This document shows positions 1 to 64,000 of a stretch of 64,000 nucleotides of DNA, piece after piece. Origin of the DNA: an uncultured Boseongicola sp. Lineage in GTDB: Bacteria > Actinomycetota > Acidimicrobiia > Spongiisociales > ZC4RG35. The notes below the pieces were generated by a model. The model ran no database searches. It was not told where the DNA came from and worked only from the letters and a program-made list of their open reading frames with translations. The stretch is from the NCBI GenBank assembly GCA_964194555.1, contig CAXMMT010000094.1:1890-65889 (forward strand), given 5' to 3'. Both the position numbers and the translations under genes were made by a program. The number at the start of each line of letters is the position of its first letter. Positions within the stretch are counted from its first letter, which is position 1.

Positions 1-1
1 C

Positions 2-844
2 ATCGATGGCTCCATCAAGATCACGGAGCAAGGAGAGGTCATCTCGGAGAAGTACGGCAACCCGGGCATCGCTGCCCGAAACCTCGAGCTGATGGTTGCC
101 TCAGTTCTAGAGAGCTCGCTGCTCCATAGAAAATCGCGTCGGCCTTCAGAAACACTCGACGGTTGGACCGAGGCGATGGACTGTATCTCGTCAGAGGCTT
201 ATACGTCCTACCGCCGCCTTGTGGAGAACAGCAGTCTCGTCCCCTATTTCCTCTCATCCACACCGGTCGAGGAGTTGGGAAAGATGAACATCGGCAGCCG
301 ACCATCGCGGCGACCGGGCGGCGTCGGCGGAGTCGACGACCTTCGTGCAATCCCCTGGGTGTTCGGCTGGACCCAGACCAGACAGATCGTCCCCGGATGG
401 TTTGGGGTCGGCTCCGGTCTCCAAGCGGCCCGCAGGGCCGGGTACGAAGATGTCTTGCGGGAGATGGCGTTGGAATGGGGATTCATGCAAACCTTCTTGT
501 CAAACGTGGAGATGACCCTCTTCAAGACGGACCTCGACATTGCCGGGCGATATGTCGACACCCTCGTTGCCCCCGAGCACCAGCACCTTCTCCAATCAAT
601 CCGGCACGAGCACGATCTGACGATCGCTCAGGTGCTGGAGATTCGAGACGTGGACCAGTTGCTCGACGACGCCGCTCTTCTCCGTCGCACACTCGATGTG
701 CGCGATGTCTATCTCGACCCGATCAATTATCTTCAGGTATCCCTTCTGGAGAGGTCCCGTCAAAGGGAGGAATCGCCCGATCTCGACCGAGCTCTGCTGC
801 TGACGGTCAACGGAATCGCCGCTGGGATGCGGAACACCGGTTAG
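2..844 (+). CDS. ppc: Phosphoenolpyruvate carboxylase, C-terminal part (5' end outside window)
   Basis: Frame open from base 2 ([15 protein letters not shown]); motifs [21 protein letters not shown] and C-terminal [10 protein letters not shown]. Confidence 0.97.
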
Positions 845-945
845 TCAGAGAGAAATTCTGCCGACACGTGATTGAACATCTTCGTAATGGATGCTCACCT
901 GATTCACAATGGCTTCGGGCATTGCGGCACCGTAGTCTCCGGCTC

Positions 946-1566
946 ATGGCCATCACCGTCCTCAACCATCCACTTGCCTCGGATCTACTCACGATTCTGA
1001 GAAACGAGCAAACCAACCCACCCGAATTCCGTCAGATCGCCGAGCGGCTTGGCTACCTGCTGGTTGCAGAGGCTCTGTCGGATATGCCCACGGATCCTGT
1101 CGAGATCTCAACGCCGCTGGAGCCGATGACTGGCCAACAGCTTCATAGGCCGGTGGTAGCGGTGGCAGTTCTTCGCGCCGGCCTCGGGCTCCTTCACTCG
1201 GTCCTTACCCTCGTCCCCGACGCGGCGATTGGCTTTGCCGGGGTTCAACGGAACGAGGAGACAGCCGAGCCGATGGAGTATTACACCAAGTTCCCCGACC
1301 TCGATTCGGCTCGTGTGTTGATTCTCGAGCCGATGCTCGCCACCGGCGGCTCACTGTCCTGGGCCGTCGACAATGTGAAGGAGAACGGAGCCAAAGACAT
1401 CACTGCCATTTGTGTTGTTGTTGCGCCGGAGGGGGTCGAGTTCATGGAAGAGCACCACCCAGATGTTCGAATCGTCGCAGCGTCTCTCGACCGCGAGCTC
1501 AACCCGAACTTCTACATCGCGCCTGGTCTGGGCGACATGGGAGATCGTCTCTTCGGCACCGTGTGA
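946..1566 (+). CDS. upp: Uracil phosphoribosyltransferase
   Basis: VLRAGLG, EPMLATGGS, YIAPGLGDMGDRLFGT; ATG at 946 lies 7 nt after a TAGTCT -10. Confidence 0.96.
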   Translation: MAITVLNHPLASDLLTILRNEQTNPPEFRQIAERLGYLLVAEALSDMPTDPVEISTPLEPMTGQQLHRPVVAVAVLRAGLGLLHSVLTLVPDAAIGFAGVQRNEETAEPMEYYTKFPDLDSARVLILEPMLATGGSLSWAVDNVKENGAKDITAICVVVAPEGVEFMEEHHPDVRIVAASLDRELNPNFYIAPGLGDMGDRLFGTV

Positions 1567-1841
1567 GCCGATTCGAGGATGCAGTCACCACGGTGATGAT
1601 CCGCCTGGAGCCGGGGGACATCGTCACCTATGGCGAAGTTGCGGCAGAAGCCGGGTTTCCTGGGGCGGGGCGGGCGGTGGGCACCCTCCTGCGGACAACA
1701 GGCGCTGATCTTCCCTGGTGGCGGGTGGTCGGATCCGGAGGGCACCTTCGCACGCCGAACCCGGACCGACAGGCCAGACTTCTGGCAGATGATGGTGTTC
1801 TCGTCATCGACAATCGCGTCAGGGGCCATGTGGTTGCATAA
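1563..1841 (+). CDS. Alkyltransferase-like (ATL/MGMT family) protein
   Basis: TYGEVA...GRAVG...LPWWRVV, with Trp replacing the catalytic Cys of PCHRV; GTG overlaps the upp stop. Confidence 0.9.
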   Translation: MSRFEDAVTTVMIRLEPGDIVTYGEVAAEAGFPGAGRAVGTLLRTTGADLPWWRVVGSGGHLRTPNPDRQARLLADDGVLVIDNRVRGHVVA

Positions 1842-1857
1842 ACGCTAAATTGAAGCG

Positions 1858-2859
1858 ATCAAGCACTTCCTCAACACATATGATTGGTCACGATCCGAGC
1901 TGCAAGCCCTGATCGACGAGGCCCGGGTTTTCAAGACGTCGCCTCACGGCAACGCCCTCGCGGGGAAGACGATCGCGCTCCTCTTTCTCAACAACTCCCT
2001 CCGAACCCGCACCTCGTTCGATGTCGGAGCCAATCAGTTGGGCGGCCACGCCGTGGTGTTGTCTCCGTCCGGTGGCATGTGGCCGCTCGAGTTCGATGAC
2101 GGGGTCGTGATGACCGGAGATGCCGAGGAACACGTCAAGGAGGCTGCAACGGTCCTCTCCCGATACTGTGACCTGATAGGAATCCGGGCCTTTCCCAAGT
2201 TCGAGGACTGGGAGGAGGACCGAAAAGACCGAATCCTCGAAGCTTTCGCCAATCACGCCGACGTTCCCGTCATCAACATGGAGACGATCACCCACCCCTG
2301 TCAGGAAATGGCGATGACCATGGCTCTCCAGGAGAAGATCGGTCAACTCGACGGAAAGAAGTTCACTCTCACCTGGTCCTATCACCCGAAACCCCTCAAC
2401 ACAGCCGTCGCCAACTCTGCTCTGCTCATCGCAGCCAAGTTCGGAATGGACGTCACGCTCCTCTGCCCGACCGAGGAGTTCATACTCGATGATCGTTATC
2501 TGGACATTGCGCGGTCAGACGCGAGCTCCTATGGCCGGAGCCTCACAGTCACCCATGACATCGACGCCGCCTATCGAGGCGCAGACGTCGTCTACGCCAA
2601 GAGTTGGGGCGCCCTCCCCTACTTCGGCAACTGGGAAGCTGAGAAGCCCATCAGGGATCAGTACCGACACTTCATCGTGGACGAAGAAAAGATGTCTCTC
2701 AGCAACGATGCCCTGGTGAGTCACTGTCTTCCGATGAGGCGAAACGTCATCATGACCGACGCCGTTTTCGACGCCAGCACTTGTTTTGCCTACGACGAGG
2801 CCGAAAACCGTCTCCATACCCAAAAAGCGATCATGAGCACATTGGTAGAGAACGGCTGA
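1858..2859 (+). CDS. argF': N-acetylornithine carbamoyltransferase (AOTCase, ArgF'); start codon non-canonical or uncertain
   Basis: KHFLNTYDWSR, SLRTRTSF, DAEEH, INMETITHPCQE, YHPKPLNTAVANS, HCLPMRRN, DEAENRLH match Xanthomonas-type AOTCase; the frame extends to a TAA at 1846 with only ATT/ATC before the conserved N-terminus. Confidence 0.93.
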   Translation: MKHFLNTYDWSRSELQALIDEARVFKTSPHGNALAGKTIALLFLNNSLRTRTSFDVGANQLGGHAVVLSPSGGMWPLEFDDGVVMTGDAEEHVKEAATVLSRYCDLIGIRAFPKFEDWEEDRKDRILEAFANHADVPVINMETITHPCQEMAMTMALQEKIGQLDGKKFTLTWSYHPKPLNTAVANSALLIAAKFGMDVTLLCPTEEFILDDRYLDIARSDASSYGRSLTVTHDIDAAYRGADVVYAKSWGALPYFGNWEAEKPIRDQYRHFIVDEEKMSLSNDALVSHCLPMRRNVIMTDAVFDASTCFAYDEAENRLHTQKAIMSTLVENG

Positions 2860-4193
2860 TGATGACTCCTCACCAAGACGTCCGTCAAACAATCGTGCAG
2901 CTCCTGTCGAACATGAGCGACGGGAAGGAGATTCGCACCTATCTCAGCCGATTCTCCCAGCTCGATCAGGCTCGGTTCGCCGTTATCAAGATTGGAGGGG
3001 CCATCCTCCAGAGCAGACTCGAAGAGACAGCGGCCGCTCTTGCCCTCCTCCACACGGTCGGACTCACTCCGATAGTCATCCACGGCGGCGGTCCTCAGCT
3101 CGACGAGCGGTTGGCAAACGATGGCATCGTCTCAGACAAGGTCGATGGCTTGAGAGTCACGACCAGTGAGGTGCTCGATGCTGCCCGCGACATCTTCACG
3201 GCGCAGAACATCGCTCTCGTCGAGGCGGTGAGGGGCCGGGGTGTGTCAGCCCATGGGCTCACTCAGGGCGCGTTCGACGCAGACATCGTCGATCAGAACA
3301 AGTACGGCTTCGTCGGCGAGCCGGCAAAACTCCACTTAGACCTGTTGCGATCGATCGTGAGATCCGGGGCGATACCGATTCTCACCTGTCTCGGCGTGGC
3401 CCCTGGGGGGCAGTTGGTGAACATGAACGCCGACTCGGCCACGCGTTTTCTGGTCCGCGAGATCCAACCGATGAAGATCATCTTCCTTGTCGACTCCGGT
3501 GGTCTCCGTGACGGGGAGGGCCGCATCATCGAGTCGATCAACCTCGCTTCTGACTTCGACGACCTGATGAGTCAGGATTGGGTCCACTCCGGAATGAGGC
3601 TCAAACTCGCCGAGATCCGCCGTCTTCTCGACGACACTCCCCCTTCGACCTCGGTGTCGATCACCAGCCCTACCACCCTGGTCAGAGAGCTGTTCACCCA
3701 CGGAGGTGCAGGCACGCTCGTCCGCAAGGGCGAGAAGATCGTCAAATACGAGGACAAGGCCGCTCTCGACCGGGAGCGCGTCGAGCATCTCATCCAGGGT
3801 GCGTTTGGTCGAAAGTTGGAGTCCCGCTGGTGGAACGACCTGGAGATGTCTGCAGCTTATGTCTCCGCAAGTTATCGGGCCGGCGCGGTGGTGACCCGAA
3901 TCGACGACTTCACCTATCTCGACAAGTTCGCGATTCATGAAAGCGCCCAGGGAGAAGGACTCGCCAGAACCGTCTGGACCCATGTGACAAGGGACTTCCC
4001 GGTTCTCTTCTGGAGATCGAGAAGCGACAATCGTTTCAACGCCTTCTATGCCAAGGAGGCCGAGGGCTCGGTGAAGCAAGGCCATTGGACCATCTACTGG
4101 ACTGGTGAGAGCGACTTCGACAGGATCAGCCGGGCGGTGAAGAGGCTGAACGAGCTGCCTGCAGCCTTCCGTAGGGACTCCTCCGGTGTCTGA
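2859..4193 (+). CDS. argB: Acetylglutamate kinase with C-terminal NAT (DUF619) domain; bifunctional NAGS/K type
   Basis: FAVIKIGGA, HGGGPQ, NMNAD kinase domain, then YLDKFAI...QGEGL...LFWRSR..N NAT domain; ATG overlaps the argF' stop. Confidence 0.93.
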   Translation: MMTPHQDVRQTIVQLLSNMSDGKEIRTYLSRFSQLDQARFAVIKIGGAILQSRLEETAAALALLHTVGLTPIVIHGGGPQLDERLANDGIVSDKVDGLRVTTSEVLDAARDIFTAQNIALVEAVRGRGVSAHGLTQGAFDADIVDQNKYGFVGEPAKLHLDLLRSIVRSGAIPILTCLGVAPGGQLVNMNADSATRFLVREIQPMKIIFLVDSGGLRDGEGRIIESINLASDFDDLMSQDWVHSGMRLKLAEIRRLLDDTPPSTSVSITSPTTLVRELFTHGGAGTLVRKGEKIVKYEDKAALDRERVEHLIQGAFGRKLESRWWNDLEMSAAYVSASYRAGAVVTRIDDFTYLDKFAIHESAQGEGLARTVWTHVTRDFPVLFWRSRSDNRFNAFYAKEAEGSVKQGHWTIYWTGESDFDRISRAVKRLNELPAAFRRDSSGV

Positions 4194-5271
4194 AGCCAGT
4201 GCCCTGGCCGGTAACGTTGGCGATGTTCAGGGCGAGACAGAGGCGCCTCTGACAAGGACGCAGGACGAAGGCGCACTGGCCCGTTCGTCGAGGACGAGGA
4301 CACAGTCAGGGACGTCACTGGACGTCCTGATCGCGGCGAATGTTGGTGGTCGGGGCACTAGATCCGTCGGCGTCGTCGGCGCCCGCGGACACACCGGCAG
4401 CGAACTGCTCAGGCTCCTCGGCGGCCACCCTGGATTGTCTGTGAAGTACGCGGGGTCGAGAGAGAAAGCGGGTCGCCCCGTTCCCGAGATCGACCAGCTC
4501 ACATTTGAGGACATGGACGCCGCCGGGATAGCCAAATTGGGGTTGGATGCGGTGTTTCTCGCTCTTCCCGACGGTGTTGGCAGACCATTCGCCTCCGCCC
4601 TTCCCGCCGAGACTGTGATCATCGACATCTCCTCAGACCACCGTTTCGACGACACCTGGATCTACGGTCTCCCCGAGCTCAATAGGGCGAAGATCGCCGG
4701 AGCGCGACGAGTCGCCAATCCGGGTTGTTACGCGACCGTCATGCAGCTCGTGCTGGCGCCTTTTGTAGATGATCTCGATGGAGTGCCGGCCGTGTTCGGG
4801 GTCTCTGGATACTCCGGGGCCGGCACTGCGACATCGGCGAAGAACGATCCGGCTCGTCTCGCCGACAACCTGTTGCCTTACCAGCTCGTGGGCCACAATC
4901 ATGAGCGAGAGGCCACCCGACACCTGGGTCACCCGGTTCGATTCATGCCCCACGTTCATCAGGCGTTTCGGGGTCTTCTCATAACCTCCCACATCCCGTT
5001 ATCGACCCCGATCACTGGCGCAGATGCGTTCGGCCGTTTGGTTGATGCCTATGCAGACGAGCCTCTGATCGACATTCACGAGAGGATTCCCGAGTTGCGC
5101 GATGGCGCCGGTCGATTGGGCGTCGTGTTTGGCGGCGTGGAAGTGAGCGAGGATGGCCGAAACGTGGTGGTGGTGGGTGCCGAGGACAACCTTCTCAAGG
5201 GAGCAGCAGTTCAGGCCGTCCAGAATCTCAATCTCGCCTTTGGGCTGCCGGAGTTCGCCGCGATCCTCTGA
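4186..5271 (+). CDS. argC: N-acetyl-gamma-glutamyl-phosphate reductase carrying a 54-aa repeat-derived N-terminal insert
   Basis: VGVVGARGHTG, YGLPELNR, ANPGCYAT, GVSGYSGAG, DNLLKGAAVQAVQNLN. Confidence 0.95.
   Translation: MSEASALAGNVGDVQGETEAPLTRTQDEGALARSSRTRTQSGTSLDVLIAANVGGRGTRSVGVVGARGHTGSELLRLLGGHPGLSVKYAGSREKAGRPVPEIDQLTFEDMDAAGIAKLGLDAVFLALPDGVGRPFASALPAETVIIDISSDHRFDDTWIYGLPELNRAKIAGARRVANPGCYATVMQLVLAPFVDDLDGVPAVFGVSGYSGAGTATSAKNDPARLADNLLPYQLVGHNHEREATRHLGHPVRFMPHVHQAFRGLLITSHIPLSTPITGADAFGRLVDAYADEPLIDIHERIPELRDGAGRLGVVFGGVEVSEDGRNVVVVGAEDNLLKGAAVQAVQNLNLAFGLPEFAAIL
4196..4361. mobile_element. Palindromic MITE/REP-like element, copy 1 (in frame within argC)
   Basis: Bounded by CCAG...CTAG; ~55-bp imperfect inverted arms; closely similar to 46383-46549. 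Confidence 0.85.
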
Positions 5272-5290
5272 AGCTGAATAGCTTGTCCCC

Positions 5291-6601
5291 ATGGCGTTCA
5301 CCGCAATCGAGCTGATCGAGACCAAACGTGATGGCAGCGTTCTCTCACCCGACGCCATCGAATGGCTCGTTGGTGCATACACCGATGGCGACGTTCCCGA
5401 CTATCAGATGTCGGCGATGGCAATGGCGATCCTGCTGAACGGGATGAACAGCGATGAGCTCACCGCGTGGACCGAGGCGATGCTCCACTCAGGCGAGGTG
5501 ATGGACTTCTCTGAAATCGCTGCTGCCAAGGTCGATAAACACTCGACCGGGGGTGTAGGTGACAAGATCTCGATACCGCTGGTACCGCTGGTGGCGGCAT
5601 GCGGTGTCTATGTGCCAATGATATCGGGACGCGGGCTGGGCCATACCGGAGGGACGCTCGACAAGCTGGAGTCGATTCCCGGTTTCACCACCAGCCTGAC
5701 CCCCGACGAGTTCAGAAAGGTTCTCACCGAACACGGTCTCGTACTCGCCGGACAGTCCGAATCCATGGTTCCCGCAGACCGCAAGCTCTACGCATTGCGG
5801 GACGTCACCGGCACCGTCCCTTCAATCCCGCTGATTGCCAGCTCGATCATGTCAAAGAAGCTGGCAGAGGGTCTCGACGGCCTCCTCCTCGACGTGAAAA
5901 CAGGCTCAGGTGCGTTCATGAAGGATCTCGTTCACGCTCGAGCACTGGCGCACACCATGGTTGGGATCGGTGCCTCCCACGGAGTCGACACCGTCGCCTT
6001 CATAACTTCGATGAGCCAGCCCCTCGGAAACGAGGTCGGAAACGCCAACGAGATAAGGGAGTCGATCGACGTACTCAGAGGAGAGGGCCCCGCCGATGTG
6101 AGCGAACTCACGACGGTATTCGGCGAGACGATGCTCGAGTTGGCCGGTATCGATGGAGGTAGCGAGCGCCTCGACGATGCAATCAAGTCCGGGGCGGCTC
6201 TTCAGAAGCTCATCGACGTGACCGAGGCCCATGGAGGCGACCCCTCGGTCATCGAAGACCCATCTTTGCTTGTCAGGGCGCCACACGAGGCTGTCATAGT
6301 TGCTCCCGCTGACGGCTACGTGACACGTTGCGATGCATTCATCATCGGCGTCAGCGCGACATGGCTTGGAGCCGGGCGTGAGCTCAAGAAGGACATCGTC
6401 GACCCCGGAGTGGGGATCACGCTCAAAGCCAAGATCGGGGATGAGGTGGTCAGGGGAGATCCGCTCGCGATCGTACGTTATGGCGACCAAGCAAAGTGGG
6501 AAACTCAGAGCGACGCCCTTTCTTCGGCTTGGACGATCTCCGAACGGCCGATTTCGCTACCAGAACTGATCATCGAAAGAGTTGACGTCACCACGATTTG
6601 A
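5291..6601 (+). CDS. pdp: Thymidine/pyrimidine-nucleoside phosphorylase
   Basis: DKHSTGGVGDK, SGRGLGHTGGTLDKLESIPG, SSIMSKK. Confidence 0.95.
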   Translation: MAFTAIELIETKRDGSVLSPDAIEWLVGAYTDGDVPDYQMSAMAMAILLNGMNSDELTAWTEAMLHSGEVMDFSEIAAAKVDKHSTGGVGDKISIPLVPLVAACGVYVPMISGRGLGHTGGTLDKLESIPGFTTSLTPDEFRKVLTEHGLVLAGQSESMVPADRKLYALRDVTGTVPSIPLIASSIMSKKLAEGLDGLLLDVKTGSGAFMKDLVHARALAHTMVGIGASHGVDTVAFITSMSQPLGNEVGNANEIRESIDVLRGEGPADVSELTTVFGETMLELAGIDGGSERLDDAIKSGAALQKLIDVTEAHGGDPSVIEDPSLLVRAPHEAVIVAPADGYVTRCDAFIIGVSATWLGAGRELKKDIVDPGVGITLKAKIGDEVVRGDPLAIVRYGDQAKWETQSDALSSAWTISERPISLPELIIERVDVTTI

Positions 6602-6667
6602 CCCTGGATCAGATAGTCCGGGCGCCAGTTACCATCGCCGCCGAATTCGAACAAGGAGCAATGCAGT

Positions 6668-7426
6668 ATGAAGGTCGTCGTCTGTATCAAGCAGATCCCT
6701 GATCCGGCCACCCCCTACACCCTCGAAGAGGGATCACACTGGTTGATACGCCCTGACGACCAGATCCTCGACGACACCGACCGCTATGGGGTAGAAATGG
6801 GTCTTCAGCTGGTCCAGGCCAACGAGGGAACGCTCACATTGGTGAGCATGGGACCTGCCGGCAACGCCCAGGGAATTCGCCAGGCGCTGGCCATGGGTGC
6901 CGACAAGGCAATCATCATCGAAGATGACACTCTCCGTGGCGCCGATACTCTGACGACTTCGAGAGTTCTCGCTGCCGCCATCGAGAGGGAGGGCTTTGAT
7001 CTGGTCGTCACCGGCACCGAGTCAACCGATGGATACTCGGGAGTCATTCCTCAAATGCTCGCCGAGCACCTCGGCACTCCCGCGCTCACCTATGCAAAAA
7101 ACGTCGGTATCGGCGACGGGACGGTAACCATCGATCGTCAGACCGACGACGGCTACGACGTGGTGGCGGCAGATCTGCCCGCTGTCATATCGGTGACGGC
7201 TGGCGTGGTCGAGCCTCGTTATCCCACCTTCAAAGGGATCATGGACGCCAAGAAGAAGCCCGTCGAGCATCTGACGCTTGACGATCTCGGTGTCGAGGCT
7301 TCATCTGATCAAAAGGTCGCGTCGATCTCGGATGCGACTGAAAGAGAGGCGGGTCAGAAGATTGAAGACGCCGGTGAGGCCTATCAGGCCATTGTCGCGC
7401 TCCTCGAAGAGAGAAAGGTGATCTGA
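6668..7426 (+). CDS. etfB: Electron transfer flavoprotein beta subunit
   Basis: MKVVVCIKQIPD, ALAMGAD, GTESTDG, EPRYPT. Confidence 0.95.
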   Translation: MKVVVCIKQIPDPATPYTLEEGSHWLIRPDDQILDDTDRYGVEMGLQLVQANEGTLTLVSMGPAGNAQGIRQALAMGADKAIIIEDDTLRGADTLTTSRVLAAAIEREGFDLVVTGTESTDGYSGVIPQMLAEHLGTPALTYAKNVGIGDGTVTIDRQTDDGYDVVAADLPAVISVTAGVVEPRYPTFKGIMDAKKKPVEHLTLDDLGVEASSDQKVASISDATEREAGQKIEDAGEAYQAIVALLEERKVI

Positions 7427-7427
7427 G

Positions 7428-8375
7428 ATGGCCTCGGTGTGGGTGTTCGTAGAAGAAGTCAATGCAACCCCGTCGGTCCTGGGACTCGAGCTTCTGACCA
7501 AGGCCAGAACGCTTGGCGATGTGACCGCTGTGTACCTCGGGACCGGGAGCGACGAAGCATTCGCCGTCCTGGGTAAGCACGGAGCCGGCTCGGTGCTACA
7601 CGCAGACAGCGGCGACAGGCTCCCGTCGGGACCACTCGCCGCTGCCCTGGCCGACCGGATGGCCGCCGAGTCTCCGGAACTGGTCTTGTTTGCCCAGGCC
7701 TACACCGACCGGGACCTGGCGGGACGTCTTGCCGCGCGGCTGGGCGTCGGAGTCCTGGCCAATGCATCGGACGTCCGTCTGACAGACGAAGGTGTGGAGA
7801 CGGATCACGAGATTTTTGGCGGCAGCCAGATCGCGACCGCCTCGGCAACGAAAGGGCCGTTTCTGGTGCTGATTCGTCCCAAGTCGTTCTCCGCCGAAGC
7901 CATGGGGGGAGGGGCCCCGTCGGTCGCCAATCTCGAACTTCCCGATGTCGGCGGCTCCGAGGCGAAGATCGTCGAAACACATGCCGAAGAGCGCGAAGGG
8001 CCCCAACTTGGTGATGCCGGCGTCGTCGTAGCCGGGGGACGAGGTCTTGGTTCGACCGATGGGTACGAGTTGGTCGAAAAACTCGCCAAGCAGTTGGGCG
8101 CCGCCACCGGCGCCACACGAGCCATTGTCGACGCGGGATGGGTCCCGTATGCGAAACAGGTTGGACAGACGGGAAAAACGGTGAAGCCCGACGTCTACAT
8201 CGCCGTCGGTATCTCGGGGGCGATGCAGCATCTTGTCGGCATGAAGGACGCCGGCACCATCATCGCCATCAACAAGGATCCCGATGCTCCCATTTTCTCG
8301 GTGGCCGACCTCGGGATTGTTGGTGACGTCCACAAAGTGCTTCCCCAACTGATCGAGGCGCTCGAAAGCCGCTGA
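7428..8375 (+). CDS. etfA: Electron transfer flavoprotein alpha subunit
   Basis: [39 protein letters not shown]. Confidence 0.96.
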
Positions 8376-8407
8376 CCGATAGCCAGGAAAACGCGTAAGC
8401 TTCCCTT

Positions 8408-9058
8408 ATGCGCACCCGGATGACTTTCGCCGTGCTGACCCTGGTAATCGCTGCCTGCGGGACCGCAGCGGAGACAGCCACCACCGACCCAGAACCCACC
8501 ACCACGGCCGCCATTGAAACAACGACCAGCACTGCCGGGACAACCACGAGTGAGCAAGCCGAGGAAACGACTACCACCACACCCCCGGTTTCCGGTGCTC
8601 GGTTCGTGCTCACCAGCATCTCATTCGGAGATGGAGGAATGGTCGTCATCACCAACATCGGCGATTCCCCTGGAAACCTCGGCGGACATTTTCTCTGTCA
8701 ACGGCCTTCTTATTTCGGTATCCCTGATGTCGAGGTGCCGGCCGGCGGGCTCGTGGCCATCAGCACCGGAGGGAGCGTGTTCCTACCCCCGCCGGGCGCG
8801 ATCACCATCGACGAGATTGCCGCCATCGGCACGCTCGATCCCGGTGACGGGGAGGTCGGTCTGTACACCTCGGCGCTTTTTGGCTCGGCGACCGACATCA
8901 TCAGCTACGTCGAATGGGGTAGTTCGGGACACGGGCGCAGTTCGGTGGCCGTCGAAGCCGGCATTTGGAGCGGCTTTGTCCAGACGGGCACCGACAGCGT
9001 GGCGATCCTGGCAAATACCACGCCTCCCACCGAGGCCGCCCATTGGGACGTTGGTTGA
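8408..9058 (+). CDS. Putative lipoprotein with Thr-rich linker
   Basis: Signal peptide with IAAC lipobox, Thr-rich stretch, globular C-terminal domain; TAAGCT-N6-ATG. Confidence 0.75.
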
Positions 9059-9060
9059 GG

Positions 9061-9450
9061 TCAGAGGTTGAATCGGTGAGGCAACAGCTCTTCGAGGGTG
9101 TGCTCCCGGACAACTGAGCCATCTCCGGCGGTCACGATCACCTTCTCGACGCCGAATTCCGCCATTTCCTGACGGCAGCGACCGCACGGGTAGGCCCCTT
9201 CGACGTCGTCCGCGTCGATACACGCAACCGCTATACAGACGATCTTTCGGACACCCTGGGAGACGGCTGTGTTGATCGCTGTGGATTCTGCGCACGACGA
9301 GACCGGGTAAGAAGCGTTCTCGATGTTGGCGCCCGCGAAGATCTCCCCGTCCGCGCTCACCACAACAGCCCCAACCCGAAAGTGCGAATACGGGGAGTAT
9401 GAGCCCTCAGCAGCAACTCGTGCCGCCACAGCAAGTTCATCATTGTTCAT
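9061..9450 (-). CDS. cdd: Cytidine deaminase
   Basis: YSPYSHFRVGA, NIENASY, CAE, PCGRCRQ. Confidence 0.95.
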   Translation of the reverse strand: MNNDELAVAARVAAEGSYSPYSHFRVGAVVVSADGEIFAGANIENASYPVSSCAESTAINTAVSQGVRKIVCIAVACIDADDVEGAYPCGRCRQEMAEFGVEKVIVTAGDGSVVREHTLEELLPHRFNL

Positions 9451-10430
9451 GATTCCTCCAGCAATGCATCAACAAAGCTATCCGGGTCGAATACCTCCAG
9501 GTCGTCCAACCCTTCTCCCACGCCAATGAGCTTCACCGGAACTCCAAGATCCTTCTCCACCGCGATGATGATGCCGCCTCGGGCGGTGCTATCAAGCTTT
9601 GTCAGGATGATGCCCGTGACCGGCACCGTCTCCGCGAATTCGCGCACCTGAGCCAGACCGTTCTGTCCCGCAGTCGCATCCAGGACCAAAAGCACCTCGT
9701 CGACGGCGCCCTCACCGGCGGCGACCCGGTGGATCTTGGCCAACTCCGCCATCAGATTCTTGTTTCCGTGGAGCCGCCCAGCCGTATCGATGATCACGAC
9801 ATCGGTTCCCTTAGCTCGAGCAGAGGTCAGGGTGTCAAAGGCGACGGAAGCAGGGTCGCCGCCTGTCTGGCCTCCCACCACTTCGACTCCAACGCGGTCT
9901 CCCCAGGTCTGAAGTTGCTCACCTGCGGCCGCCCGGTAGGTGTCTGCTGCACCGAGAATGACGGTCTTGTTGTCGTCCTTGAGTCGTTTGGCCAGTTTGG
10001 CGACCGTCGTTGTCTTCCCGGTGCCGTTGACTCCGACCACCAGCCACACAGACGGCCGGCTGCTCGTAGCCAGCCCGCGTTCTTCATCGTCCAACTCCCT
10101 CCGGAGTTGTGTGGATAATGCCGCCTTCGCCTCCCGGGCAGTCTCTGGCTTGGTGGAACGGACACCATTCACGATGTGACCGGCTGCCTCGACGCCGACA
10201 TCCGCAGCGAGGAGGGCTTCCTCGATCTCGCCCCATGTGGAGTCATCGACGCCCCGACCCCATGCTCTCCGTAGGGCTGCCCCGAGTGTTCCAGTGGTCT
10301 TCGCCAGTTTGTTGGGGTCGGCGACCTCGGGCTTGGCATCCCCCATACGCCGAAGCACGAGCACAACGATGATCAGGCCCACAACGGCGAGGACGATCAG
10401 TGTCGAGACGACCAGCGTCGAGTTATCCAT
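9447..10430 (-). CDS. ftsY: Signal recognition particle receptor with N-terminal TM helix
   Basis: GVNGTGKTTT, DTYRAAA, DTAGRL, TKLD, GVGEGLDDL. Confidence 0.96.
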   Translation of the reverse strand: MDNSTLVVSTLIVLAVVGLIIVVLVLRRMGDAKPEVADPNKLAKTTGTLGAALRRAWGRGVDDSTWGEIEEALLAADVGVEAAGHIVNGVRSTKPETAREAKAALSTQLRRELDDEERGLATSSRPSVWLVVGVNGTGKTTTVAKLAKRLKDDNKTVILGAADTYRAAAGEQLQTWGDRVGVEVVGGQTGGDPASVAFDTLTSARAKGTDVVIIDTAGRLHGNKNLMAELAKIHRVAAGEGAVDEVLLVLDATAGQNGLAQVREFAETVPVTGIILTKLDSTARGGIIIAVEKDLGVPVKLIGVGEGLDDLEVFDPDSFVDALLEES

Positions 10431-10443
10431 TCGGAATGGGAGC

Positions 10444-13400
10444 CTAAGCCACCTGTTCGGAGACGACCATCGCCATGTCCTTTCGAATGGCCTGTGACGA
10501 GCCACCGGGCTCCATGGTCACTCCATAGAGGACATCGGCGGCTTCCATGGTCTGCTGCTGATGGGTCACGATGAGAAGCTGGGCTCTCAGCTTGAACTCG
10601 TCGACAATGCGGAGAAAGCGGCGCAGGTTGGTGTCGTCGAGGGCGGCCTCCACTTCATCCAGGACATAAAAGGGGCTTGGTCGGGCTTCGAACACGGCAA
10701 AGAGAAACGCCAGTGCTGCCAGGCTTCGCTCGCCACCAGAGAGCAGGGTCATCTGACTGACCTTCTTCCCCAGTGGCTGGGCATCAATCGCCACACCTGA
10801 ATGGGTGGCGTCGTGATCAATCACCCGGAGCCTGCCACGTCCGCCGGGAAAGAGAACGGCGAAGTACCGCTCGTATGCTTCAGCGACCTCGGTGAAAGCA
10901 GCATGGAAACGCTGCTCGATTTCTTCTTCCAGGGCGGTGATGACCTTACGGAGCTCAGACCGGGATGACTCGATGTCACTCATCTGATCCGAAAGGAACG
11001 TGTGACGCTCATCCAACTCCCGGAACTCTTCGGCAGCCAGAGGGTTGATGGGCCCAAGCCGGCTCAGCTGCGCGCTCTTCGCCTCGAGCAGCTCCTCGAG
11101 ATTGGTGTCCTCGGGAAGTTTGGGTCGCGAAGCACCCATTGCCGCGTCGACATCAGAATCGGCATCACGTCGAATCGACTCGACAACAGCCTCTCGGTGG
11201 AGACGAAGCTCCGCGAGTGTGACGTCGAGCTCGGCGGCGCGCTCCCGAGCATCGTTGATGGACGTGAGAAGTGAATCGTGCTCGTCGCGCACAGCTTCGA
11301 GATCTCCGAGGGCTCCCTGGTTCTCATTTCGCAGTCGAGTCTGGCGGTCTCTGATCTCCTCTATACGACGCGAAAGCACCGACAAGGCGCGACGGGCGAA
11401 GTCTTCTACTTCAGCAAGCTTGCCCGGGTCGGATTCCGGCTCATCACCGGAATCGAGTCGCCGTGCTTCTCCATCGATCCGGATCAATCTCTCCTGGAGA
11501 AGACGCTCGCGCTCAACGATGCTACGAAGTTTCCCTGCGGCATCCTGCCACTGGGAACGGGCCAGCTCGCGATCGGCGCCCAACTGAACACGACGCGCCT
11601 CCAGCTCGTCCCAGGCTCTCATCTGCTCCGCCTCTTCGCCTTCGAGGGCCTCGAGACGGGATCTCAACTCAGCAATCTGACGCCGGCCCTGGTCAATGGT
11701 GTCGGTCAATGCAGTCTTGCGCTCCTCCAACCTGGTCTGCTCCTCCTGAACTGAGTCAACCGACTTCTGGAGACTCCGCATGGCTTCTGATCGTCCGGCC
11801 AATCCGGCCTCTGCGGCCTCGAGCCTTTCGAGAGCCGATCTCTCCACCTCGCGGCTGGCGTCAAAGTCACGTCGAGCGGCATTGTGAATCGACTCGGCGC
11901 GAGCCAGGGCTGTCGACGATCTTTCAAGTGCTACCTCTGCCGCCTCCAACATCGCCACCCCAGCACCGTCTGGATTGGCGATGTGCACGCCGTAGACGGA
12001 GATGAGATCGCCCTCCGGAGTAACCGCACGGAGAGCCGGGTACTTGGCAATCAGGTCCCATCCACTCACCCAACCTTCGACCAGGACGACATCACCTAGA
12101 AGCCGTGTGGCCAGACCCGGATGGGCCGCGGGCCCGAGCCGATCGATCAGAGCGTCGACACCGAGGCTTGCAGCGACTTCCTTGGCGGGAGCTGAGCCCT
12201 CAGACATAGCCGATACCACCGGAAGGGAACCTCCGCCGGACCCCTTCACACTCTCCACAACAATGCGGACAGCATCAACATCCTCGAACGCAACCGCATC
12301 CACCCAGCGACCGAGCGCCGCGTCGACGGCAGCTTCCATTCCTTCGGGAATGTCGAGCTGGGATGTCAAGGATCCGACAACCCCTCTGGCCCCTTCCGCC
12401 AACTTGCGCGCTTCGGAGTCGAAGTGGCCTTCGATGCCGGCCCTGATGGCGTCGACTCTGGCTTCCGCTGAGGCTACTTCCAAACGACTGCCGGCCCTGG
12501 TCTCCTCGGCTGCCGACCATTCCTCCTGGTCTGCTACGCGCCGGGTCGAGGCGTCGTCATAAGTAGCCTGAATCGTGGTGATCTCCACGTCGATCTTCTG
12601 GATCTCAGCGTTGATTCGATCCACTTCGGCGGTTTCGTCACGTCTCTGGGAGGCGAGTACTTCGAGTCGATGAGTTACTCCCTTTCGCTCGCGCTCATCG
12701 CGGATCTGGGCCGACTCCAGAGCGCTGGCCTCTCCCCGCGCAGCGGCCAGGGCCCCCTCTGCCGAAAGAGCGTTCTGGGTGGCAACGGCACGCTCTTCGT
12801 CTTCAAGCCGACGGAACCTCGACTCGACGCTATCGGCCACCGACGCCGCCTCCCGGCGATCCCCATCGATGGAGAGGAGCTCTGCGCTGATGGCTTGTTT
12901 CTCGTTCTCGAGGTCATCCCGCCGCTCAACCACGGCCTCACGCCGACCGCTGACAGCGCGACGGCGCTCGTTGGCGACTGAAGTGACACTCCGAAGACGC
13001 TCACTAGTCGTCTCCAGCAACGCAGCGGCCGAGGTGTCGCGATCGAGATCGACTCTCACCTGGCCTGCTGTTTCGGTGAGTGCGGCCAGCCTCGTGGACA
13101 GATCTTCAACCCTGCGACGATCAACATCGAGGTTCTCGTGAAGCCGGGACTTCTCTGAGATAGCGATTGTGAGATCTCGATCGTGGCGGGCCAGAGCTTC
13201 ACCGCCCAGGTAGAGCCGGAGGGCCTTCACTTCACCCTTCAGACCGTCGTATCGCTCGGTGGCGCGCGCTTGTCGCCGGAGCGGGCGCATCTGACGCTCA
13301 ATCTCGCCAAGCAGGTCGTGAAGACGAACAAGATCCTCATCCGTTCTCTCCAGCCGTCGTTCGGAGCGTTCCTTGCGTCGACGGTGTTTGAGAATTCCGG

Positions 13401-13893
13401 CTGCCTCCTCGATAACGGCACGGTGCTCCTCGGGTGAGGCGTTGAGCACGGTGCCGATCTCACCCTGGCCGATGATCACGTGCTGGTGACGCCCGACACC
13501 GGAATCGGAGAGCAGATCCTGGATGTCGAGAAGACGACAGTTGACACCGTTGAGCTCGTAATCGCTCGAGCCGTCTCGATAGAGCCGCCTCGTAATCGAG
13601 ACCTCATCGAGATCGAGGTCGATCATCCGCTCTGCATTATCGACAACCAGGGTCACCTCGGCCCTACTCAGCGAAGGACGGGTCGCCGTGCCGGCAAAAA
13701 TGACATCCTCCATCTTCTGGGTGCGGAGAGTCTTGGTGGACTGCGTGCCCAGCACCCATGACAGAGCGTCGACCAGATTGGACTTGCCTGAGCCGTTGGG
13801 GCCGACGACAACCGTCACACCCGGACGGAACTCGAGACCCGTGCGGTCGGCAAACGACTTGAATCCTGTGAGTTTTAGTGACTTCAGATACAC
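10444..13893 (-). CDS. smc: Chromosome segregation protein SMC
   Basis: GFKSFAD, GPNGSGKSN, long coiled coils with hinge, LSGGE, LDEVEAALD. Confidence 0.97.
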   Translation of the reverse strand: MYLKSLKLTGFKSFADRTGLEFRPGVTVVVGPNGSGKSNLVDALSWVLGTQSTKTLRTQKMEDVIFAGTATRPSLSRAEVTLVVDNAERMIDLDLDEVSITRRLYRDGSSDYELNGVNCRLLDIQDLLSDSGVGRHQHVIIGQGEIGTVLNASPEEHRAVIEEAAGILKHRRRKERSERRLERTDEDLVRLHDLLGEIERQMRPLRRQARATERYDGLKGEVKALRLYLGGEALARHDRDLTIAISEKSRLHENLDVDRRRVEDLSTRLAALTETAGQVRVDLDRDTSAAALLETTSERLRSVTSVANERRRAVSGRREAVVERRDDLENEKQAISAELLSIDGDRREAASVADSVESRFRRLEDEERAVATQNALSAEGALAAARGEASALESAQIRDERERKGVTHRLEVLASQRRDETAEVDRINAEIQKIDVEITTIQATYDDASTRRVADQEEWSAAEETRAGSRLEVASAEARVDAIRAGIEGHFDSEARKLAEGARGVVGSLTSQLDIPEGMEAAVDAALGRWVDAVAFEDVDAVRIVVESVKGSGGGSLPVVSAMSEGSAPAKEVAASLGVDALIDRLGPAAHPGLATRLLGDVVLVEGWVSGWDLIAKYPALRAVTPEGDLISVYGVHIANPDGAGVAMLEAAEVALERSSTALARAESIHNAARRDFDASREVERSALERLEAAEAGLAGRSEAMRSLQKSVDSVQEEQTRLEERKTALTDTIDQGRRQIAELRSRLEALEGEEAEQMRAWDELEARRVQLGADRELARSQWQDAAGKLRSIVERERLLQERLIRIDGEARRLDSGDEPESDPGKLAEVEDFARRALSVLSRRIEEIRDRQTRLRNENQGALGDLEAVRDEHDSLLTSINDARERAAELDVTLAELRLHREAVVESIRRDADSDVDAAMGASRPKLPEDTNLEELLEAKSAQLSRLGPINPLAAEEFRELDERHTFLSDQMSDIESSRSELRKVITALEEEIEQRFHAAFTEVAEAYERYFAVLFPGGRGRLRVIDHDATHSGVAIDAQPLGKKVSQMTLLSGGERSLAALAFLFAVFEARPSPFYVLDEVEAALDDTNLRRFLRIVDEFKLRAQLLIVTHQQQTMEAADVLYGVTMEPGGSSQAIRKDMAMVVSEQVA

Positions 13894-13956
13894 AGCTGAC
13901 TACCTGGTTAATGACATGTCTGTGATTGCCCGGTCAGGCTAACGAAAACCAGTTGT

Positions 13957-14253
13957 TTAGCCGGTTATTGCCGCATTCGGATGGATGAAGAAGTCGGTCA
14001 ACGTCACATCGGGCTGCACCGTCTCCGACTCGACTCCACTGACCACCGACATCGACGAGCCGGCCCAGGCCCAGGCGATCAGCCTATCAAGGGCATCGAT
14101 TTCCCCCTGAGCAAACATCTCGACCCTCCCGTCAGCGAGATTGCGCACCCACCCGGCCAGATCGAGTGATCGGGCAACACTCCGACAGGACTGTCGATAG
14201 CCGACTTCTTGGACCCGGCCGTTGACCCACGCATGGACCGCTCTCTGAGTCAT
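13957..14253 (-). CDS. acyP: Acylphosphatase
   Basis: GRVQEVGYR, GWVRNLADGRVE; usual position between mutM and smc. Confidence 0.9.
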   Translation of the reverse strand: MTQRAVHAWVNGRVQEVGYRQSCRSVARSLDLAGWVRNLADGRVEMFAQGEIDALDRLIAWAWAGSSMSVVSGVESETVQPDVTLTDFFIHPNAAITG

Positions 14254-15095
14254 GGTCTCTGGCACCGGGGACAGAAATGGGTTGATCGTGCCCTGACAAC
14301 GATCCTCCGGACAGGTGTGCCACATCTGAGACATGGCTCATCGGTCCTGGCATAGACACCGAGACGGCCCAGGTTGTCCCCGGCCTGGCCGTCGGGAAGC
14401 AGGTAGGCCAGGTCGTCAAGAGTGGTTCCTCCACTATCGATCGCCTCAGACAAGACTCCGCGTATTGCCACGAGCAACCCGGCGACTTCGGCTGCTTCGA
14501 GGTCTCCACCCGGTGTCAGAGGATGGATCCTGGCGAGATGAAGAGCTTCGTCGGCATAGATGTTGCCGAGGCCGGCCATCGGCCTCTGGTCCAGAAGTAG
14601 AGCCTTGATGGGAGCCGTTCGACCCTTCAGAGTCTTCATCAGAGTCGTGACACTCGGGGGATCCAGCCAGGCATCGGGACCGAGTCTGGAGAGATTGGAG
14701 TCTGCAAGCTCATCCTCATCGAACACCGCGATGAAGCCAAAGGTCCGGGGATCGATGAAGCTGACCTCCGCGCCATCGTCGAGTATCGCCACAAAGTGGG
14801 TGTGTGGGACCTCTTCGGAACTCGCTGCCTCTGCGCCGGTGGCAATGCTGAAGCGCCCCGACATTCCCAGATGAGCAACCATGGCGTAGCCATCATCCAG
14901 CCCGACGATCAGGAACTTGCCGTGCCGACCGACCGAGGTCACCTCTCGCCCCGACAGTCGGGATTCGATCTCATCCGTCGTTGCGTTATAGCGGGCAGTG
15001 CGGTCATGAGTCACACGAACACTCTGAAGCTTCCGGCCCACCATGGCTTTCTCGAGATGTCGTCTTGTGATTTCGACTTCGGGTAGTTCGGGCAG
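14250..15095 (-). CDS. mutM: Formamidopyrimidine-DNA glycosylase; probable CTG start
   Basis: PELPEVE, HLGMSG, GLGNIYADE, C-terminal zinc finger CLRC...CPRCQ; GGAGG 5 nt before CTG-CCC. Confidence 0.95.
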   Translation of the reverse strand: MPELPEVEITRRHLEKAMVGRKLQSVRVTHDRTARYNATTDEIESRLSGREVTSVGRHGKFLIVGLDDGYAMVAHLGMSGRFSIATGAEAASSEEVPHTHFVAILDDGAEVSFIDPRTFGFIAVFDEDELADSNLSRLGPDAWLDPPSVTTLMKTLKGRTAPIKALLLDQRPMAGLGNIYADEALHLARIHPLTPGGDLEAAEVAGLLVAIRGVLSEAIDSGGTTLDDLAYLLPDGQAGDNLGRLGVYARTDEPCLRCGTPVRRIVVRARSTHFCPRCQRP

Positions 15096-15135
15096 AGATG
15101 CCTCCATTGAGAGCCGGATTACGGTACCCATCCCC

Positions 15136-16038
15136 ATGCGGATAGTCCCACGCCAATTTGGCCAGGTACTTGGCGACGCCCTCAACAGTCTGGCCAGAAC
15201 CTGGAAGCCTCTCGCCTCCACAGCCCTCATCGTCTTCATACCGGTCGGTGTCCTGACATTTCTCACCTTCCGGATGACAGGTGCGATCGACTTTCTCGAG
15301 CTTGTGTTCGACGACCCTGCGGCCCTCAACAATCTCCCACCCGATGTGTTCCTCGAAGTGTCGCAACCGTTCATACGTGCGGTTGGCATCGCCGTGGTGC
15401 TCCAGTCGGTAGCCACACTCTTTGTGTATCTAGCCGTCCACCACATTGTTGCCTCGGACCTGTCCGGGCAGTCAGTCTCCGGTCGAGCAGCGAGACGGCA
15501 AGCGTTGGGTCGCATGGCGGCTGGTTTTGTCGCCGCACTCGTTGCCCTCATCGTGATCGGAGCGATCATAAGTCTGGGTCTGGCAATCTGGCTTGTCCCG
15601 TTCGCACTGGTTGGCACTCCCAACGCCACTAGCAGTCTGCTGGCCGTCGTCCTCCTATTGGCTTTCGTCGGCCCCGGCATCTGGGTTCTCGTCTCCTTCT
15701 CCATGACGACCGCGGTGATAGCCATTGAGAAGGCGGGGCCGATCCAAGCCCTGTTACGAAGTGTCAGCCTGGTGAGAGGACGATGGTGGCCGACGCTCGG
15801 CTTTCTGCTGATAGTCGGTCTTCTGGGATCTGTGGCGATTCAACTGATCCAATTGGTGGCGATTCCTCTATCGGTGGTCGGCGACCTCGGTAGCGGAGTC
15901 TCGTTGGTTTCGGCTTTGGGTATCGGGGCCCAGGGGCTGATAGTGGCCGCCATCGGCGCCATGTACACGGTGTGGTACGTAGACCTGAGGGCACGCCGGG
16001 AGGAACTCCTCAGCGAGGACCTTCGGCTAGGCGGGTGA
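15136..16038 (+). CDS. Multi-pass membrane protein of unknown function
   Basis: About 6 hydrophobic segments; ALLRSVSLVRGRWW and YVDLRARRE motifs of a common actinobacterial membrane family. Confidence 0.8.
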   Translation: MRIVPRQFGQVLGDALNSLARTWKPLASTALIVFIPVGVLTFLTFRMTGAIDFLELVFDDPAALNNLPPDVFLEVSQPFIRAVGIAVVLQSVATLFVYLAVHHIVASDLSGQSVSGRAARRQALGRMAAGFVAALVALIVIGAIISLGLAIWLVPFALVGTPNATSSLLAVVLLLAFVGPGIWVLVSFSMTTAVIAIEKAGPIQALLRSVSLVRGRWWPTLGFLLIVGLLGSVAIQLIQLVAIPLSVVGDLGSGVSLVSALGIGAQGLIVAAIGAMYTVWYVDLRARREELLSEDLRLGG

Positions 16039-16137
16039 TAGCGGTGTACACGGTGTAGGAAGGCTGCCGTGGACCCTTCATCATCAATTGGGACACGATG
16101 GGCGGGCATGGTTGGGTCTATCGATACCCGGCTCCCC

Positions 16138-17679
16138 TCAGCCCTGAACCGCGAGAAAGACCTCCCTTTCCCCTTCAATACCCTTCAGAGCCCGGTTCCC
16201 CTGGGTAACAAAGCGAATCCCGGATCCCGCCACGGCCTCCTTGGTGGTTGACGTAACCAGCACTTCGGAATGCCCTGCTTCTGCGGAGATTCTCGCTGCA
16301 AGGTGAACGGCAATTCCATGTACGTCATGCTCGTCTCGTTCGACTTCTCCAGTGTGGATGCCTACGCGTACTGGAAGTCCGGCTACTCCGCTCTGCTCAC
16401 AGATGGCGAGTCCGGCTCGAATGGCATTTGCAGGCCCACCGAAGACGGCAAGGAACCCGTCGCCGGCCGTTGAGATCTCCTCGCCTGCGAAGCCTTCGAA
16501 GATGCTGCGCACTAGTTGATAGTGATTATCGAGCTCGATGGTCCAGGCTCGATCGCCAAGCCGAGTTGCTATCTCTGTGGATCCAATGATGTCGGATACG
16601 AGGATCGTCTCCAGCTGTCGCTTTCGCACCACGGTCGACTCCGATTCGCGTGATTCGTACGGGGCTTCGGCCGAAACTCCAATGATCCGAACAAGCCGGA
16701 GCATCTTCAGGGCGCTGTCTTGCGGTTCGAAGGGTTCACTCGAGTATCGTCCTCGCACGCTGTCGAAGGCTGAGTGACTGACGATGACCTCCCCAGAGTC
16801 GAGTTCGGCCGCCATGGAGAGAGTTTGATCCGCGACAGCTCCGGTCACCTGTGTGGTCCAGCGACTTGAATCATCCTGGTCGACGCGCTCGGGATTGATC
16901 GCGATCTCTCCGCGGTTTATCGCAATGGCAGGCTCGAGGTGCTGGATGTCATTTCTCCGATTCAACGTCTCAATCTCCGAACGGATCGCCAAAGCGGCGT
17001 CAATGGCCCGAGCAGAGTCATCCGCTCCGCTCGAGGAACGCATCATGGCCAGCACGCGGCCATCTTTCGAAGAGATCAGTTGGCCGCGTTGCTGTTCGAT
17101 CACCTTGGTGACCGCGATCAAATAGCGACTCAAGAGGTAGTCGTGTGCCGCTGCCGGCGAGTCTTGACTCATTGGATCACCCGAACGGACCTCGACAGCG
17201 AGAACTGTCACCTCTTCGTGCTGTATTCCGAGTTCCTCGAGCTGGGTTGCTGCAGACTCAAGCTCCTCTACTTTCTCATCGACGGCTCGTTTTGTGCGAA
17301 GCAGCGAGTTGATACGAGCCATCAGCTCCCGTTCGTCAACGGGCTTGGTGAGGAAGTCGTCGGCGCCCGCCTCGATACCACGAATGCGATCTTCCTGACC
17401 GTCCAGGGCTGTCATGATCACGATGGGGATGAGTCGCGTGTCCGGATCGCTCTTGAGCATCTGACAAACGGTGATACCGTCGATGTCCGGCATCATCACA
17501 TCGAGCAGAATCAGATCAGGAGCTTCTTCGCTGACACTGTCCAATGCCTGACGCCCTCCGTAGGCCTCACGTGTGCGAAAGCCGAGGTCTGACAGGTTCT
17601 GCTGGAGATAGTCGACGTTGTACTCCTCGTCGTCCACGATGAGGACTGTCGCCTTTCGGTCGGTAGTTCTCCCACTCAT
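16138..17679 (-). CDS. Response regulator: REC + degenerate cyclase domain + class III adenylate/guanylate cyclase domain
   Basis: REC (IVDD, LLDVMMP, FLTKP); C-terminal ILVSDIIGST, TAGDGF, VRVGIHTGE, GIAVHLAARI, ALKGI. Confidence 0.9.
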   Translation of the reverse strand: MSGRTTDRKATVLIVDDEEYNVDYLQQNLSDLGFRTREAYGGRQALDSVSEEAPDLILLDVMMPDIDGITVCQMLKSDPDTRLIPIVIMTALDGQEDRIRGIEAGADDFLTKPVDERELMARINSLLRTKRAVDEKVEELESAATQLEELGIQHEEVTVLAVEVRSGDPMSQDSPAAAHDYLLSRYLIAVTKVIEQQRGQLISSKDGRVLAMMRSSSGADDSARAIDAALAIRSEIETLNRRNDIQHLEPAIAINRGEIAINPERVDQDDSSRWTTQVTGAVADQTLSMAAELDSGEVIVSHSAFDSVRGRYSSEPFEPQDSALKMLRLVRIIGVSAEAPYESRESESTVVRKRQLETILVSDIIGSTEIATRLGDRAWTIELDNHYQLVRSIFEGFAGEEISTAGDGFLAVFGGPANAIRAGLAICEQSGVAGLPVRVGIHTGEVERDEHDVHGIAVHLAARISAEAGHSEVLVTSTTKEAVAGSGIRFVTQGNRALKGIEGEREVFLAVQG

Positions 17680-17685
17680 CGGAAT

Positions 17686-20658
17686 TCAAGCCACCGACGC
17701 CCGCGGCGCGGTGTATCGCGCTGGGATCCGAATGCGGAATGTCGACCCGATACCCACCGTGCTGACAACCTCGATGTCACCACCGAGCAATCGGGCGAGT
17801 TGGCGGGAAATAGTCAAACCCAAACCAGTCCCGACTTTCTTTCCCTCCGTCTTCTGTTGTTGGAACTCAGCGAAGACGCTCTCCAATGCATCGGATGGAA
17901 TACCGATGCCGGTGTCGGTGACTTCGAAAAGGACCTGATGATCCTGAGATGTGGTGATGATGCTCACACTTCCTTCGTCGGTGAACTTGACCGCGTTCGA
18001 GAGGACATTGATCAGGATCTGCCTGAGTCTGTCGCCGTCGGTAAACATGGCCAGTCCGACGGGCACGCTCGTGTTGAGCTCGACATCCTCACCTACCAGC
18101 GGTTCAAGGGTGCCAACACACTCGTCTACCAACTCTCCCACGTCGATCTCGGATGCGTTCACCTCCAGCCGTCCCGCCTCGATTCGCGAGAGATCGAGAA
18201 GATCATTGATCAAGGCGAGCAGGTTCTCTGAACTGTTGAGGATCTTGTCGAGGTTCTCGCTATCGCGATCATCGACGATGTCGACCGTGTGACGGCGAAC
18301 GAGTCTCGTGAAGCCAAGAATGGCGTTTAGCGGCGTTCTGAGTTCGTGACTCGCGTTGGCCAGAAACTGGCTCTTGATCTTCGTCGCGTGCATGGCTTGA
18401 TCCCTCGCCATCTCGACTGTCCTCACCAGCTCTGCGAGCTCGGCTTCGTGCTGCTTACGGTCTGTGATGTCCAGCTCAATCCCACCCACGGCCACGACCT
18501 TCCCAGTGTGGTCGTTGATCGGAAACTTGATCGCGGCGAAGATGTGATTTCGACCGTCGAGCGGCACGGTGTACTCACGCTCGACCGAGGTGTTGAGCCG
18601 TACCACTTCTTGGTCGTGCTCCTGGTTGATGATCGGATCGAGGTCGATTGAGCTGATCTGGGTGATTTCGCTGAGGGTCTTTCCGCGGACTTCTTCATTA
18701 CTCACGCCATAGGCCGCCTCGTATTGGCGATTGACAACTATGAATCTTCCTTCCAGGTCGCGGAGAAAAACCATCGCCGGCATGTTGTCCACCACCGTTT
18801 GGAGCCGCTGCTGTTCAGTGCGCCGCCGCTCGACGGCTCGGCCGAGTTGAGTGCCAACAGAGCCCAGAAGTGCGAGAAGTTCGGCTCCTGGCTCTTGGTC
18901 GTCTCCAGTGAACAGCTCTATCACCGCGGCAACCTCGATCCCGGCCATAACTGGAAAAGCGAGTCCGGTCTGCAGCCCGAGATCGCGAGCCATGGAGAAG
19001 CGGGGATCTTCGGAGTCTTGGACCAACAGATCCATCCATTCGGTTTGCCCGGTGGCCAGAACCCGACCGGGAAGCCCAACACCAGCACGCATCGGTGCTT
19101 CGGCACTCGCCCTTCTGAAAGCCGAGTAGCGCTCGGAATCCGGCAGCTCCCAAATTTCGGTTGAAACGAGCAAGTTGGCATCCTCTGAGTCGACGAGATA
19201 TACGTGACCGATCGGCCAGCCGATAGCGTCGCAGACCTCATGGAGTGAGAAAGCCATGGCTTCCTCACTCTCCTGAGCCTCGTTGGCGGCCGCGGCCGTT
19301 CGTTGCATCAGTCTCAGCTCGGACCGCTTTTGGTCGATGTCGGCGATCACCTGGTTGTACTGTTGTGCGATCTGACCTACTTCGGTGTTAGGTTCGACAC
19401 GCACAGGCTCGGAGTAGTCATCGGTGGCTCTCTGGGCACCCATCTCTGTGAGCAGGTCGAGGATCTCGGTACTTGCGCCATGTTCGGCGACGTTGAGCCC
19501 CATTCGCTCGCCATCGGGGTCGATTCGAATCGGAAACCGTCGGTTGATCAGCCACATCAGCACGAAGCCGATGCCGAAAGCCCAGACGAAGGCAGCACCG
19601 ACTCCTGTCAGTTGAATGACTAGTTGTCCGATTCTACTTCCTCCTCCCCAGGCCTCCGGACTGCCGAAGATTGCGACAGCGAGGGTCCCCCATATCCCCG
19701 CCCCCAGATGAACTGGGACTGCGCCTACTGCGTCATCGATCTCGAGACGGTTGAGCAAGACAGTCACCCCGTACATGACGACGCCCGCGATGGCTCCAAT
19801 GATCACGGCGTTCCCCGTCGTAACGATGTTGGCCGCCGCAGTGATGCCCACCAGCCCGGCCAAGGAGCCATTCATGAACGTGGGAACGTCAGGCCGTTCG
19901 TCCAACCACCAGGACAGCCCTAATGCTGTTAGTCCTCCAAAGGCGCCCGCCAGCACGGTGTTCACAATGATCGTCGGCACCTCCGCCGTGAGCCCGAGTG
20001 TGCTTCCACCGTTGAAGCCAAACCAACCAAACCAAAGGATAAAAACCCCGAGAGTCACCAGAGGGAGATCGTGACCGTGAATGACAACGGCATCCTTGCC
20101 GAATCGCCCAAGGCGGGGCCCCAGAATGAGCACCAAAGCTAGAGCCATCCAACCCCCCATCGAATGCACGACTGTCGACCCAGCGAAATCGATGAAGCCC
20201 AACTCCTCGAGCCACCCGGCTTCGCCCCCTGCGAGACTACCCCAGGCCCAATGCCCGAATATCGGATAGATAACAGCAGAGAGGACAAACGCCGCGATCA
20301 GATAGCCAGAAAACCTCATCCGTTCGGCAACGGCTCCTGACATGATCGTGGTCGACGTTCCGGCAAAACCCACCTGGAAGATGAAGAAGGCCATCAGCCA
20401 GGCAGAGCCGTCTGAAAAGAAGAACCCAGATGATCCGAAAATACCCATGACGGAGGCTCCGAACATCAGCGCAAATCCAAACAGCCAGAAGACTGCTGTG
20501 GTCAATAAGAAGTCAGCAAAATTCTTGCCAGCGACGTTGATGCTGTTCTTGCTTCGCACCATGCCGCTCTCTAGCGATGAGAACCCAGCCTGCATGAACA
20601 TAACTAGGCCTGCGGCAATCAAGATCCAAGCGATATCCAGCGCTTGGTCAGTTGGCAT
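17686..20658 (-). CDS. Ammonium transporter (Amt) fused to GAF-PAS-histidine kinase
   Basis: MQAGFSSLESG, SGAVAER, DFAGSTVVH, WFGWFGFNGGS, DDAVGAVPVH; GAF; PAS (DNMPAMVFLRDLEGR); SHELRTPLN, NAVKFT, DTGIGI, GTGLGL. Confidence 0.95.
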   Translation of the reverse strand: MPTDQALDIAWILIAAGLVMFMQAGFSSLESGMVRSKNSINVAGKNFADFLLTTAVFWLFGFALMFGASVMGIFGSSGFFFSDGSAWLMAFFIFQVGFAGTSTTIMSGAVAERMRFSGYLIAAFVLSAVIYPIFGHWAWGSLAGGEAGWLEELGFIDFAGSTVVHSMGGWMALALVLILGPRLGRFGKDAVVIHGHDLPLVTLGVFILWFGWFGFNGGSTLGLTAEVPTIIVNTVLAGAFGGLTALGLSWWLDERPDVPTFMNGSLAGLVGITAAANIVTTGNAVIIGAIAGVVMYGVTVLLNRLEIDDAVGAVPVHLGAGIWGTLAVAIFGSPEAWGGGSRIGQLVIQLTGVGAAFVWAFGIGFVLMWLINRRFPIRIDPDGERMGLNVAEHGASTEILDLLTEMGAQRATDDYSEPVRVEPNTEVGQIAQQYNQVIADIDQKRSELRLMQRTAAAANEAQESEEAMAFSLHEVCDAIGWPIGHVYLVDSEDANLLVSTEIWELPDSERYSAFRRASAEAPMRAGVGLPGRVLATGQTEWMDLLVQDSEDPRFSMARDLGLQTGLAFPVMAGIEVAAVIELFTGDDQEPGAELLALLGSVGTQLGRAVERRRTEQQRLQTVVDNMPAMVFLRDLEGRFIVVNRQYEAAYGVSNEEVRGKTLSEITQISSIDLDPIINQEHDQEVVRLNTSVEREYTVPLDGRNHIFAAIKFPINDHTGKVVAVGGIELDITDRKQHEAELAELVRTVEMARDQAMHATKIKSQFLANASHELRTPLNAILGFTRLVRRHTVDIVDDRDSENLDKILNSSENLLALINDLLDLSRIEAGRLEVNASEIDVGELVDECVGTLEPLVGEDVELNTSVPVGLAMFTDGDRLRQILINVLSNAVKFTDEGSVSIITTSQDHQVLFEVTDTGIGIPSDALESVFAEFQQQKTEGKKVGTGLGLTISRQLARLLGGDIEVVSTVGIGSTFRIRIPARYTAPRASVA

Positions 20659-20860
20659 CAGATAAGAACGCGAGTCGCATCGTCGTGCTTGGAGGGTAAT
20701 GAACTTCGTCGTTGCACGACGTGTCGACCATCACCTGACGACTCAAACAACACTCGAATCGAATCTCCAGACCGTCCCAAACAACAATCAGGCGACTGGT
20801 CATAGCGCTTGCCCTTTCGCTTGGCCAGGGTCTTACACTCCCACTCGAAGGAGGCTGAAA

Positions 20861-21142
20861 TTGATTCTGTCCATTACGCACGCACCGTTAGACGAGGCAA
20901 CCAATGCCAATTTGTTTGGAGCCTGGTCGGACGTAGTAGTAGGGGATCGACCTACAGGATTGGTCGATTGTTATCTCCTAGAGGGCGAGGAGGTCGTCCA
21001 GATTGCAGCAGTCTGGGAAAGCGCCGAGGATCACGATCGGGCAATGGGGGAAGAGGTCAATCATCCTGCGTTTGCGGTATTCGAGGCTTGCGGGCTAGAT
21101 CCAGCTCACACCGTCTTCAATGTGGTTGGCCGCCTCAGTTAA
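20861..21142 (+). CDS. Small hypothetical protein, possibly ABM/dimeric alpha-beta barrel fold
   Basis: TTG after AAGGAGG; 'AAVWESAEDHDRA' resembles the ABM-type WES motif. Confidence 0.6.
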   Translation: MILSITHAPLDEATNANLFGAWSDVVVGDRPTGLVDCYLLEGEEVVQIAAVWESAEDHDRAMGEEVNHPAFAVFEACGLDPAHTVFNVVGRLS

Positions 21143-21249
21143 TTGCTCGTCCGAGTCCGCATATCAATCAGACATATCTACGCGCAGTGAAATCCCTCCC
21201 TGGCGGTTATTTGCTTGGGTCGGGTGGGTCAACAAGTCGGTGAGGCTCC

Positions 21250-21924
21250 TCACCGAGGACCTTCGTTGAGGAAGGCGAGCGCCTCCTCGGCGGCTGCCTG
21301 CTCGGCAGCCTTCTTCGATCGCCCCTCACCCGACCCCAATCGAGTGCCATCAACGTAGACGGTTGCCTTGAAGTGACGGCTGTGGTCTGGACCGCTGCCT
21401 TCAACCTCATAGACCGGTTTTCTGTCGTCACGGGCGAGGTACTCCTGGAGTCGGGTCTTGAAGTCCCTTATTCCCGGACTTTTGGCCCGATCGGCAACCT
21501 GGTCGGACCAGAGTGACAGGATGATCTCACCGACAGCGTCGATTCCTGAGTCGAGATAGACCGCTCCAAGAATCGCTTCAACTCCGTCGGCGAGAATGGA
21601 GTCCTTTTCGCGGCCACCCGTTCGCTCCTCTCCGGGCGCAAGCTCGATGTACAACCCGAGGTCCAGCGATCTTGCAATCTCCGCGAGGGCTGGGCCGCTG
21701 ACAACTGCGGCTCGGACCTTTGCCATCTGTCCCTCTGCCAGATGGGGATACGACTCGTAGAGCAAATCCGTGATGACTAGTTGAAGAACGGCATCTCCGA
21801 GAAACTCGAGACGCTCGTTGTCGTTGCGAGACGGATCCTCTGAGCTGACCGACCGATGGGTAAGCGCGAGGCGAAGCATTTCAGGGTTCGCAAAGGAGTA
21901 ACGCAGCTTGTCCTCGAGAGTCAT
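21250..21924 (-). CDS. rnc: Ribonuclease III
   Basis: ALTHRS, NERLEFLGDAVL, dsRBD GEGRSKKAAEQAAA. Confidence 0.98.
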   Translation of the reverse strand: MTLEDKLRYSFANPEMLRLALTHRSVSSEDPSRNDNERLEFLGDAVLQLVITDLLYESYPHLAEGQMAKVRAAVVSGPALAEIARSLDLGLYIELAPGEERTGGREKDSILADGVEAILGAVYLDSGIDAVGEIILSLWSDQVADRAKSPGIRDFKTRLQEYLARDDRKPVYEVEGSGPDHSRHFKATVYVDGTRLGSGEGRSKKAAEQAAAEEALAFLNEGPR

Positions 21925-22889
21925 GCCAACTGTTCGGCCAGTCGTCCCGCCAGGTCGCTCTCAGCGCTGTCCTTGGCGAGGGTAAGCGCGTTGGAAATGG
22001 CCACCCGGCTCGAGCTCCCATGGGCCATCACGGCAACCGCTTTCACACCGAGAAGCTGTGCACCACCATAGGTTTCGTAGTCGAGGATCTCCCAGACTGC
22101 CTCCAGAGCGGGAAAGACTTGCTCCTGAACGTCCGGCGACAGCTTCGAAACAGCCTCCAGAAGGTATTGGCTGACGAGCTTCGCCGTCCCTTCCGTGGTC
22201 TTGAGAAAGACATTGCCGGTGAAGCCATCGGTGACGATGACGTCCGCTTTGTCTGTCGCAATGTCACGACCTTCGAGATTTCCCACAAAATTGGTCGGGC
22301 CACATTCAAGTAGGTCATAGGCCGCTCGCTCCAGGTCACGCCCCTTCCCCTTCTCCTCCCCGATGGAGAGAAGACCGACGCGGGGGTCCTTCACGTCGAA
22401 CAGCGCCTCGGCCGCCACCGAGCCCATGATTCCGAACTGGGCGAGTTGCTCAGGTTTGACGTCAGGATTGGCGCCGGAGTCCAACACGAGTGTTGGTGTT
22501 CCCGGGGTTGGAAATATCGTGGCGATTGCGGGACGTGCAACGCCTTTGATTCGTCCAAGGACTATCGCAGCCGCGGCCATCGCTGCTCCTGTTGAACCGG
22601 CGGAGACGAACCCATCCGCGGACCCTTCTGCGACAAGTCTTGCCACGACATTTATTGACGCCTCGGGCTTTTCTCTGAGCGCAGGGCCAGGCTCGTCTCC
22701 CATGCCGATGACGTCGGCCGCTTCAACAATCGGGAGACGGGTGTCGTGTTTGGACAGCTCGATCTCGAGAGCCTGGTGATCGCCCACCAGCACCACATCC
22801 ACGCCGTTGCGTGACGCCTCAACCGCACCGGCAACGGTCTCGAATGGGGCGTGGTCGCCCCCCATGGCGTCGAGGGCGATGCGGGCCAA
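21921..22889 (-). CDS. plsX: Phosphate acyltransferase PlsX
   Basis: IALDAMGGDHAP, SAGSTGA, LDSGAN, DGFTGNVFLK, HGSS; TTG after AGGAGA. Confidence 0.95.
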   Translation of the reverse strand: MARIALDAMGGDHAPFETVAGAVEASRNGVDVVLVGDHQALEIELSKHDTRLPIVEAADVIGMGDEPGPALREKPEASINVVARLVAEGSADGFVSAGSTGAAMAAAAIVLGRIKGVARPAIATIFPTPGTPTLVLDSGANPDVKPEQLAQFGIMGSVAAEALFDVKDPRVGLLSIGEEKGKGRDLERAAYDLLECGPTNFVGNLEGRDIATDKADVIVTDGFTGNVFLKTTEGTAKLVSQYLLEAVSKLSPDVQEQVFPALEAVWEILDYETYGGAQLLGVKAVAVMAHGSSSRVAISNALTLAKDSAESDLAGRLAEQLA

Positions 22890-22912
22890 TTCTCCTGATA
22901 CTCCCCTGGCTT

Positions 22913-23089
22913 TTAATCGGTGTCGAGTACTTCGCGGCCGGCGTATGTGCCGCACTCGCGACAGGCGCGGTGAGGAAGTTTTGGCTTACCACATTGCTCG
23001 CATGCCACACTGGCTGGAGCGGAGACTTTCCAGGCCGCCTTACGCTGACGGGTTCGTGAGCGCGACATCTTTTTCTTGGGCACCGCCAT
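22913..23089 (-). CDS. rpmF: 50S ribosomal protein L32
   Basis: MAVPKKKMSRSRTR, CEQCG...PHRACRECG. Confidence 0.97.
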   Translation of the reverse strand: MAVPKKKMSRSRTRQRKAAWKVSAPASVACEQCGKPKLPHRACRECGTYAGREVLDTD

Positions 23090-23109
23090 GTCGGGCACTC
23101 CTTGGTTTC

Positions 23110-23601
23110 TTAGGATTCGAATAGATCTTTCAGAACGGCGAAGGGAGAGCCAGAGTCCTCTCCGTGCCCGTCACAGGGGTCACTATTCAAGTCGGTTCCA
23201 CAGATTGGGCAAAGTCCCTTGCAGTCCTCTCGACAAAGTGGGGTCGCCGGAATGCTCAAGGCCAACTCATCGGTGGCGGCGCTCCCAACATCGATCTCCT
23301 TGTCGACGATGGCGTAGCCATCCTCATCTGGCGTCACCGAGAAGTGCTGCAAGCTCTCCGTCTCCAGTTGGCGTTCCCACTCCGTGAGACAACGAACACA
23401 CGTGAGCTGAGCCTCTGCAACCACCCGAAACCTTGCCTGGACGCCGTCGATCGTCCCGGCAACGACACCCGTGACAGCAATAGGGCCGTTGACCGTTGAA
23501 TCACCCAGCCGAAGGGAAACGTCCCGACTCCCGGCAAAGCTCCGTTCCCTCTCCAGGTGTCCGGCCAGGTCACCAATGCTGATAACCAAGTCGGCGCTCA
23601 T
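23110..23601 (-). CDS. yceD: DUF177/YceD family protein
   Basis: CVRCL, LCREDCKGLCPICG; directly upstream of rpmF. Confidence 0.93.
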   Translation of the reverse strand: MSADLVISIGDLAGHLERERSFAGSRDVSLRLGDSTVNGPIAVTGVVAGTIDGVQARFRVVAEAQLTCVRCLTEWERQLETESLQHFSVTPDEDGYAIVDKEIDVGSAATDELALSIPATPLCREDCKGLCPICGTDLNSDPCDGHGEDSGSPFAVLKDLFES

Positions 23602-23602
23602 G

Positions 23603-24142
23603 TCAGATCGGGACTTCGGGTGGACGGGGTCTGGCCTGGTGGAGCTCGCTTCGCGCGGCCTGGCACTGGGCCATTATGTCTTCGAGGAGTCCCTCGACGC
23701 GCTGCAACTTCTTCTCGATCTCGTCTTCGGTCTCCAGTCGGAGACGCCGGGCGTCACCTTCTGCCCGGCGGACGAGGATGTTGGCCTCCTCCACTGCCTC
23801 GGCGACGATACTCGAACCCGAGACCATCTCGTCTGCCTCGTTTCGGGCCTTCTCCATGATCTCGTGAGCTTTCTCATTCGTCCGAGAAATGAAGGCTTCA
23901 CGCTCGCGGACCATCCAGCGGGCCGCCCGCAGCTCGTCTGGAAGACTCTCCCGGAGCTTCTCGAGAAGCTCGAGATGGGCATCCCGGTCGACAAGGGCAT
24001 TGGACGACAACGGCATTGTCTTCGCCTCGTGGAGATGGACCATCAGATCATCAACGATGTCGAGAATGTCGGATGGCTCCGGGCGGCCGGAGACATCCAC
24101 TACGACCTCAGCGCCGATATCCATTTGTGTGTCCTGGGTCAT
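23603..24142 (-). CDS. Conserved coiled-coil protein between coaD and yceD
   Basis: AKTMPLSS...LPDELRAARW pattern, coiled coil, conserved position. Confidence 0.85.
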   Translation of the reverse strand: MTQDTQMDIGAEVVVDVSGRPEPSDILDIVDDLMVHLHEAKTMPLSSNALVDRDAHLELLEKLRESLPDELRAARWMVREREAFISRTNEKAHEIMEKARNEADEMVSGSSIVAEAVEEANILVRRAEGDARRLRLETEDEIEKKLQRVEGLLEDIMAQCQAARSELHQARPRPPEVPI

Positions 24143-24606
24143 GACAACCGCTCCTTCAGTGCGTTCTCCACCACGTCGGGGACCAGACCGCTCATCGATC
24201 CACCGAGCCTTGCGACTTCCTTGACCAGCGTCGAAGAAATAAAACCGTGCTCCGGGTGGGCAGGCATGAACACCGTCTCCATCCCAGTCAGATGTCTGTT
24301 CATCTGAGCCATCTGATTCTCATACTCATAATCGTCGACCGTCCGCAACCCTTTGACAACGACGTCAGCCCCGACCTCCCTCACATGGTCGACCAGCAAT
24401 CCGCCAAACACGGTGACTTCGACATCGTCGCCGTGGATCTCGGTGATCATTCCTACACGCTCTTCCACGCGGAATAGAGAGCTCTTTCCTGGGTTGTCGA
24501 TCACCGAGACAACAACGCGGTCGAACGCGGAAACGACACGATTGATCACATCGACATGCCCGTTCGTCGGGGGGTCGAAGCTGCCGGGACACAATGCGGT
24601 TGTCAT
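24139..24606 (-). CDS. coaD: Pantetheine-phosphate adenylyltransferase
   Basis: PGSFDPPTNGH, KGLR, ISSTLVKEVA. Confidence 0.97.
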   Translation of the reverse strand: MTTALCPGSFDPPTNGHVDVINRVVSAFDRVVVSVIDNPGKSSLFRVEERVGMITEIHGDDVEVTVFGGLLVDHVREVGADVVVKGLRTVDDYEYENQMAQMNRHLTGMETVFMPAHPEHGFISSTLVKEVARLGGSMSGLVPDVVENALKERLS

Positions 24607-25151
24607 TCTGCGCTTTCTACCTTCTCGTACCTGAGGATTCTGGTATCTCCGTATCGCCTATCCGTGGCAACCCGCCATGTTTTGGGGACATCGGGAATCC
24701 TGTCGGTGTGGCGGCGGGACACGACAACCTCGGCACTCGGCAACAAGAGCCGGTCTAGGGTCGTCAGATCCCTCTCCATGATACCTGTGTCCTGGTCCCA
24801 GGGCGGGTCCAGGAAAACAAGGTCGAATCGGTCATCGCACCTGTTCAGGAAGCTCTCAACGGTGGCTTCGATCACTTTTCCGCCCAGAGCGACAATTGCG
24901 ATGTTCGATCTCAGCGTGATCAAGGCCTTGCGCCCGTTCTCGACGAAGACCACCGACCCTGCACCTCTCGACAACGCCTCCAACCCAAAGGATCCTGACC
25001 CGGCGTAGAGGTCGGCCACGACGGCTTCGTCGACCCAACTCCCGATCGCGGAGAAGACAGCCTCTCTCGCCCGGTCGGTGACAGGGCGTGTTCGGCTCGT
25101 GTCCGGCGCCTTGATCCGCCTCCCTCGTGCCGTACCGGCGATGATTCTCAT
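24603..25151 (-). CDS. rsmD: 16S rRNA m2G966 methyltransferase
   Basis: MRIIAG, TRPVTDRAREAVF, DLYAGSGSFGLEALSRGA, DPPW. Confidence 0.95.
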   Translation of the reverse strand: MRIIAGTARGRRIKAPDTSRTRPVTDRAREAVFSAIGSWVDEAVVADLYAGSGSFGLEALSRGAGSVVFVENGRKALITLRSNIAIVALGGKVIEATVESFLNRCDDRFDLVFLDPPWDQDTGIMERDLTTLDRLLLPSAEVVVSRRHTDRIPDVPKTWRVATDRRYGDTRILRYEKVESAE

Positions 25152-25161
25152 GAGTTCACCA

Positions 25162-25326
25162 CAAGTGTCCTGTCCGGTTGTTCCGTTGATGAAATCGGCG
25201 AGGGTTGGGCGTTGGTCGCAAGACCGAGGACGCAGGCATAGCCGAAGCTACGTCGAGGACGAGAACGCAGCGAGCGGCGTTCAGACCCGGCGAGTTCGCG
25301 ACATGATCAGCCGGACAGGACACTAG
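25162..25326. mobile_element. Palindromic MITE/REP-like element, divergent copy 2
   Basis: Arms AGTGTCCTGTCCGGTTG / CAGCCGGACAGGACACT, CAAG...CTAG ends, and the same core GGACGCAGG...GTCGAGGACGAG as the other copies. Confidence 0.75.
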
Positions 25327-27488
25327 CTGACGAATAGCCAATCGACGGAGTCTCCGAGCATTCCCCTGACCTCTTCGACCAGATCGGGGTGTTTTGCCAG
25401 ATGCGGATCGGAGTCAACAAGACCGAAAGCATCCCTTCTCGCAGCTACCAGCAACTCGAAGTCCGCGAGGATGTCGGCGAGTTTCAGGTCTTTGACTCCC
25501 GATTGACGCGTGCCGAAGACAGTGCCCTGCCCTCGAATAGCCAGATCCTCTTCGGCCAGCCGAAAACCGTCGTTGGTGGCCACCATCGCGGCAAGACGCC
25601 CCTCCCCCTCCTCGGTGGTTGCGTGGGCGATCAGCAGACAGGTACCGGCGTGCTCCCCACGCCCGACTCTGCCTCTGAGTTGATGGAGTTGGCTCAGACC
25701 GAAGCGGTCGGCATCTTCGATGACCATCACCGTGGCGTTGGGGATGTCGATGCCCACTTCGATCACAGTGGTGGAGACCAGGACATCGAGATCGCCATCC
25801 CTGAACTCGCCCATGACCGACTCCTTCTCGGCAGACCGCAGTTGACCGTGGATGAGACCGACTCGAAGGTCCGGCAGCAGATGGGAGAGTCGCCCGTGCT
25901 CGGCAACGGCGGACGCCGCCTCCACCTTCGGGCTGTCCTCGACCAATGGGCACACGACAAATGCCTGACGTCCCTGGGCAACCTCTTCGTCGATGAGACT
26001 CCACGCAGTGCCTTCCTCCGTCTTCGAGAGGAGAGTGGTGGCTACAGGCTTGCGTCCCGGGGGCATCTCGTCGATGACCGACACATCGAGATCCCCATAA
26101 AGAGTCATCGAAAGAGTCCGCGGGATCGGCGTGGCGGTCATTATCAGAATGTCGGGATCCACCAGATCGGCCTTCTCCTTGAGTTGGACACGTTGCGCAA
26201 CGCCAAACCGGTGCTGTTCGTCAACCACGACAACACCGAGATTCCGAAACTGGACGCCCTCCTGTATGAGGGCGTGGGTCCCGACCACCAGATCTACCTG
26301 ACCCGTTGCGATGTCCTCGAGAAGCTCGGCCTTCGTTATGCCGGGTCGGTAGTTGGCAGTGGCGACGGATCCGGTGAGAAGGCCGAGTTGGACCATGAGT
26401 TCCCCACTGTCGAACAAGCTTTCCATGCCCATCCGGGCTCCGGCGCCTTGAAGACCGGGCGACAAGCCGGCATCGGCGAGAAGCTCGCGGACTCCCATAA
26501 AGTGCTGACCGGCCAAAACTTCCGTTGGTGCCATGATCGCTCCCTGCCAACCACCTTCGATGCCGTGAAGCAACGTAGACACCGCAACCACCGTCTTGCC
26601 CGACCCAACCTCGCCTTGAAGCAGTCGGTGCATCGGGTGAGCCAATTTCAGATCGCTCTCGATCTCGCTCAGAACCCTGATCTGGGCCGATGTGAGGCTG
26701 TAGGGCAGACCGCCGAGAAAGCGCTGGACGAGATCACCCGACACCTCGTGGGCGACACCGGTTGCCTCCAATATCTGCTTGCGCTTCTGGACGGCGAGAG
26801 CCAGCTCGAGTCGAAACAACTCGTCGTACACGAGTCGTTCGCGCGCCGGGCCCACCTCCTCGATGGTCTCCGGGAAGTGGATCGTCCCAAATGCGCGGTC
26901 CCGATCTATCAATCCGTGCGCCTTGATGAACCCCGGAGGAATGACATCGGTGATGGGTCGTGAGCGAAGCAGCGCATTATGGATTGCACGACGCATGATC
27001 CCTGGGCTCACCTCCCCCACCGACCCGTGAATCGGCACAACCCGGCCTGTGATCAGACTCTCCGAAGGCGAGTCGAGAACGTCGACCGCCGGACTCTTCA
27101 TCTGCAATGCGCCACGAAACGACTCGACGACGCCGGAAAGGGCCACCTGTGCCCCCTCCGTCAGCTGACGCTTCCGAAAGGTCTGGTTGAACCAGACCGC
27201 CTTGATAGTGGCGCTCTCGTCGGCGATTCGGGCTTCGATGATCGCCAGATTGCGTCGGGGGCGGCGCATGGACACCGATTGCACCTCCCCGATCACGGTT
27301 ACCTCAGAACCGATTGGAATCGAGGCGATCGGCGACTTCATGGAGCGATCGATGTAGCGGCGGGGCACATGGTGAAGCAGATCGGCCACACTGTCAATGC
27401 CTGCCTTCGCCAGGGCCTGGGACCGCTTGCCGGCCAGACCCTTCACCTCGGCGGTGCCTACCTCGGAGAGACGACTCAGAGATGCCAT
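25323..27488 (-). CDS. recG: ATP-dependent DNA helicase RecG
   Basis: [40 protein letters not shown]; TACCGT-N6-ATG. Confidence 0.97.
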
Positions 27489-27605
27489 GCGCGCACGGTA
27501 ACGGTCGAGTGGGACTTGATAGGGAAGGTCGCTATGATTCGGGCTCGGTCGAACCGGATTGACCATCCGTCTGGTTTTCTCTCTATTTTCACGGAGCACT
27601 CAGTC

Positions 27606-27794
27606 ATGTCTTATCGGTGTGAGATCTGCGGCAAGGAGCCGAGCTACGGCAAGTCCGTGAGCTTCTCCCATAAACGCAACAACCGCCGTTGGCTGCCCAA
27701 CATCCAGAAGATCCGCGTCAAGCATGGTTCCAACACCCGCAAGGCCCGTGTCTGCACTTCGTGCATCCGGGCTGGCAAAGTAGTCAAGGCCTGA
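27606..27794 (+). CDS. rpmB: 50S ribosomal protein L28
   Basis: [26 protein letters not shown]. Confidence 0.97.
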
Positions 27795-27798
27795 AACG

Positions 27799-28014
27799 AT
27801 GGATCAGGGCGTCGTCAAGACCTACGACCCCGTGACCGGCGCCGGAATCGTGGTTCGCGACGCTGACCGCTCAGAGGTATATCTTCGACCCGGCTCCCTC
27901 GATGGGTCAGTCTTCCGAATGCTCCGTCAGGGACAGAGGGTTCTGTTCGAATCCGTCGAAGACGACGGTCGCACCTTCGTCTCCTCGCTCCGACTGGGAC
28001 AAGACGGCTACTAA
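27799..28014 (+). CDS. Degenerate cold-shock-domain protein
   Basis: QGVVKTYD...G.G...FRMLRQGQRVLF pattern; RNP1/RNP2 aromatics missing. Confidence 0.75.
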   Translation: MDQGVVKTYDPVTGAGIVVRDADRSEVYLRPGSLDGSVFRMLRQGQRVLFESVEDDGRTFVSSLRLGQDGY

Positions 28015-28048
28015 ACGCACCCTCCCGCGTATCCAGTGAGCGAAGCTC

Positions 28049-28090
28049 GGCCCCCGGTCGATTGCTCTTCTCAGAGATTGACTGGGGGCC
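28049..28090. terminator. Hairpin between convergent genes
   Basis: GGCCCCCGGTCGAT...ATTGACTGGGGGCC inverted repeat. Confidence 0.6.
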
Positions 28091-28106
28091 CGCGACTTGT
28101 CTCGAG

Positions 28107-28847
28107 CTAGCCACCGCTGTGTTCAGCGACGAACTCCTCGGTGTATTGTCGCCAGAGCTCGATCGACTCGGCGGTAAGCATCGGCTTGGTGAAGAACTCG
28201 ACAACGAAGGTATTGTCGTACATGGTGTCGGCGTCGGAGGGGTAGTTGGCCTCGATCCAATTCTCGAACGGCTCCCAGATTTCTGTTGCGAATCGGGTGC
28301 CCTCCATCCGGAAGAGTTCGCCATCGGTTACGGCTGTTCTCCCGTCGATGTTTCGAACCGTCACCATGTATTCTCCGACCAGCGGCTCGACGCCTGTCAC
28401 CCTGCTCACGGCTGTGGTGGTCGTGACCTCACAGCTCACGCGTGTTGCGGTGGGGTCCGGATTGAACAACCGGCACTCACCCAAGTCGTTGATCCATCCG
28501 GCGGCGTCCCACCAGGCGACTTCGGCGCCGATCTCCTTGTAATTCGTCGTGTTGAAGAATCCCCGCATGTTGTCGCCCGCTATCAGGCCGGACGAGGTGG
28601 CAAGATCACCGGCCAACCACACCTCGAGGTAGGTGGTGGCGACTGCCATTGCCTGCTCGGGTGACTCGACTACCCCGACCACTGTCGTATCCGGAGGATT
28701 GGGAGCAGCTGGCGACGTCTCGTCCGACTGGCTGAGAATCGCTAGTGCTCCGACGAGCAATGCCGCGGCCACGACGACCAATGCTGGTACCAGCCGCCCT
28801 CTCTTCTGACCGGACTTCTCGCTCGGTCTTGTCTCTACTTGTGTCAT
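28107..28847 (-). CDS. Membrane-anchored hypothetical protein
   Basis: Single N-terminal TM helix and acidic extracellular domain; start may instead be 28868. Confidence 0.7.
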   Translation of the reverse strand: MTQVETRPSEKSGQKRGRLVPALVVVAAALLVGALAILSQSDETSPAAPNPPDTTVVGVVESPEQAMAVATTYLEVWLAGDLATSSGLIAGDNMRGFFNTTNYKEIGAEVAWWDAAGWINDLGECRLFNPDPTATRVSCEVTTTTAVSRVTGVEPLVGEYMVTVRNIDGRTAVTDGELFRMEGTRFATEIWEPFENWIEANYPSDADTMYDNTFVVEFFTKPMLTAESIELWRQYTEEFVAEHSGG

Positions 28848-29146
28848 CTCGCGCCACGAACCGAGCATCGTTCGCGCTCATGGCTTTAACCCTGCCAGAG
28901 ATTCACGCCTCACGCTCTGCCTATTCCCGCCTCGAGCGAATTTGTGACCAACAATCCCGTCACGGCTGCGACCGACCGGGCATATACAGCGCGAGCAACG
29001 GGGGTTGCGACGGGCGAAACCGGGTGCGGCCGACCCGGAATCGTCCGGATTCCGAACCACCCATAACCTCTTGCCAGCTAGCCCCTGACAGGGGATCGAT
29101 CTATCCGTGTAGGGTTCCGGCCCCCAGAGAGCGATAGGAGGCTCAG

Positions 29147-29380
29147 TTGGTCCAGGCTTATGTCCTGATCCAGACGGAGGTCGGCAAGGCCGCCGTCGTG
29201 GCAGAAGAAGTCCGCGAAATCATCGGCGTCGAGAGTGCCGACGACGTGACCGGTCCCTACGACGTCATCGTCAAGGCGACCAGCGAGGACGTCGACTCAC
29301 TCGGCAAGCTCGTAGTAGCCAAAATCCAGGCAGTGGACGGCATTACGCGCACTCTCACCTGCCCGGTGGTGCACCTCTAG
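29147..29380 (+). CDS. Lrp/AsnC ligand-binding-domain protein
   Basis: VQAYVLIQTEVGK, VTGPYDVI, GITRTLTCPVV; TTG after AGGAGG. Confidence 0.92.
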   Translation: MVQAYVLIQTEVGKAAVVAEEVREIIGVESADDVTGPYDVIVKATSEDVDSLGKLVVAKIQAVDGITRTLTCPVVHL

Positions 29381-29391
29381 AACGGGTTTTC

Positions 29392-30468
29392 CTAGCCCAG
29401 TTTGGAGGCGATCGTACCGGCACTGCGTAGTGCGGTGCCGTCGCTTCCGGCGACCGAGAACACTCTTGTTGGCGCGCTCTCTGCCTCGGCCACCATGTCC
29501 CCGAAGAGCTGACGACGGGTGAGCGGTGGCTCGACCCACAGGTACGCCGCCATCGACCCCGGGATCGTATTGACCTCGTTCACCACCAGTTCTCCGTCAT
29601 TCTCGAGGTAGTCGATTCGGGCGATCCCACGCAGATCGGCCACTTCGCTGACGCGTGAGGACAACTCGTGTATGGCCTTCTCGAGACTTTCGTCGAGTGA
29701 TGCGGGGAGTTGGCGGCCGCTGCTCGGCTCGCCACCCCAGGCCAGGTACTTCTGGTCGTATGAGTAGATCCCGCCGTCGGATCGGGCTGGGGCCTCGATC
29801 GCCGACACCTGCCAATCGGGATGAGTACGGACCGCCACCTGAAGGTCCCGGCTGCCGACGAGAAAAGGCTCGACGACCGCTCCTTGGTCGAGAAAACTCG
29901 ACGATCGCTTCAGGGCCAAGACCGTGGCCCAGTCATCGGCCACTTCTATGCCTATGGACGAACCGCCGAATCGAGGCTTGACGATGTAAGGAGATGGGAA
30001 ATCGGGAGCGGGCTCCATGCCGGTGGAGACCATTGTCCGCGGGAGGGTCGGCAGACCCGCGGAGGCCATTGCCGCCCCGAACGCAAGCTTGTCCATGCAT
30101 AGGGCCGAAGCTGCCTGGCCCGGCCCCGTATAACGAAGCCCGGCCAGGTCGAGCAGCCCTTGGAGTGTCCCGTCCTCGCCGGGACCGCCATGACATGCGA
30201 TGAACACCACACTGAGGTCAAGGGATTTCTTCTTGACGACAAACCCCTGCCCCGGGGATACTACAAACGAGACTTCCCGGGCCTTGGCAGGCACACCGTC
30301 GGCAAAATCCCCTGCTTCGAGATCGGACCCGACCAGATACCACTCACCGGATTTCGACCAGTAGATGGCATGCACGTCCTCGAGGGCGCGTGCCACCTGG
30401 AGACCGGTCAGGACCGAGATGTCATGTTCGTCTGACGGTCCTCCGAATACGACTGCTGGCTTGCTCAT
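29392..30468 (-). CDS. ddl: D-alanine--D-alanine ligase
   Basis: FGGPSDEHDIS, HGGPGEDG, KPRFGGSSIG, YDQKY, NEVNTIPG. Confidence 0.93.
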   Translation of the reverse strand: MSKPAVVFGGPSDEHDISVLTGLQVARALEDVHAIYWSKSGEWYLVGSDLEAGDFADGVPAKAREVSFVVSPGQGFVVKKKSLDLSVVFIACHGGPGEDGTLQGLLDLAGLRYTGPGQAASALCMDKLAFGAAMASAGLPTLPRTMVSTGMEPAPDFPSPYIVKPRFGGSSIGIEVADDWATVLALKRSSSFLDQGAVVEPFLVGSRDLQVAVRTHPDWQVSAIEAPARSDGGIYSYDQKYLAWGGEPSSGRQLPASLDESLEKAIHELSSRVSEVADLRGIARIDYLENDGELVVNEVNTIPGSMAAYLWVEPPLTRRQLFGDMVAEAESAPTRVFSVAGSDGTALRSAGTIASKLG

Positions 30469-30475
30469 TGAGTGC

Positions 30476-31966
30476 TCACGGGTAGTGATCGGGGAGATCG
30501 TTCTCGTAGAGAACCGCATCGCCCGGTCCGAGGGTTCCCCGGATCCATGCAACCGCCTCCTCCCGATCGCCCACGACGGTAACGGACGCCCGGCCGTTGG
30601 CAGAACCCTGGACCAGAGCTTCACGGTTGGTCTTGCCCACGACGATGAAATAGTCGACCACACCCCCGGCGGCCGAAGCGAAAGCCTTGTTTTCTTTCGC
30701 CTGAACCGGCCCGAGCTCAACCATGCCCGGTGTCACCACGGCCAACTTCCCTCCACTCCCCACGTTCTTAAGCAACTCGAGAGCCCTATCTGCACCGGCA
30801 GGATTGGAATTGAATGTGTCATCGACGATCGAGAACCCTGATTCGGAGACAGTGACCGTTTGACGATGATCGGTAGTCGGCAATGTGGCCGAGCGTCCCA
30901 CCAAGCTCTCAACGTCGACGCCCAGGGCCAGACAGATGCCGAGGGCCACGGCCAGATTCGAGGGGAACACATCGTTGGGAACCGATGCGATGACCCGTCC
31001 GTCGAGTCGAATGGAGCCGTCCGCCACCACGACCCGCCCTCGCTCGCCTGTGGAGACCTCGATGATGCTCATCGACGCGGCGCGTTCTCTCGCGAGCCGA
31101 GCCAGGAGAGGGTGGTCGACACAGATCACACCCACTTCTGCCTTGTCGAGGATCTCGGCCTTGGCCGAGACGATGCGCTCCTCGGTTCGAAACCTCTCGA
31201 GATGGACGGGGCCAATGGCGACCATTGCCGCCACTCGCGGTGGAACCCACTCACACAGTTTTGCTATCTCACCGGGGCCGTAGGCACCCATCTCGGCGAC
31301 GAAGACCTCGGTACCGGGAGTAAGGCTCTCATTGATGGCTCGTGCCAGCCCCATTCGGTTGTTGAAAGAGGCAGGGCTGACCACAGTTCGTTTCGTCCCG
31401 TCGAGTAGATGGCCCACATAGTTCTTGGTTGTCGTCTTGCCGTACGAGCCGGTGATCGCCACCACCTCGGCTCTGACTGCCTCGAGTTTGCGACCTGCCT
31501 CGCCGACCCACTTCGAACCGAGCAAACCCTCCAGCGGTTTGAGCATCAAGAGGGCAAAGTCGACCGTGACGGGCAGCGCGAACAGTCCGGCAACGATCAC
31601 GACCGGCGTTCCCGATCTCCCACCGAGGTAGTAGGTGCCGACGAGGATCATCGCCAAAACAAAAGCCACTCGCTTCAATCGGCCCGTCCAGACAAGCGGA
31701 CTCGTCTTACCTCTGATGCCAAGACCGACCGGACCGACCTGGCCTATCACCACCAGAAATCCGAACCAAGGGTTCCAGAACGTCCCGATGATGCCGGCCA
31801 AACCCAGGGCAAGCAGCCCGAGGTTGGAAGACCCGTTGGTCCACCATCGCCACGCAAACCGACTGACAGAGGGCGGGAGATAGTGCTCCCGCTGCGCGAT
31901 TCGTAGCCAGCGAAGACCCGCGGGGATCGAGGCGACCCCGCATGCGGCCGCAAGAACCCAGATCAT
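30476..31966 (-). CDS. murF: MurF-type ligase with N-terminal membrane domain
   Basis: ITGSYGKTTTK, SFNN, EMGA, DDTFNSNP, PGMVELG, ENDLPD. Confidence 0.9.
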   Translation of the reverse strand: MIWVLAAACGVASIPAGLRWLRIAQREHYLPPSVSRFAWRWWTNGSSNLGLLALGLAGIIGTFWNPWFGFLVVIGQVGPVGLGIRGKTSPLVWTGRLKRVAFVLAMILVGTYYLGGRSGTPVVIVAGLFALPVTVDFALLMLKPLEGLLGSKWVGEAGRKLEAVRAEVVAITGSYGKTTTKNYVGHLLDGTKRTVVSPASFNNRMGLARAINESLTPGTEVFVAEMGAYGPGEIAKLCEWVPPRVAAMVAIGPVHLERFRTEERIVSAKAEILDKAEVGVICVDHPLLARLARERAASMSIIEVSTGERGRVVVADGSIRLDGRVIASVPNDVFPSNLAVALGICLALGVDVESLVGRSATLPTTDHRQTVTVSESGFSIVDDTFNSNPAGADRALELLKNVGSGGKLAVVTPGMVELGPVQAKENKAFASAAGGVVDYFIVVGKTNREALVQGSANGRASVTVVGDREEAVAWIRGTLGPGDAVLYENDLPDHYP

Positions 31967-32706
31967 GCCATGACCGAATCTATTGCCTTGCGCAATTCTT
32001 CCGGGGCTTCGGTGGGGATTTGATGCCCTACGCCCTCGATCACTCTCAGGTCGACGCCACCGTCTGCCTGGCCTATGACGGCGGCAATCATCTCAGCCAC
32101 CGAGACGGGCACCTCGTCATCCAACTCACCCCAGAGCAGCACGACCCGGGACTGCAAATCCCTCAGCTGCGGTTCGTAGCTCTCGTTCACCACCTTCACC
32201 AGAATGTCCCGCATGACGCCGGTCGCCGATCTGTAGTCGTCAGAACCACTTCGTCTGCGAAGCCTCTCCATGCGCCGATCTGAGACGATGCCGATTTTGT
32301 TGAGCGATCTAGCGATCCGGTAGGAGATCCTCGGCCGTCGACCAACTCCCGATCGAACGAGTGGCGCACCCGTGAGGATGACAGGGCCGATCTCGTCCGG
32401 GCACCGCGCGGCGAGACACACTGCGATTCTGCCGCCGAACGAGTGGCCTATCAGGACGGGAGGCCTATCGAATTCCGACAGCATCTCAGCGAGAATGTCT
32501 GCATAACCTTCGGCGCCTATCACGTCGGCGGGAGGAGGCGACGCGCCAAAGCCCGGAAGATCCGGGGCAAAGGCCGAAATACCCAGCAGGCTGTTCTTGA
32601 AATCGGCACCGTGTCGACCCCACCCATGAAGGGCAAGAACACGTGGCGGTCCTTCGCCGAACACCTCGGCAAACACAGCGCCGTCAACGAATGACCGTAA
32701 AGCCAA
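31963..32706 (-). CDS. Alpha/beta hydrolase
   Basis: LHGWG, DLPGFG, GHSFGG. Confidence 0.9.
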   Translation of the reverse strand: MALRSFVDGAVFAEVFGEGPPRVLALHGWGRHGADFKNSLLGISAFAPDLPGFGASPPPADVIGAEGYADILAEMLSEFDRPPVLIGHSFGGRIAVCLAARCPDEIGPVILTGAPLVRSGVGRRPRISYRIARSLNKIGIVSDRRMERLRRRSGSDDYRSATGVMRDILVKVVNESYEPQLRDLQSRVVLLWGELDDEVPVSVAEMIAAVIGQADGGVDLRVIEGVGHQIPTEAPEELRKAIDSVMA

Positions 32707-32767
32707 GGATCAATCCTCGATCTGACAGGAAGAAGCGCCGAGAATACAGGGAGAAGAAGCCAAACCA

Positions 32768-34555
32768 ATGACCACCGAAGACATCCAACCAACGATCCAC
32801 GAGGCGATGGCCCGATTTCGGGCCTCACTGCTTCGTCGTGCGTCCGCTGTGGCTTGGGTGGTTCTCATCATCATCGGTGCCCAGGCCGTTCGCAGCGAAA
32901 TCTTCGCACTGCCGGCCTTCTACATACCAATGGCAGGTTTGGCTGTGCTTTTGGTCTCGTCGGCCGCCATCCGGTGGGAAGGTCTCATGGCGACCCAGGC
33001 GGCCCCATGGATATCCGCTGGCTGGCTTCTCGCTCTCATCGTCGGCATAACGGCCCTCGCCACCATCCCCGAGTTAACTGCCACTGCACAGCCGATCTTG
33101 TTTGGCATAGCTGCGGTATCAGGTCTCCTCCTCACGTGGTGGACCCACGCAATCATCACCGTGACCATCGGGATCGCCATCTCCTACATCGCCTTCACCC
33201 TTGGACTGGCCGATGCCATTCCAGACGTGCTTGCCCCGGTCCTGACCGTCCTGGTGGTCGCTGCCTCGACGGCCCTGGTTGGTTTTGAGTTTGAGAAAGA
33301 AGCCCTCGTCTCGGCGGGAAAGGAGAGCAAGCTCGAGGTCCAGCGTCTCGATTTCGAGCGTCTCTACGCGGTCAGCGCCACTCTGGCTCGCGCCGAATCC
33401 CTTTCGGAGATCGTCCCACACCTGATCGGGACCATCTGCAAATACCTCGACGCCCAGGTGGGTGTCGTTCTTCTTCACGACGCCGAAATGGCACGTCTCG
33501 AGGTGATGAGTCCAATCTGGGTCAACGGATACCCGCTCGAAACCGAGGAAATAGCAGTCGACATAAACTCGACCAGTGTCGTGGCTCAGACCTATCGCGC
33601 CGCCAAACCGATACTTGTCAGGCAAATCGACGCCAAAACCGACTCACATGTCTTGCTCAAGGAGCTTGGCCTGAAACAGGCCTTGGTGGCGCCTCTCAAG
33701 GTGGAATCCATGAGAGTGGGCATCATCGTGGTGGGCGATCCCTACGCCAACGACTTCACGGAAGACCAGTTGGAGCAGTTGGGCTCGCTGGCGGCGCCTG
33801 CAGGACTTGTCCTCAGCCAGATCGGGAGATACGAGGCCCAGGCGGAGATGACGAGACGTCTCGAAGAGGTTGCTCAAATGAAGTCTGACTTTGTCTCGAC
33901 CGTGAGTCACGAGTTGCGCAGCCCCCTTACATCGATCATCGGATCGCTGGACACGGTGAATCGGCCCGAGTTGGCGCCGCCAGAGCCCACCTCTCAGCAG
34001 CTACTCCTCAGTGCTCGTCGACAGGCCGGACGTTTGCAGAGACTCATCGAGGACCTGTTGGTGGTGTCGAGGATCGATCGAGGAGCGATCCCGATGCAAA
34101 TCGAGGCGGTCCCGATTCGCAAAATCCTCGACGAGGTCAACCGTGTCGTCTCCCTCGAGCCGACGATCAGCGTCGACCCCGAAGGGTTGGAGACGAGGGC
34201 AGACCGAGATCATCTCTCGCGAGTTCTCATCAATCTGGTCGAGAACGCAGCCAAGTACGCCCCTGACAGTCCCGTCGAGTTGTTTGCATGGGAGCGAAAC
34301 GGCAAGGCTGTCATTGCGGTCGTAGACCACGGACCCGGCATCCCGGAGAGCGACAGAGAGCGGGTCTTCGAGAGGTTCATGCAGGTGGACCAGTCGGATA
34401 CGAGATCCAAAGGCGGAACGGGACTCGGTCTGTCCATCGTGAAGAGCCTTACCGAGTCGATGAGCGGTTCGGTTCGAATCGAGACGACCGAGGGTGGCGG
34501 AGCCACCTTCATCGTGGAACTGCCTCTCCCGATCACGATGCCGGCGCAGGCCTGA
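32768..34555 (+). CDS. Membrane sensor histidine kinase with GAF domain
   Basis: Multiple TM helices, GAF, SHELRSPL, NAAKY, DHGPGI, GGTGLGL; no adjacent response regulator. Confidence 0.92.
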   Translation: MTTEDIQPTIHEAMARFRASLLRRASAVAWVVLIIIGAQAVRSEIFALPAFYIPMAGLAVLLVSSAAIRWEGLMATQAAPWISAGWLLALIVGITALATIPELTATAQPILFGIAAVSGLLLTWWTHAIITVTIGIAISYIAFTLGLADAIPDVLAPVLTVLVVAASTALVGFEFEKEALVSAGKESKLEVQRLDFERLYAVSATLARAESLSEIVPHLIGTICKYLDAQVGVVLLHDAEMARLEVMSPIWVNGYPLETEEIAVDINSTSVVAQTYRAAKPILVRQIDAKTDSHVLLKELGLKQALVAPLKVESMRVGIIVVGDPYANDFTEDQLEQLGSLAAPAGLVLSQIGRYEAQAEMTRRLEEVAQMKSDFVSTVSHELRSPLTSIIGSLDTVNRPELAPPEPTSQQLLLSARRQAGRLQRLIEDLLVVSRIDRGAIPMQIEAVPIRKILDEVNRVVSLEPTISVDPEGLETRADRDHLSRVLINLVENAAKYAPDSPVELFAWERNGKAVIAVVDHGPGIPESDRERVFERFMQVDQSDTRSKGGTGLGLSIVKSLTESMSGSVRIETTEGGGATFIVELPLPITMPAQA

Positions 34556-34562
34556 CGGGGAC

Positions 34563-35348
34563 TCAGGCGCCGTCGCTTCCGGCGGCAACGGCATGGAGCC
34601 CACCATCGACATGGACGATCTCACCTGAGGTCATTGGTGCCCAGTCGCTGAGAAGCACAGCAACCATTCGGGCTACCGGCTCGGGATCGGTTGCATCCCA
34701 GACGAGTGGCGATCGCTTCTTCCAGAGCGCATCGAATTGCTCGAAACCGGGGATCGACTTTGCTGCCACCGTGCTCAGCGGCCCAGCGGATACCGCGTTT
34801 GCCCGAATATTGAATGGCCCGAGGTCACGGGCGAGATAGCGGGTCACGCTTTGCAGTGCCGATTTCGCCACGCCCATCCAGTCGTAAGCGGGCCATGCCC
34901 TGGTGTTGTCGAAGTCCAGCGCGACGAGCGACCCACCACCGGCTTCCTTCATCAGCGGTAGCAGCGCCACTGCAAGGGTCTTGTATGAGAAGGCCGAGGT
35001 AACAAAAGCGATTTGCGCCGACTCCGCCGGCGTATCGAGGAAGTTCCCCCCAAGAGCGTCGGCCGGTGCGAACGCGATGGCATGAAGCGCGCCATCGATC
35101 TTGCCCCAACGCTCGGTCAGGCCGGCGGTAAGAGCATCTACGTGTGCCGGATCGTTGATGTCCAACTCCAGGACATCACATGGTTCCGGGAGTCGATTGA
35201 CGGATCTCTCGGTGAGTCGCATGCCCCTGCCGAAGCCGGTGGCGACTATCTCGGCACCCTCCTCCTGGACGATGCGGGCGACATGCCACGCGATGGAGTC
35301 GTCTGTGAGCACACCGGTGATGAGCAGCTTCTTGCCTTCCAGCAACAT
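34563..35348 (-). CDS. fabI: Enoyl-ACP reductase (InhA-like)
   Basis: ITGVLTDDSIA, PAYDWMGVAK, SAGPLST. Confidence 0.95.
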   Translation of the reverse strand: MLLEGKKLLITGVLTDDSIAWHVARIVQEEGAEIVATGFGRGMRLTERSVNRLPEPCDVLELDINDPAHVDALTAGLTERWGKIDGALHAIAFAPADALGGNFLDTPAESAQIAFVTSAFSYKTLAVALLPLMKEAGGGSLVALDFDNTRAWPAYDWMGVAKSALQSVTRYLARDLGPFNIRANAVSAGPLSTVAAKSIPGFEQFDALWKKRSPLVWDATDPEPVARMVAVLLSDWAPMTSGEIVHVDGGLHAVAAGSDGA

Positions 35349-35707
35349 CAGAAATTGCCTCCAAACGTCATTATCCCTCGGATTCCAAGACCCATCGTGA
35401 ACAGTAGGAGAAGGCCGTAGTACAGCGCGGGACGTTTCCGGAATTGCGCCCTATAGATGTAGACGAACGTGAAGGTCACCGCTATTACGATCCCGTAAAA
35501 GACGTGCTGATTACCCGGGTCGACACCCCGGGACATGACGTATACACCAATCACGATCTGGGCGAGCAGTCCTGCGGTGGCGGCGCCTACCGCCCAATAG
35601 AACGACTTGGGGATCCTCTCTCGTCTCGCCATGAGAACACCCCAGAGACCGATCACACCGCTGAACCCTGCGGCGATGAAACCCCAGGTCATGTGGATCG
35701 AACTCAT
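35348..35707 (-). CDS. Small membrane protein
   Basis: Four hydrophobic segments; stop overlaps the fabI ATG. Confidence 0.75.
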   Translation of the reverse strand: MSSIHMTWGFIAAGFSGVIGLWGVLMARRERIPKSFYWAVGAATAGLLAQIVIGVYVMSRGVDPGNQHVFYGIVIAVTFTFVYIYRAQFRKRPALYYGLLLLFTMGLGIRGIMTFGGNF

Positions 35708-35774
35708 GAAATGAGCTTAGGGGCCTACCTCGATGGTGCCCGCCCTGGGAGTACAATCGGTTCAGGAGGCACCC

Positions 35775-36038
35775 ATGTTCGAGGCAATTCAGTTCATCGA
35801 GCGGCCGGGCAGGCCAGAACCCATGGAAAGCCATCTGGGCGAGTTCGACGACGAGATGGACGCGGTCGAGGCGGCGCGCGACGCCCGCAGAGAGTTCATG
35901 ACCGGCAACGAGACAGAATACGCCTGGTGGGTAGTGCGGCAACAAGGCGCCCAGCTCGCCAACTTCATCGCCGATTCCAAGAGCCACAAGGAGTTCGTGC
36001 TCGACCTGACTTCCGGTGAGTTGGTCGAGATCACCTAG
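35775..36038 (+). CDS. Small acidic hypothetical protein
   Basis: ATG after AGGAGG; coding-like codon usage. Confidence 0.7.
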   Translation: MFEAIQFIERPGRPEPMESHLGEFDDEMDAVEAARDARREFMTGNETEYAWWVVRQQGAQLANFIADSKSHKEFVLDLTSGELVEIT

Positions 36039-36095
36039 TGACAGACCACCAGGGGGCTCGCCCGGTTCCGATCACCACTAACTAATGTCCGTGCC

Positions 36096-36908
36096 ATGGA
36101 GGATGAGGGGCGAGGATCGACTCGCGATCAGGACAAGACTGAGTACTGGCGTAGCGTCCTCAACGGAGATGACAAGGGCCTGCGTATTGCGCAGCAGCGC
36201 TTCGGGAAAATGCAGGCACCGCCTCGATGCAAACTCTGCCGGGCCCCTTTCGCGGGGCCGTATGTCCCAATCCTTCGTCTCGCCGGGTTCAAGAGATGGG
36301 ATCTGAATCAACAACTCTGCCGGAGATGCTTTGGTCGTGTCGAAGACCATCAAGGTGGTGCCGAAATACCGGTGTCTGTCTTGTATGCCGACATCCGCGG
36401 CTCGACCACGATTGCCGAAACCACATCCTCCGTCGACTTCACGCGGATGCTCAATCAGTTCTACAAGGTGGTCACGGAGGCAGTCGACGCGGAGATGGGC
36501 GCAATCGACCACATGGCAGGAGACGGGATCATGGTGATGTGGGTTCCTGCCTTCGTCGATGAGCACCACGCCAAACACGCCATTGCCGCTGGACGACGGA
36601 TCCTTCAGGGGTTCCCGGACATGGCGACGCTACCGGTGGGTGTCGGAGTGCATACCGGGGAGGCGTATGTGGGAGTGGTTGGCGAAGCCGGAGCGCGCAA
36701 CTTCACGGTCCTCGGCGACACGCCCAACACAGTGGCCAGGCTCAGTTCGGCCGCCGGGGCCGGAGAGCTGGTGATGAGCGAGGCTGCAGCTACAGCGGCC
36801 GGCGTGGAGACAGCCAACCTCCAACACCTCATGCTGGACCTGAAAGGCAAGTCCGACCCCTTCCCGGCATGGATCGAGAGAGCTGTCGATGTCGAGGAAA
36901 GTGAATGA
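36096..36908 (+). CDS. Class III adenylate/guanylate cyclase with N-terminal CxxC...CxxC motif
   Basis: CKLC...CRRC; VLYADIRGST, AGDG, GVHTG, GDTPNTVARL, LKGK. Confidence 0.92.
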   Translation: MEDEGRGSTRDQDKTEYWRSVLNGDDKGLRIAQQRFGKMQAPPRCKLCRAPFAGPYVPILRLAGFKRWDLNQQLCRRCFGRVEDHQGGAEIPVSVLYADIRGSTTIAETTSSVDFTRMLNQFYKVVTEAVDAEMGAIDHMAGDGIMVMWVPAFVDEHHAKHAIAAGRRILQGFPDMATLPVGVGVHTGEAYVGVVGEAGARNFTVLGDTPNTVARLSSAAGAGELVMSEAAATAAGVETANLQHLMLDLKGKSDPFPAWIERAVDVEESE

Positions 36909-37342
36909 GTAATCGTCAAGTCATCGAGAGCTACTGGACCGCTTTCGTGGAAGGGGATCTGGAGACACTCGAGAGACTCGTTCACCCTGACATCGTGGTC
37001 ACCTACCCACAGTCGGGTGAGGTGATTCGGGGTCGCGAGAACTACATGGCCACTATCCGCAACTACCCGATAGCGCTTCCAGAAGGTGTCGGCGTCAAAC
37101 TCGAAGGAACGTCTGAAACAGCCTCAGTGTCTTCTCCACTGCCCTTTGGAATGCCGGTGATCACCGTTGCAGCTGGCAGCGACGTGTTCGTAGGGGAGGC
37201 GGTATACAACTATCCCAACGGTGAGGTGTTCCACGTTGCCGCCATCATCAAGATCCGCGAGGGCATGATCGGGGAGGAAACCACCTACTTCGCGGCCCCA
37301 TTTGATGCTCCGGAATGGCGCAGCCAATGGGTGGAGAGCTGA
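36905..37342 (+). CDS. SnoaL/NTF2-like protein
   Basis: YPQSGEVIRG, YFAAPFDAPEWR. Confidence 0.85.
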   Translation: MSNRQVIESYWTAFVEGDLETLERLVHPDIVVTYPQSGEVIRGRENYMATIRNYPIALPEGVGVKLEGTSETASVSSPLPFGMPVITVAAGSDVFVGEAVYNYPNGEVFHVAAIIKIREGMIGEETTYFAAPFDAPEWRSQWVES

Positions 37343-37386
37343 TCACCACTTCGGTCTATCGGTCACCGACTCCTAACCTGGCTCTT

Positions 37387-38274
37387 GTGAAACGATGGCT
37401 CTGGCTACCGCCCCTGATCGTGGCCGGTGTCATCTCCGCCTTTCCGAGAATCCTTGCGCGCGTCTTCGCCCCACCGCAGCGAGCAACCGAGCAGTCCCCC
37501 GCCGATCTTGACTTACCCGGAGAGCAAGTCTGGCTTCGCAGTGTCAATGGCACCAGACTCCATGGCTGGTTCATCCCCGTTGATCGCACCGCGCCAGCTG
37601 TCGTCGTCCTCCACGGTTGGGGTGGGAACGCCGCCCTGATGCTTCCGATGGCACCACATCTCCACCGCGCCGGATTTCACGCGCTCTTCCTCGATGCCCG
37701 CAACCACGGTTTCTCTGAGCACGACCGTTTCATGTCGATGCCCAGGTTCGCCGAGGATCTCGATGTCGCCGCCGAATGGCTCGACGCCTACGCGGATGTG
37801 ACATCAATCGGTGTCATCGGACATTCGGTCGGGGCCGGTGCGGCCATCCTCAGCGCATCCCGGAGTGATCGGTTCGCCGCAGTGGTGTCGGTCTCTTCCT
37901 TCTCTCATCCCGGGGAGATGATGAGGGAGCAGATGGACCGAATCCCGTCCCCACTTCTCGATCTGCTTCTCGGCTACATCCAGCGGCTCATCGGATACCG
38001 TTTTGACGACTTCGCCCCTCGTCACACGATCCTCTTCGTGAAGGCCCCCATCATGCTGGTGCACGGCGATTCCGATGAGGTGGTCCCGATCCGAAGCCTC
38101 GGGGAGCTCGCGGCGGCGAGACCGGATGCCAAAGTGGTCATTGTCAAGGGGGGCGGGCATAGCGATCTGGGTCCGTTCGACCCCTTCCTGGTTCAGATCA
38201 CTGACTTCCTCAACCGTCACCTGGCAACGGCCGTCCCTATTCGTCCATCAACAGGTCTGAGTACTCGTCCCTGA
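37387..38274 (+). CDS. Alpha/beta hydrolase with N-terminal anchor
   Basis: LHGWGG, GHSVGA, HGDSDEVVP, GGGH. Confidence 0.88.
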   Translation: MKRWLWLPPLIVAGVISAFPRILARVFAPPQRATEQSPADLDLPGEQVWLRSVNGTRLHGWFIPVDRTAPAVVVLHGWGGNAALMLPMAPHLHRAGFHALFLDARNHGFSEHDRFMSMPRFAEDLDVAAEWLDAYADVTSIGVIGHSVGAGAAILSASRSDRFAAVVSVSSFSHPGEMMREQMDRIPSPLLDLLLGYIQRLIGYRFDDFAPRHTILFVKAPIMLVHGDSDEVVPIRSLGELAAARPDAKVVIVKGGGHSDLGPFDPFLVQITDFLNRHLATAVPIRPSTGLSTRP

Positions 38275-39850
38275 CCACCTTCTTGTCGAACTTGCCGGTG
38301 CCCGTCTTGGGGATCTCGTCGATGAACACGACCTTGTCGGGCAACCACCAGTCGGCGACCCGTCCTTTGAGATGATCCAGCAACTCCTGTTCTGTCACCT
38401 CGGGCCCCTGTGCCCGAACCACGAACGCGGCCGGCCGTTCCTGCCACTTGAGATGCTTCAAGCCGACCACAGTGGCCTCGGCGACCTGTGGATGAGCCAT
38501 CAGCTCGTTCTCCAGATCCAATGAGGAGATCCACTCTCCTCCCGACTTGATGACATCTTTCGCCCGGTCGGTGATTCGTATGTACCCCTCGGGCGTGATC
38601 TTGCAGACATCTCCCGTCTTCAGCCAACCGTCCACAAAGGACTCCGCAGTGCGATCGTCCTTGTAGTACTCGGCGGCGATCCAGGGTCCCCGAATCAGGA
38701 GCTCTCCGAACGCCTCGCCGTCTTGGGGAAGCTCCTCCCCCTCCTCATCGACGATCTTCACCTGGAGACCGGTGACGGGAAGCCCTGCTGTCTCCAATCG
38801 GTCCAGTTGATCTTCCAGATCCCAATCTTCCATGTGCGGCTTGAGCACCGCCGTCGAGGCGATCGGGTTGGTCTCGGTCATGCCCCATCCCTGGATCAGC
38901 CGAATTCCACGCTCCGTCCAATACCACTTGATCATCGATCTCGGCACGGCCGACCCACCACAGAGAAAAGCGCGGATCGAGGATGTGTCGGCCTCCGGAT
39001 GTGCGGTCAGGTATTGCTGAATCCCCAGCCAAACCGTCGGTACGCCGGCGCTGAAGGTCACCTTCTCGTCGGCAAAGAGCTTGACGATGCCCTCCGGTGA
39101 CAAATCCGGCCCTGGATATGTCAGCTTGGCTCCCTGAGTGACGGCCTCGAAGGTGTAACCCCATGCGGCCGCGTGGAACATCGGGACCACTGGCAGCACG
39201 TTGTCGCTCGGCCCCATGGCGATGTTTGCCAGGTTGGAGATCGTGTGTACGTATGTGGACCGCTGCGTGTAGGCAACTCCCTTGGGGTGTCCGGTCGTAC
39301 CTGAGCTGTAGCAGAGCATCATCGGTGAGCGCTCGTCGAGAAGCGGCCACTGACCGTGTTCGGTCTGATCACCGATCAAATCCTCGTAGGCAATCGACCC
39401 GGCGATCGCGTCACTTGCCTGGTCTCCGAGGATCACCCAGGTCTTGATGGTCTCGAGTTTGTCCACCAGAGGAGCGATGAGCGGGACCAGATCAGGATCG
39501 ACAAACATAGCTCTGTCCTCGGCGTGGTTGATGATGTAGACAATCTGGTCAGCAAACAACCGCAGATTGACTGTGTGACAAACACGCCCGGTATTGGCTG
39601 TCGCCCAATACAGCTCATGGTGTCGCTGGTTGTTCCAGGCGAAAGTGCCGACGGCATCCCCAATCTCCAGACCCAAGACGTCCATCGCCGAGGCGAGCTT
39701 GCGCACCCGAACATCAGTGGACCCATACGTCGATCGAGAGATGGATCGGTCCGACTCGACCGAGACGATCTCCTGGTCGGGATGGATCCATACCGCATGG
39801 TCGTAGAGAGTGGACATCAGAAGCGGGAAGTCGTCCTGCATGTGTGGCAT
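38237..39850 (-). CDS. Fatty-acid--CoA ligase (AlkK/DmdB-like)
   Basis: [43 protein letters not shown]. Confidence 0.93.
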
Positions 39851-40455
39851 CAGCTACCTCCAAGGAGCTTGGCTTTCTCGGTTTCGAACTCTTGGTCAGT
39901 CAGTTTTTCCTGGTCGTGGAGACGGGAGAGCTTCTCGAGTTGGGACGCGGTCGACTCGGAGGCCGCCGGTGTAGCCCCACCCTCCATGTGAAGTTTTCGC
40001 TGCTCACGCACGCCGTAGATCAGCGCCTGGACTTCCTCTGGCGATGGAATGTCGCGGTATCGGGTCTGACCATGAGTCCCGGCCGACTCGATCAGCAGGT
40101 CGCCGGTCTTGTAGATGCGCTCGAAGATCGTCTGGCTGAATGCGACATCGTTGATCACCTCGAGGGAAATCTCCTTCCCACGCTTGGCTATCCAACCGGC
40201 TCGATAGATCACCCGCTCATTGGTGATGACGTGGTGGGTGGTCAGCCAGCGGGTAACACCCCGAGCTATCAGAGCAATCACACCCACAATCAATAGCGAT
40301 ACGACCCACGCGGGAGTGCTCACGCTGATGAGGAGCCCGCCGAGTACCACGCCAAGAAGAACCAGGAGACCTTCTCTGAGGAGACGGGACCAATGGGGGC
40401 GGAATTGTGCTTCTATCTTCTCGCCGGAGTTGAGTAGACGCTCGGGGTAGCCCAT
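39850..40455 (-). CDS. Membrane protein with bacterial PH domain and SHOCT tail
   Basis: FRPHW, two TM helices, ITNERVI, C-terminal LEKLSRL...LTDQEFETEKAKLL. Confidence 0.88.
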   Translation of the reverse strand: MGYPERLLNSGEKIEAQFRPHWSRLLREGLLVLLGVVLGGLLISVSTPAWVVSLLIVGVIALIARGVTRWLTTHHVITNERVIYRAGWIAKRGKEISLEVINDVAFSQTIFERIYKTGDLLIESAGTHGQTRYRDIPSPEEVQALIYGVREQRKLHMEGGATPAASESTASQLEKLSRLHDQEKLTDQEFETEKAKLLGGS

Positions 40456-40501
40456 GACCGCGGAGCCTAACGGTGAGACCTTGGACGGTGCCTGTCCAGG
40501 C

Positions 40502-40896
40502 GCGAGAAACCCCGAGGGAGTCTTGGCCGAAGCCTCAACCCTCTCGGGGTTCTCTATCCCGTTCGTCGTCCGGCCGGGGACCGGACTTCGATCAGGTTTC
40601 GCCGTTGGCCGAAGCCAGCGGCTATGCGATCCGAGGACCGCTCTCCCCGTTTCCGAGGAGGTTGCAGACCTTGCGGCCTGCTAGCCGTCAGTCCGCTCGA
40701 CGATCCCGAAGGATCCCCGCTCGGTCTGCCGACCGCCCGTTGCCTCCGGTTTCCCTTCGGCTTCGGGTTGAACCTTCCTTCCGGTTTCCCGTCTCTCCGG
40801 TTCGACCTTCCGGCCGGTTTCCCGACCTTCCGGCCTGACCAACCCGACGGTCTCCCGTCGTTTTGGCCCGTCGGAGGGTCTCCCCTTCGACATGAC
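40502..40896 (-). ncRNA. Candidate ~390-nt highly structured non-coding RNA of unrecognised family
   Basis: More than 12 short helices closed by GNRA/UUCG loops only when read on the minus strand; upstream promoter; terminal GC hairpin. Confidence 0.75.
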
Positions 40897-40900
40897 CGGA

Positions 40901-40929
40901 AAAGTAGACCATCCCGATACCTTCCACAA
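40901..40929 (-). promoter_or_regulatory. Sigma70/SigA-type promoter of the large candidate RNA
   Basis: TTGTGG (40929-40924)-N17-TACTTT (40906-40901). Confidence 0.7.
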
Positions 40930-40999
40930 GCCAGAAACCTGATTGTTTTTCGCGAACTGGGTTCTCTTTTCGCGACCCCGCAATTTCGCCAATGAGAAT

Positions 41000-41125
41000 G
41001 CGAGAAACCCCGAGGAAGTCCTGACCGAAGCCCGCCTAGGCCGAAGCCTCCTAGGGCCGAAGTCTCAACCCTCTCGGGGTTCTCACTGCCACTTCGCCGG
41101 GAAAGCGGGCCCCCGACTGGGCGAC
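41000..41125 (-). ncRNA. Candidate ~125-nt non-coding RNA, paralogous to the 3' end of the large RNA
   Basis: 3' domain GAGAACCCCGAGAGGGTTGAG...CTCGGGGTTTCTC shared with 40502-40554; three CTTCGG motifs; own promoter. Confidence 0.7.
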
Positions 41126-41132
41126 AAATCCG

Positions 41133-41161
41133 AACATACGTAACTCCGACATGAGCGTCAA
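41133..41161 (-). promoter_or_regulatory. Near-consensus sigma70/SigA promoter of the small candidate RNA
   Basis: TTGACG (41161-41156)-N17-TATGTT (41138-41133). Confidence 0.8.
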
Positions 41162-41264
41162 GGAGCACCGGCTCAATGTTTTCGCGCCCTGGAAGAACGT
41201 CTCGCGGATCATCCCCGATCAGATTCGGACGGGTGTCGAGTAAGGCCCAGTTAGCGTCATTCGG

Positions 41265-42512
41265 ATGTGGTCCGACCGGAATGTACGACGTGTCGTGCTT
41301 GCGCGACTCATCTCCAGGATCGGTGGAGAAGCGGCATTCTTTGTCGGCATTTGGGGCAAGGCGGCCTTCCAACTCGAAGCAACTGCCAGCGAACTCGCAT
41401 TGGTCATGGCCGCTCTCGGTGTCGCGTCGCTGATCGGCGCCTCGATTGCCGGCGTTCTCATCGACCGCTTTGATCCACGCCGGGTTGTGCTCTACGGGGA
41501 GATCCTCTTCATCCCGTCCGCAATCGGACTGGTCTTTGCCGACACATTGCCTTCGCTGGTCGTCGCCACCTTCGTGCTGGGGCTGGTGGGCACGCCGGTC
41601 TTCACTGCCATTTCGTCGTTTGCGCCCTTCCTGACGGACGATGAGGACAGACTCGCCAAGATCAACGGTTGGATCGAAGGTGCGTCTTGGATGGCCTTCG
41701 TCCTCGGCCCCGCGTTGGGAGCTCTTCTCGTGGTCACGATCAGCGTCGACGCCATCTTCGTACTCGACGCTGTCACGTCTGCCATCGCCGCCCTCCTGAT
41801 TCTTCCCGTTGGAGTGAGACGCCTCTCGGCAAGGGAAGGGGAGAAACACGGCTTCACCGAGATGAAGGAGGGCTTTGCCTACACATACAGCAATCGCCGG
41901 CTCCGGTTTTACATCTGGCTCGGAGCATCTGTCTGGCTGCTCTTCGGTACCTTCGGCTCGCTCGAACCTCTGTTCTATCGCGACGTCCTCGGGACAAGCC
42001 TGGAGACTCTCGGTTGGGTGAACTCGATTTTCGGACTTGGGCTCATCATCGGAACCTTGATCTCCGGGCGATTGTCGGCACGATTCCGCACCGCCCGATG
42101 GCTCACCTTCTTCGTCGCTCTCAATGCAGTAGGCGTTCTCGCCTACGTGGGCACCGACATGCTTCAGGTGGTGGTACCGGCCGGGGCGTTTTGGGGGATG
42201 ATCATTGGTGTGATGGCGCCGCTTCTCCGCACGATGATCCAGTTGAACTCACCCGACGAGATGGTCGGCCGGATCATGGGTGTCACCCACATCCACTCGG
42301 AGGTCGGTCACCTGATTCCGCTGGCGATCGCACCATGGCTTGCCGGCATATTTGGCGTGCAGCCGACGCTGATCGGCGCCGGGGTACTGATAGCAGTCGT
42401 GGCATCACTTTTCTGGCCAAGAGCTGCGCAGCTGGATAGAACCCGGAGGACCGAGGTCCCCCCGACCGGTCTTCCCGATCCGGCGAATGAGCCTCGTTCA
42501 GTGGGACACTGA
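41265..42512 (+). CDS. MFS transporter (macrolide-efflux/DHA3-like)
   Basis: About 12 TM helices, GVLIDRFDPRR motif A, EMVGRIMG. Confidence 0.92.
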   Translation: MWSDRNVRRVVLARLISRIGGEAAFFVGIWGKAAFQLEATASELALVMAALGVASLIGASIAGVLIDRFDPRRVVLYGEILFIPSAIGLVFADTLPSLVVATFVLGLVGTPVFTAISSFAPFLTDDEDRLAKINGWIEGASWMAFVLGPALGALLVVTISVDAIFVLDAVTSAIAALLILPVGVRRLSAREGEKHGFTEMKEGFAYTYSNRRLRFYIWLGASVWLLFGTFGSLEPLFYRDVLGTSLETLGWVNSIFGLGLIIGTLISGRLSARFRTARWLTFFVALNAVGVLAYVGTDMLQVVVPAGAFWGMIIGVMAPLLRTMIQLNSPDEMVGRIMGVTHIHSEVGHLIPLAIAPWLAGIFGVQPTLIGAGVLIAVVASLFWPRAAQLDRTRRTEVPPTGLPDPANEPRSVGH

Positions 42513-42526
42513 GATCACCGCGAATC

Positions 42527-42548
42527 TGTCACACGTCGTTCCTATGAT
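42527..42548 (+). promoter_or_regulatory. RecA-NDp/PafBC-type promoter
   Basis: TGTCAC-N10-TATGAT, then 6 nt to ATG 42555. Confidence 0.7.
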
Positions 42549-42554
42549 CGCAAT

Positions 42555-43358
42555 ATGACTGTCCAGCTGGAAAATCTCCGTCTCGAAACCCTCTCACCAA
42601 GCCGGGCGGGTGACTTCAAGACGTGCCCTCAGCTATTCAAGTTCCGCGCCATAGATCGACTGCCCGAGCCGACCTCGATCTACCAGGCCAGGGGAACGAC
42701 GGCTCATCTCGCCTTGCAACGTCTCTTCGATGATCCTCTCGATCAGCGGACACCGAGGCGACTGTTCAATCTCTTCCGCGAGGCATGGACCGAGGTCCGA
42801 GGTGATGAGGAGTTCGAAGGGCTGTTCACCGACGAGGACGAAGAGCGGAAGTGGGGACTCGAGTCACTCGAACTGCTTGGCAACTACTTCGCCATCGAAG
42901 ACCCGAAATCGTTTGACCCCGAAGACCGGGAATTGGACATGCTCGAGGACCTCGACGGGATCGTCATTCGCGGGATTCTCGATCGGATCGACCGTGACTC
43001 CGATGGCCGGCTGATCATCACCGACTACAAGACCGGCAAGGCGCCACCCGAGCGATATGCCCTGTCGGCGTTCTTTGCCCTCAAGATCTACGCCCTTCTC
43101 ATCCGAAAGCGCACGGGCGAGACACCCAAAGAGCTTCGCCTCCTCTATCTCAACGGACCCACGCTCTACCAACTCACCGTCGACGACCAGCAACTCGACG
43201 CCATGGATGTCCAACTCCGGGCTCTATGGAAGGCTATCGACAGGGCAATCTCCACCGATCGATTCCCCACCCGCACGGGAAGACTCTGTGACTGGTGCTC
43301 CTTCCAGGAGATATGCCCCGCCTTCACAGACGACGAGGTTCAGAGTCCGTCGGAATAG
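42555..43358 (+). CDS. RecB-family PD-(D/E)XK exonuclease with four Cys (likely Fe-S)
   Basis: LSPSRAGDFKTCP, RGILDRID, ITDYKTGK, LCDWCSFQEICP. Confidence 0.92.
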   Translation: MTVQLENLRLETLSPSRAGDFKTCPQLFKFRAIDRLPEPTSIYQARGTTAHLALQRLFDDPLDQRTPRRLFNLFREAWTEVRGDEEFEGLFTDEDEERKWGLESLELLGNYFAIEDPKSFDPEDRELDMLEDLDGIVIRGILDRIDRDSDGRLIITDYKTGKAPPERYALSAFFALKIYALLIRKRTGETPKELRLLYLNGPTLYQLTVDDQQLDAMDVQLRALWKAIDRAISTDRFPTRTGRLCDWCSFQEICPAFTDDEVQSPSE

Positions 43359-43430
43359 TCAACTCGCGCAATGGTTCAATTCGGAGCCGGTTAGGGTCGC
43401 CCGCGTCCACTTATCCTTGGAGGGAAAGAA

Positions 43431-44438
43431 ATGGAGCCGCAAGAGCAGGCCGGTATGTTGCTGGCCAACGCAGCCGGGTATATAGCGACGAGAACCATTC
43501 GAATCGGTCTCGACCGCGGGCTCTTCGAGCTCATAGGAGAGACCGGTCCTACCAGTTCGGCTGATCTCGCCGAGGCCGCCGGATTAGACGAGTTGTATTC
43601 GGAAGTGTGGTGCCGCTCGGCGTTCGCCACCGGTGTGCTCCAGGGCCACGACGAAGACGCGTACACCCTGGCTCCGCATATCGAGGTGCTGCTTCTCGAC
43701 CGGAGCTCGCCGGCATACGTAGGGGGTTTGTTCAAGGTGCTGACCGAGCCCGAAGTGTTCGACGTCTTCACCGAGAACTTCGAGTCTGGCGAGCGGATCT
43801 GGTGGGACCAGACCAGCCCGGCGTGGATCGCCGCCGTGGGCGAAACTGGTGGAGCCTTCAACACCCGGTTCATACCCGATGGTCTCTCTCAGGTCCCGGG
43901 CGCAGCGGATCGTCTCGCCGCCGGGAGCAAGGCTCTCGAGTTGGCTTGCGGAACCGGAGTCGGATTGGTGCGTCTTGGCACCGAGTTCCCCAATCTCGAT
44001 CTCGTCGGACTGGACGGCGACGCTCACTCTTTGAGATCAGCAGGTTCCCGCATCGATGACGCTGGGATGGCCGGCAGAGTCCATCTCATCCACTCCGGCA
44101 TGGAGGACCTCGACGCCGAAGCAGAGTTCGACGCGATAACAATCAACGTGTCGATGCACGAGTGCCGAGATATCGAGAAAGTAACCGAAGCCGTGTATCG
44201 GGCTCTCAAGCCCGACGGTTACTTCCTCAACTCCGACTTCCCTTTCCCAGAGGCCGGAGAAGGGGTGAAGACCGTTCCCGGTCGGATCATGTCAGGAATC
44301 CAGTTCTTCGAAGCGTTGATCGATGACCAACTTCTATCCGTCAACTACTACCTCGACCTATACGACCGTCACGGATTCACCGAAAAAGGCGTCGTCGAGG
44401 TGACCCCGCTACACGCGATCACCTGGGCAAGAAAGTAG
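43431..44438 (+). CDS. SAM-dependent methyltransferase with N-terminal wHTH
   Basis: LELACGTG motif I; N-terminal DLAEAAGLDE. Confidence 0.88.
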   Translation: MEPQEQAGMLLANAAGYIATRTIRIGLDRGLFELIGETGPTSSADLAEAAGLDELYSEVWCRSAFATGVLQGHDEDAYTLAPHIEVLLLDRSSPAYVGGLFKVLTEPEVFDVFTENFESGERIWWDQTSPAWIAAVGETGGAFNTRFIPDGLSQVPGAADRLAAGSKALELACGTGVGLVRLGTEFPNLDLVGLDGDAHSLRSAGSRIDDAGMAGRVHLIHSGMEDLDAEAEFDAITINVSMHECRDIEKVTEAVYRALKPDGYFLNSDFPFPEAGEGVKTVPGRIMSGIQFFEALIDDQLLSVNYYLDLYDRHGFTEKGVVEVTPLHAITWARK

Positions 44439-44613
44439 ACAACACAACTCTGAAACGGTGACGCCACCGGCGTTGGTCAGATGTCGGACCATCGACCCGA
44501 GCTGCACGATCTTCGACATTGTCAGGCTGCAACCGGCAAATGCCTCAGTCGTTTTGTTGCGATTTCGTAACGGAGATGCGACAGAGTTGCGCCACGCGAC
44601 ATAGGAGAACGTA

Positions 44614-45390
44614 GTGGAAGAGACGTTGGTTGATGGAAAACCAGGGGCACATTGGACGACGCAGGCATTTGGCCTGGCCCTCATATCGGCGGCCCTGCTG
44701 GTCTTCACGATTCTGGGGCTCGTGCTCTTTGGTGTTGAAGATGCCGCGTTCTTTGGACTAATCACCGCTGTCGCGGTTGTCGTGACAGCTGTGGTTTGGC
44801 GGCTCGATAATGGCTGGGCGCGCGCCCTTGGCGTCCTGGCCACCCTTGGCGCAATGGCGACCATGTTCTGGCTCGCATTTGGGGTGTTCCAGGTGTTCAG
44901 CCCTCTTGAGTTCATCGTCGGTCTGGTGTTCCTGCTCGGAGTGGTTCTGTCCCTCGTAGGCGGGATCATGGCCCTGTTCTCAAGGAAGAAAGGCGATACC
45001 GGTCCAAGTAAACGTGAGACGCGTGTGCGCAAGGGAACCATGGGTCTGATCGGTGTGGCAGCAGTCATCTCCATCGTCGGATTTCTCTTCACGAAGGAAA
45101 GCGTCAGCGAAGCCGAGGCTTCGGGAGCGACCCCGCTCGAAATGGTCAACTTCGAGTTCGAGCCATCCACAACCTCGATTCCCTCGGGCGGGAAACTGCT
45201 GGTCGCCAACTCCGACGCGTTCGCCCATGATTTCACCCTCGAGGAACTCGACATCTACGTGTACTTCGGGCCCGGCAGCGAGGCCCTGGTAGATCTGAGC
45301 GGCGCCGCGCCGGGGACCTATCCCTACCTCTGCTCCCTCCACTCCGACGGGACGGAGGGGATGAGAGGCACGGTCACTATCGAGTCGTAG
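44614..45390 (+). CDS. Membrane protein with C-terminal cupredoxin domain
   Basis: About 5 TM helices, then FEFEP, AHDFT, GTYPYLCSLH...GMRG (His/Cys/His/Met). Confidence 0.85.
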   Translation: MEETLVDGKPGAHWTTQAFGLALISAALLVFTILGLVLFGVEDAAFFGLITAVAVVVTAVVWRLDNGWARALGVLATLGAMATMFWLAFGVFQVFSPLEFIVGLVFLLGVVLSLVGGIMALFSRKKGDTGPSKRETRVRKGTMGLIGVAAVISIVGFLFTKESVSEAEASGATPLEMVNFEFEPSTTSIPSGGKLLVANSDAFAHDFTLEELDIYVYFGPGSEALVDLSGAAPGTYPYLCSLHSDGTEGMRGTVTIES

Positions 45391-45407
45391 ATCTTCTACT
45401 CGGCCGA

Positions 45408-45497
45408 TAAGGACCTTCGCCTATCACTCCAGAGACAGTTTCGGTGGGGGGCTGGGACCGATGCCAAAAGTCCGATTCGGTAAGGACTTGGTCCCCT
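45408..45497 (+). promoter_or_regulatory. Three DosR/DevR-like boxes
   Basis: TAAGGACCTTCGCCTA, CTGGGACCGATGCCAA, TAAGGACTTGGTCCCC. Confidence 0.55.
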
Positions 45498-45556
45498 ACC
45501 GTCGTGGCCTGTCAGGAACGATCATGTGAATGATTTCACAAGGAAAGGAAAATCTG

Positions 45557-46297
45557 ATGGCAGAGCGCCTTCAAACACTCGGTATCGTTCTAGCTCTATT
45601 CGGCGTTGGTTTCGTGATCGCCGGTGGGGTTGCGTTTGTTCAAGTACAGAATGGATACGGCTCCCTACAGTCGTTTAGCCAAGCACAGAACGTGACTTTG
45701 AGCTACAACGAGGATGGGCAACTGACCGATCGCGGCACCACCGAAGGTGCAGCGGCGATCATGTCCCTTCTTGTAGATGACTGGGGCTACCCCGTCAACG
45801 AATCTCATCTGAATCCCAATGATCCGCTCGTCAACACGTCAACTGAGTACATGTATCAGATGGCAACGGTCGGCTACCACATCCTCAACGGCGCCCAGAC
45901 GGTCGTTCTGGACGAAGCCGTCGAGTACAACGGCGAGACGTTCGCCGCCGGCTCGCACGACCTCGTGGTGAACACGGTGGGGAGCGAGGAGCGCGTCGCT
46001 GCTGGTCTCGGTGGATATTGGACCGACTTCGACCGCAGCCACCCGATCGAGGGGCCCGCGCGCTCACAGGCGTGGAGCGGCACGGCACACGGGCTCTTCG
46101 CTGAGCTTGGTGTCGGCACGGTGACCGGTTCTGCGCTGCAGATGGGCATGGGTCTTGCAGGTGCTTTCGCAGGCATCGGCATGTTCGCCCTGATCGCCGG
46201 ACTGGGACTGGTCTGGGTGAGCAAGACAAGAGACTCATTCAAAGGTATCGAGGTCACAGCACCCGAGATGCCGCGACAAAAGGTGGATGTCAACTGA
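45557..46297 (+). CDS. Hypothetical membrane protein (N- and C-terminal TM helices, external loop)
   Basis: ATG after AAGGAAAGGA (alternative start 45530); followed by a terminator. Confidence 0.8.
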   Translation: MAERLQTLGIVLALFGVGFVIAGGVAFVQVQNGYGSLQSFSQAQNVTLSYNEDGQLTDRGTTEGAAAIMSLLVDDWGYPVNESHLNPNDPLVNTSTEYMYQMATVGYHILNGAQTVVLDEAVEYNGETFAAGSHDLVVNTVGSEERVAAGLGGYWTDFDRSHPIEGPARSQAWSGTAHGLFAELGVGTVTGSALQMGMGLAGAFAGIGMFALIAGLGLVWVSKTRDSFKGIEVTAPEMPRQKVDVN

Positions 46298-46322
46298 CAA
46301 CCCGCCTCCAAACGCAGAACAC

Positions 46323-46357
46323 GAGACCCCCGCATCAGGTGGGGGTCTCACTTTTCT
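46323..46357 (+). terminator. Intrinsic terminator
   Basis: GAGACCCCCGC...GTGGGGGTCTC followed by ACTTTTCT. Confidence 0.8.
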
Positions 46358-46382
46358 CACGTCCTGGCGAGACAGCCCTTGA

Positions 46383-46549
46383 CTAGAACTAAGGCCACGA
46401 ACGTTGGCGATGTTGAGGGCGAGGCAGAGGCGTCTATGACAAGGACGCAGGACGAAGGGCGCACCGGCGCGTTCGTCGAGGACGAGGACACCGTCAGGGG
46501 CGTCACTCGACGTCCTGAACGCGGCAAACGTTCGAGGTCGGGGCACTAG
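46383..46549. mobile_element. Palindromic MITE/REP-like element, copy 3
   Basis: CTAG at both ends; closely similar to 4196-4361. Confidence 0.85.
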
Positions 46550-46713
46550 CCTCGGAAGCGATGGCCCGACTGAACATCGACCTCCAAGACGATCCGGAGA
46601 TTTCAGCCGGGAAAGAGCTCATTGAACGACTGGTAGGGGCGCAAATGGTCGCCCGAGACGAAGAAGAACTCCTCCACCTCCGCGACGAATAACTCCCGGA
46701 GCGATGACTTGTC

Positions 46714-47979
46714 CTAAGGGAAGATCCCTCTAACCAATTTGGCGTCCGCCACGCGTTGGATTCCCTTCATCAGGGCCGCTGTCCTCATGTCCACTTTCTC
46801 CCTGACCGCTATCACGTGAACGTCTTCGTATCCGGCGATCATGATCTCCCGCAGACGCGCCACTATTTCGTTCTCGGTCCAGAAGTACTTCTGCACGTCC
46901 TGCACCCACTCGAAGTAGGAGACGGTGACGCCACCGGCGTTGGCAAGAATGTCGGGCACGACGAAGACTCCTCGCTCCTCGAGAATGTCGTCGGCGCCAA
47001 TGGTCGTCGGGCTGTTGGCGCCCTCGATGATGATCTTCGCCGTGATCTCGCCGGCGTTTTCAGCATGGATGACTCCCTGGATGGCCGCTGGGACGACGAC
47101 GTCGACGTCGAGCGTGAAGATCGAGTCCCCGTCGATGGAGTCGGCATCAGGGTATCCCTCGAGAAAGCGGTTCTCATCGACCCATCTGCCCACCGCTTCC
47201 ACGTCCAGGCCATCCTGGTTGTAGATCCCGCCCGAGATGTCGGACACCGCCACAACTTTGGTGTCCATTTGCTGGCCCGCAATGGCTGCATAACGGCCGA
47301 CATTCCCAAATCCGTGAATCGCCACCGAGGCTCCAACAGGGTTCAGATCGATTGCCGCGGCGGCCAGAGGAAGAAGAAACATCAGCCCGCGACCGGTGGC
47401 CTCGCGCCGAGCGATGCTCCCGCCCAGGGCGGGAGGCTTCCCGGTGACCACAGCGGGAACCGAATGCCCAACATGCTGTGAGTAGGTGTCCATCATCCAC
47501 GCCATCACCTGCTCATTAGTTCCAAGATCAGGTGCCGGAATGTCCTGGTCCGGGCCGATCACATTGATGATCTCCATCGTGTACCGCCGGGTCACACGTT
47601 GCAGTTCAGCCCGCGACACCTCGAGCGGGTTGATGCGAACCCCACCTTTGGCTCCGCCGAATGGAACGCCAACGATGGAGCACTTCCAGGTCATCAGCAT
47701 CGCCAGTGCCGAAATCTCACCGAGATCGATGTCAGGAGCGAATCGAATGCCGCCCTTTGTGGGCCCCATCGTCGTCAGATGTTGGACTCGATATCCGAAG
47801 ATCGTTTCGACCTCGGTGTAGTCATCATGTCGGAAAGGAAAACTCACAACGGTGGACTTCTGGGGGCCGCGAAGCCGACCGGTTACGTTGTCGTCCAGCC
47901 CCATCAGGCTTGCCACACGGTCGAACTGGGCAACAGCCTCGTGGTACATCGGTGAATCGAATTCGTGTCCGGGTCCCAA
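46714..47979 (-). CDS. gdhA: Glu/Leu/Phe/Val dehydrogenase (glutamate dehydrogenase type)
   Basis: GPTKGGIRF, MTWKC, GGAKGG, DIPAPD, GFGNVG, EGANSP, NAGGVTVSYFEWVQ. Confidence 0.95.
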   Translation of the reverse strand: MGPGHEFDSPMYHEAVAQFDRVASLMGLDDNVTGRLRGPQKSTVVSFPFRHDDYTEVETIFGYRVQHLTTMGPTKGGIRFAPDIDLGEISALAMLMTWKCSIVGVPFGGAKGGVRINPLEVSRAELQRVTRRYTMEIINVIGPDQDIPAPDLGTNEQVMAWMMDTYSQHVGHSVPAVVTGKPPALGGSIARREATGRGLMFLLPLAAAAIDLNPVGASVAIHGFGNVGRYAAIAGQQMDTKVVAVSDISGGIYNQDGLDVEAVGRWVDENRFLEGYPDADSIDGDSIFTLDVDVVVPAAIQGVIHAENAGEITAKIIIEGANSPTTIGADDILEERGVFVVPDILANAGGVTVSYFEWVQDVQKYFWTENEIVARLREIMIAGYEDVHVIAVREKVDMRTAALMKGIQRVADAKLVRGIFP

Positions 47980-48054
47980 TTGGTCCTCCGTTGACTACCT
48001 GCCCAGGGGCATCCTATGCCGTCGCATCGGTAGTGTTAGGACTCCTCAGGAATC

Positions 48055-48076
48055 TGTCACAGACAGGCCGTACCTT
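48055..48076 (+). promoter_or_regulatory. RecA-NDp/PafBC-type promoter
   Basis: TGTCAC-N10-TACCTT, then 6 nt to ATG 48083. Confidence 0.7.
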
Positions 48077-48082
48077 GCCGGT

Positions 48083-48232
48083 ATGAAGACATTGACATCA
48101 ACGCAGGCAGACCATCCAATGACCCAACCCACTCCTGAGGAGATCTTTGCCGACCCGGTTTCGTACCTACGCCCGCTCGGTATCGAAGCCGTCTTGGTGA
48201 TTGAGCCCGAGACACTCCCGAAGGCTGCCTGA
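48083..48232 (+). CDS. 49-aa leaderless protein ahead of adnAB
   Basis: ATG exactly at the predicted transcription start; ends 15 nt before adnA. Confidence 0.55.
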   Translation: MKTLTSTQADHPMTQPTPEEIFADPVSYLRPLGIEAVLVIEPETLPKAA

Positions 48233-48247
48233 CCCTACGATCGTCCC

Positions 48248-51205
48248 ATGGACGCAACGGATACTCGAGTCGAGCCTGACAACTGGGACCAGGCCCTCCA
48301 TGACGTGGACGGCCACCAGATCGTCGTGGCGGGGCCGGGTACGGGGAAGACCGAGTTCCTGGTCCGCCGGACGAAACATCTGGTGAGCCATGGTCACGCA
48401 CGACGGGACGAGATCGTTGTGCTCTGCTTCTCCAGAAGGGCATCTGCAGACCTCAGAAGACGAATCGAATCAGCGCTCGGCGCAACCGGTGTGCCCATCG
48501 ACACGACGACCTTTCACAGTCTCGCTCTCCGCCTTCTGGAGAGCGCATCCGAGGGTCAACGTCCCAAACCGCTCACCACCCCGGAACAGGTTGCTGTTGT
48601 CGCTTCAATCCTCCGGGAAGAGGACCAGGCGGATTGGCCGTATCTCTACCGGGGCATCCTCTCGACGTCGGCCTTCGCCGCCGAGGTCGCCGACTTCTTG
48701 ATGCGATGCTCCGAGCGTCTTCTGACGCCCGCCGACCTCGCTGCTCGGTCCAAGGAGCGAGCCGACTGGCGTGGGCTGCCCGGTCTCTACCAGCGCTATC
48801 TGGCTCGATTGAATGAGACAGCCAGGACCGACTACGGGGTGCTGCTGGTGGCCGCGGTCAATCTGTTGAAGTCCGAATCCGGCCAAGCACTTGCCGGGCA
48901 ATACCGATATGTGCTGGTAGACGAGTATCAGGACACCAGCCCTGTGCAAGCAGAAATCGCCGAACTCCTTGCCCGGTCACATGGAAACCTCACAGTGACC
49001 GGTGACCCCTACCAGTCGATCTACTCCTTCCGGGGAGCCGAACTCCGCAATATCGCCGACTTCTCCTCGACCCACCCGGATTCGACGCGTTATGTCCTAT
49101 CCCGGAGCTTTCGGGTGCCCGAGGCGATTCTCGAGTCGGCGTTGCGTGTTGTCTCGCCAGGTCACCTTCCAGGCGGTGTGGGGCCCGTTGATCCGGCGCC
49201 TCATGAGGGACGGTCGGAGGCATTTATCTTCGACCAGGAGACGGCCGAAGCCGAGTGGATAGCCCGAGAGGTCGAGAACTCCATCAGAGTCGAGGGAATT
49301 CACCCCTCGTCGATCGCCGTCCTGACCAGATCGAAACGCGAGCTGGTCAGCGAATTGTCCCGGGCTCTTGGGCGAAGAGGGATCCCCCACGATCCGCCCG
49401 ATAGCCGTCTGGTGGATCATCCAGCGGTTCGCCTGTTTCATGATCTGGTCACCGTGGCACTCACCGGTGGAAGCCTTCCCACGACGTCTGCGCTCCAGGC
49501 AGCGGACGCCGACCGGGCAATGCGGCGTGTTCTCCTGGGACCGCTTCTCGGCCTCGGCCTCGGCCAGGAACGGGCGCTTCTGCGGGAGCGCCGTCGGACA
49601 TGGGCTCCCTGGGCTCATGTCATTCGCCAGAAACTGAGCGACTGGCCGGGGCTCGCCGATCTCATCGAGAACGCCGATTGGGCTACTGCCGGCACCGCAG
49701 CCAACAGTTTCTGGCACGCCTGGACCACCCTGGAAGGCATTGCCGATCTCGTCGATGATGCAAGCCGACTCGAATGGCGTCGGGCCTGGGCCGCATTCGC
49801 TCAGGTCCTTTCGAGACAGGCCGACCGCGACCCGGATCTGAGCCTCGCCCGCTTCTTCGAGTTGACCGAGGAAGACGACTTCGAGGCGACTCCACTTCTC
49901 TCGCATAGGCTCGCCGAGGACCGGGTGACACTCACAACACTGCATCAGGCCAAAGGTCTCGAGTTCGATGTCGTCTTCATCGCCAATGCCGTGGAAGGTG
50001 TCTTTCCGGACCTTCGACGGAGCCGAAGGATGCTCCGACCCGAGTTGCTCTCCCCCGAGCGAACGGTCGACCAGAACGCTCAGCACCTATTTCAGCTGCA
50101 GGAGGAAATGCGTCTCGCCTACACGGCGATGACCAGAGCGCGTCTCCGAGTGGTGTGGACCGCAACCGAAGCCGGCATCGACCAGGGAGAGCACCGACCG
50201 TCTCGGTTCCTGATCGCGGCATCAGGTGTGGGCGAACTCGCCCAGCTAGGCCCACCGAAAGAGGTGATCAGAGACCCGGTGACTCTCAGCGAAGCAGAAA
50301 CGGCCCTTCGCAGGGACCTCCTGGACCCGACAGCGCCGCCGGTTCGTCGTCTCGCAGCCGCCGGAGTCCTCGCCCAATCCGATGCCAGAAGGTGGGACGC
50401 TTCCTCCTTCCCCGGCGTCCCGGTGGCGGGTCCCGATTCTCCCATTCTCGGAGACACGATCCACCTCTCCCCCAGCCAGGCCGACAGTTACCAACGATGC
50501 CCCCGCCAGTATGCACTCGAACGCCGACTCCGGCTTGGCAGCGCCTCGTCTCCATATGCCCATTTCGGATCTCTCGTTCATGCAGCGCTCGAGAAGGTGG
50601 AAAGACCCATTATCGGGACCGGGCTTCACCATGCCGCCATCGACCAGGCCATCGAGTGTCTCGAAGACGTCTGGGTAGACGCCAACTTCGGCACACCAGA
50701 GTTGAATCGGGCGTGGCTTCGAAAGGCGATAGATGCCGTAACCAAGTTATACGAAAATTGGCCTTCCAAGGATGGAGTCCCTATCGACCTCGAGTTGAAG
50801 GTCGAGGCTGTCATCGCGGGAGTGCGTTGGGTTGGCATCATCGACCGGATCGAATCCACTCAGGAGGGCCTGAGAATCATCGACTACAAGACGTCGACCA
50901 CCGCGATGACCGTCGCAGAAGCAGCCGAGTCTCTTCAACTCGGCTTCTACAGCACCGCAGTTGATGCCGGCGATGACCATGTCGCGGAGGCCCAGCTCTG
51001 GTATCCGAGAACCGGAACAAAGTCGGTCTCTACCCGCTCGCTCGACATGGAGAGCCTCGAAAAGGTGCAAGAGGAAATGGAACGGGTCACAACAGCCATT
51101 CGATCCGAGAATTGGGCACCCGTTGTCGGATCACCCTGTGAGAGGTGCGCTTTTCGGATGTCATGTCCGGCCTGGCCTGAAGGTAGCGGAGCTTTTCTCC
51201 CATGA
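48248..51205 (+). CDS. adnA: AdnA-like UvrD helicase-nuclease
   Basis: AGPGTGKT, DEYQD, GDPYQSIYSFRGA, HQAKGLEF, YTAMTRAR; nuclease IIDRI, DYKT, CERC...CP. Confidence 0.88.
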   Translation: MDATDTRVEPDNWDQALHDVDGHQIVVAGPGTGKTEFLVRRTKHLVSHGHARRDEIVVLCFSRRASADLRRRIESALGATGVPIDTTTFHSLALRLLESASEGQRPKPLTTPEQVAVVASILREEDQADWPYLYRGILSTSAFAAEVADFLMRCSERLLTPADLAARSKERADWRGLPGLYQRYLARLNETARTDYGVLLVAAVNLLKSESGQALAGQYRYVLVDEYQDTSPVQAEIAELLARSHGNLTVTGDPYQSIYSFRGAELRNIADFSSTHPDSTRYVLSRSFRVPEAILESALRVVSPGHLPGGVGPVDPAPHEGRSEAFIFDQETAEAEWIAREVENSIRVEGIHPSSIAVLTRSKRELVSELSRALGRRGIPHDPPDSRLVDHPAVRLFHDLVTVALTGGSLPTTSALQAADADRAMRRVLLGPLLGLGLGQERALLRERRRTWAPWAHVIRQKLSDWPGLADLIENADWATAGTAANSFWHAWTTLEGIADLVDDASRLEWRRAWAAFAQVLSRQADRDPDLSLARFFELTEEDDFEATPLLSHRLAEDRVTLTTLHQAKGLEFDVVFIANAVEGVFPDLRRSRRMLRPELLSPERTVDQNAQHLFQLQEEMRLAYTAMTRARLRVVWTATEAGIDQGEHRPSRFLIAASGVGELAQLGPPKEVIRDPVTLSEAETALRRDLLDPTAPPVRRLAAAGVLAQSDARRWDASSFPGVPVAGPDSPILGDTIHLSPSQADSYQRCPRQYALERRLRLGSASSPYAHFGSLVHAALEKVERPIIGTGLHHAAIDQAIECLEDVWVDANFGTPELNRAWLRKAIDAVTKLYENWPSKDGVPIDLELKVEAVIAGVRWVGIIDRIESTQEGLRIIDYKTSTTAMTVAEAAESLQLGFYSTAVDAGDDHVAEAQLWYPRTGTKSVSTRSLDMESLEKVQEEMERVTTAIRSENWAPVVGSPCERCAFRMSCPAWPEGSGAFLP

Positions 51206-54200
51206 GCCGAATGACGCCCTCCCTCGAACAGCAAGAGATTCTCGACCTGGGCCTCACCACCATCCGGGCCAGGGCCGGGGCGGGAACCGGCAAGACCACA
51301 ACCGTGGCAATGGTGATAGCCAACCTGATTGACAACCATGACATCGCTCCGGAGCAGATTCTCGGAATCACTTTCACCAACAAGGCCGCAGCCGAACTGG
51401 CAGATCGCGTCCGTCAGACTCTTTCCGATGACCTCGACCCGGGTCGTCAGATAGAGGTTCATACCTATCACGGGTTTGCCGCGAAGATTCTGTCAGAGTT
51501 TGGTGCACTCGCCGGCGTCGACAACCGGGCCAAGATCATTACTCCCACGTTTGGCCGACAACTGATGAGCGAGACCTTCCATCACCGGTCCTACGAAAGC
51601 CTCGACATCACCCAACCCCGAACACTCGACAAAATCCGCCGTTTCGGCGACCGACTCGGTGACCACCTACTCGAGGCCAGTGATGTTCTGGAAACCGCCG
51701 CAGACCACGAGGACGAGATTTGGGACTCACGCCGGGAAATGGCCGAAACCCTCGTCCAGTTCGCAGCCGACAAGAGGCGTCTACGAGTCGTGGATTACTC
51801 AGATCTGGTGACACTCTCCACCCGGGTCGTCCAGAACCATCCCGAGTTGGCCGCTACCATCAAGGAGAGATATCGAGCCGTCATTCTCGACGAGTACCAG
51901 GACACCAACCCGGCCCAAAGAGTTCTCTTGAGGACCATCTTCGACTCCGGTTTCCCGGTGATCGCCGTGGGCGACGAGGATCAGACGATTTACGAGTGGC
52001 GAGGGGCCTCCGCCCAGAACTTCGAGCTCTTCCCGGAGCATTTCACCAAGGGGAGTGGCGAGGCGGCAAGCCGTAAGGGACTCACTCTCAACAGACGCTC
52101 CACCCAGGCGATCCTCGACGTGGCCAACGAGATCAGGCTCGAAGCGAATGCCGGGGCGGACGCACTTCAAGCGGTCGACCCTGACGCCAAGGGCGATGTG
52201 GTCACCTATTGGGCAAACGACGCCCTCGAGGAGGCGGAGTGGATTGCCCGTACCTTTGAACAACTCCATCAAAGCGGCAGTCGCTGGTCTGAAATGGCCG
52301 TTCTCTTCAGAAAGAACAAGAACTTCTCTGTCGTGGTCGACGCGATGAGCCGTCACGACATACCGATCGAAGTGGCAAACATCGGTGGGCTCTTCTCCGT
52401 CGCCGAAGTCTCCGACCTCAGAGCCTGGCTGACCGCCCTTGAAGATCCCGAGGACTCCCCTGGCATCATCCAGATCCTCTTCGGCAGCCGGTATCGGCTG
52501 GGCATGGCCGATCTTGCACCGTTGACCCGCTGGGTCGCGGGAGCCGAGAACCATGACGACGCCGAAGAGGCCGCTCCCATCACCCTGATGGAGGCCATCG
52601 AGCACTATGGGGAGATTCCTGGTTTGCGGGACGAGGCCCGCTACGCCCTGGAGCGTTTTCTGGGTGTCTATAGGGACGTGCTCATCGAAAGCCAGGGGCT
52701 GACGCTCGTTGAAACCTGTCGAACGATTCTCGACCGAACTCGGGCATGGCAAGACATCGAGGCCTTGCCCCCAAACGCACGTCTCACCGCCCGCCTCAAC
52801 ATCTATCGTCTTCTCGACCTGGCCGAGGATTGGAGCCCACTTCGGGGAAGACCTTCGGTCGGAGCCTTTCTCGACTATCTGAAGGCGATGGAATCCGAAC
52901 CCGCCGAGGAACTCGACGCTGCCCATCTCTCGGGCGAAGAGGCGGTGACTCTTGTCACCGTCCATCGTGCCAAAGGACTCGAGTGGGAGAGTGTCGCCAT
53001 CCCCGCAGTCACCAAAGGCAACTTCCCCAGCCGCTCCCAGCAGTATTCTGACCCAATCCGGTTCGCAGAGCATGTCCCGGTCTCCATGCGGATCGACACC
53101 ATCATGGATGACATGCCAGACGAGGAAGACGGGCGTGCGGACTACCTTCGTGCCCAACACCGGAGCCAGGAGTGGAGGGTCGCCTACGTCGCCGTCACCA
53201 GGGCCAAGAAGCGTCTTTTTCTCTCGGGAGCACACTGGTACGGACTGCCGGAGCCGTCCAAGCAATCCAAAGATCCGTCGGAGTTGTTCGCGATCGTCGA
53301 GAACCATGACGTGAGCCGAAGCGCCGGCCACGCCGAACTTGGCGAGCGACCTGGCATTCTCAGATCCCCCCATCGAGAAACCAGCCCGGATCCCCTATTC
53401 CGGGACGGATGGGAGGCGGGGCTTCGGGCCGCGATCGAGAACCCCGCCGCAATGGAGGAAATCGCAGCAGCGAGCGGTGTCGGAGACGAGTATGAGCGAT
53501 TCGTGGCCGACATCAACCAGCGACTCTTCAAACTCGCAGCGCCCGCATCAGACGAGACCGTCGACGATCACGACACCGTCTCCGTCACCGGTCTGGTGAC
53601 ATACGCACAGTGTCCGAAGAGGTTCTTCTGGACCAATGTCGATCCTCTGCCCCGACGACCCAACCCGGCCGCTAATCGGGGAACAGAGGTTCACCGTCGC
53701 ATCGAACTCCACCAGAAGGGCCAGGTTCCGTTTGAAGAAATGACTGACGATCTCTATGACGTCGTCCAAGGAGACGCCTCGTCCGGGCCTGGCGCGTTCG
53801 AAACCTACTTGAGCTCCAGATTTGCCGACAAGACGGCCACGATGATCGAGGTTCCGTTCTCGCTGGAACTCGACACCGGGTACCTCCTCCGGGGAAGAAT
53901 CGATGCCGTCTACTGCGACAACGGCAGATGGGAGGTGGTCGACTTCAAGAGCGGCCGCCCGCGCGCCGACCCTGCACTTGACGTCCAATTGCAGGCATAC
54001 GCGGTAGCTGCAACCGAAGTCGACTTTGGCATCACCAAACCCGAGACCCTCGATGTCACTTTCGCCTACCTGGGTGGGGGTCTCACCGAGGTCACCCACT
54101 CGGCCAATGACCGCTGGGTATCGAATGCGCGAGAATCACTCAATACCCTCACCGGTCGAATCTCCGCTTCGGAGTTTGAGGAGAGCCCGGGGTCGTGGTG

Positions 54201-54258
54201 CGCCTCGTGCGACTTCTTGCAATTCTGTGGTCCTGGGCAGAAAGAAGTCGAAAGATGA
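51202..54258 (+). CDS. adnB: AdnB-like UvrD helicase-nuclease
   Basis: AGAGTGKT, TFTNKAA, DEYQDTN, HRAKGLEW, YVAVTRAK; nuclease RGRIDAV, VDFKSG. Confidence 0.9.
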   Translation: MSRMTPSLEQQEILDLGLTTIRARAGAGTGKTTTVAMVIANLIDNHDIAPEQILGITFTNKAAAELADRVRQTLSDDLDPGRQIEVHTYHGFAAKILSEFGALAGVDNRAKIITPTFGRQLMSETFHHRSYESLDITQPRTLDKIRRFGDRLGDHLLEASDVLETAADHEDEIWDSRREMAETLVQFAADKRRLRVVDYSDLVTLSTRVVQNHPELAATIKERYRAVILDEYQDTNPAQRVLLRTIFDSGFPVIAVGDEDQTIYEWRGASAQNFELFPEHFTKGSGEAASRKGLTLNRRSTQAILDVANEIRLEANAGADALQAVDPDAKGDVVTYWANDALEEAEWIARTFEQLHQSGSRWSEMAVLFRKNKNFSVVVDAMSRHDIPIEVANIGGLFSVAEVSDLRAWLTALEDPEDSPGIIQILFGSRYRLGMADLAPLTRWVAGAENHDDAEEAAPITLMEAIEHYGEIPGLRDEARYALERFLGVYRDVLIESQGLTLVETCRTILDRTRAWQDIEALPPNARLTARLNIYRLLDLAEDWSPLRGRPSVGAFLDYLKAMESEPAEELDAAHLSGEEAVTLVTVHRAKGLEWESVAIPAVTKGNFPSRSQQYSDPIRFAEHVPVSMRIDTIMDDMPDEEDGRADYLRAQHRSQEWRVAYVAVTRAKKRLFLSGAHWYGLPEPSKQSKDPSELFAIVENHDVSRSAGHAELGERPGILRSPHRETSPDPLFRDGWEAGLRAAIENPAAMEEIAAASGVGDEYERFVADINQRLFKLAAPASDETVDDHDTVSVTGLVTYAQCPKRFFWTNVDPLPRRPNPAANRGTEVHRRIELHQKGQVPFEEMTDDLYDVVQGDASSGPGAFETYLSSRFADKTATMIEVPFSLELDTGYLLRGRIDAVYCDNGRWEVVDFKSGRPRADPALDVQLQAYAVAATEVDFGITKPETLDVTFAYLGGGLTEVTHSANDRWVSNARESLNTLTGRISASEFEESPGSWCASCDFLQFCGPGQKEVER

Positions 54259-54878
54259 GTGTGGCGGCCGCCATCGGGGCAGGCATAGTCGGCTACCTGA
54301 TCGGTTCGTTACCCACGGCCGAGTGGCTGGGGAAACGGGCAGCGGTCGATCTTCGTCGGGAGGGCTCGACGAACCCGGGAGCCAACAACGCTCTGCGACT
54401 CGTCGGACCACGCCTGGCCGCCGCCGTCCTGGCCACCGAGATGGCCAAAGGTGTTATCGCCGTTGTCGCCGGCGCCGCCCTGGCCGGTGACATCGGCGCG
54501 GTGTTGGCCGGGGTCTGTGCAGTCACCGGAAACGTCTTCAACAGCTACTACGGATTCCGGGGAGGCAAGGGTCTCGGGATCAGTGCCGGGGTCCTCACCG
54601 CTATTTGGCCCACTGTGCTTGTGCCGGTGCTGGCCGTGCTGGTCATCACGGTTCTCATCACCCGATCATCCGGTGCAGCGACGATCGTCACCATTGTCGC
54701 CTTCAACATCATGGCCATACTCTGGGCCTCCCTCCTATGGCCGATGGCCTGGGGAATAGCCGCCACCGCACAGCTTCTCCTGCTGTCACTGGGAATAGGT
54801 CTCATTCTGTGGAACAGACATTGGACCGACTCACCCTTCAGCCGACAACACCGTCATTCACTTCGAGAACCAGCGTGA
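54255..54878 (+). CDS. plsY: Glycerol-3-phosphate acyltransferase PlsY
   Basis: YLIGS.P, GSTNPGANN, FRGGKG. Confidence 0.88.
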   Translation: MSVAAAIGAGIVGYLIGSLPTAEWLGKRAAVDLRREGSTNPGANNALRLVGPRLAAAVLATEMAKGVIAVVAGAALAGDIGAVLAGVCAVTGNVFNSYYGFRGGKGLGISAGVLTAIWPTVLVPVLAVLVITVLITRSSGAATIVTIVAFNIMAILWASLLWPMAWGIAATAQLLLLSLGIGLILWNRHWTDSPFSRQHRHSLREPA

Positions 54879-55293
54879 CAGGGCCGTCGTTCGTCAGTTC
54901 AACATCCATCATCGCCCCGAAGACGCCATGGGCTGTGACGATGCCGCGCTCCCGAAACGAGTGGATCATCCGATCGATCAGCGGACCGGCATGTCCAGGC
55001 CGGGCAGCATCGGTGAATGACGGACGGCGACCTCGCTTCATATCTCCTGCCAGGGTGAACTGACTCACGACCAGCACCTGACCGTCGACATCCACCAGCG
55101 GGAGATTCATCTTCTCTGCGTCATCGTTGAACACTCTCAGCCCGGCAATCTTGTCCACCGCTGTATCAACGTCCCCGTAGCCGTCGCCATGCTCCACACC
55201 GACAAAGAGACACAATCCTCTCCCGATGCTCCCCACGACGCGGTCGTCGACACGCACCAGAGCTGAAGAAACTCGTTGCAGGACTATGCGCAC
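54838..55293 (-). CDS. dtd: D-aminoacyl-tRNA deacylase
   Basis: RIVLQRV, SQFTL, GRRPSF, NDGPVT. Confidence 0.96.
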   Translation of the reverse strand: MRIVLQRVSSALVRVDDRVVGSIGRGLCLFVGVEHGDGYGDVDTAVDKIAGLRVFNDDAEKMNLPLVDVDGQVLVVSQFTLAGDMKRGRRPSFTDAARPGHAGPLIDRMIHSFRERGIVTAHGVFGAMMDVELTNDGPVTLVLEVNDGVVG

Positions 55294-55349
55294 CGGTGTG
55301 ATTCTGGCAGCACCCCCAGGAAACACCGGAAGGTAAATAGAGTGTCGCG

Positions 55350-57623
55350 GTGCCCAAACGAAAGTCACCGAATCCCTACCTCCTCGGCGGCCCCGACGGG
55401 GGTGCGGTGGTCTATCTGCTCGATGTGGCAACCGAACTCGAGGTAGGTCTACTCGAGAAATGGATTCGAACCCAGATAGGGCACCAAATAGAGACGATGC
55501 GGGTCAGCTCCTCCCGACGCGGTCGTGGGGGCGATCCAATCCAGTTGTCAGAGCGGATAGCGGCAGCCGACGACGCGTTTCTCATACCCGTCAGGGTCGT
55601 CTGGATGGCACCCAAGAAGAAGGGACGCAGATCAGTCACATGGTCGGATGCCCTCAGGCCGGGCGACCCGAGAGACCCGAGAGGGTTGCGAGCCCACTGG
55701 ATTCGTACCTTCCGACCCAGTCGACTCAAGCTGATTACAGCGCAGGGGGCCCTCTCGTCAGATCTGTTATCCGACTATCAGTCTTCAGGAGAGATCGATG
55801 GCATCGCGGCATTCGCGACGCGGCGCGTCTGGAGAGTCCTCGACCAGGCTGAGCGCAAGCTCCGGGGAAACCGGTACAAGATCCCCCGATTCGTGCCGGA
55901 AGCCATTCTGTCGCGGCGAGACTTCGTCACCCAGGTCGACGCGTACGCCCGCGAAGCGGAAGTCGACCCGGATCTGGCGCTCACCGACGCCGAACGGTAC
56001 CTGCGGGAGATGGCGGCGACTCACAGCCCCTACGTCATCGATCTGATCGCCAACGCTATCCATGCTCTTTACCGACAGGGATACGGGGAGATCAAGTATG
56101 ACGCGAATCAGGTGGCAAGAGTGGCCGAGTTGGGTCGTTCCAATCCGGTGATCTTTCTTCCCTCGCATCGGTCCAATCTGGATCGCCTCAGCTTCCAGTT
56201 CATGCTCTGGGAGAACGATTTACCACCAAATCACACGGCCGGAGGCATCAACCTCAACTTCTTCCCTGTCGGCCCGCTCATGCGCAGGACGGGTGTGTTC
56301 TTCATCCGGCGATCGTTCCGCGACAACCTCCTCTACAAGATCGTCCTCAAGGCCTATATCAATTTTCTGATCGAGAAACGCTTCCCGATGGAGTGGTACA
56401 TGGAAGGCGGGAGATCCCGATCCGGAAAGCTGGGACCACCCCGGTACGGCCTCCTTCATTACATCGTCGACTCGCTGCGCAGCGGCAAGGCCGAAGACGT
56501 GCAGTTGATCCCGGTCTCGATTGCCTACGACCAGATACAGGACGTGCCCGACTTCACCCGCGAGGCCCAGGGTCGCACCAAGGAGAAGGAATCCATTGGA
56601 TGGCTCTTCAGGGCCGTCCGCTCACTACGTCGACGCCACGGCGACATCCACATCCGATTGGGCGACCCCATATCGGTGGCGTCGGTGATGGGTTCGATCG
56701 ACGAGGGGGAAGAGGTAACGATCGGGCTCCAGAAACTCGCATTCGAGGTCATGTATCGAATTGGGACCGTGACACCGATTACGCCAACTGCCATAGTCAG
56801 TATCGTCCTTCTGGCCGAAAGAGGATCGGCCCGAACCGCCGATGATCTTGCCGGCACAAGCACCCGTCTCATGGATTTCATAACGGCGCGCGATCTTCCC
56901 CTGACAGCAAAGTCCGATCTCTCCGACCCGGAGGTCGTCACCGTGATCCTCGACTCGCTCTCTGAACACGGAAACGTGTCCAGCCATGAAGCACTGGGGA
57001 GAGTCGTCTACTGGCTGGACGACGAGCAGATGATCAGACTCTCCTACTACCGCAACGTCATAGTTCACTTCTTCCTGAACAGGGCGATCGCCGAGATGGC
57101 CCTCACCTCTCTCATCGACGAAGGAGTGCGTGATGCCGAAGTCGCCGAGAATCGGATGCTGTCCCTGAGAGACCTTTTCAAGTATGAGTTCTTCTTCCCC
57201 GAAAAAGAGCAGTTTCTCGGAGACCTATCTGATGATATTGCACATGACGTCCCGGATTGGCGTTCCGTTCTGAGAGCAACGGGCGCCCTCGGAGTCATCA
57301 CCAAGATGGGAGACCCGGTCGCATACTGGGCCGTTCTCCCCTTTCTCGATGCCTATCAGATCGTTGGAGACGAACTCGAAGGACTGACGGGATCGTTCGA
57401 CGAGAAGAAGTTTCTCAAGGCATGTCTGGCAAGGGCTCGGATGTATCGCATCGAGGAGAGACTCTTCTCCGGGGAAAGCGCCAGCCAGGTTCTCTTCAAA
57501 TCGGCCCTGGCACTCGCGAGAAACCGGGGCCTGCTGGACGACGACCCAGAAGTTGGCGAACGGCGGTCGAGGTTCGCCGCCGAAGTGAGAGAAGCGAGGT
57601 CGCTGGCGGCTTCGGGTCTGTAG
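55350..57623 (+). CDS. plsB: Glycerol-3-phosphate 1-O-acyltransferase (PlsB family)
   Basis: SHRSNLD (HX4D), FFIRR, EGGRSRSGK, PVSIAYD. Confidence 0.92.
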   Translation: MPKRKSPNPYLLGGPDGGAVVYLLDVATELEVGLLEKWIRTQIGHQIETMRVSSSRRGRGGDPIQLSERIAAADDAFLIPVRVVWMAPKKKGRRSVTWSDALRPGDPRDPRGLRAHWIRTFRPSRLKLITAQGALSSDLLSDYQSSGEIDGIAAFATRRVWRVLDQAERKLRGNRYKIPRFVPEAILSRRDFVTQVDAYAREAEVDPDLALTDAERYLREMAATHSPYVIDLIANAIHALYRQGYGEIKYDANQVARVAELGRSNPVIFLPSHRSNLDRLSFQFMLWENDLPPNHTAGGINLNFFPVGPLMRRTGVFFIRRSFRDNLLYKIVLKAYINFLIEKRFPMEWYMEGGRSRSGKLGPPRYGLLHYIVDSLRSGKAEDVQLIPVSIAYDQIQDVPDFTREAQGRTKEKESIGWLFRAVRSLRRRHGDIHIRLGDPISVASVMGSIDEGEEVTIGLQKLAFEVMYRIGTVTPITPTAIVSIVLLAERGSARTADDLAGTSTRLMDFITARDLPLTAKSDLSDPEVVTVILDSLSEHGNVSSHEALGRVVYWLDDEQMIRLSYYRNVIVHFFLNRAIAEMALTSLIDEGVRDAEVAENRMLSLRDLFKYEFFFPEKEQFLGDLSDDIAHDVPDWRSVLRATGALGVITKMGDPVAYWAVLPFLDAYQIVGDELEGLTGSFDEKKFLKACLARARMYRIEERLFSGESASQVLFKSALALARNRGLLDDDPEVGERRSRFAAEVREARSLAASGL

Positions 57624-57643
57624 TTGTGTTTCGAAGCCTGGGG

Positions 57644-58150
57644 TCAGTCGCTCTTGTTGAACTTTCGATGGGCCTCGGCGATCATCTCAGCTGAGGTCTT
57701 TGGCCCAACATCTTCGACTTCGATGTCCGGCGAACTCACTGACTCCTCAGAGGGCTCAAATCCGATCGCCTCCGCCAGTTCGTCCTCGTCGACCGGTGCG
57801 GGCTCGACCGGAGGAGGGGGGGCGGGTCTACGTTGGACGGGACGTGGCGCCGGAGGAGGCGTCGGGGGAGGTGACGGCTGGTCTTGCTGCTCGGACGGGT
57901 CATTCGGAGACCCGAGGGCGTCTTCGACACTTACGCGACGGCTGCGTCTCCGAATGGCGCGTCCGGAAAACACCAGGATGAGCGGTATGAAAAAGCTCGA
58001 CCCGAAGAAGGCCAGGATGTCACCTAGTGGGGTGCCCCCGACATTGATGAAACGCGACATGAAGTAGAGAACAAACCAGACCGAGCCGATGCCGGAGAGA
58101 ATTCTCCCGAGACGAGCGCGTCCGTCACTATCTGCCATGACCTCATTCAA
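57644..58150 (-). CDS. Hypothetical membrane protein with Pro-rich tail
   Basis: Two TM helices, Pro-rich and acidic C-terminus. Confidence 0.7.
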   Translation of the reverse strand: MNEVMADSDGRARLGRILSGIGSVWFVLYFMSRFINVGGTPLGDILAFFGSSFFIPLILVFSGRAIRRRSRRVSVEDALGSPNDPSEQQDQPSPPPTPPPAPRPVQRRPAPPPPVEPAPVDEDELAEAIGFEPSEESVSSPDIEVEDVGPKTSAEMIAEAHRKFNKSD

Positions 58151-58153
58151 CCA

Positions 58154-58700
58154 TCAGTGACGGGTGATAGCGACGCGAAGTCGCCAGCCGGCAAGAGTCA
58201 GCAGGACTACGGCATAGAGGGACAGAACCCCAAGCTCCAGAAGGATGTCGACCGTGGTCCCTCCGCGTCTCACCAGTTCGGCGAAGGCGTCGAGGGCCCA
58301 GGCATGTGGAGTCAGGTGCGCGACCCTTTGCATGGTTGGCCCAAACAGTTCCAGGGGCAACATCGATCCGCCCAGAGCCGCCAAACCGATGCTGAGCATC
58401 ACTCCGATACCGCTTGCCTGCTGATCATTCTTGAAGGTTGCCCCCAGGAGGATGCCGGCACCTGCTCCAACCGCCGAGAAGGTCACAAGAATCAGAAATG
58501 ACCCCACCACTCACCCGCACCTCCCCGGCGTCACTCTCGAGAAGACCGGCAATCATCGAGATCGAGGTTGTCTTGCCGGCGCCATTGGGACCCAACAAAC
58601 CGTAGGTTTCGCCATGGGCGATAGTGAAACTGACACCATCGACGGCGGTCAGGTCGCCAAATGCCTTGACCAGACCTGTGGCCTGAAGAACCTCGGTCAG
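58154..58700 (-). pseudogene. Collapsed ABC-2 transporter operon: ATPase 5' fragment joined out of frame to permease 3' fragment
   Basis: 58700 to ~58508 encodes LVKAFGDLTAVDGVSF...GLLGPNGAGKTT; ~58510-58154 encodes LGGSMLPLE...LTPHAWALDAF permease C-terminus. Confidence 0.85.
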
Positions 58701-58774
58701 AATATGGCTCCTGGTCGCGAACCCGACACTCTATCGCTTCGGATTCAGGCAGGGTTTGCCGGTACCCTCAAAGG

Positions 58775-59659
58775 GTGAGCAGCTACATCCAGACAGCCTC
58801 CGGGCTTCTGCACTGGCGCGACTATGGAGGCGGTGGTGAGGTCATAGTGCTCGTCCACGGTCTTGGGGGTTCGGTGGCCAACTGGGACGCAGTGGGACCG
58901 AGACTCGCCGATATGGGACGAACCGTCGCGCTGGACCTGCCCGGATTCGGGCTCTCTCCCCCCGCAAGCGATTGGGAGCTCGATACTCACGCCGGGGCCG
59001 TAGAGGCTTTCATCGCCGAGTTTGCCCCGTCGGCAACTCTGGTGGGCAACTCGATGGGCAGCCTGCTTTCCGAGATGGTTGCCTCCAGAGCGCCTGAGAC
59101 GGTCGACTCCCTCGTACTCGTAGCACCGGCAACTCCCCCACGGTTGCCAGATCCGAGGATTCATTGGCCTACGGCACGACGTCTCGCTTTCCAGGCGACA
59201 CCGGTTGTGGGTCGGGCGGTGTCGCGACGCTTTCTTCAGCGGCTCACTCCCGAGGAGTTCGTGAAGCTGAGTCTGGAGACGATCACTCACAAGCCCGGCC
59301 GGGTCCCAATGCCGCTTGTTGAGGAGTTCGTCAAGCTCGCAGCTGTGAGGATGGAACTCCCCTGGGCCGAGGAGGCGGTGCCGGATACCGGACGATCCAT
59401 TGCCCGGACGTTTCGCAAGCCCTCCTCGTTTGTGACCATGATCAGGGGTATCAAGGCACCGACTCTCGTGGTTCACGGTCTCGAGGATCGCATCGTGTCT
59501 CCAACCGCGGTCGAGTGGCTCTGCTCGCTGAGACCCGACTGGCAACTCGTCCAGATGCAGGACACGGGCCACGTCCCCCAACTCGATGCGCCCGTTCGGT
59601 TCCTCGATGCCATCGTCCCATGGCTCCGGGCCTCGCTGAAACGCGAAATCACGGCCTAG
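58775..59659 (+). CDS. Alpha/beta hydrolase
   Basis: VHGLGGS, DLPGFG, GNSMG, HGLEDRIV, GHVPQ. Confidence 0.92.
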   Translation: MSSYIQTASGLLHWRDYGGGGEVIVLVHGLGGSVANWDAVGPRLADMGRTVALDLPGFGLSPPASDWELDTHAGAVEAFIAEFAPSATLVGNSMGSLLSEMVASRAPETVDSLVLVAPATPPRLPDPRIHWPTARRLAFQATPVVGRAVSRRFLQRLTPEEFVKLSLETITHKPGRVPMPLVEEFVKLAAVRMELPWAEEAVPDTGRSIARTFRKPSSFVTMIRGIKAPTLVVHGLEDRIVSPTAVEWLCSLRPDWQLVQMQDTGHVPQLDAPVRFLDAIVPWLRASLKREITA

Positions 59660-59669
59660 CCTGATACTC

Positions 59670-62393
59670 ATGACCGGAGACCTCGGCGAGACCATCGGTG
59701 ACGAATACGTTCACCAGTTGCTGGATGCCGACCCCATCGAAACCAGAGAATGGATCGAGTCACTCGATGCGGTGGCCGAGGCGCACGGACCGGTGCGCGC
59801 CCGGTTTCTTCTGGCCAAGCTGCTGGAACGAGCCCACAAGAAGCGTCTCGGGGTTCCCGGAGCTGTCACCACTCCGTATATCAACACCATCCCACCCGAG
59901 GAACAGCCCGACTTTCCTGGCGATGAGCACCTGGAACGCCGGATCCGAAGATTCATTCGCTGGAACGCCGCAGTCATGGTGGTCAAGGCCAACCACAGGG
60001 AAAAAGGCATCGGAGGTCATCTATCGACCTTCGCCTCCTCGGCCACTCTCTACGAGATCGGCTTCAACCACTTCTTTCGTGGCAGGAACGCTCCCGGCGG
60101 TGGTGACCATGTCTACATACAGGGCCATGCCGCTCCGGGGATATACGCCAGGGCATATCTCGAGGGTCGGTTTGACGAGAAGCATCTGGACAACTTTCGC
60201 TTCGAGATCGACGGTGACGGTCTCTCCTCGTATCCACACCCGAGACTCATGCCGGATTTCTGGGAGTACCCGACGGTTTCGATGGGTCTGGGGCCGATCA
60301 ACTCCATCTATCACGCCCGTTTCAACAAGTACCTGCACAATCGTGATCTGAACGACACGTCAGACTCCAGGATCTGGTGTTTCATCGGGGACGGCGAGAC
60401 CGATGAGCCCGAAACGCTCGGAGCCATCTCGCTGGCCACTCGAGAGGGTCTCGACAATCTCACCTGGGTCGTCAATTGCAACCTTCAGCGACTCGACGGC
60501 CCTGTCCGGGGAAACGGGCAGATCATCACCGAGTTGGAGGCCGGTTTCCGAGGCGCCGGCTGGAATGTCATCAAGGTCATCTGGGGAACCGGGTGGGACC
60601 CGCTGCTTGCCCAGGACATCGAGGGAGCTCTGGTTGACGTCATGGGCTCCACAGTCGACGGCGAATACCAGAGGTACAAGGCCGAGGATGGCGGATATGT
60701 CCGCGAGCACTTCTTCGGTAAGGACCCCCGCACCAAGGAACTCGTCAGCGACTGGACCGATGATGAGATCTGGTCTCTGCGCCGGGGTGGGCTCGACTAT
60801 CGCAAGGTCTATGGCGCCTACAAGGTGGCCACCGAGCTCAACAACGGCAAACCGACCGTCATCCTCGCCAAGACGATCAAGGGCTGGACTCTCGGTCCAG
60901 ATGTCGAGGGCCGCAACGCCACCCACTCCATCAAAGAGCTGACCAACAAACAGCTATTGGACCTGCGGGCGACTCTTCACCTCGAAGAAGAGATCCCGAT
61001 CAACACCCTCGATGAAGACAAGGTGCCGCCCTATTTTCGGCCGGGCCCGGGGACACCTGAGCATGAGTATCTGCACGCGCGGCGCGAGGAGCTCGGCGGG
61101 CCCCTGCCGCAGCGTGACGCCGGCCAGGACGTCTCACTGACCCTCCCTGGATCCGAGACATATGAAGATGTCTACGCCGGCTCGGGAAAGGTCGAGGCGT
61201 CGACCACCTCGGCCTTCACCCGACTGTTGCGCAACCTGTCCCGCTCGGAGGAATTCGGGCCGCATGTCGTCCCCATCGTCCCCGATGAAGCCAGGACGTT
61301 TGGAATGGACTCACTCTTCCGCGAGATGAAGATCTACGCCTCCAAAGGTCAGCTATACGAGCCCGTAGACGCCGCCATGCTTCTCTCCTACAGCGAAGCC
61401 CAGGACGGCCAAATCCTCGAAGAAGGCATTACCGAGTCCGGATCAATGGCATCGTGGACGGCGGCCGCAACCTCGTATGCAACCAGGAGCGTCCCCATGG
61501 TCCCGTTCTTCATCTTCTACTCGATGTTCGGCTTCCAGCGGGTCGGCGACCTGATCTGGAGCGCCAGCGACGCTCGAGCTCGGGGTTTTCTTCTGGGCGC
61601 GACCGCGGGACGCACCACCCTTCAAGGCGAGGGACTGCAACATCAGGATGGGCACAGCCTGATCCTGGCCTCCACCGTCCCGGTCTGTCAGGCGTACGAC
61701 CCGGCATTCGCTTACGAGGTGGGGACCATCGTCGAACACGGCCTGGAGCGGATGTACGGCGCTGATCCGGAAGACGTCTTCTACTACCTCACCCTCTACA
61801 ACGAGATCTATGCACAGCCCGAGAAGCCCGAAGGAGTGGATCGAGGCATCATCGACGGGCTCTACCGGTGGGCGCCTGCGCCGGACGAATTCGGGGCCGA
61901 TCTGAAGATCCTGTTCTCGGGCACAGCCAATCTGGCTGCAAGAGAAGCTGTGGCCGACCTGGCCGAGCACTACGGCATCGGAGCGGAACTCTGGTCGGCA
62001 ACCTCATACAAGAAGCTCCGAGAGGAGGCTCTGGGTGTGGAGCGTTGGAACCGGCTTCACCCGGGCGACGAGCCACAAGTGCCTCTGGCGACACGTCTCC
62101 TGTCTCACACCGGCGGACCCACCCTTGCCGTTAGCGACTTCATGACACTCGTCCCGGATCAGATTGCCCGATGGGTACCCGACGACTTTTCCATACTCGG
62201 GACAGACGGTTACGGCCGCTCCGATTCTCGGCACGCATTGCGTCGGTTCTTCGAAATCAATGCCGGACACATCGTCTCGACTGCACTCTCAGCACTGGCG
62301 AGACAAGGCCGTGTCCCGGTCTCCACGGTCCGCGATGCCTTCGATCGCTACCACATCGACCCCGAAGCGGTCGACCCGGCCCGGGCTCACTGA
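59670..62393 (+). CDS. aceE: Pyruvate dehydrogenase E1, homodimeric type
   Basis: DPIETREW, YPHPRLMP, GDGETDEPE, NCNLQRLDGPVRGN, PDEARTFG, GEGLQHQDG. Confidence 0.97.
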   Translation: MTGDLGETIGDEYVHQLLDADPIETREWIESLDAVAEAHGPVRARFLLAKLLERAHKKRLGVPGAVTTPYINTIPPEEQPDFPGDEHLERRIRRFIRWNAAVMVVKANHREKGIGGHLSTFASSATLYEIGFNHFFRGRNAPGGGDHVYIQGHAAPGIYARAYLEGRFDEKHLDNFRFEIDGDGLSSYPHPRLMPDFWEYPTVSMGLGPINSIYHARFNKYLHNRDLNDTSDSRIWCFIGDGETDEPETLGAISLATREGLDNLTWVVNCNLQRLDGPVRGNGQIITELEAGFRGAGWNVIKVIWGTGWDPLLAQDIEGALVDVMGSTVDGEYQRYKAEDGGYVREHFFGKDPRTKELVSDWTDDEIWSLRRGGLDYRKVYGAYKVATELNNGKPTVILAKTIKGWTLGPDVEGRNATHSIKELTNKQLLDLRATLHLEEEIPINTLDEDKVPPYFRPGPGTPEHEYLHARREELGGPLPQRDAGQDVSLTLPGSETYEDVYAGSGKVEASTTSAFTRLLRNLSRSEEFGPHVVPIVPDEARTFGMDSLFREMKIYASKGQLYEPVDAAMLLSYSEAQDGQILEEGITESGSMASWTAAATSYATRSVPMVPFFIFYSMFGFQRVGDLIWSASDARARGFLLGATAGRTTLQGEGLQHQDGHSLILASTVPVCQAYDPAFAYEVGTIVEHGLERMYGADPEDVFYYLTLYNEIYAQPEKPEGVDRGIIDGLYRWAPAPDEFGADLKILFSGTANLAAREAVADLAEHYGIGAELWSATSYKKLREEALGVERWNRLHPGDEPQVPLATRLLSHTGGPTLAVSDFMTLVPDQIARWVPDDFSILGTDGYGRSDSRHALRRFFEINAGHIVSTALSALARQGRVPVSTVRDAFDRYHIDPEAVDPARAH

Positions 62394-63574
62394 TGGCTAC
62401 ATACCACGAAATGGTCGAGGCGGCCCGCGCCGGGATCGAGGAGATGACCCCTGCTCAGGTCATGAAGCGTCTCGACACGATGATCGTCATTGACGTCCGC
62501 GAAACCGATGAGTACCAGCAGGGAGCGCTTCCCGACGCCCGATTCCTCCCTCGCGGCATCCTGGAGCGCGACATTGCCACTGTGGTCGCCGACAAAAGCG
62601 CCGAGCTGGTTCTCTACTGCTCCGCCGGGGGGAGATCGGCGTTGGCTGCTGTGGCTTTGACGCAGATGGGTTACGAGCGCGTCGTCTCCATGGCTGGCGG
62701 GTTTGACCGATGGAAGACCGAGGGTCTGCCGTGGGGCGATCCGACCGGTCTCACCACCGATCAGCGAATCAGGTATGCCCGTCATGTCCGACTGCCCGAG
62801 ATCGGCGAGACCGGCCAGCTCGATCTGCTCGGCGCCCGGGTCATGCTGGTGGGTGCGGGAGGGTTGGGCTCCCCGGCTGCTCTCTATCTGGCGGCGGCAG
62901 GGGTAGGCACCATCGGCATTGTCGATGACGACGTCGTCGACCCCTCCAACCTGCAGCGTCAGGTGCTTCACAACATCGACCGGGTCGGCATGCCAAAAGT
63001 GGAGTCGGCTCGTGAGACCCTCCTCGCCCTCAACCCCGACGTCAAGGTCGAGATCCACCGGGAGCGTCTCAACGCTGCCAACGCCTTGACGATCATGGCC
63101 AACTACGACGTGGTGGTCGACGGAGGTGACAACTTCCCGACCCGGTACCTGGTCAACGACGCTTCGCTTCATCTGCGTGTCCCCGTCGTCCACGGCTCGA
63201 TCTTCCGATTCGAAGGCCAGGCGGCCGTCTTCACGCCATACGAGGGCCCGTGTTATCGGTGTCTCCATCCCGAGCCACCCCCTCCTGAGCTCGCCCCTTC
63301 TTGCGCCGAAGCCGGTGTTCTCGGAGTGTTGCCCGGTGTCATCGGCTCGATCCAGGCCATGGAGACAATCAAGGTGCTGCTCGGGATCGGCGACACCCTT
63401 TCCGGTCGTCTCCTCATCTACGACGCCCTGGAGCAAGACTTCATGACCGTTTCCGTCAAACGGAACCCGGGTTGCCCGGCCTGCTCCGAACCCGATCGCC
63501 CACCCGCGCTGGTCGACTACGACGAGCTCTGCAGCCCTGCAGGCAATGTTGAGCGAGACACTCCACCTGTCTGA
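62393..63574 (+). CDS. moeB: Rhodanese-MoeB fusion (sulfur-carrier adenylyltransferase/sulfurtransferase)
   Basis: N-terminal IDVRE...YCSAGGRS; RYARH, GAGGLGSP, SNLQRQ, PCYRC, SCAEAGVLG. Confidence 0.93.
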   Translation: MATYHEMVEAARAGIEEMTPAQVMKRLDTMIVIDVRETDEYQQGALPDARFLPRGILERDIATVVADKSAELVLYCSAGGRSALAAVALTQMGYERVVSMAGGFDRWKTEGLPWGDPTGLTTDQRIRYARHVRLPEIGETGQLDLLGARVMLVGAGGLGSPAALYLAAAGVGTIGIVDDDVVDPSNLQRQVLHNIDRVGMPKVESARETLLALNPDVKVEIHRERLNAANALTIMANYDVVVDGGDNFPTRYLVNDASLHLRVPVVHGSIFRFEGQAAVFTPYEGPCYRCLHPEPPPPELAPSCAEAGVLGVLPGVIGSIQAMETIKVLLGIGDTLSGRLLIYDALEQDFMTVSVKRNPGCPACSEPDRPPALVDYDELCSPAGNVERDTPPV

Positions 63575-63947
63575 GCCGCTGCGGCGGCTGATCATCGATC
63601 ATTGTGTTCTCGCCCTTCCCAATGAGGGTTGTGGTCTGATCGCGTCTAACGAAGACGAGCATGTGGTTGCCGTTTATGCGACCGGCAATCAGGACGAGTC
63701 GCCGTCCGGGTACACGGTGCCTCCTGAAGAGCACTTCGCAGCGTTGAGGGATGCGGAATCAAAGGGCTGGGATTTGTCGGGGGTGTTCCACTCCCATCCC
63801 ACCGGAGCGGCGTCTCCATCGATGGTCGATGTGGCGACGGCGTTGGATCCGGAGTGGGTCTATCTGGTGGTTGGGCTGCAAGGCCCACCGGAGATTCGGG
63901 CTTGGAGAATCCGCGAGAAGGAAATCGAAGAAATTTCTCTGGTCTAG
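63546..63947 (+). CDS. JAB/Mov34 (M67, Mec-like) metallopeptidase
   Basis: PNEGCG, FHSHP...PSMVD. Confidence 0.92.
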   Translation: MLSETLHLSEPLRRLIIDHCVLALPNEGCGLIASNEDEHVVAVYATGNQDESPSGYTVPPEEHFAALRDAESKGWDLSGVFHSHPTGAASPSMVDVATALDPEWVYLVVGLQGPPEIRAWRIREKEIEEISLV

Positions 63948-63965
63948 CCCGATTTCGTCCTTTCT

Positions 63966-63987
63966 TGTCATACCCGGTCTGTACATA
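63966..63987 (+). promoter_or_regulatory. Possible third RecA-NDp/PafBC-type promoter for a gene starting at 63994
   Basis: TGTCAT-N10-TACATA-N6-ATG; last -10 base deviates from consensus. Confidence 0.45.
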
Positions 63988-64000
63988 TCGGGTATGGGAG

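What the first reader, a model, noticed from the sequence alone, without database searches (positions are those of the whole stretch)
40502..40929. Unrecognised ~390-nt ornate non-coding RNA packed with GNRA/UUCG hairpins
Seen: on the minus strand, after TTGTGG-N17-TACTTT, the sequence is an almost continuous run of tetraloop hairpins: GTCGAAGGG-GAGA-CCCTCCGAC, CGACGG-GAGA-CCGTCG, GCC-GGAA-GGT (x2), CGG-GAAA-CCG (x2), CGGTC-GGCA-GACCG, GATCC-TTCG-GGATC, GCAGGCC-GCAA-GGTCTGC, CTCCTCG-GAAA-CGGGGAG, TGGC-TTCG-GCCA and GTCCGGT-CCCC-GGCCGGAC. Longer-range helices (GTCAG/CTGAC, GGCTA/TAGCC, GAACC/GGTTC, CCCG/CGGG) close multibranch junctions, and it ends in a long GC hairpin. The G-U pairs and GNRA/UUCG loops work only on this strand, which argues for selection at the RNA level. 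I do not see the signatures of RNase P RNA, tmRNA, SRP RNA, rRNA, tRNA or a riboswitch that I know. Inference: an independently transcribed structured RNA of a possibly undescribed class. It could be a protein sponge (many GGA motifs at loops, as in CsrB/RsmZ), an RNA-polymerase-binding RNA analogous to Ms1/6S, or a scaffold.
Basis: partly seen in the sequence, partly recalled or inferred. Interest (0 to 1): 0.9.

Follow-up and report, generated by a model that had tools for sequence, protein, structure and literature searches.

The report
New ornate small RNA in Acidimicrobiia
A roughly 390-base, heavily folded non-coding RNA gene that matches no catalogued RNA family and belongs to a wider set of small RNA genes, seen only in one order of Acidimicrobiia, that all share the same promoter signals and the same closing hairpin.

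Summary
On the minus strand, about 40894-40504, lies a ~390-nt RNA. It has 12 GNRA/UUCG hairpins against 1.6±1.2 in shuffles and a folding z-score of -7.9 against -4.1 on the plus strand. Rfam gave no match.

In 35 homologues, 60 of 102 consensus pairs change on both sides, against 34±3 in shuffles. No ORF is conserved.

This RNA type ("L1") is single-copy. It was found in 14 of 151 genomes of the order, all in the window's family.

It is one member of a wider set of small RNA genes. A ~51-nt closing hairpin was found in 35 of 37 genomes of the order and 2 of 114 elsewhere in the class. 159 of 173 hairpin copies follow one promoter layout: two CGCGAAA repeats 20-21 bp apart, then -35 TTGnnn and -10 TACnTT. 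The window also holds a short sibling gene (41126-41002).

The downstream bPH gene has its own -10-like box, so I read L1 as a free-standing, trans-acting RNA, probably protein-bound.

- CsrA-sponge reading: not supported.
- 6S/Ms1 membership: not supported.
- Lead only: RRM proteins share the order's distribution.
- No transcript data could be obtained.

The parts
40967..40975 (-). Distal upstream repeat TCGCGAAAA (candidate activator site, about -77)
   Evidence: Read. 112 of 145 distinct promoter regions of the superfamily carry two CG[CA]GAAA motifs, 20 bp (60) or 21 bp (50) apart.
40947..40955 (-). Proximal upstream repeat TCGCGAAAA (about -57)
   Evidence: In 143 of 145 distinct promoter regions the proximal motif starts 60-61 nt before the inferred start, although the search pattern allowed 49-76.
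40901..40929 (-). Core promoter: -35 TTGTGG (40929-40924), 17-nt spacer, -10 TACTTT (40906-40901)
   Evidence: -10 TACnTT appears in 111 of 159 units. The pattern is found upstream of 159 of 173 hairpins, against 5 of 173 on the reverse complement and 0 of 173 in shuffles. It fails the generic sigma-70 scan.
40504..40894 (-). The ornate RNA itself (type L1), about 391 nt. The 5' end is inferred (conserved CAYG 6-8 nt after the -10); the 3' end is the end of the hairpin tail.
   Evidence: 35 homologues of 319-495 nt. 102 consensus pairs, 60 with changes on both sides.
40869..40892 (-). P1 hairpin (GNRA loop), the conserved 5' element
   Evidence: Helix 2: 8 pairs, 3 with changes on both sides. 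One pair reads UA in 16 rows and CG in 13.
40699..40718 (-). Central hairpin GGGGAUCC-UUCG-GGAUCGUC, invariant or nearly so even in its stem
   Evidence: Invariant and nearly invariant columns in A1, A2 and A4. Helix 11. Neighbouring hairpins covary freely in the same rows.
40558..40595 (-). Long 3' hairpin with a C-rich apical loop (GGUCCCCGGCC; loop near 40580-40576)
   Evidence: Helices 19-20: 14 pairs, 8 with changes on both sides. The apical CCCCGG is invariant in 35 of 35 rows.
40504..40554 (-). Closing hairpin shared by the whole superfamily (GAGAA-CCCCGAGAGGG...UUCG...CUCCCUCGGGG-UUUCUC); presumed terminator and 3' handle
   Evidence: Model R1 hits 35 of 37 genomes of the order and 2 of 114 (weakly) in other orders of the class. 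The own genome has three copies.
41002..41126 (-). Sibling small RNA gene (type S-B, shortened), ending in a copy of the same hairpin with an enlarged tip (41084-41002)
   Evidence: S-B lies upstream of L1 on the same strand in 32 loci.
41133..41187 (-). Promoter of the sibling RNA: GCGCGAAAA (41187-41179), -35 TTGACG (41161-41156), -10 TATGTT (41138-41133)
   Evidence: It is the only promoter-like site the generic scan found in 40300-41400.
40464..40469 (-). -10-like TAGGCT of the downstream bPH gene, 8 nt before its ATG (40455); not part of the RNA, but it argues against a leader role
   Evidence: A TAG[GC]CT-like box lies 7-10 nt before the start codon in several of the 18 spacers printed, among them L004, L005, L007, L008, L078, L105, L107 and the window. 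I made no full count. The leaderless reading is inference.
39850..40455 (-). Downstream gene: bacterial PH domain + SHOCT protein, followed by an AMP-binding (acyl-CoA ligase-like) gene at 38237-39850
   Evidence: Pfam. Synteny.

Best explanation
This is a real, free-standing gene for a ~390-nt highly structured non-coding RNA (type 'L1').

Transcription (inferred, not observed). It is read from its own housekeeping-type promoter (-35 TTGTGG, -10 TACTTT). That promoter sits behind two direct CGCGAAA repeats at about -57 and -77, which I read as sites for a dedicated transcription activator. The RNA ends at a GC-rich hairpin with a short U-rich tail.

Family. L1 is the family-specific, single-copy, 'ornate' member of an order-wide set of small RNA genes in Acidimicrobiia. 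All are framed by the same promoter layout and the same almost invariant 3' hairpin, while their bodies differ (short types of about 150 nt, long types of 200-750 nt, sometimes in tandem arrays).

Mechanism (inferred). I propose that L1 acts in trans as a protein-bound RNA. The shared 3' hairpin would terminate transcription and serve as a stability or docking handle. The invariant central UUCG hairpin and the C-rich apical loop would be specific contact sites. The variable run of GNRA/UUCG hairpins would be a rigid scaffold that gains and loses arms.

What is shown: structure, conservation, distribution, promoter layout.
What is inferred: transcription, termination, trans action, protein binding.
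For: Structure.
- z = -7.89 on the minus strand against -4.09 on the plus strand.
- 12 stable tetraloop hairpins against 1.6±1.2 in shuffles.
- In 12 homologues, 26 of 81 pairs are compensatory.
- In 35 homologues, 90.5% of cells are paired against 82.9% shuffled. 60 of 102 pairs change on both sides, against 34.3±3.1 (0 of 500 shuffles reach this) and 27-36 when partners are slid.

Not coding. The longest sense ORFs range from 0 to 97 aa and are not conserved. 589 of 762 gap runs are not multiples of 3. The overlapping 431-aa ORF has no Pfam hit and lies antisense to the MFS gene.

Not a known RNA.
- Rfam: 0 matches at gathering score in the window; best E = 0.2, a microRNA model.
- Rfam: 0 matches in 20 + 8 related loci.
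- SRP RNA, RNase P RNA and tmRNA lie elsewhere in the genome.

Own transcription unit.
- The promoter pattern is found upstream of 159 of 173 hairpins, against 5 of 173 (reverse complement) and 0 of 173 (shuffled).
- The repeats are 20 or 21 bp apart in 110 of 112 promoter regions, at a fixed distance from the start in 143 of 145.
- Units stand alone next to unrelated genes and in arrays of up to 5.
- The next gene has its own -10-like box between the hairpin and its start codon.

Distribution.
- Hairpin: 35 of 37 genomes in the order, 2 of 114 elsewhere in the class.
- L1: 14 of 151, all in family f1, one copy each.
- L1 bodies are alike only among themselves: 37 of 138 distinct bodies hit.

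Protein binding rather than base pairing. The most conserved 20 nt form a closed hairpin whose stem letters do not vary, while neighbouring stems covary. The hairpin stem is likewise fixed in sequence across families.

Not mobile. No match in the phage or plasmid collections.
Against: No transcript, 5' end or 3' end has been seen.

The L1 promoter fails a generic sigma-70 scan, and the hairpin fails a generic terminator rule.

The invariance of parts of the hairpin in alignment A3 is partly by construction. Those copies were collected with a pattern that fixes CC[CT]GAGAGGG and CTCGGG. The BLAST-collected copies show the same letters, but they are fewer.

No protein partner is identified. Hfq and ProQ were found in 0 of 101 genomes each. 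The RRM co-distribution is essentially one clade, and it has exceptions both ways.

18 of 38 distinct L1 genes end 45-90 nt before the bPH or AMP-binding start codon. Read-through into that operon, and hence a cis effect, is therefore not excluded.

A C-rich apical loop is also what a base-pairing RNA aimed at ribosome-binding sites would carry.
Confidence: 0.5

Rival explanations
1. Trans-acting base-pairing small RNA. The invariant C-rich apical loop (UCCCCGG) of the 3' hairpin would pair with G-rich ribosome-binding sites of target mRNAs, as C-rich loops do in small RNAs of other Gram-positive bacteria. The rest of the RNA would be stabilising structure.
For: The apical CCCCGG is invariant in 35 of 35 homologues while its stem covaries. 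The genes are multicopy, co-regulated and each has its own promoter and hairpin, which recalls sibling small RNAs such as LhrC1-5 (PMC4132741 and PMC5880928; search listing and start of abstracts only). Hfq and ProQ were not found, as is usual for such RNAs in high-GC Gram-positives (recalled).
Against: The RNA is far larger and more elaborately conserved than a seed-plus-terminator RNA needs. Its best-conserved block is a closed UUCG hairpin, which cannot serve as a seed. RNAalifold closes the C-rich loop to 3 nt. I did not run a target search. The one RNA-RNA idea I tested, S-B loop against L1 loop, did no better than shuffles.
Confidence: 0.22
2. An RNA-polymerase-binding RNA that fills the place of 6S or Ms1 in this order.
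For: 6S RNA (RF00013) was found in 0 of 41 genomes of the order, while the control genomes responded. Size (~390 nt), high structure and the strong conserved promoter with upstream elements fit an abundant RNA. Ms1 homologues are known to escape sequence searches (PMC9130861, passages read).
Against: The consensus fold is a chain of at least 11 local hairpins and small junctions, not a long rod with a central bubble. The gene neighbours are a PD-(D/E)XK nuclease, a bPH protein and an AMP-binding enzyme. Ms1 sits next to HAD-IB hydrolase and oxidoreductase genes. L1 is confined to one family and is missing from 6 of 19 of its sampled genomes, which is odd for a housekeeping regulator of RNA polymerase.
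Confidence: 0.1
3. Cis-acting 5' leader or attenuator of the bPH / AMP-binding operon. The closing hairpin would be a regulated terminator, and the small RNA would be only its by-product.
For: 73 of 130 hairpin-bearing locus-strands have bPH or the AMP-binding gene downstream on the same strand, 37 of them within 100 nt. For L1 the figure is 18 of 38 within 45-90 nt. The hairpin tail is a weak U-tract, so read-through is plausible.
Against: The same promoter-body-hairpin units stand in tandem arrays, ahead of one another, and at unrelated loci where the next gene is on the other strand. 14 of 38 L1 genes are 106-1454 nt from bPH or the AMP-binding gene, and 3 have neither. A -10-like TAG[GC]CT box lies 7-10 nt before the start codon in several of the adjacent cases printed (no full count), so the gene probably has its own promoter and a leaderless mRNA. 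The pattern is also the reverse of a riboswitch's: the 'expression platform' is invariant and the 'sensor' varies.
Confidence: 0.07
4. CsrA/RsmA-sequestering sponge of the CsrB/RsmZ kind.
For: There are many GGA triplets in the purine-rich linkers and two GGAA loops in the window's RNA. The genes are multicopy with a shared upstream activating sequence, as for rsmX/Y/Z (recalled).
Against: CsrA (PF02599) was found in 0 of 8 genomes of the window's genus and 5 of 31 relatives, while the control genomes responded. The hairpin family is in 53 of 61 relatives. The GGAA loops and the repeated purine-rich unit are confined to the genus.
Confidence: 0.02
5. A repeated or mobile DNA element with no function as RNA.
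For: The hairpin is a repeated inverted repeat. Arrays with near-identical copies exist.
Against: There are only 3 copies in the own genome and 1-5 per genome elsewhere, always at the end of a promoter-led unit. Compensatory changes are specific to one strand. The locus is syntenic across the order. Nothing was found in phage or plasmid collections.
Confidence: 0.02

Closest known systems
Sibling / multicopy small RNA genes under one regulator (for example LhrC1-5 of Listeria under LisR; PMC4132741 and PMC5880928, seen as search listing and start of abstracts only)
   Same: Several small RNA genes per genome, sometimes in tandem, each with its own promoter and closing hairpin. A shared upstream motif implies one regulator. 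L1 carries a C-rich loop.
   Different: Here the shared parts are the promoter and the 3' hairpin, while the bodies are unrelated in sequence and range from about 90 to 750 nt. L1 is about four times the size of such RNAs (recalled). No regulator, target or transcript is known.
Large ornate bacterial RNAs of unknown function (OLE, ROOL, GOLLD, raiA; PMC12286853 and PMC12968392, seen as search listing and start of abstracts only)
   Same: Long, lineage-restricted, densely structured non-coding RNA with strong covariation and no assigned function.
   Different: No match to any of their Rfam models. L1 is smaller than most of them (recalled). It is confined to one family and belongs to a promoter/hairpin-defined gene set. 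Self-assembly is untested.
6S RNA and Ms1 RNA (RNA-polymerase-binding RNAs; PMC9130861, passages read)
   Same: Abundant-looking structured RNA of a few hundred nt in an actinobacterial lineage where 6S is not detectable.
   Different: The fold is not a rod with a bubble. The gene neighbourhood differs. There is no Rfam match.
6C RNA of Actinobacteria
   Same: A GC-rich hairpin presenting a run of C at its tip.
   Different: No Rfam match, even at E <= 10, in 40200-41300. The C-rich hairpin is one of more than ten helices.
CsrB/RsmZ-type protein sponges
   Same: Repeated purine-rich units, and multicopy genes with an upstream activating sequence.
   Different: The partner protein CsrA was not found in the genus. 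The repeats are not conserved beyond the genus.

Membership tests
6S RNA (Rfam RF00013) | Match to the family covariance model | tested here: not met
   No match in the window at gathering score or at E <= 10. 0 of 41 genomes of the order matched, while the controls responded in 5 genomes.
6S RNA (Rfam RF00013) | Long irregular double-stranded rod with a large central bubble | tested here: not met
   The MFE, RNAalifold on 12 sequences and RNAalifold on 35 sequences all give a series of local hairpins and small junctions.
6S RNA (Rfam RF00013) | Binds RNA polymerase holoenzyme and templates product RNA | not testable with these tools
   Needs biochemistry.
Ms1 RNA | Conserved neighbourhood (HAD-IB hydrolase / phosphoserine phosphatase and oxidoreductase genes), as described in PMC9130861 | tested here: not met
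   The neighbours are a PD-(D/E)XK nuclease, an MFS transporter, a bPH/SHOCT protein and an AMP-binding enzyme. Paper passages read.
Ms1 RNA | 6S-like rod with a central bubble plus two short terminal hairpins; binds RNA polymerase core | tested here: not met
   Fold as above. Binding cannot be tested. I did not confirm the accession of an Ms1 model in Rfam; the scan of all families gave nothing.
CsrB/RsmZ-type CsrA sponge | CsrA/RsmA protein encoded in the genome | tested here: not met
   PF02599 found in 0 of 8 genomes of the genus (completeness 54-85%) and 5 of 31 relatives.
CsrB/RsmZ-type CsrA sponge | Many conserved GGA motifs presented in hairpin loops | tested here: inconclusive
   Read. 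The conserved loops are GAAA, GAGA, GCAA and UUCG. GGA is in two GGAA loops and in linkers, and these are conserved only in the genus. I made no formal count.
Free-standing small RNA gene (promoter + intrinsic terminator) | Own promoter | tested here: met
   A conserved, positioned promoter pattern lies upstream of 159 of 173 hairpins, against 5 and 0 in the controls. Caveat: the L1 promoter fails the generic consensus scan.
Free-standing small RNA gene (promoter + intrinsic terminator) | Own terminator | tested here: inconclusive
   The GC-rich hairpin is followed by UUUCUC in L1 and UUUUUC in many short types. It is directly followed by the next unit's or next gene's promoter. It fails the rule of at least 5 T in 8.
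Free-standing small RNA gene (promoter + intrinsic terminator) | A discrete transcript of the predicted size | not testable with these tools
Riboswitch / cis-regulatory leader | Constant position directly upstream of the regulated gene, which has no promoter of its own | tested here: not met
   18 of 38 L1 genes are adjacent, 14 are 106-1454 nt away and 3 have no such gene. A -10-like box sits between the hairpin and the start codon in several adjacent cases; no full count was made. Units also stand alone.
Known large ornate RNAs (OLE, ROOL, GOLLD, raiA, HEARO) and 6C | Match to the family covariance model | tested here: not met
   Rfam 15, all 4227 models: nothing at gathering score in the window. 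Nothing relevant at E <= 10 in 40200-41300.

The most novel reading that the evidence does not exclude
The nearly invariant 3' hairpin would be the docking handle of an RNA-binding protein system specific to this order. The candidates are the small single-RRM proteins and the DEAD-box helicase with a C-terminal RRM. These are present in 22 of 24 sampled genomes of the order and only 6 of 77 elsewhere in the class.

If so, the promoter/hairpin-framed genes would form a regulon of RNAs served by a chaperone of a kind not described for Actinomycetota, which lack Hfq and ProQ here. L1 would be its ornate, multi-site scaffold. It might also self-associate through its palindromic GGAUCC and CCGG elements, as other ornate RNAs do.
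Probability: 0.15. Interest if true: 0.85.

Novelty: new member of a known kind. Interest (0 to 1): 0.62.

Why it matters
Acidimicrobiia are abundant in soils, lakes and the sea, are mostly uncultured, and have essentially no described regulatory RNAs. My three full-text searches for such RNAs found none.

This locus gives three things:
- A new ~390-nt RNA with a well-supported fold.
- A simple rule that finds a set of co-regulated small RNA genes across a whole order: two CGCGAAA repeats 20-21 bp apart, a TACnTT -10 box, and a fixed 51-nt closing hairpin.
- Two concrete unknowns to look for: the activator that reads the repeats, and the factor that reads the hairpin.

The bodies change fast by gaining and losing stable hairpins while the two ends stay fixed. 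The set is therefore also a natural example of how structured RNAs grow.

The order has no detectable 6S RNA, Hfq or ProQ. Whatever these RNAs do is likely to be a main part of its RNA-based regulation.

Tried and rejected
Known families. Rfam at gathering score gave nothing on the whole window, on 20 related loci and on 8 more loci including arrays and the second locus of the own genome. In E-value mode on 40200-41300 it gave only six chance-level hits, best E = 0.2. SRP RNA, RNase P RNA and tmRNA lie on other contigs.

CsrA sponge. Rejected on the absence of CsrA in the genus.

6S/Ms1. Membership rejected on fold and neighbourhood. Function not excluded.

Cis leader. I first thought the 48-nt gap to the bPH start left no room for a promoter. 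The spacers then showed a -10-like box 7-10 nt before the start codon in several loci, so I dropped that argument.

Kissing complex between the loop of the upstream sibling RNA (CCGGGGG) and the C-rich loop of L1. RNAduplex energies for 33 pairs were within about 2 sd of mononucleotide shuffles for most pairs, and the predicted duplexes were not at the loops. No support. The test was crude: no length limit and no accessibility term.

The MAFFT columns are out of register between lineages, so I did not count it.

Mobile element. No match in phages or plasmids with distant blastn.

Common origin of L1 with the other long and short types. nhmmer with the L1 body profile hit only L1 bodies, 37 of 138. 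A relationship by structure alone (P1 hairpin, UUCG hairpin, GGAGU) is only an impression from reading.

Neighbouring regulators. The window has a GAF histidine kinase (32768-34555) and an adenylate cyclase-like gene (36096-36908), but no response regulator next to the locus. Nothing links them to the RNA.

Literature. Searches found no description of this RNA or of small RNAs of Acidimicrobiia. Those of PMC9130861 list predicted Ms1 loci and might bear on the Ms1 comparison.

Unpublished genome. G039 is among the genomes tallied. It gave one weak hairpin hit (E = 0.007) and no match in the others.
Full report
WHAT IS THERE

Read on the minus strand, the stretch has this order:
- Two direct repeats TCGCGAAAA (40975-40967 and 40955-40947).
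- TTGTGG (40929-40924), 17 nt, TACTTT (40906-40901).
- About 390 nt that are an almost unbroken run of short GC-rich hairpins capped by GNRA or UUCG loops.
- A long hairpin with the tail UUUCUC (40554-40504).

The RNA has 12 GNRA/UUCG loops closed by at least three pairs. The mean is 1.6 (sd 1.2, maximum 6) in 1000 dinucleotide-preserving shuffles, and there are none on the plus strand. The minus strand folds to -224.9 kcal/mol, z = -7.89. The plus strand folds to -185.1, z = -4.09.

NOT A KNOWN RNA, NOT A PROTEIN

Rfam 15 gave no match at gathering score anywhere in the 64-kb window. In E-value mode on 40200-41300 it gave six chance-level hits, the best a microRNA model at E = 0.2. It gave nothing in 28 related loci.

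The genome's SRP RNA, RNase P RNA and tmRNA are on other contigs.

A 431-aa ORF overlaps the region (40554-41849, minus). It has no Pfam hit and is the antisense shadow of the MFS transporter gene. Among 35 homologues the longest sense ORF ranges from 0 to 97 aa, and 589 of 762 gap runs are not multiples of three.

HOMOLOGUES AND COVARIATION

BLAST against 60 relatives found the body of the RNA in the genus and in some genera of the same family. It found the last ~55 nt in 53 of 61 genomes.

Twelve full-length homologues of 337-501 nt gave an RNAalifold consensus of 81 pairs, 26 with compensatory changes.

I then used 35 distinct homologues of 319-495 nt, including ones from named public MAGs. 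The consensus has 102 pairs:
- 90.5% of cells form standard pairs, against 82.9% after shuffling partners.
- 60 pairs have changes on both sides, against 34.3±3.1 (0 of 500 shuffles reach this).
- 283 cells have such changes, against 93.
- With partners slid by 1-3 columns, the figures fall to 27-36 pairs and 53-75 cells.

The sequences are related, so these controls overstate significance, but the margin is wide.

The well-supported helices, in window coordinates:
- P1, 40892-40869.
- A GGGAAACC hairpin, 40860-40845.
- A nested hairpin, 40767-40736.
- The central domain, 40733-40684.
- Four variable hairpins between 40681 and 40601.
- A long hairpin with a C-rich tip, 40595-40558.
- The closing hairpin.

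Three blocks barely vary in sequence: GGGGAUCC-UUCG-GGAUCGUC (40718-40699), GGUCCCCGGCC, and the stem of the closing hairpin. Between them, hairpins are gained, lost and duplicated from genus to genus.

The closing hairpin is repeated about 500 nt upstream in the window, at 41084-41002, with an enlarged tip. It occurs once more in the genome, on contig C21.

Of the 80 titles shown to me:
- 66 name Acidimicrobiia, Acidimicrobiaceae, Actinomycetota or Actinobacteria.
- 1 names Actinomycetes.
- 5 read 'uncultured bacterium'.
- 8 read 'Acidobacteriota'. Two of these carry typical L1 RNAs, so I suspect the labels.

A covariance model of the hairpin found it in 35 of 37 sampled genomes of the window's order, at 1-5 copies each. 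It found it in 2 of 114 genomes of other orders of the class, both weakly at E about 1e-5.

Of 173 hairpin copies in all fetched loci, 159 lie downstream of the same promoter layout. The same pattern hits 5 of 173 on the reverse complement of the same stretches and 0 of 173 after shuffling. The layout is strikingly fixed:
- 112 of 145 distinct promoter regions have two CG[CA]GAAA motifs.
- These are 20 bp (60 cases) or 21 bp (50 cases) apart.
- The proximal one starts 60-61 nt before the inferred start in 143 of 145, although the pattern allowed 49-76.

The -10 box is TACnTT in 111 of 159 units.

The hairpin is therefore not a general terminator. It is the end of a particular set of small RNA genes. 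Their lengths peak at 120-160 nt (62 units) and 350-400 nt (36 units). I distinguish:
- Two short types, S-A and S-B.
- Many long types.
- The window's type, L1.

Some genomes carry arrays of up to five units, with phased 7-nt repeats ahead of the promoters.

L1 is discrete. Its body profile hits only the 37 L1 bodies among 138 distinct bodies. A model of its central domain found it in 14 of 151 genomes of the order, once each. All 14 are in the window's family: the window's own genome plus 13 of the 19 other f1 genomes sampled, and 0 of 131 in eleven other families.

The window's own genome (84% complete) has three units:
- A shortened S-B (about 41126-41002). Its promoter TTGACG-17-TATGTT is the only one the generic scan accepts.
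- L1.
- An S-A type on contig C21.

S-B lies upstream of L1 on the same strand in 32 loci. Five further L1 loci have only variants of my S-B motif.

GENOMIC SETTING AND THE LEADER QUESTION

The cluster sits in a conserved slot. A PD-(D/E)XK nuclease gene lies divergently upstream, in 65 of 130 hairpin-bearing locus-strands. A bPH/SHOCT gene and then an AMP-binding enzyme gene lie downstream, in 73 of 130. In the window's genus an MFS transporter gene is inserted between the nuclease gene and the RNAs.

For L1, 18 of 38 distinct genes end 45-90 nt before the start codon of bPH or the AMP-binding gene. Fourteen are 106-1454 nt away, three have no such gene, and three loci end too soon to tell.

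I considered that the RNA might be the leader of this operon. Against this:
- The spacers carry a -10-like TAG[GC]CT box 7-10 nt before the start codon in several of the 18 adjacent cases printed; I made no full count. In the window it is at 40469-40464, with the ATG at 40455. That fits a leaderless mRNA with its own promoter, which is common in Actinobacteria (recalled).
- The same units occur ahead of one another, in arrays, and at unrelated loci.
- The constant part is the hairpin and the variable part is the body, which is the opposite of a riboswitch.

Some read-through cannot be excluded, because the U-tail is weak.

HOW IT PROBABLY WORKS

Shown: a conserved fold, a conserved and positioned promoter with two upstream repeats, a conserved 3' hairpin, single copy, and restriction to one family.

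Inferred:
1. The repeats at about -57 and -77, two helical turns apart, are sites for an activator, so the whole gene set is co-regulated.
2. The hairpin ends transcription. Because its stem letters are fixed across families while its inner part covaries, it is also read by something, most simply a protein.
3. L1 acts in trans.
4. The invariant closed UUCG hairpin points to recognition by a protein, or to a tertiary contact, rather than to base pairing.

The C-rich tip would equally suit pairing with G-rich ribosome-binding sites, so I keep the base-pairing RNA as the main rival.

My confidence by step:
- It is a genuine structured RNA gene of an uncatalogued family: about 0.9.
- It acts in trans: about 0.75.
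- It works mainly through protein binding: about 0.45.

CANDIDATE PARTNERS

Hfq and ProQ/FinO were found in 0 of 101 sampled genomes of the class. CsrA was found in 5 of 31 relatives and in none of the 8 genomes of the genus.

RRM_1 domains were found in 28 of 101 genomes: 22 of 24 in the order and 6 of 77 outside it, all six in one family. Crossed with the hairpin search:
- 21 genomes have both.
- 7 have RRM only (one in the order, six in the outside family).
- 2 have the hairpin only.

This is essentially one clade against the rest, so it is a lead and not evidence.

The own genome encodes two proteins of about 83 aa with canonical RNP1 and RNP2 motifs. It also encodes a DEAD-box helicase with a C-terminal RRM. 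None of them lies next to the RNA locus.

COMPARISON WITH WHAT IS KNOWN

In organisation the set is closest to sibling small RNAs under one regulator, such as LhrC1-5. It differs in that only the ends are shared, and L1 is far larger.

In look and status L1 resembles the ornate RNAs of unknown function (OLE, ROOL, GOLLD, raiA), but it matches none of their models.

It fails the tests I could run for 6S, Ms1, CsrB-type sponges, riboswitch leaders and 6C; see the membership table.

6S RNA itself was found in 0 of 41 genomes of the order. An RNA-polymerase-binding role therefore cannot be dismissed on need, only on shape and distribution.

NOVELTY AND LIMITS

I found no description of these RNAs in Rfam 15 or in three full-text searches. 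I rate it a new member of a known kind: a lineage-specific structured non-coding RNA. The unusual feature is a promoter/hairpin frame shared by unrelated bodies.

The main gap is the complete lack of expression data.

Other limits:
- The hairpin alignment used for the model was collected with a pattern that fixes part of its sequence.
- Start sites are inferred from the -10 box.
- The genome tallies are samples of mostly incomplete MAGs, so 'not found' does not mean absent.

Noticed in passing
window 41002-41187 (minus): A second small RNA gene (type S-B, shortened) with its own promoter (GCGCGAAAA, TTGACG-17-TATGTT). It carries a conserved loop sequence (GGGGGCCCGCUUUCC). Its copy of the family hairpin has a tip enlarged by extra UUCG hairpins.
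   Followed up: partly
own genome contig C21, about 2270-2440 (+) = L002 about 1400-1560: The third unit of the family in this genome, of the widespread ~150-nt S-A type. It has the same kind of promoter (TCGCGAAAT, then -10 TACGTT) and the hairpin at 76% identity.
   Followed up: partly
L044 (minus) about 1983-3959; L045 (plus) about 3443-4790; also L100, L110: Tandem arrays of up to five promoter-RNA-hairpin units, with near-identical short units and one long unit. Runs of phased 7-nt repeats (for example GTACTTC or GGAACCT repeated) precede the promoters.
   Followed up: partly
own genome C24:49-255 (-), C7:47853-48062 (-), C78:93071-93277 (-): Two small single-RRM proteins and a DEAD-box helicase with a C-terminal RRM. 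RRM_1 is found in 22 of 24 sampled genomes of the order but only 6 of 77 elsewhere in the class, much like the hairpin family.
   Followed up: partly
window 40455-40469 (minus): The bPH/SHOCT gene seems to be leaderless. A TAGGCT box ends 8 nt before its ATG, and a similar box recurs in several related loci (no full count).
   Followed up: partly
window 41265-42512 (+): An MFS transporter gene sits between the PD-(D/E)XK nuclease gene and the RNA cluster in this genus (for example L006 and L009). It is also seen upstream of L1 in a few other loci. In most other relatives the nuclease gene directly flanks the RNAs.
   Followed up: partly
41 genomes of the order: 6S RNA (RF00013) was not detected in any of them, although the same search responded in 5 control genomes.
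   Followed up: no
window 32768-34555 (+) and 36096-36908 (+): A GAF-domain histidine kinase and an adenylate/guanylate cyclase-domain protein lie a few kb from the RNA locus. No response regulator was seen next to them.
   Followed up: no
L046, L057, L070, L073, L099, L102, L107, L109: Eight public MAG records titled 'uncultured Acidobacteriota bacterium' carry the hairpin. Two of them (L070, L107) carry typical L1 RNAs. The taxonomic labels of these bins look doubtful.
   Followed up: no

Follow-up and report, generated by a model that had tools for sequence, protein, structure and literature searches.

A putative small RNA as the minimal member of a non-coding RNA family specific to one order of Acidimicrobiia

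Which kind of gene, if any, occupies positions 41000 to 41161 of the window, the whole 64,000-nucleotide stretch of DNA analysed here? The window lies on contig C94 of a 2.1-Mb MAG (84% complete, 60% G+C). The first-pass annotation, made from the sequence alone, proposed a small non-coding RNA in tandem with a larger paralogue, the two sharing a 3' module. Both putative RNA genes are encoded by the minus strand, within a divergent intergenic region of 809 nt flanked by the following genes:

41265-42512, plus strand: MFS transporter gene, one flank of the RNA pair
40455-39850, minus strand: bPH_2+SHOCT gene, the other flank of the RNA pair
39850-38237, minus strand: acyl-CoA ligase gene, after the bPH_2+SHOCT gene

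Synteny is conserved in relatives, with a divergent PD-(D/E)XK nuclease gene upstream and a bPH_2 and/or acyl-CoA ligase gene downstream. The large RNA is found downstream of the small RNA, on the same strand and within 1500 nt, in 27 of the 28 copies that could be assessed. The bPH_2 protein was considered as a specific partner of the RNA and discarded, since it is class-wide (127 of 151 genomes), a range that far exceeds that of the RNA and does not track it. The small RNA gene is composed of these predicted elements:

41199..41206, minus strand: distal upstream box, degenerate (CGCGAGAC), its start 20 nt from that of the proximal box
41179..41186, minus strand: proximal upstream box CGCGAAAA, 17 nt ahead of the -35
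41133..41161, minus strand: small RNA promoter, with -35 TTGACG at 41161-41156, a 17-nt spacer and -10 TATGTT at 41138-41133
41001..41125, minus strand: small RNA of about 124 nt, its 5' end (G at 41125) predicted from the -10
41087..41126, minus strand: closing stem P1, UGUCGC at 41126-41121 with GUGGCA at 41092-41087, enclosing P2
41096..41117, minus strand: hairpin P2, GUCGGGGG-CCCGCU-UUCCCGGC, 94.3% paired, with covarying pairs
41002..41084, minus strand: P3, the family-wide terminal hairpin, 83 nt here against the usual 51, 59.6 bits with covariance model R1
41025..41066, minus strand: 16-nt tandem triplication at the P3 apex, with three CUUCGG (TRF period 16, 2.6 copies, 85% matches)

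The near-consensus promoter TTGACG-N17-TATGTT announced by the first-pass annotation is indeed present at 41161-41133 of the minus strand, and it is the sole sigma-70-like site in 40000-41600 (shuffles yield a mean of 0.2). It is kept in position and sequence among relatives, the alignment of which also retains two upstream boxes about 20 nt apart. The RNA would end after UUUCUCG (~41001); as for the promoter and the start, this assignment is a prediction read from sequence. The fold of the small RNA reaches -70.8 kcal/mol (z -3.2), and R2, a covariance model built for the entire small RNA, matches 41127-41001 with 85.9 bits. The absence of a credible ORF over ~125 nt, also claimed from the start, is borne out. 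Three ORFs cross this stretch, at 41051-41212 (minus), 40943-41143 (plus) and 40554-41849 (431 aa, minus, antisense to the MFS gene), and no coding signature was found in any of them. In the intergenic part of the 431-aa ORF, the GC content by codon position is 0.65/0.62/0.58, against ~0.62/0.43/0.72 in neighbouring genes. Moreover, a 32-nt indel relative to relatives breaks any reading frame.

The structure of the small RNA is conserved in 37 distinct homologues across genera, all with P1, the P2 loop CCCGCU and P3. P1, which in homologues is GCCAC/GUGGC and covarying variants of it, displays changes on both sides in five of its six pairs among the 37 relatives. For P1 and P2 together, such changes affect 9 of 14 pairs, and the covariation is reached by none of 500 shuffles. 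P2 is recovered by RNAalifold; its apex GGGGGCCCGCUUUCC is invariant or nearly so, with 10 invariant columns among the 37 homologues. Most genera possess two extra UUCG hairpins ahead of P1. These are missing in the window's genus, in which the promoter stands directly before P1 and the RNA is a bare core. As the RNA is there cut down to P1, P2 and P3, the invariant P2 apex is likely to be its working part. The best 14 R2 matches (78-107 bits; 121 genomes of the order sampled) are all in the window's family.

P3 is the part shared with the large RNA. Its 21-nt 5' arm, GAGAACCCCGAGAGGGTTGAG, is identical at 41084-41064 and 40554-40534, with 0.00 such repeats expected from 100 shuffles, and the 3' arm (41032-41000 versus 40534-40502) is 91% alike, in agreement with the arms described initially. 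The count of three CTTCGG motifs instead of one is likewise correct and corresponds to the 16-nt tandem triplication in the small RNA. The C-rich segments reported ahead of the module were found as CTTTCCC (41105-41099) and TCCCC (40580-40576). The extra 16-nt units lengthen the P3 stem and the fold is kept; as the same-genus relatives L005, L007 and L129 have an ordinary 51-nt hairpin devoid of triplication, the expansion is species-specific. The hairpin consensus reads GAGAR-CCCCGAG-A-GGGYU-GA-GGC-UUCG-GCC-RA-RGCUC-C-CUCGGGG-U-UUCUC, i.e. a continuous stem that is capped by UUCG and contains an A-C (or A-U) mismatch as well as a tandem purine-purine internal loop. In the alignment, 94.7% of cells are paired (35-71% in slid controls), changes on both sides occur in 8 of 20 pairs, and none of 500 shuffles reaches the covariation score. 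The covariance model R1 of this hairpin was built from 139 sequences. Many hairpin sequences were gathered by pattern, so their invariance is partly by construction; the matches obtained by BLAST, which were not collected in this way, show the same core.

R1 identifies three true copies of the hairpin in the genome; contig C21 carries one and the window the other two, and the remaining matches are reverse-strand images or score below 19 bits. BLAST locates the module in 30 of 41 relatives (own genome, G000, included), and, of the 44 high-quality genomes sampled from the order (families f1, f2, f5, f6, f9-f12), 43 have an R1 match. The other 106 genomes of the class yield five marginal matches only (E 1e-6 to 6e-5). 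Across the order, each genome carries one to four copies, usually two in tandem. Thus, the family of two initially proposed stands as regards its conserved 3' module and variable 5' parts; its size has to be raised to three members in this genome and one to four per genome. The annotation had also called for a count of copies by BLAST, in case the module were a dispersed high-copy repeat. With three copies in 2.1 Mb, syntenic places, and a promoter linked to 126 of 154 distinct copies, the module is low-copy and promoter-linked and hence not a dispersed repeat of the REP or MITE type. An exact-pattern scan of the genomes of 185,579 species returned at least 136 stretches. The 80 matches listed are from MAGs titled Acidimicrobiia, Acidimicrobiaceae, Actinomycetota/Actinobacteria, Acidobacteriota/Acidobacteria (11) or simply bacterium, the first of these titles being the main one among public contigs with the element. 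To note, the members in the Acidobacteriota/Acidobacteria-titled MAGs (L033, L046, L055, L057, L058, L067, L078, L080, L085, L087, L095) are near-identical to those in Acidimicrobiia-titled ones, and these titles may be mislabels. A stretch at 55670-55690 (plus strand) that matches the 5' arm with three mismatches is located inside a coding sequence and lacks a 3' arm; it is attributed to chance.

Downstream of the small RNA, the large RNA gene comprises two features:

40901..40974, minus strand: large RNA promoter, with boxes at 40974-40967 and 40954-40947, -35 TTGTGG at 40929-40924 and -10 TACTTT at 40906-40901
40503..40893, minus strand: large sibling RNA of ~390 nt, fold z -8.6, its ends predicted from promoter and hairpin

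This promoter has the same architecture as that of the small RNA. The large RNA is a string of short UUCG/GNRA hairpins, variable in number, terminated by the hairpin at 40554-40503 with its one CUUCGG. A 33-nt tandem repeat at 40761-40833 (2.2 copies, 75% matches) encodes GAAA-capped hairpins separated by GGAAGG, the count of which varies among relatives, whose large RNAs measure 320-496 nt. A CCC loop is found at the place equivalent to the P2 loop, and R2 matches, over its full length, the 3'-terminal 94 nt of the large RNA (40596-40503, 73.3 bits); its score on the C21 RNA is weaker (44.7 bits). The part common to the siblings might therefore exceed the hairpin and include the closing stem and the C-loop hairpin, a homology of P1 and P2 that is suggestive only, since both R2 scores are dominated by P3.

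Expression was assessed from contigs of four metatranscriptome runs belonging to four studies (marine, sediment, outdoor), in which transcript ends and strand are not readable. Hundreds of contigs cover the large RNA (~40485-40891), in all four runs, with summed k-mer depths of 1e5-1e6 in three of them and ~1e2 in X19 (two records). The coverage agrees with the predicted start (~40893) and end (~40503), and the large RNA seems to be among the dominant non-rRNA transcripts of the lineage. One contig spans 40502-40593, including the terminal hairpin. That large RNA contigs reach ~40502 and none goes beyond, in the four runs, is a weak hint of termination at P3, which has a strong stem and a tail, UUUCUCGC, with 4 U in 8 nt, and is not called by a simple terminator scan. 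In the same runs, no contigs were found on the flanking genes, 40892-40965 or 41114-41400, although contigs cannot prove absence. The short transcript that the first-pass annotation called for is seen, weakly, in one of the four runs (X15). Its depth there is 14-31 over 41040-41113, which is specific to the small RNA, and 1636 over 41003-41039, a value that may come from the hairpin arms of sibling RNAs; it falls at ~41001, a weak indication as these are bin averages. Short RNAs are often lost from such libraries.

The promoters of the family follow a single type, i.e. a CGCGAAAA box, N17, a -35, N17 and TAnnnT. In their alignment, two boxes ~20 nt apart are followed by 17 nt, CTTGACG, 17 nt and TAC(N)TT. 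The linkage to 126 of 154 distinct hairpin copies was established with the pattern CGCGAAAA (at most one mismatch), N14-20, TTGNNN, N16-19, TANNNT, and 25 of the 28 copies without a box-promoter had at most 421 nt of upstream sequence. A stricter motif (CGCGAAAW, no mismatch, N14-20, TTGNNN, N16-19, TANNNT) occurs four times in the 2.1-Mb genome, ahead of the three RNA genes and of dnaB. When the first spacer is restricted to N16-18, five near-complete relatives together have 12 sites and the reversed control has 0; the 12 sites are distributed over eight RNA loci, one dnaB, two class II ribonucleotide reductase genes and one other place. The box-promoter stands ahead of dnaB in the genome itself (G000:C78:67460-67625) and in L173 (G141), and ahead of the class II B12-dependent ribonucleotide reductase in L174 (G061, assigned by Pfam) and L178 (G068, by eye). 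The dnaB and reductase leaders open with repeated CUUCCCC(C)G motifs, and the reductase leaders carry palindromes that resemble NrdR boxes and may correspond to them.

The distance from predicted start to hairpin defines several size classes. It is mostly 143-149 nt and in a few cases 124-125 nt in the small class (91-92 or 124 nt in the window's genus), 318-496 nt in the large class, ~147-154 nt in the third class and 209-345 nt in other families. The third member of the genome itself, at 131 nt, is the following:

G000:C21:2239-2437 (L160), plus strand: third member, box CGCGAAAT, TTGGCA-N17-TACGTT, RNA of ~131 nt, hairpin 57.4 bits with R1

It is divergent from a response-regulator-like ORF, and no conserved context was found by tblastn of its flanking ORFs against the loci of relatives.

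No Rfam family matches the window, the region 40300-41400 at E≤10, or the loci of 20 relatives. A literature search found no regulatory RNA described for Acidimicrobiia; motif strings of 16-17 nt gave no paper, and the papers matching 11-mer strings are unrelated. With no Rfam match and nothing found in print, the family appears to be previously undescribed. RNase P RNA and tmRNA were dismissed as identities, both being located elsewhere in the genome.

The nearest known counterpart by arrangement is the mycobacterial locus in which, according to PMC3384566, the 95-nt 6C sRNA of M. tuberculosis lies one gene from the ~305-nt MTS2823, the most abundant non-rRNA transcript of that species. The present small-plus-large pair resembles this locus in size, order and abundance, but not in sequence, structure or flanking genes; here the genes are in same-strand tandem and not on opposite strands, and the 3' hairpin and promoter of the small RNA are common to the large RNA. 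Like 6C (RF01066; MTS2822/B11 of mycobacteria), the small RNA would be a short (~95 nt for 6C) sRNA of actinobacteria that has its own terminator and a hairpin loop rich in C. Unlike 6C, it has one C-rich loop (CCCGCU, in P2) instead of two, the loop of P3 being UUCG. With RF01066 (47-bit cut-off), there is no match in 40300-41400 at E≤10, none in the window at the gathering threshold, and none above the cut-off in 41 genomes of the order. The best 6C match of the genome, C64:1127-1222 (L168/L181), has C-rich loops and a sub-threshold 29.5 bits, and is probably not a true 6C; it adjoins an IS110-family transposase fragment and a gene for a TPR/AAA protein.

The large RNA, for its part, recalls Ms1/MTS2823 and 6S, which PMC4191392 and PMC3384566 place at 300-400 nt and among the most abundant non-rRNA transcripts: it too would be a stand-alone, abundantly expressed gene of this size with promoter and terminator. 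It differs from them by its many short hairpins in place of a long hairpin with a central bubble. The small RNA folds as three short helices, and thus displays neither the bubble hairpin of the Ms1/6S type nor the hairpin string of its large sibling. No 6S RNA (RF00013) was found in the window, in the genome, or in any of 41 genomes of the order. The genes for a HAD-IB hydrolase and an oxidoreductase, which mark Ms1 synteny (PMC9130861), are absent within ~5 kb, where there is no HAD domain.

Sets of sibling sRNAs under one regulator are exemplified by the streptococcal csRNAs (CiaR repeats), Qrr1-5 and RsmX/Y/Z. As in these regulons, several genes have in common an upstream box, a terminator and a portion of the body, and are frequently arranged in tandem; the present siblings differ from them in that they vary about fourfold in length and that the shared part is a 3' domain with an invariant hairpin. 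Neither CsrA (PF02599) nor Hfq was found in the genome, which is 84% complete, so that their absence is not proven; a sponge RNA of the Csr/Rsm type was set aside, its CsrA partner not being found there. P3 also resembles ordinary intrinsic terminators by its GC-rich stem, its U-rich tail, its position at the unit's end and the pairing of this tail with an A-rich 5' flank. It departs from them by its near-invariance across the order, its restriction to one to four RNA genes per genome, its conserved tandem G-A internal loop, its UUCG cap and its short U tract.

The initial proposal that the C-rich loops pair with Shine-Dalgarno sequences, as suggested for 6C, is not favoured. In its full form, the C-rich P2 loop (CCCGCU, flanked by UUUCCC) would pair with G-rich or Shine-Dalgarno regions of mRNAs and block their translation without a chaperone. 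The invariant C-rich apex exposed in a hairpin loop, the CCC loop that the large RNA has in the corresponding position and the similar mycobacterial arrangement of 6C and MTS2823 (PMC3384566) are compatible with such a role, and the lack of a canonical 6C above cut-off in the 41 genomes could leave its niche open. Yet no 6C match appears even at E≤10, one C-rich loop replaces two, and CCCGCU is not the anti-Shine-Dalgarno CCUCC. Exact-word complements of the apex in the genome are limited to the gene itself and ~20 chance-level 10-12-mers, none visibly at a start codon, a weak argument as it rests on exact words in a single genome, and no target is proposed on this basis. The flanking stem bases are invariant as well, which loop pairing alone leaves unexplained. 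We consider a 6C-like function unlikely. A cis-acting leader or attenuator of the bPH_2/acyl-CoA ligase operon, with tandem terminators opened or closed by a factor, would account for the location of the RNA pair upstream of these genes in dozens of loci and for the terminator-like P3 of the large RNA, ~45 nt before the bPH_2 start. The small RNA, however, is followed in 27 of 28 cases by a conserved promoter and an RNA gene and by no protein gene, the third member sits in the unrelated C21 locus, and one promoter type drives all members. In L029, L096 and L071, an opposite-strand ORF of ~190-260 aa lies between the two RNA genes, both units being intact. Such convergent ORFs in several relatives imply that the small RNA is not the leader of a protein gene, and the attenuator model is very improbable.

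Equally improbable is that the small RNA derives from the 3' end of the large RNA as a decaying copy, or is a mere conserved terminator, devoid of a function of its own. The loss of two 5' hairpins and the gain of a tandem triplication in the genus, together with the weak expression evidence, would fit decay; but core and promoter are kept, with covariation, in 37 distinct relatives across genera, the invariant apex is unlike that of the large RNA, and the triplication lengthens the stem while preserving the fold. At the level of DNA, the hairpin is an imperfect palindrome, and its tail UUUYUCGCG is similar to the CGCGAAAA box read in reverse complement, so that the units are loosely flanked by inverted 8-mers, as might be expected of a protein-binding palindrome, a recombination site or a miniature mobile element. 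Against this stand the three copies per genome at syntenic places, the G-U pairs and the A-C/A-U changes that suit one strand only, as RNA, the ~30 bits of the reverse strand versus 57-81, and the recovery of the hairpin in contigs of RNA runs. The constant orientation and the G-U pairs, whose positions are fixed, favour an RNA over a DNA element, and the latter is barely credible.

The explanation retained here is that the small RNA is an independent, trans-acting member of a co-regulated family of sibling RNAs, which, taken as a whole, is reasonably probable. Its status as an independent member of a non-coding RNA family is highly probable in itself; a trans-acting, protein-binding mechanism is advanced more tentatively. 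Each member would be one transcription unit under a dedicated promoter made of two CGCGAAAA boxes, a -35 and a TAnnnT -10, and would yield an RNA of 92-600 nt always ending in the same UUCG-capped hairpin. P3 would most likely have two roles, that of intrinsic terminator and that of a handle common to the family, for stability or for recognition by a protein, while the invariant P2 apex would be the specific working part of the small RNA. Through the box, the small RNA may be expressed in concert with the large RNA and, depending on the genome, with dnaB or nrdJ. We infer that transcription stops at P3, that the box mediates co-regulation and that the RNA acts in trans. Binding of a protein, or of a sibling RNA, would be likelier than antisense pairing with mRNAs; protein binding is favoured because the invariant bases lie in and around GC-rich helices, the apex scan found no complementarity beyond chance, and the loop is not anti-Shine-Dalgarno-like.

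These elements can be assembled into a broader picture, speculative and on the doubtful side. The order would possess a private non-coding RNA regulon of two to four RNAs per genome, all with the same two-box promoter (present also before dnaB or the class II ribonucleotide reductase) and the same invariant terminator hairpin. The large RNA, of huge abundance in metatranscriptomes from marine and sediment sources, would fill the place of 6S/Ms1, and the small RNA, the bare common domain, would be a partner or competitor for a protein reading the hairpin. The pair would then be the counterpart of the mycobacterial 6C-Ms1 locus, either of independent origin or diverged beyond recognition.

Sea water, sediments and soils commonly contain Acidimicrobiia, which are rarely cultured. 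Promoter box and terminal hairpin suffice to identify the family in sequence data, which gives a handle to list its members, to fish for the protein that reads the hairpin and to ask how an abundant RNA is controlled, the large RNA dominating some metatranscriptomes. The promoter type shared with dnaB and ribonucleotide reductase hints at a control linked to growth or replication. The small RNA of the window's genus would offer a natural minimal construct of the shared domain.
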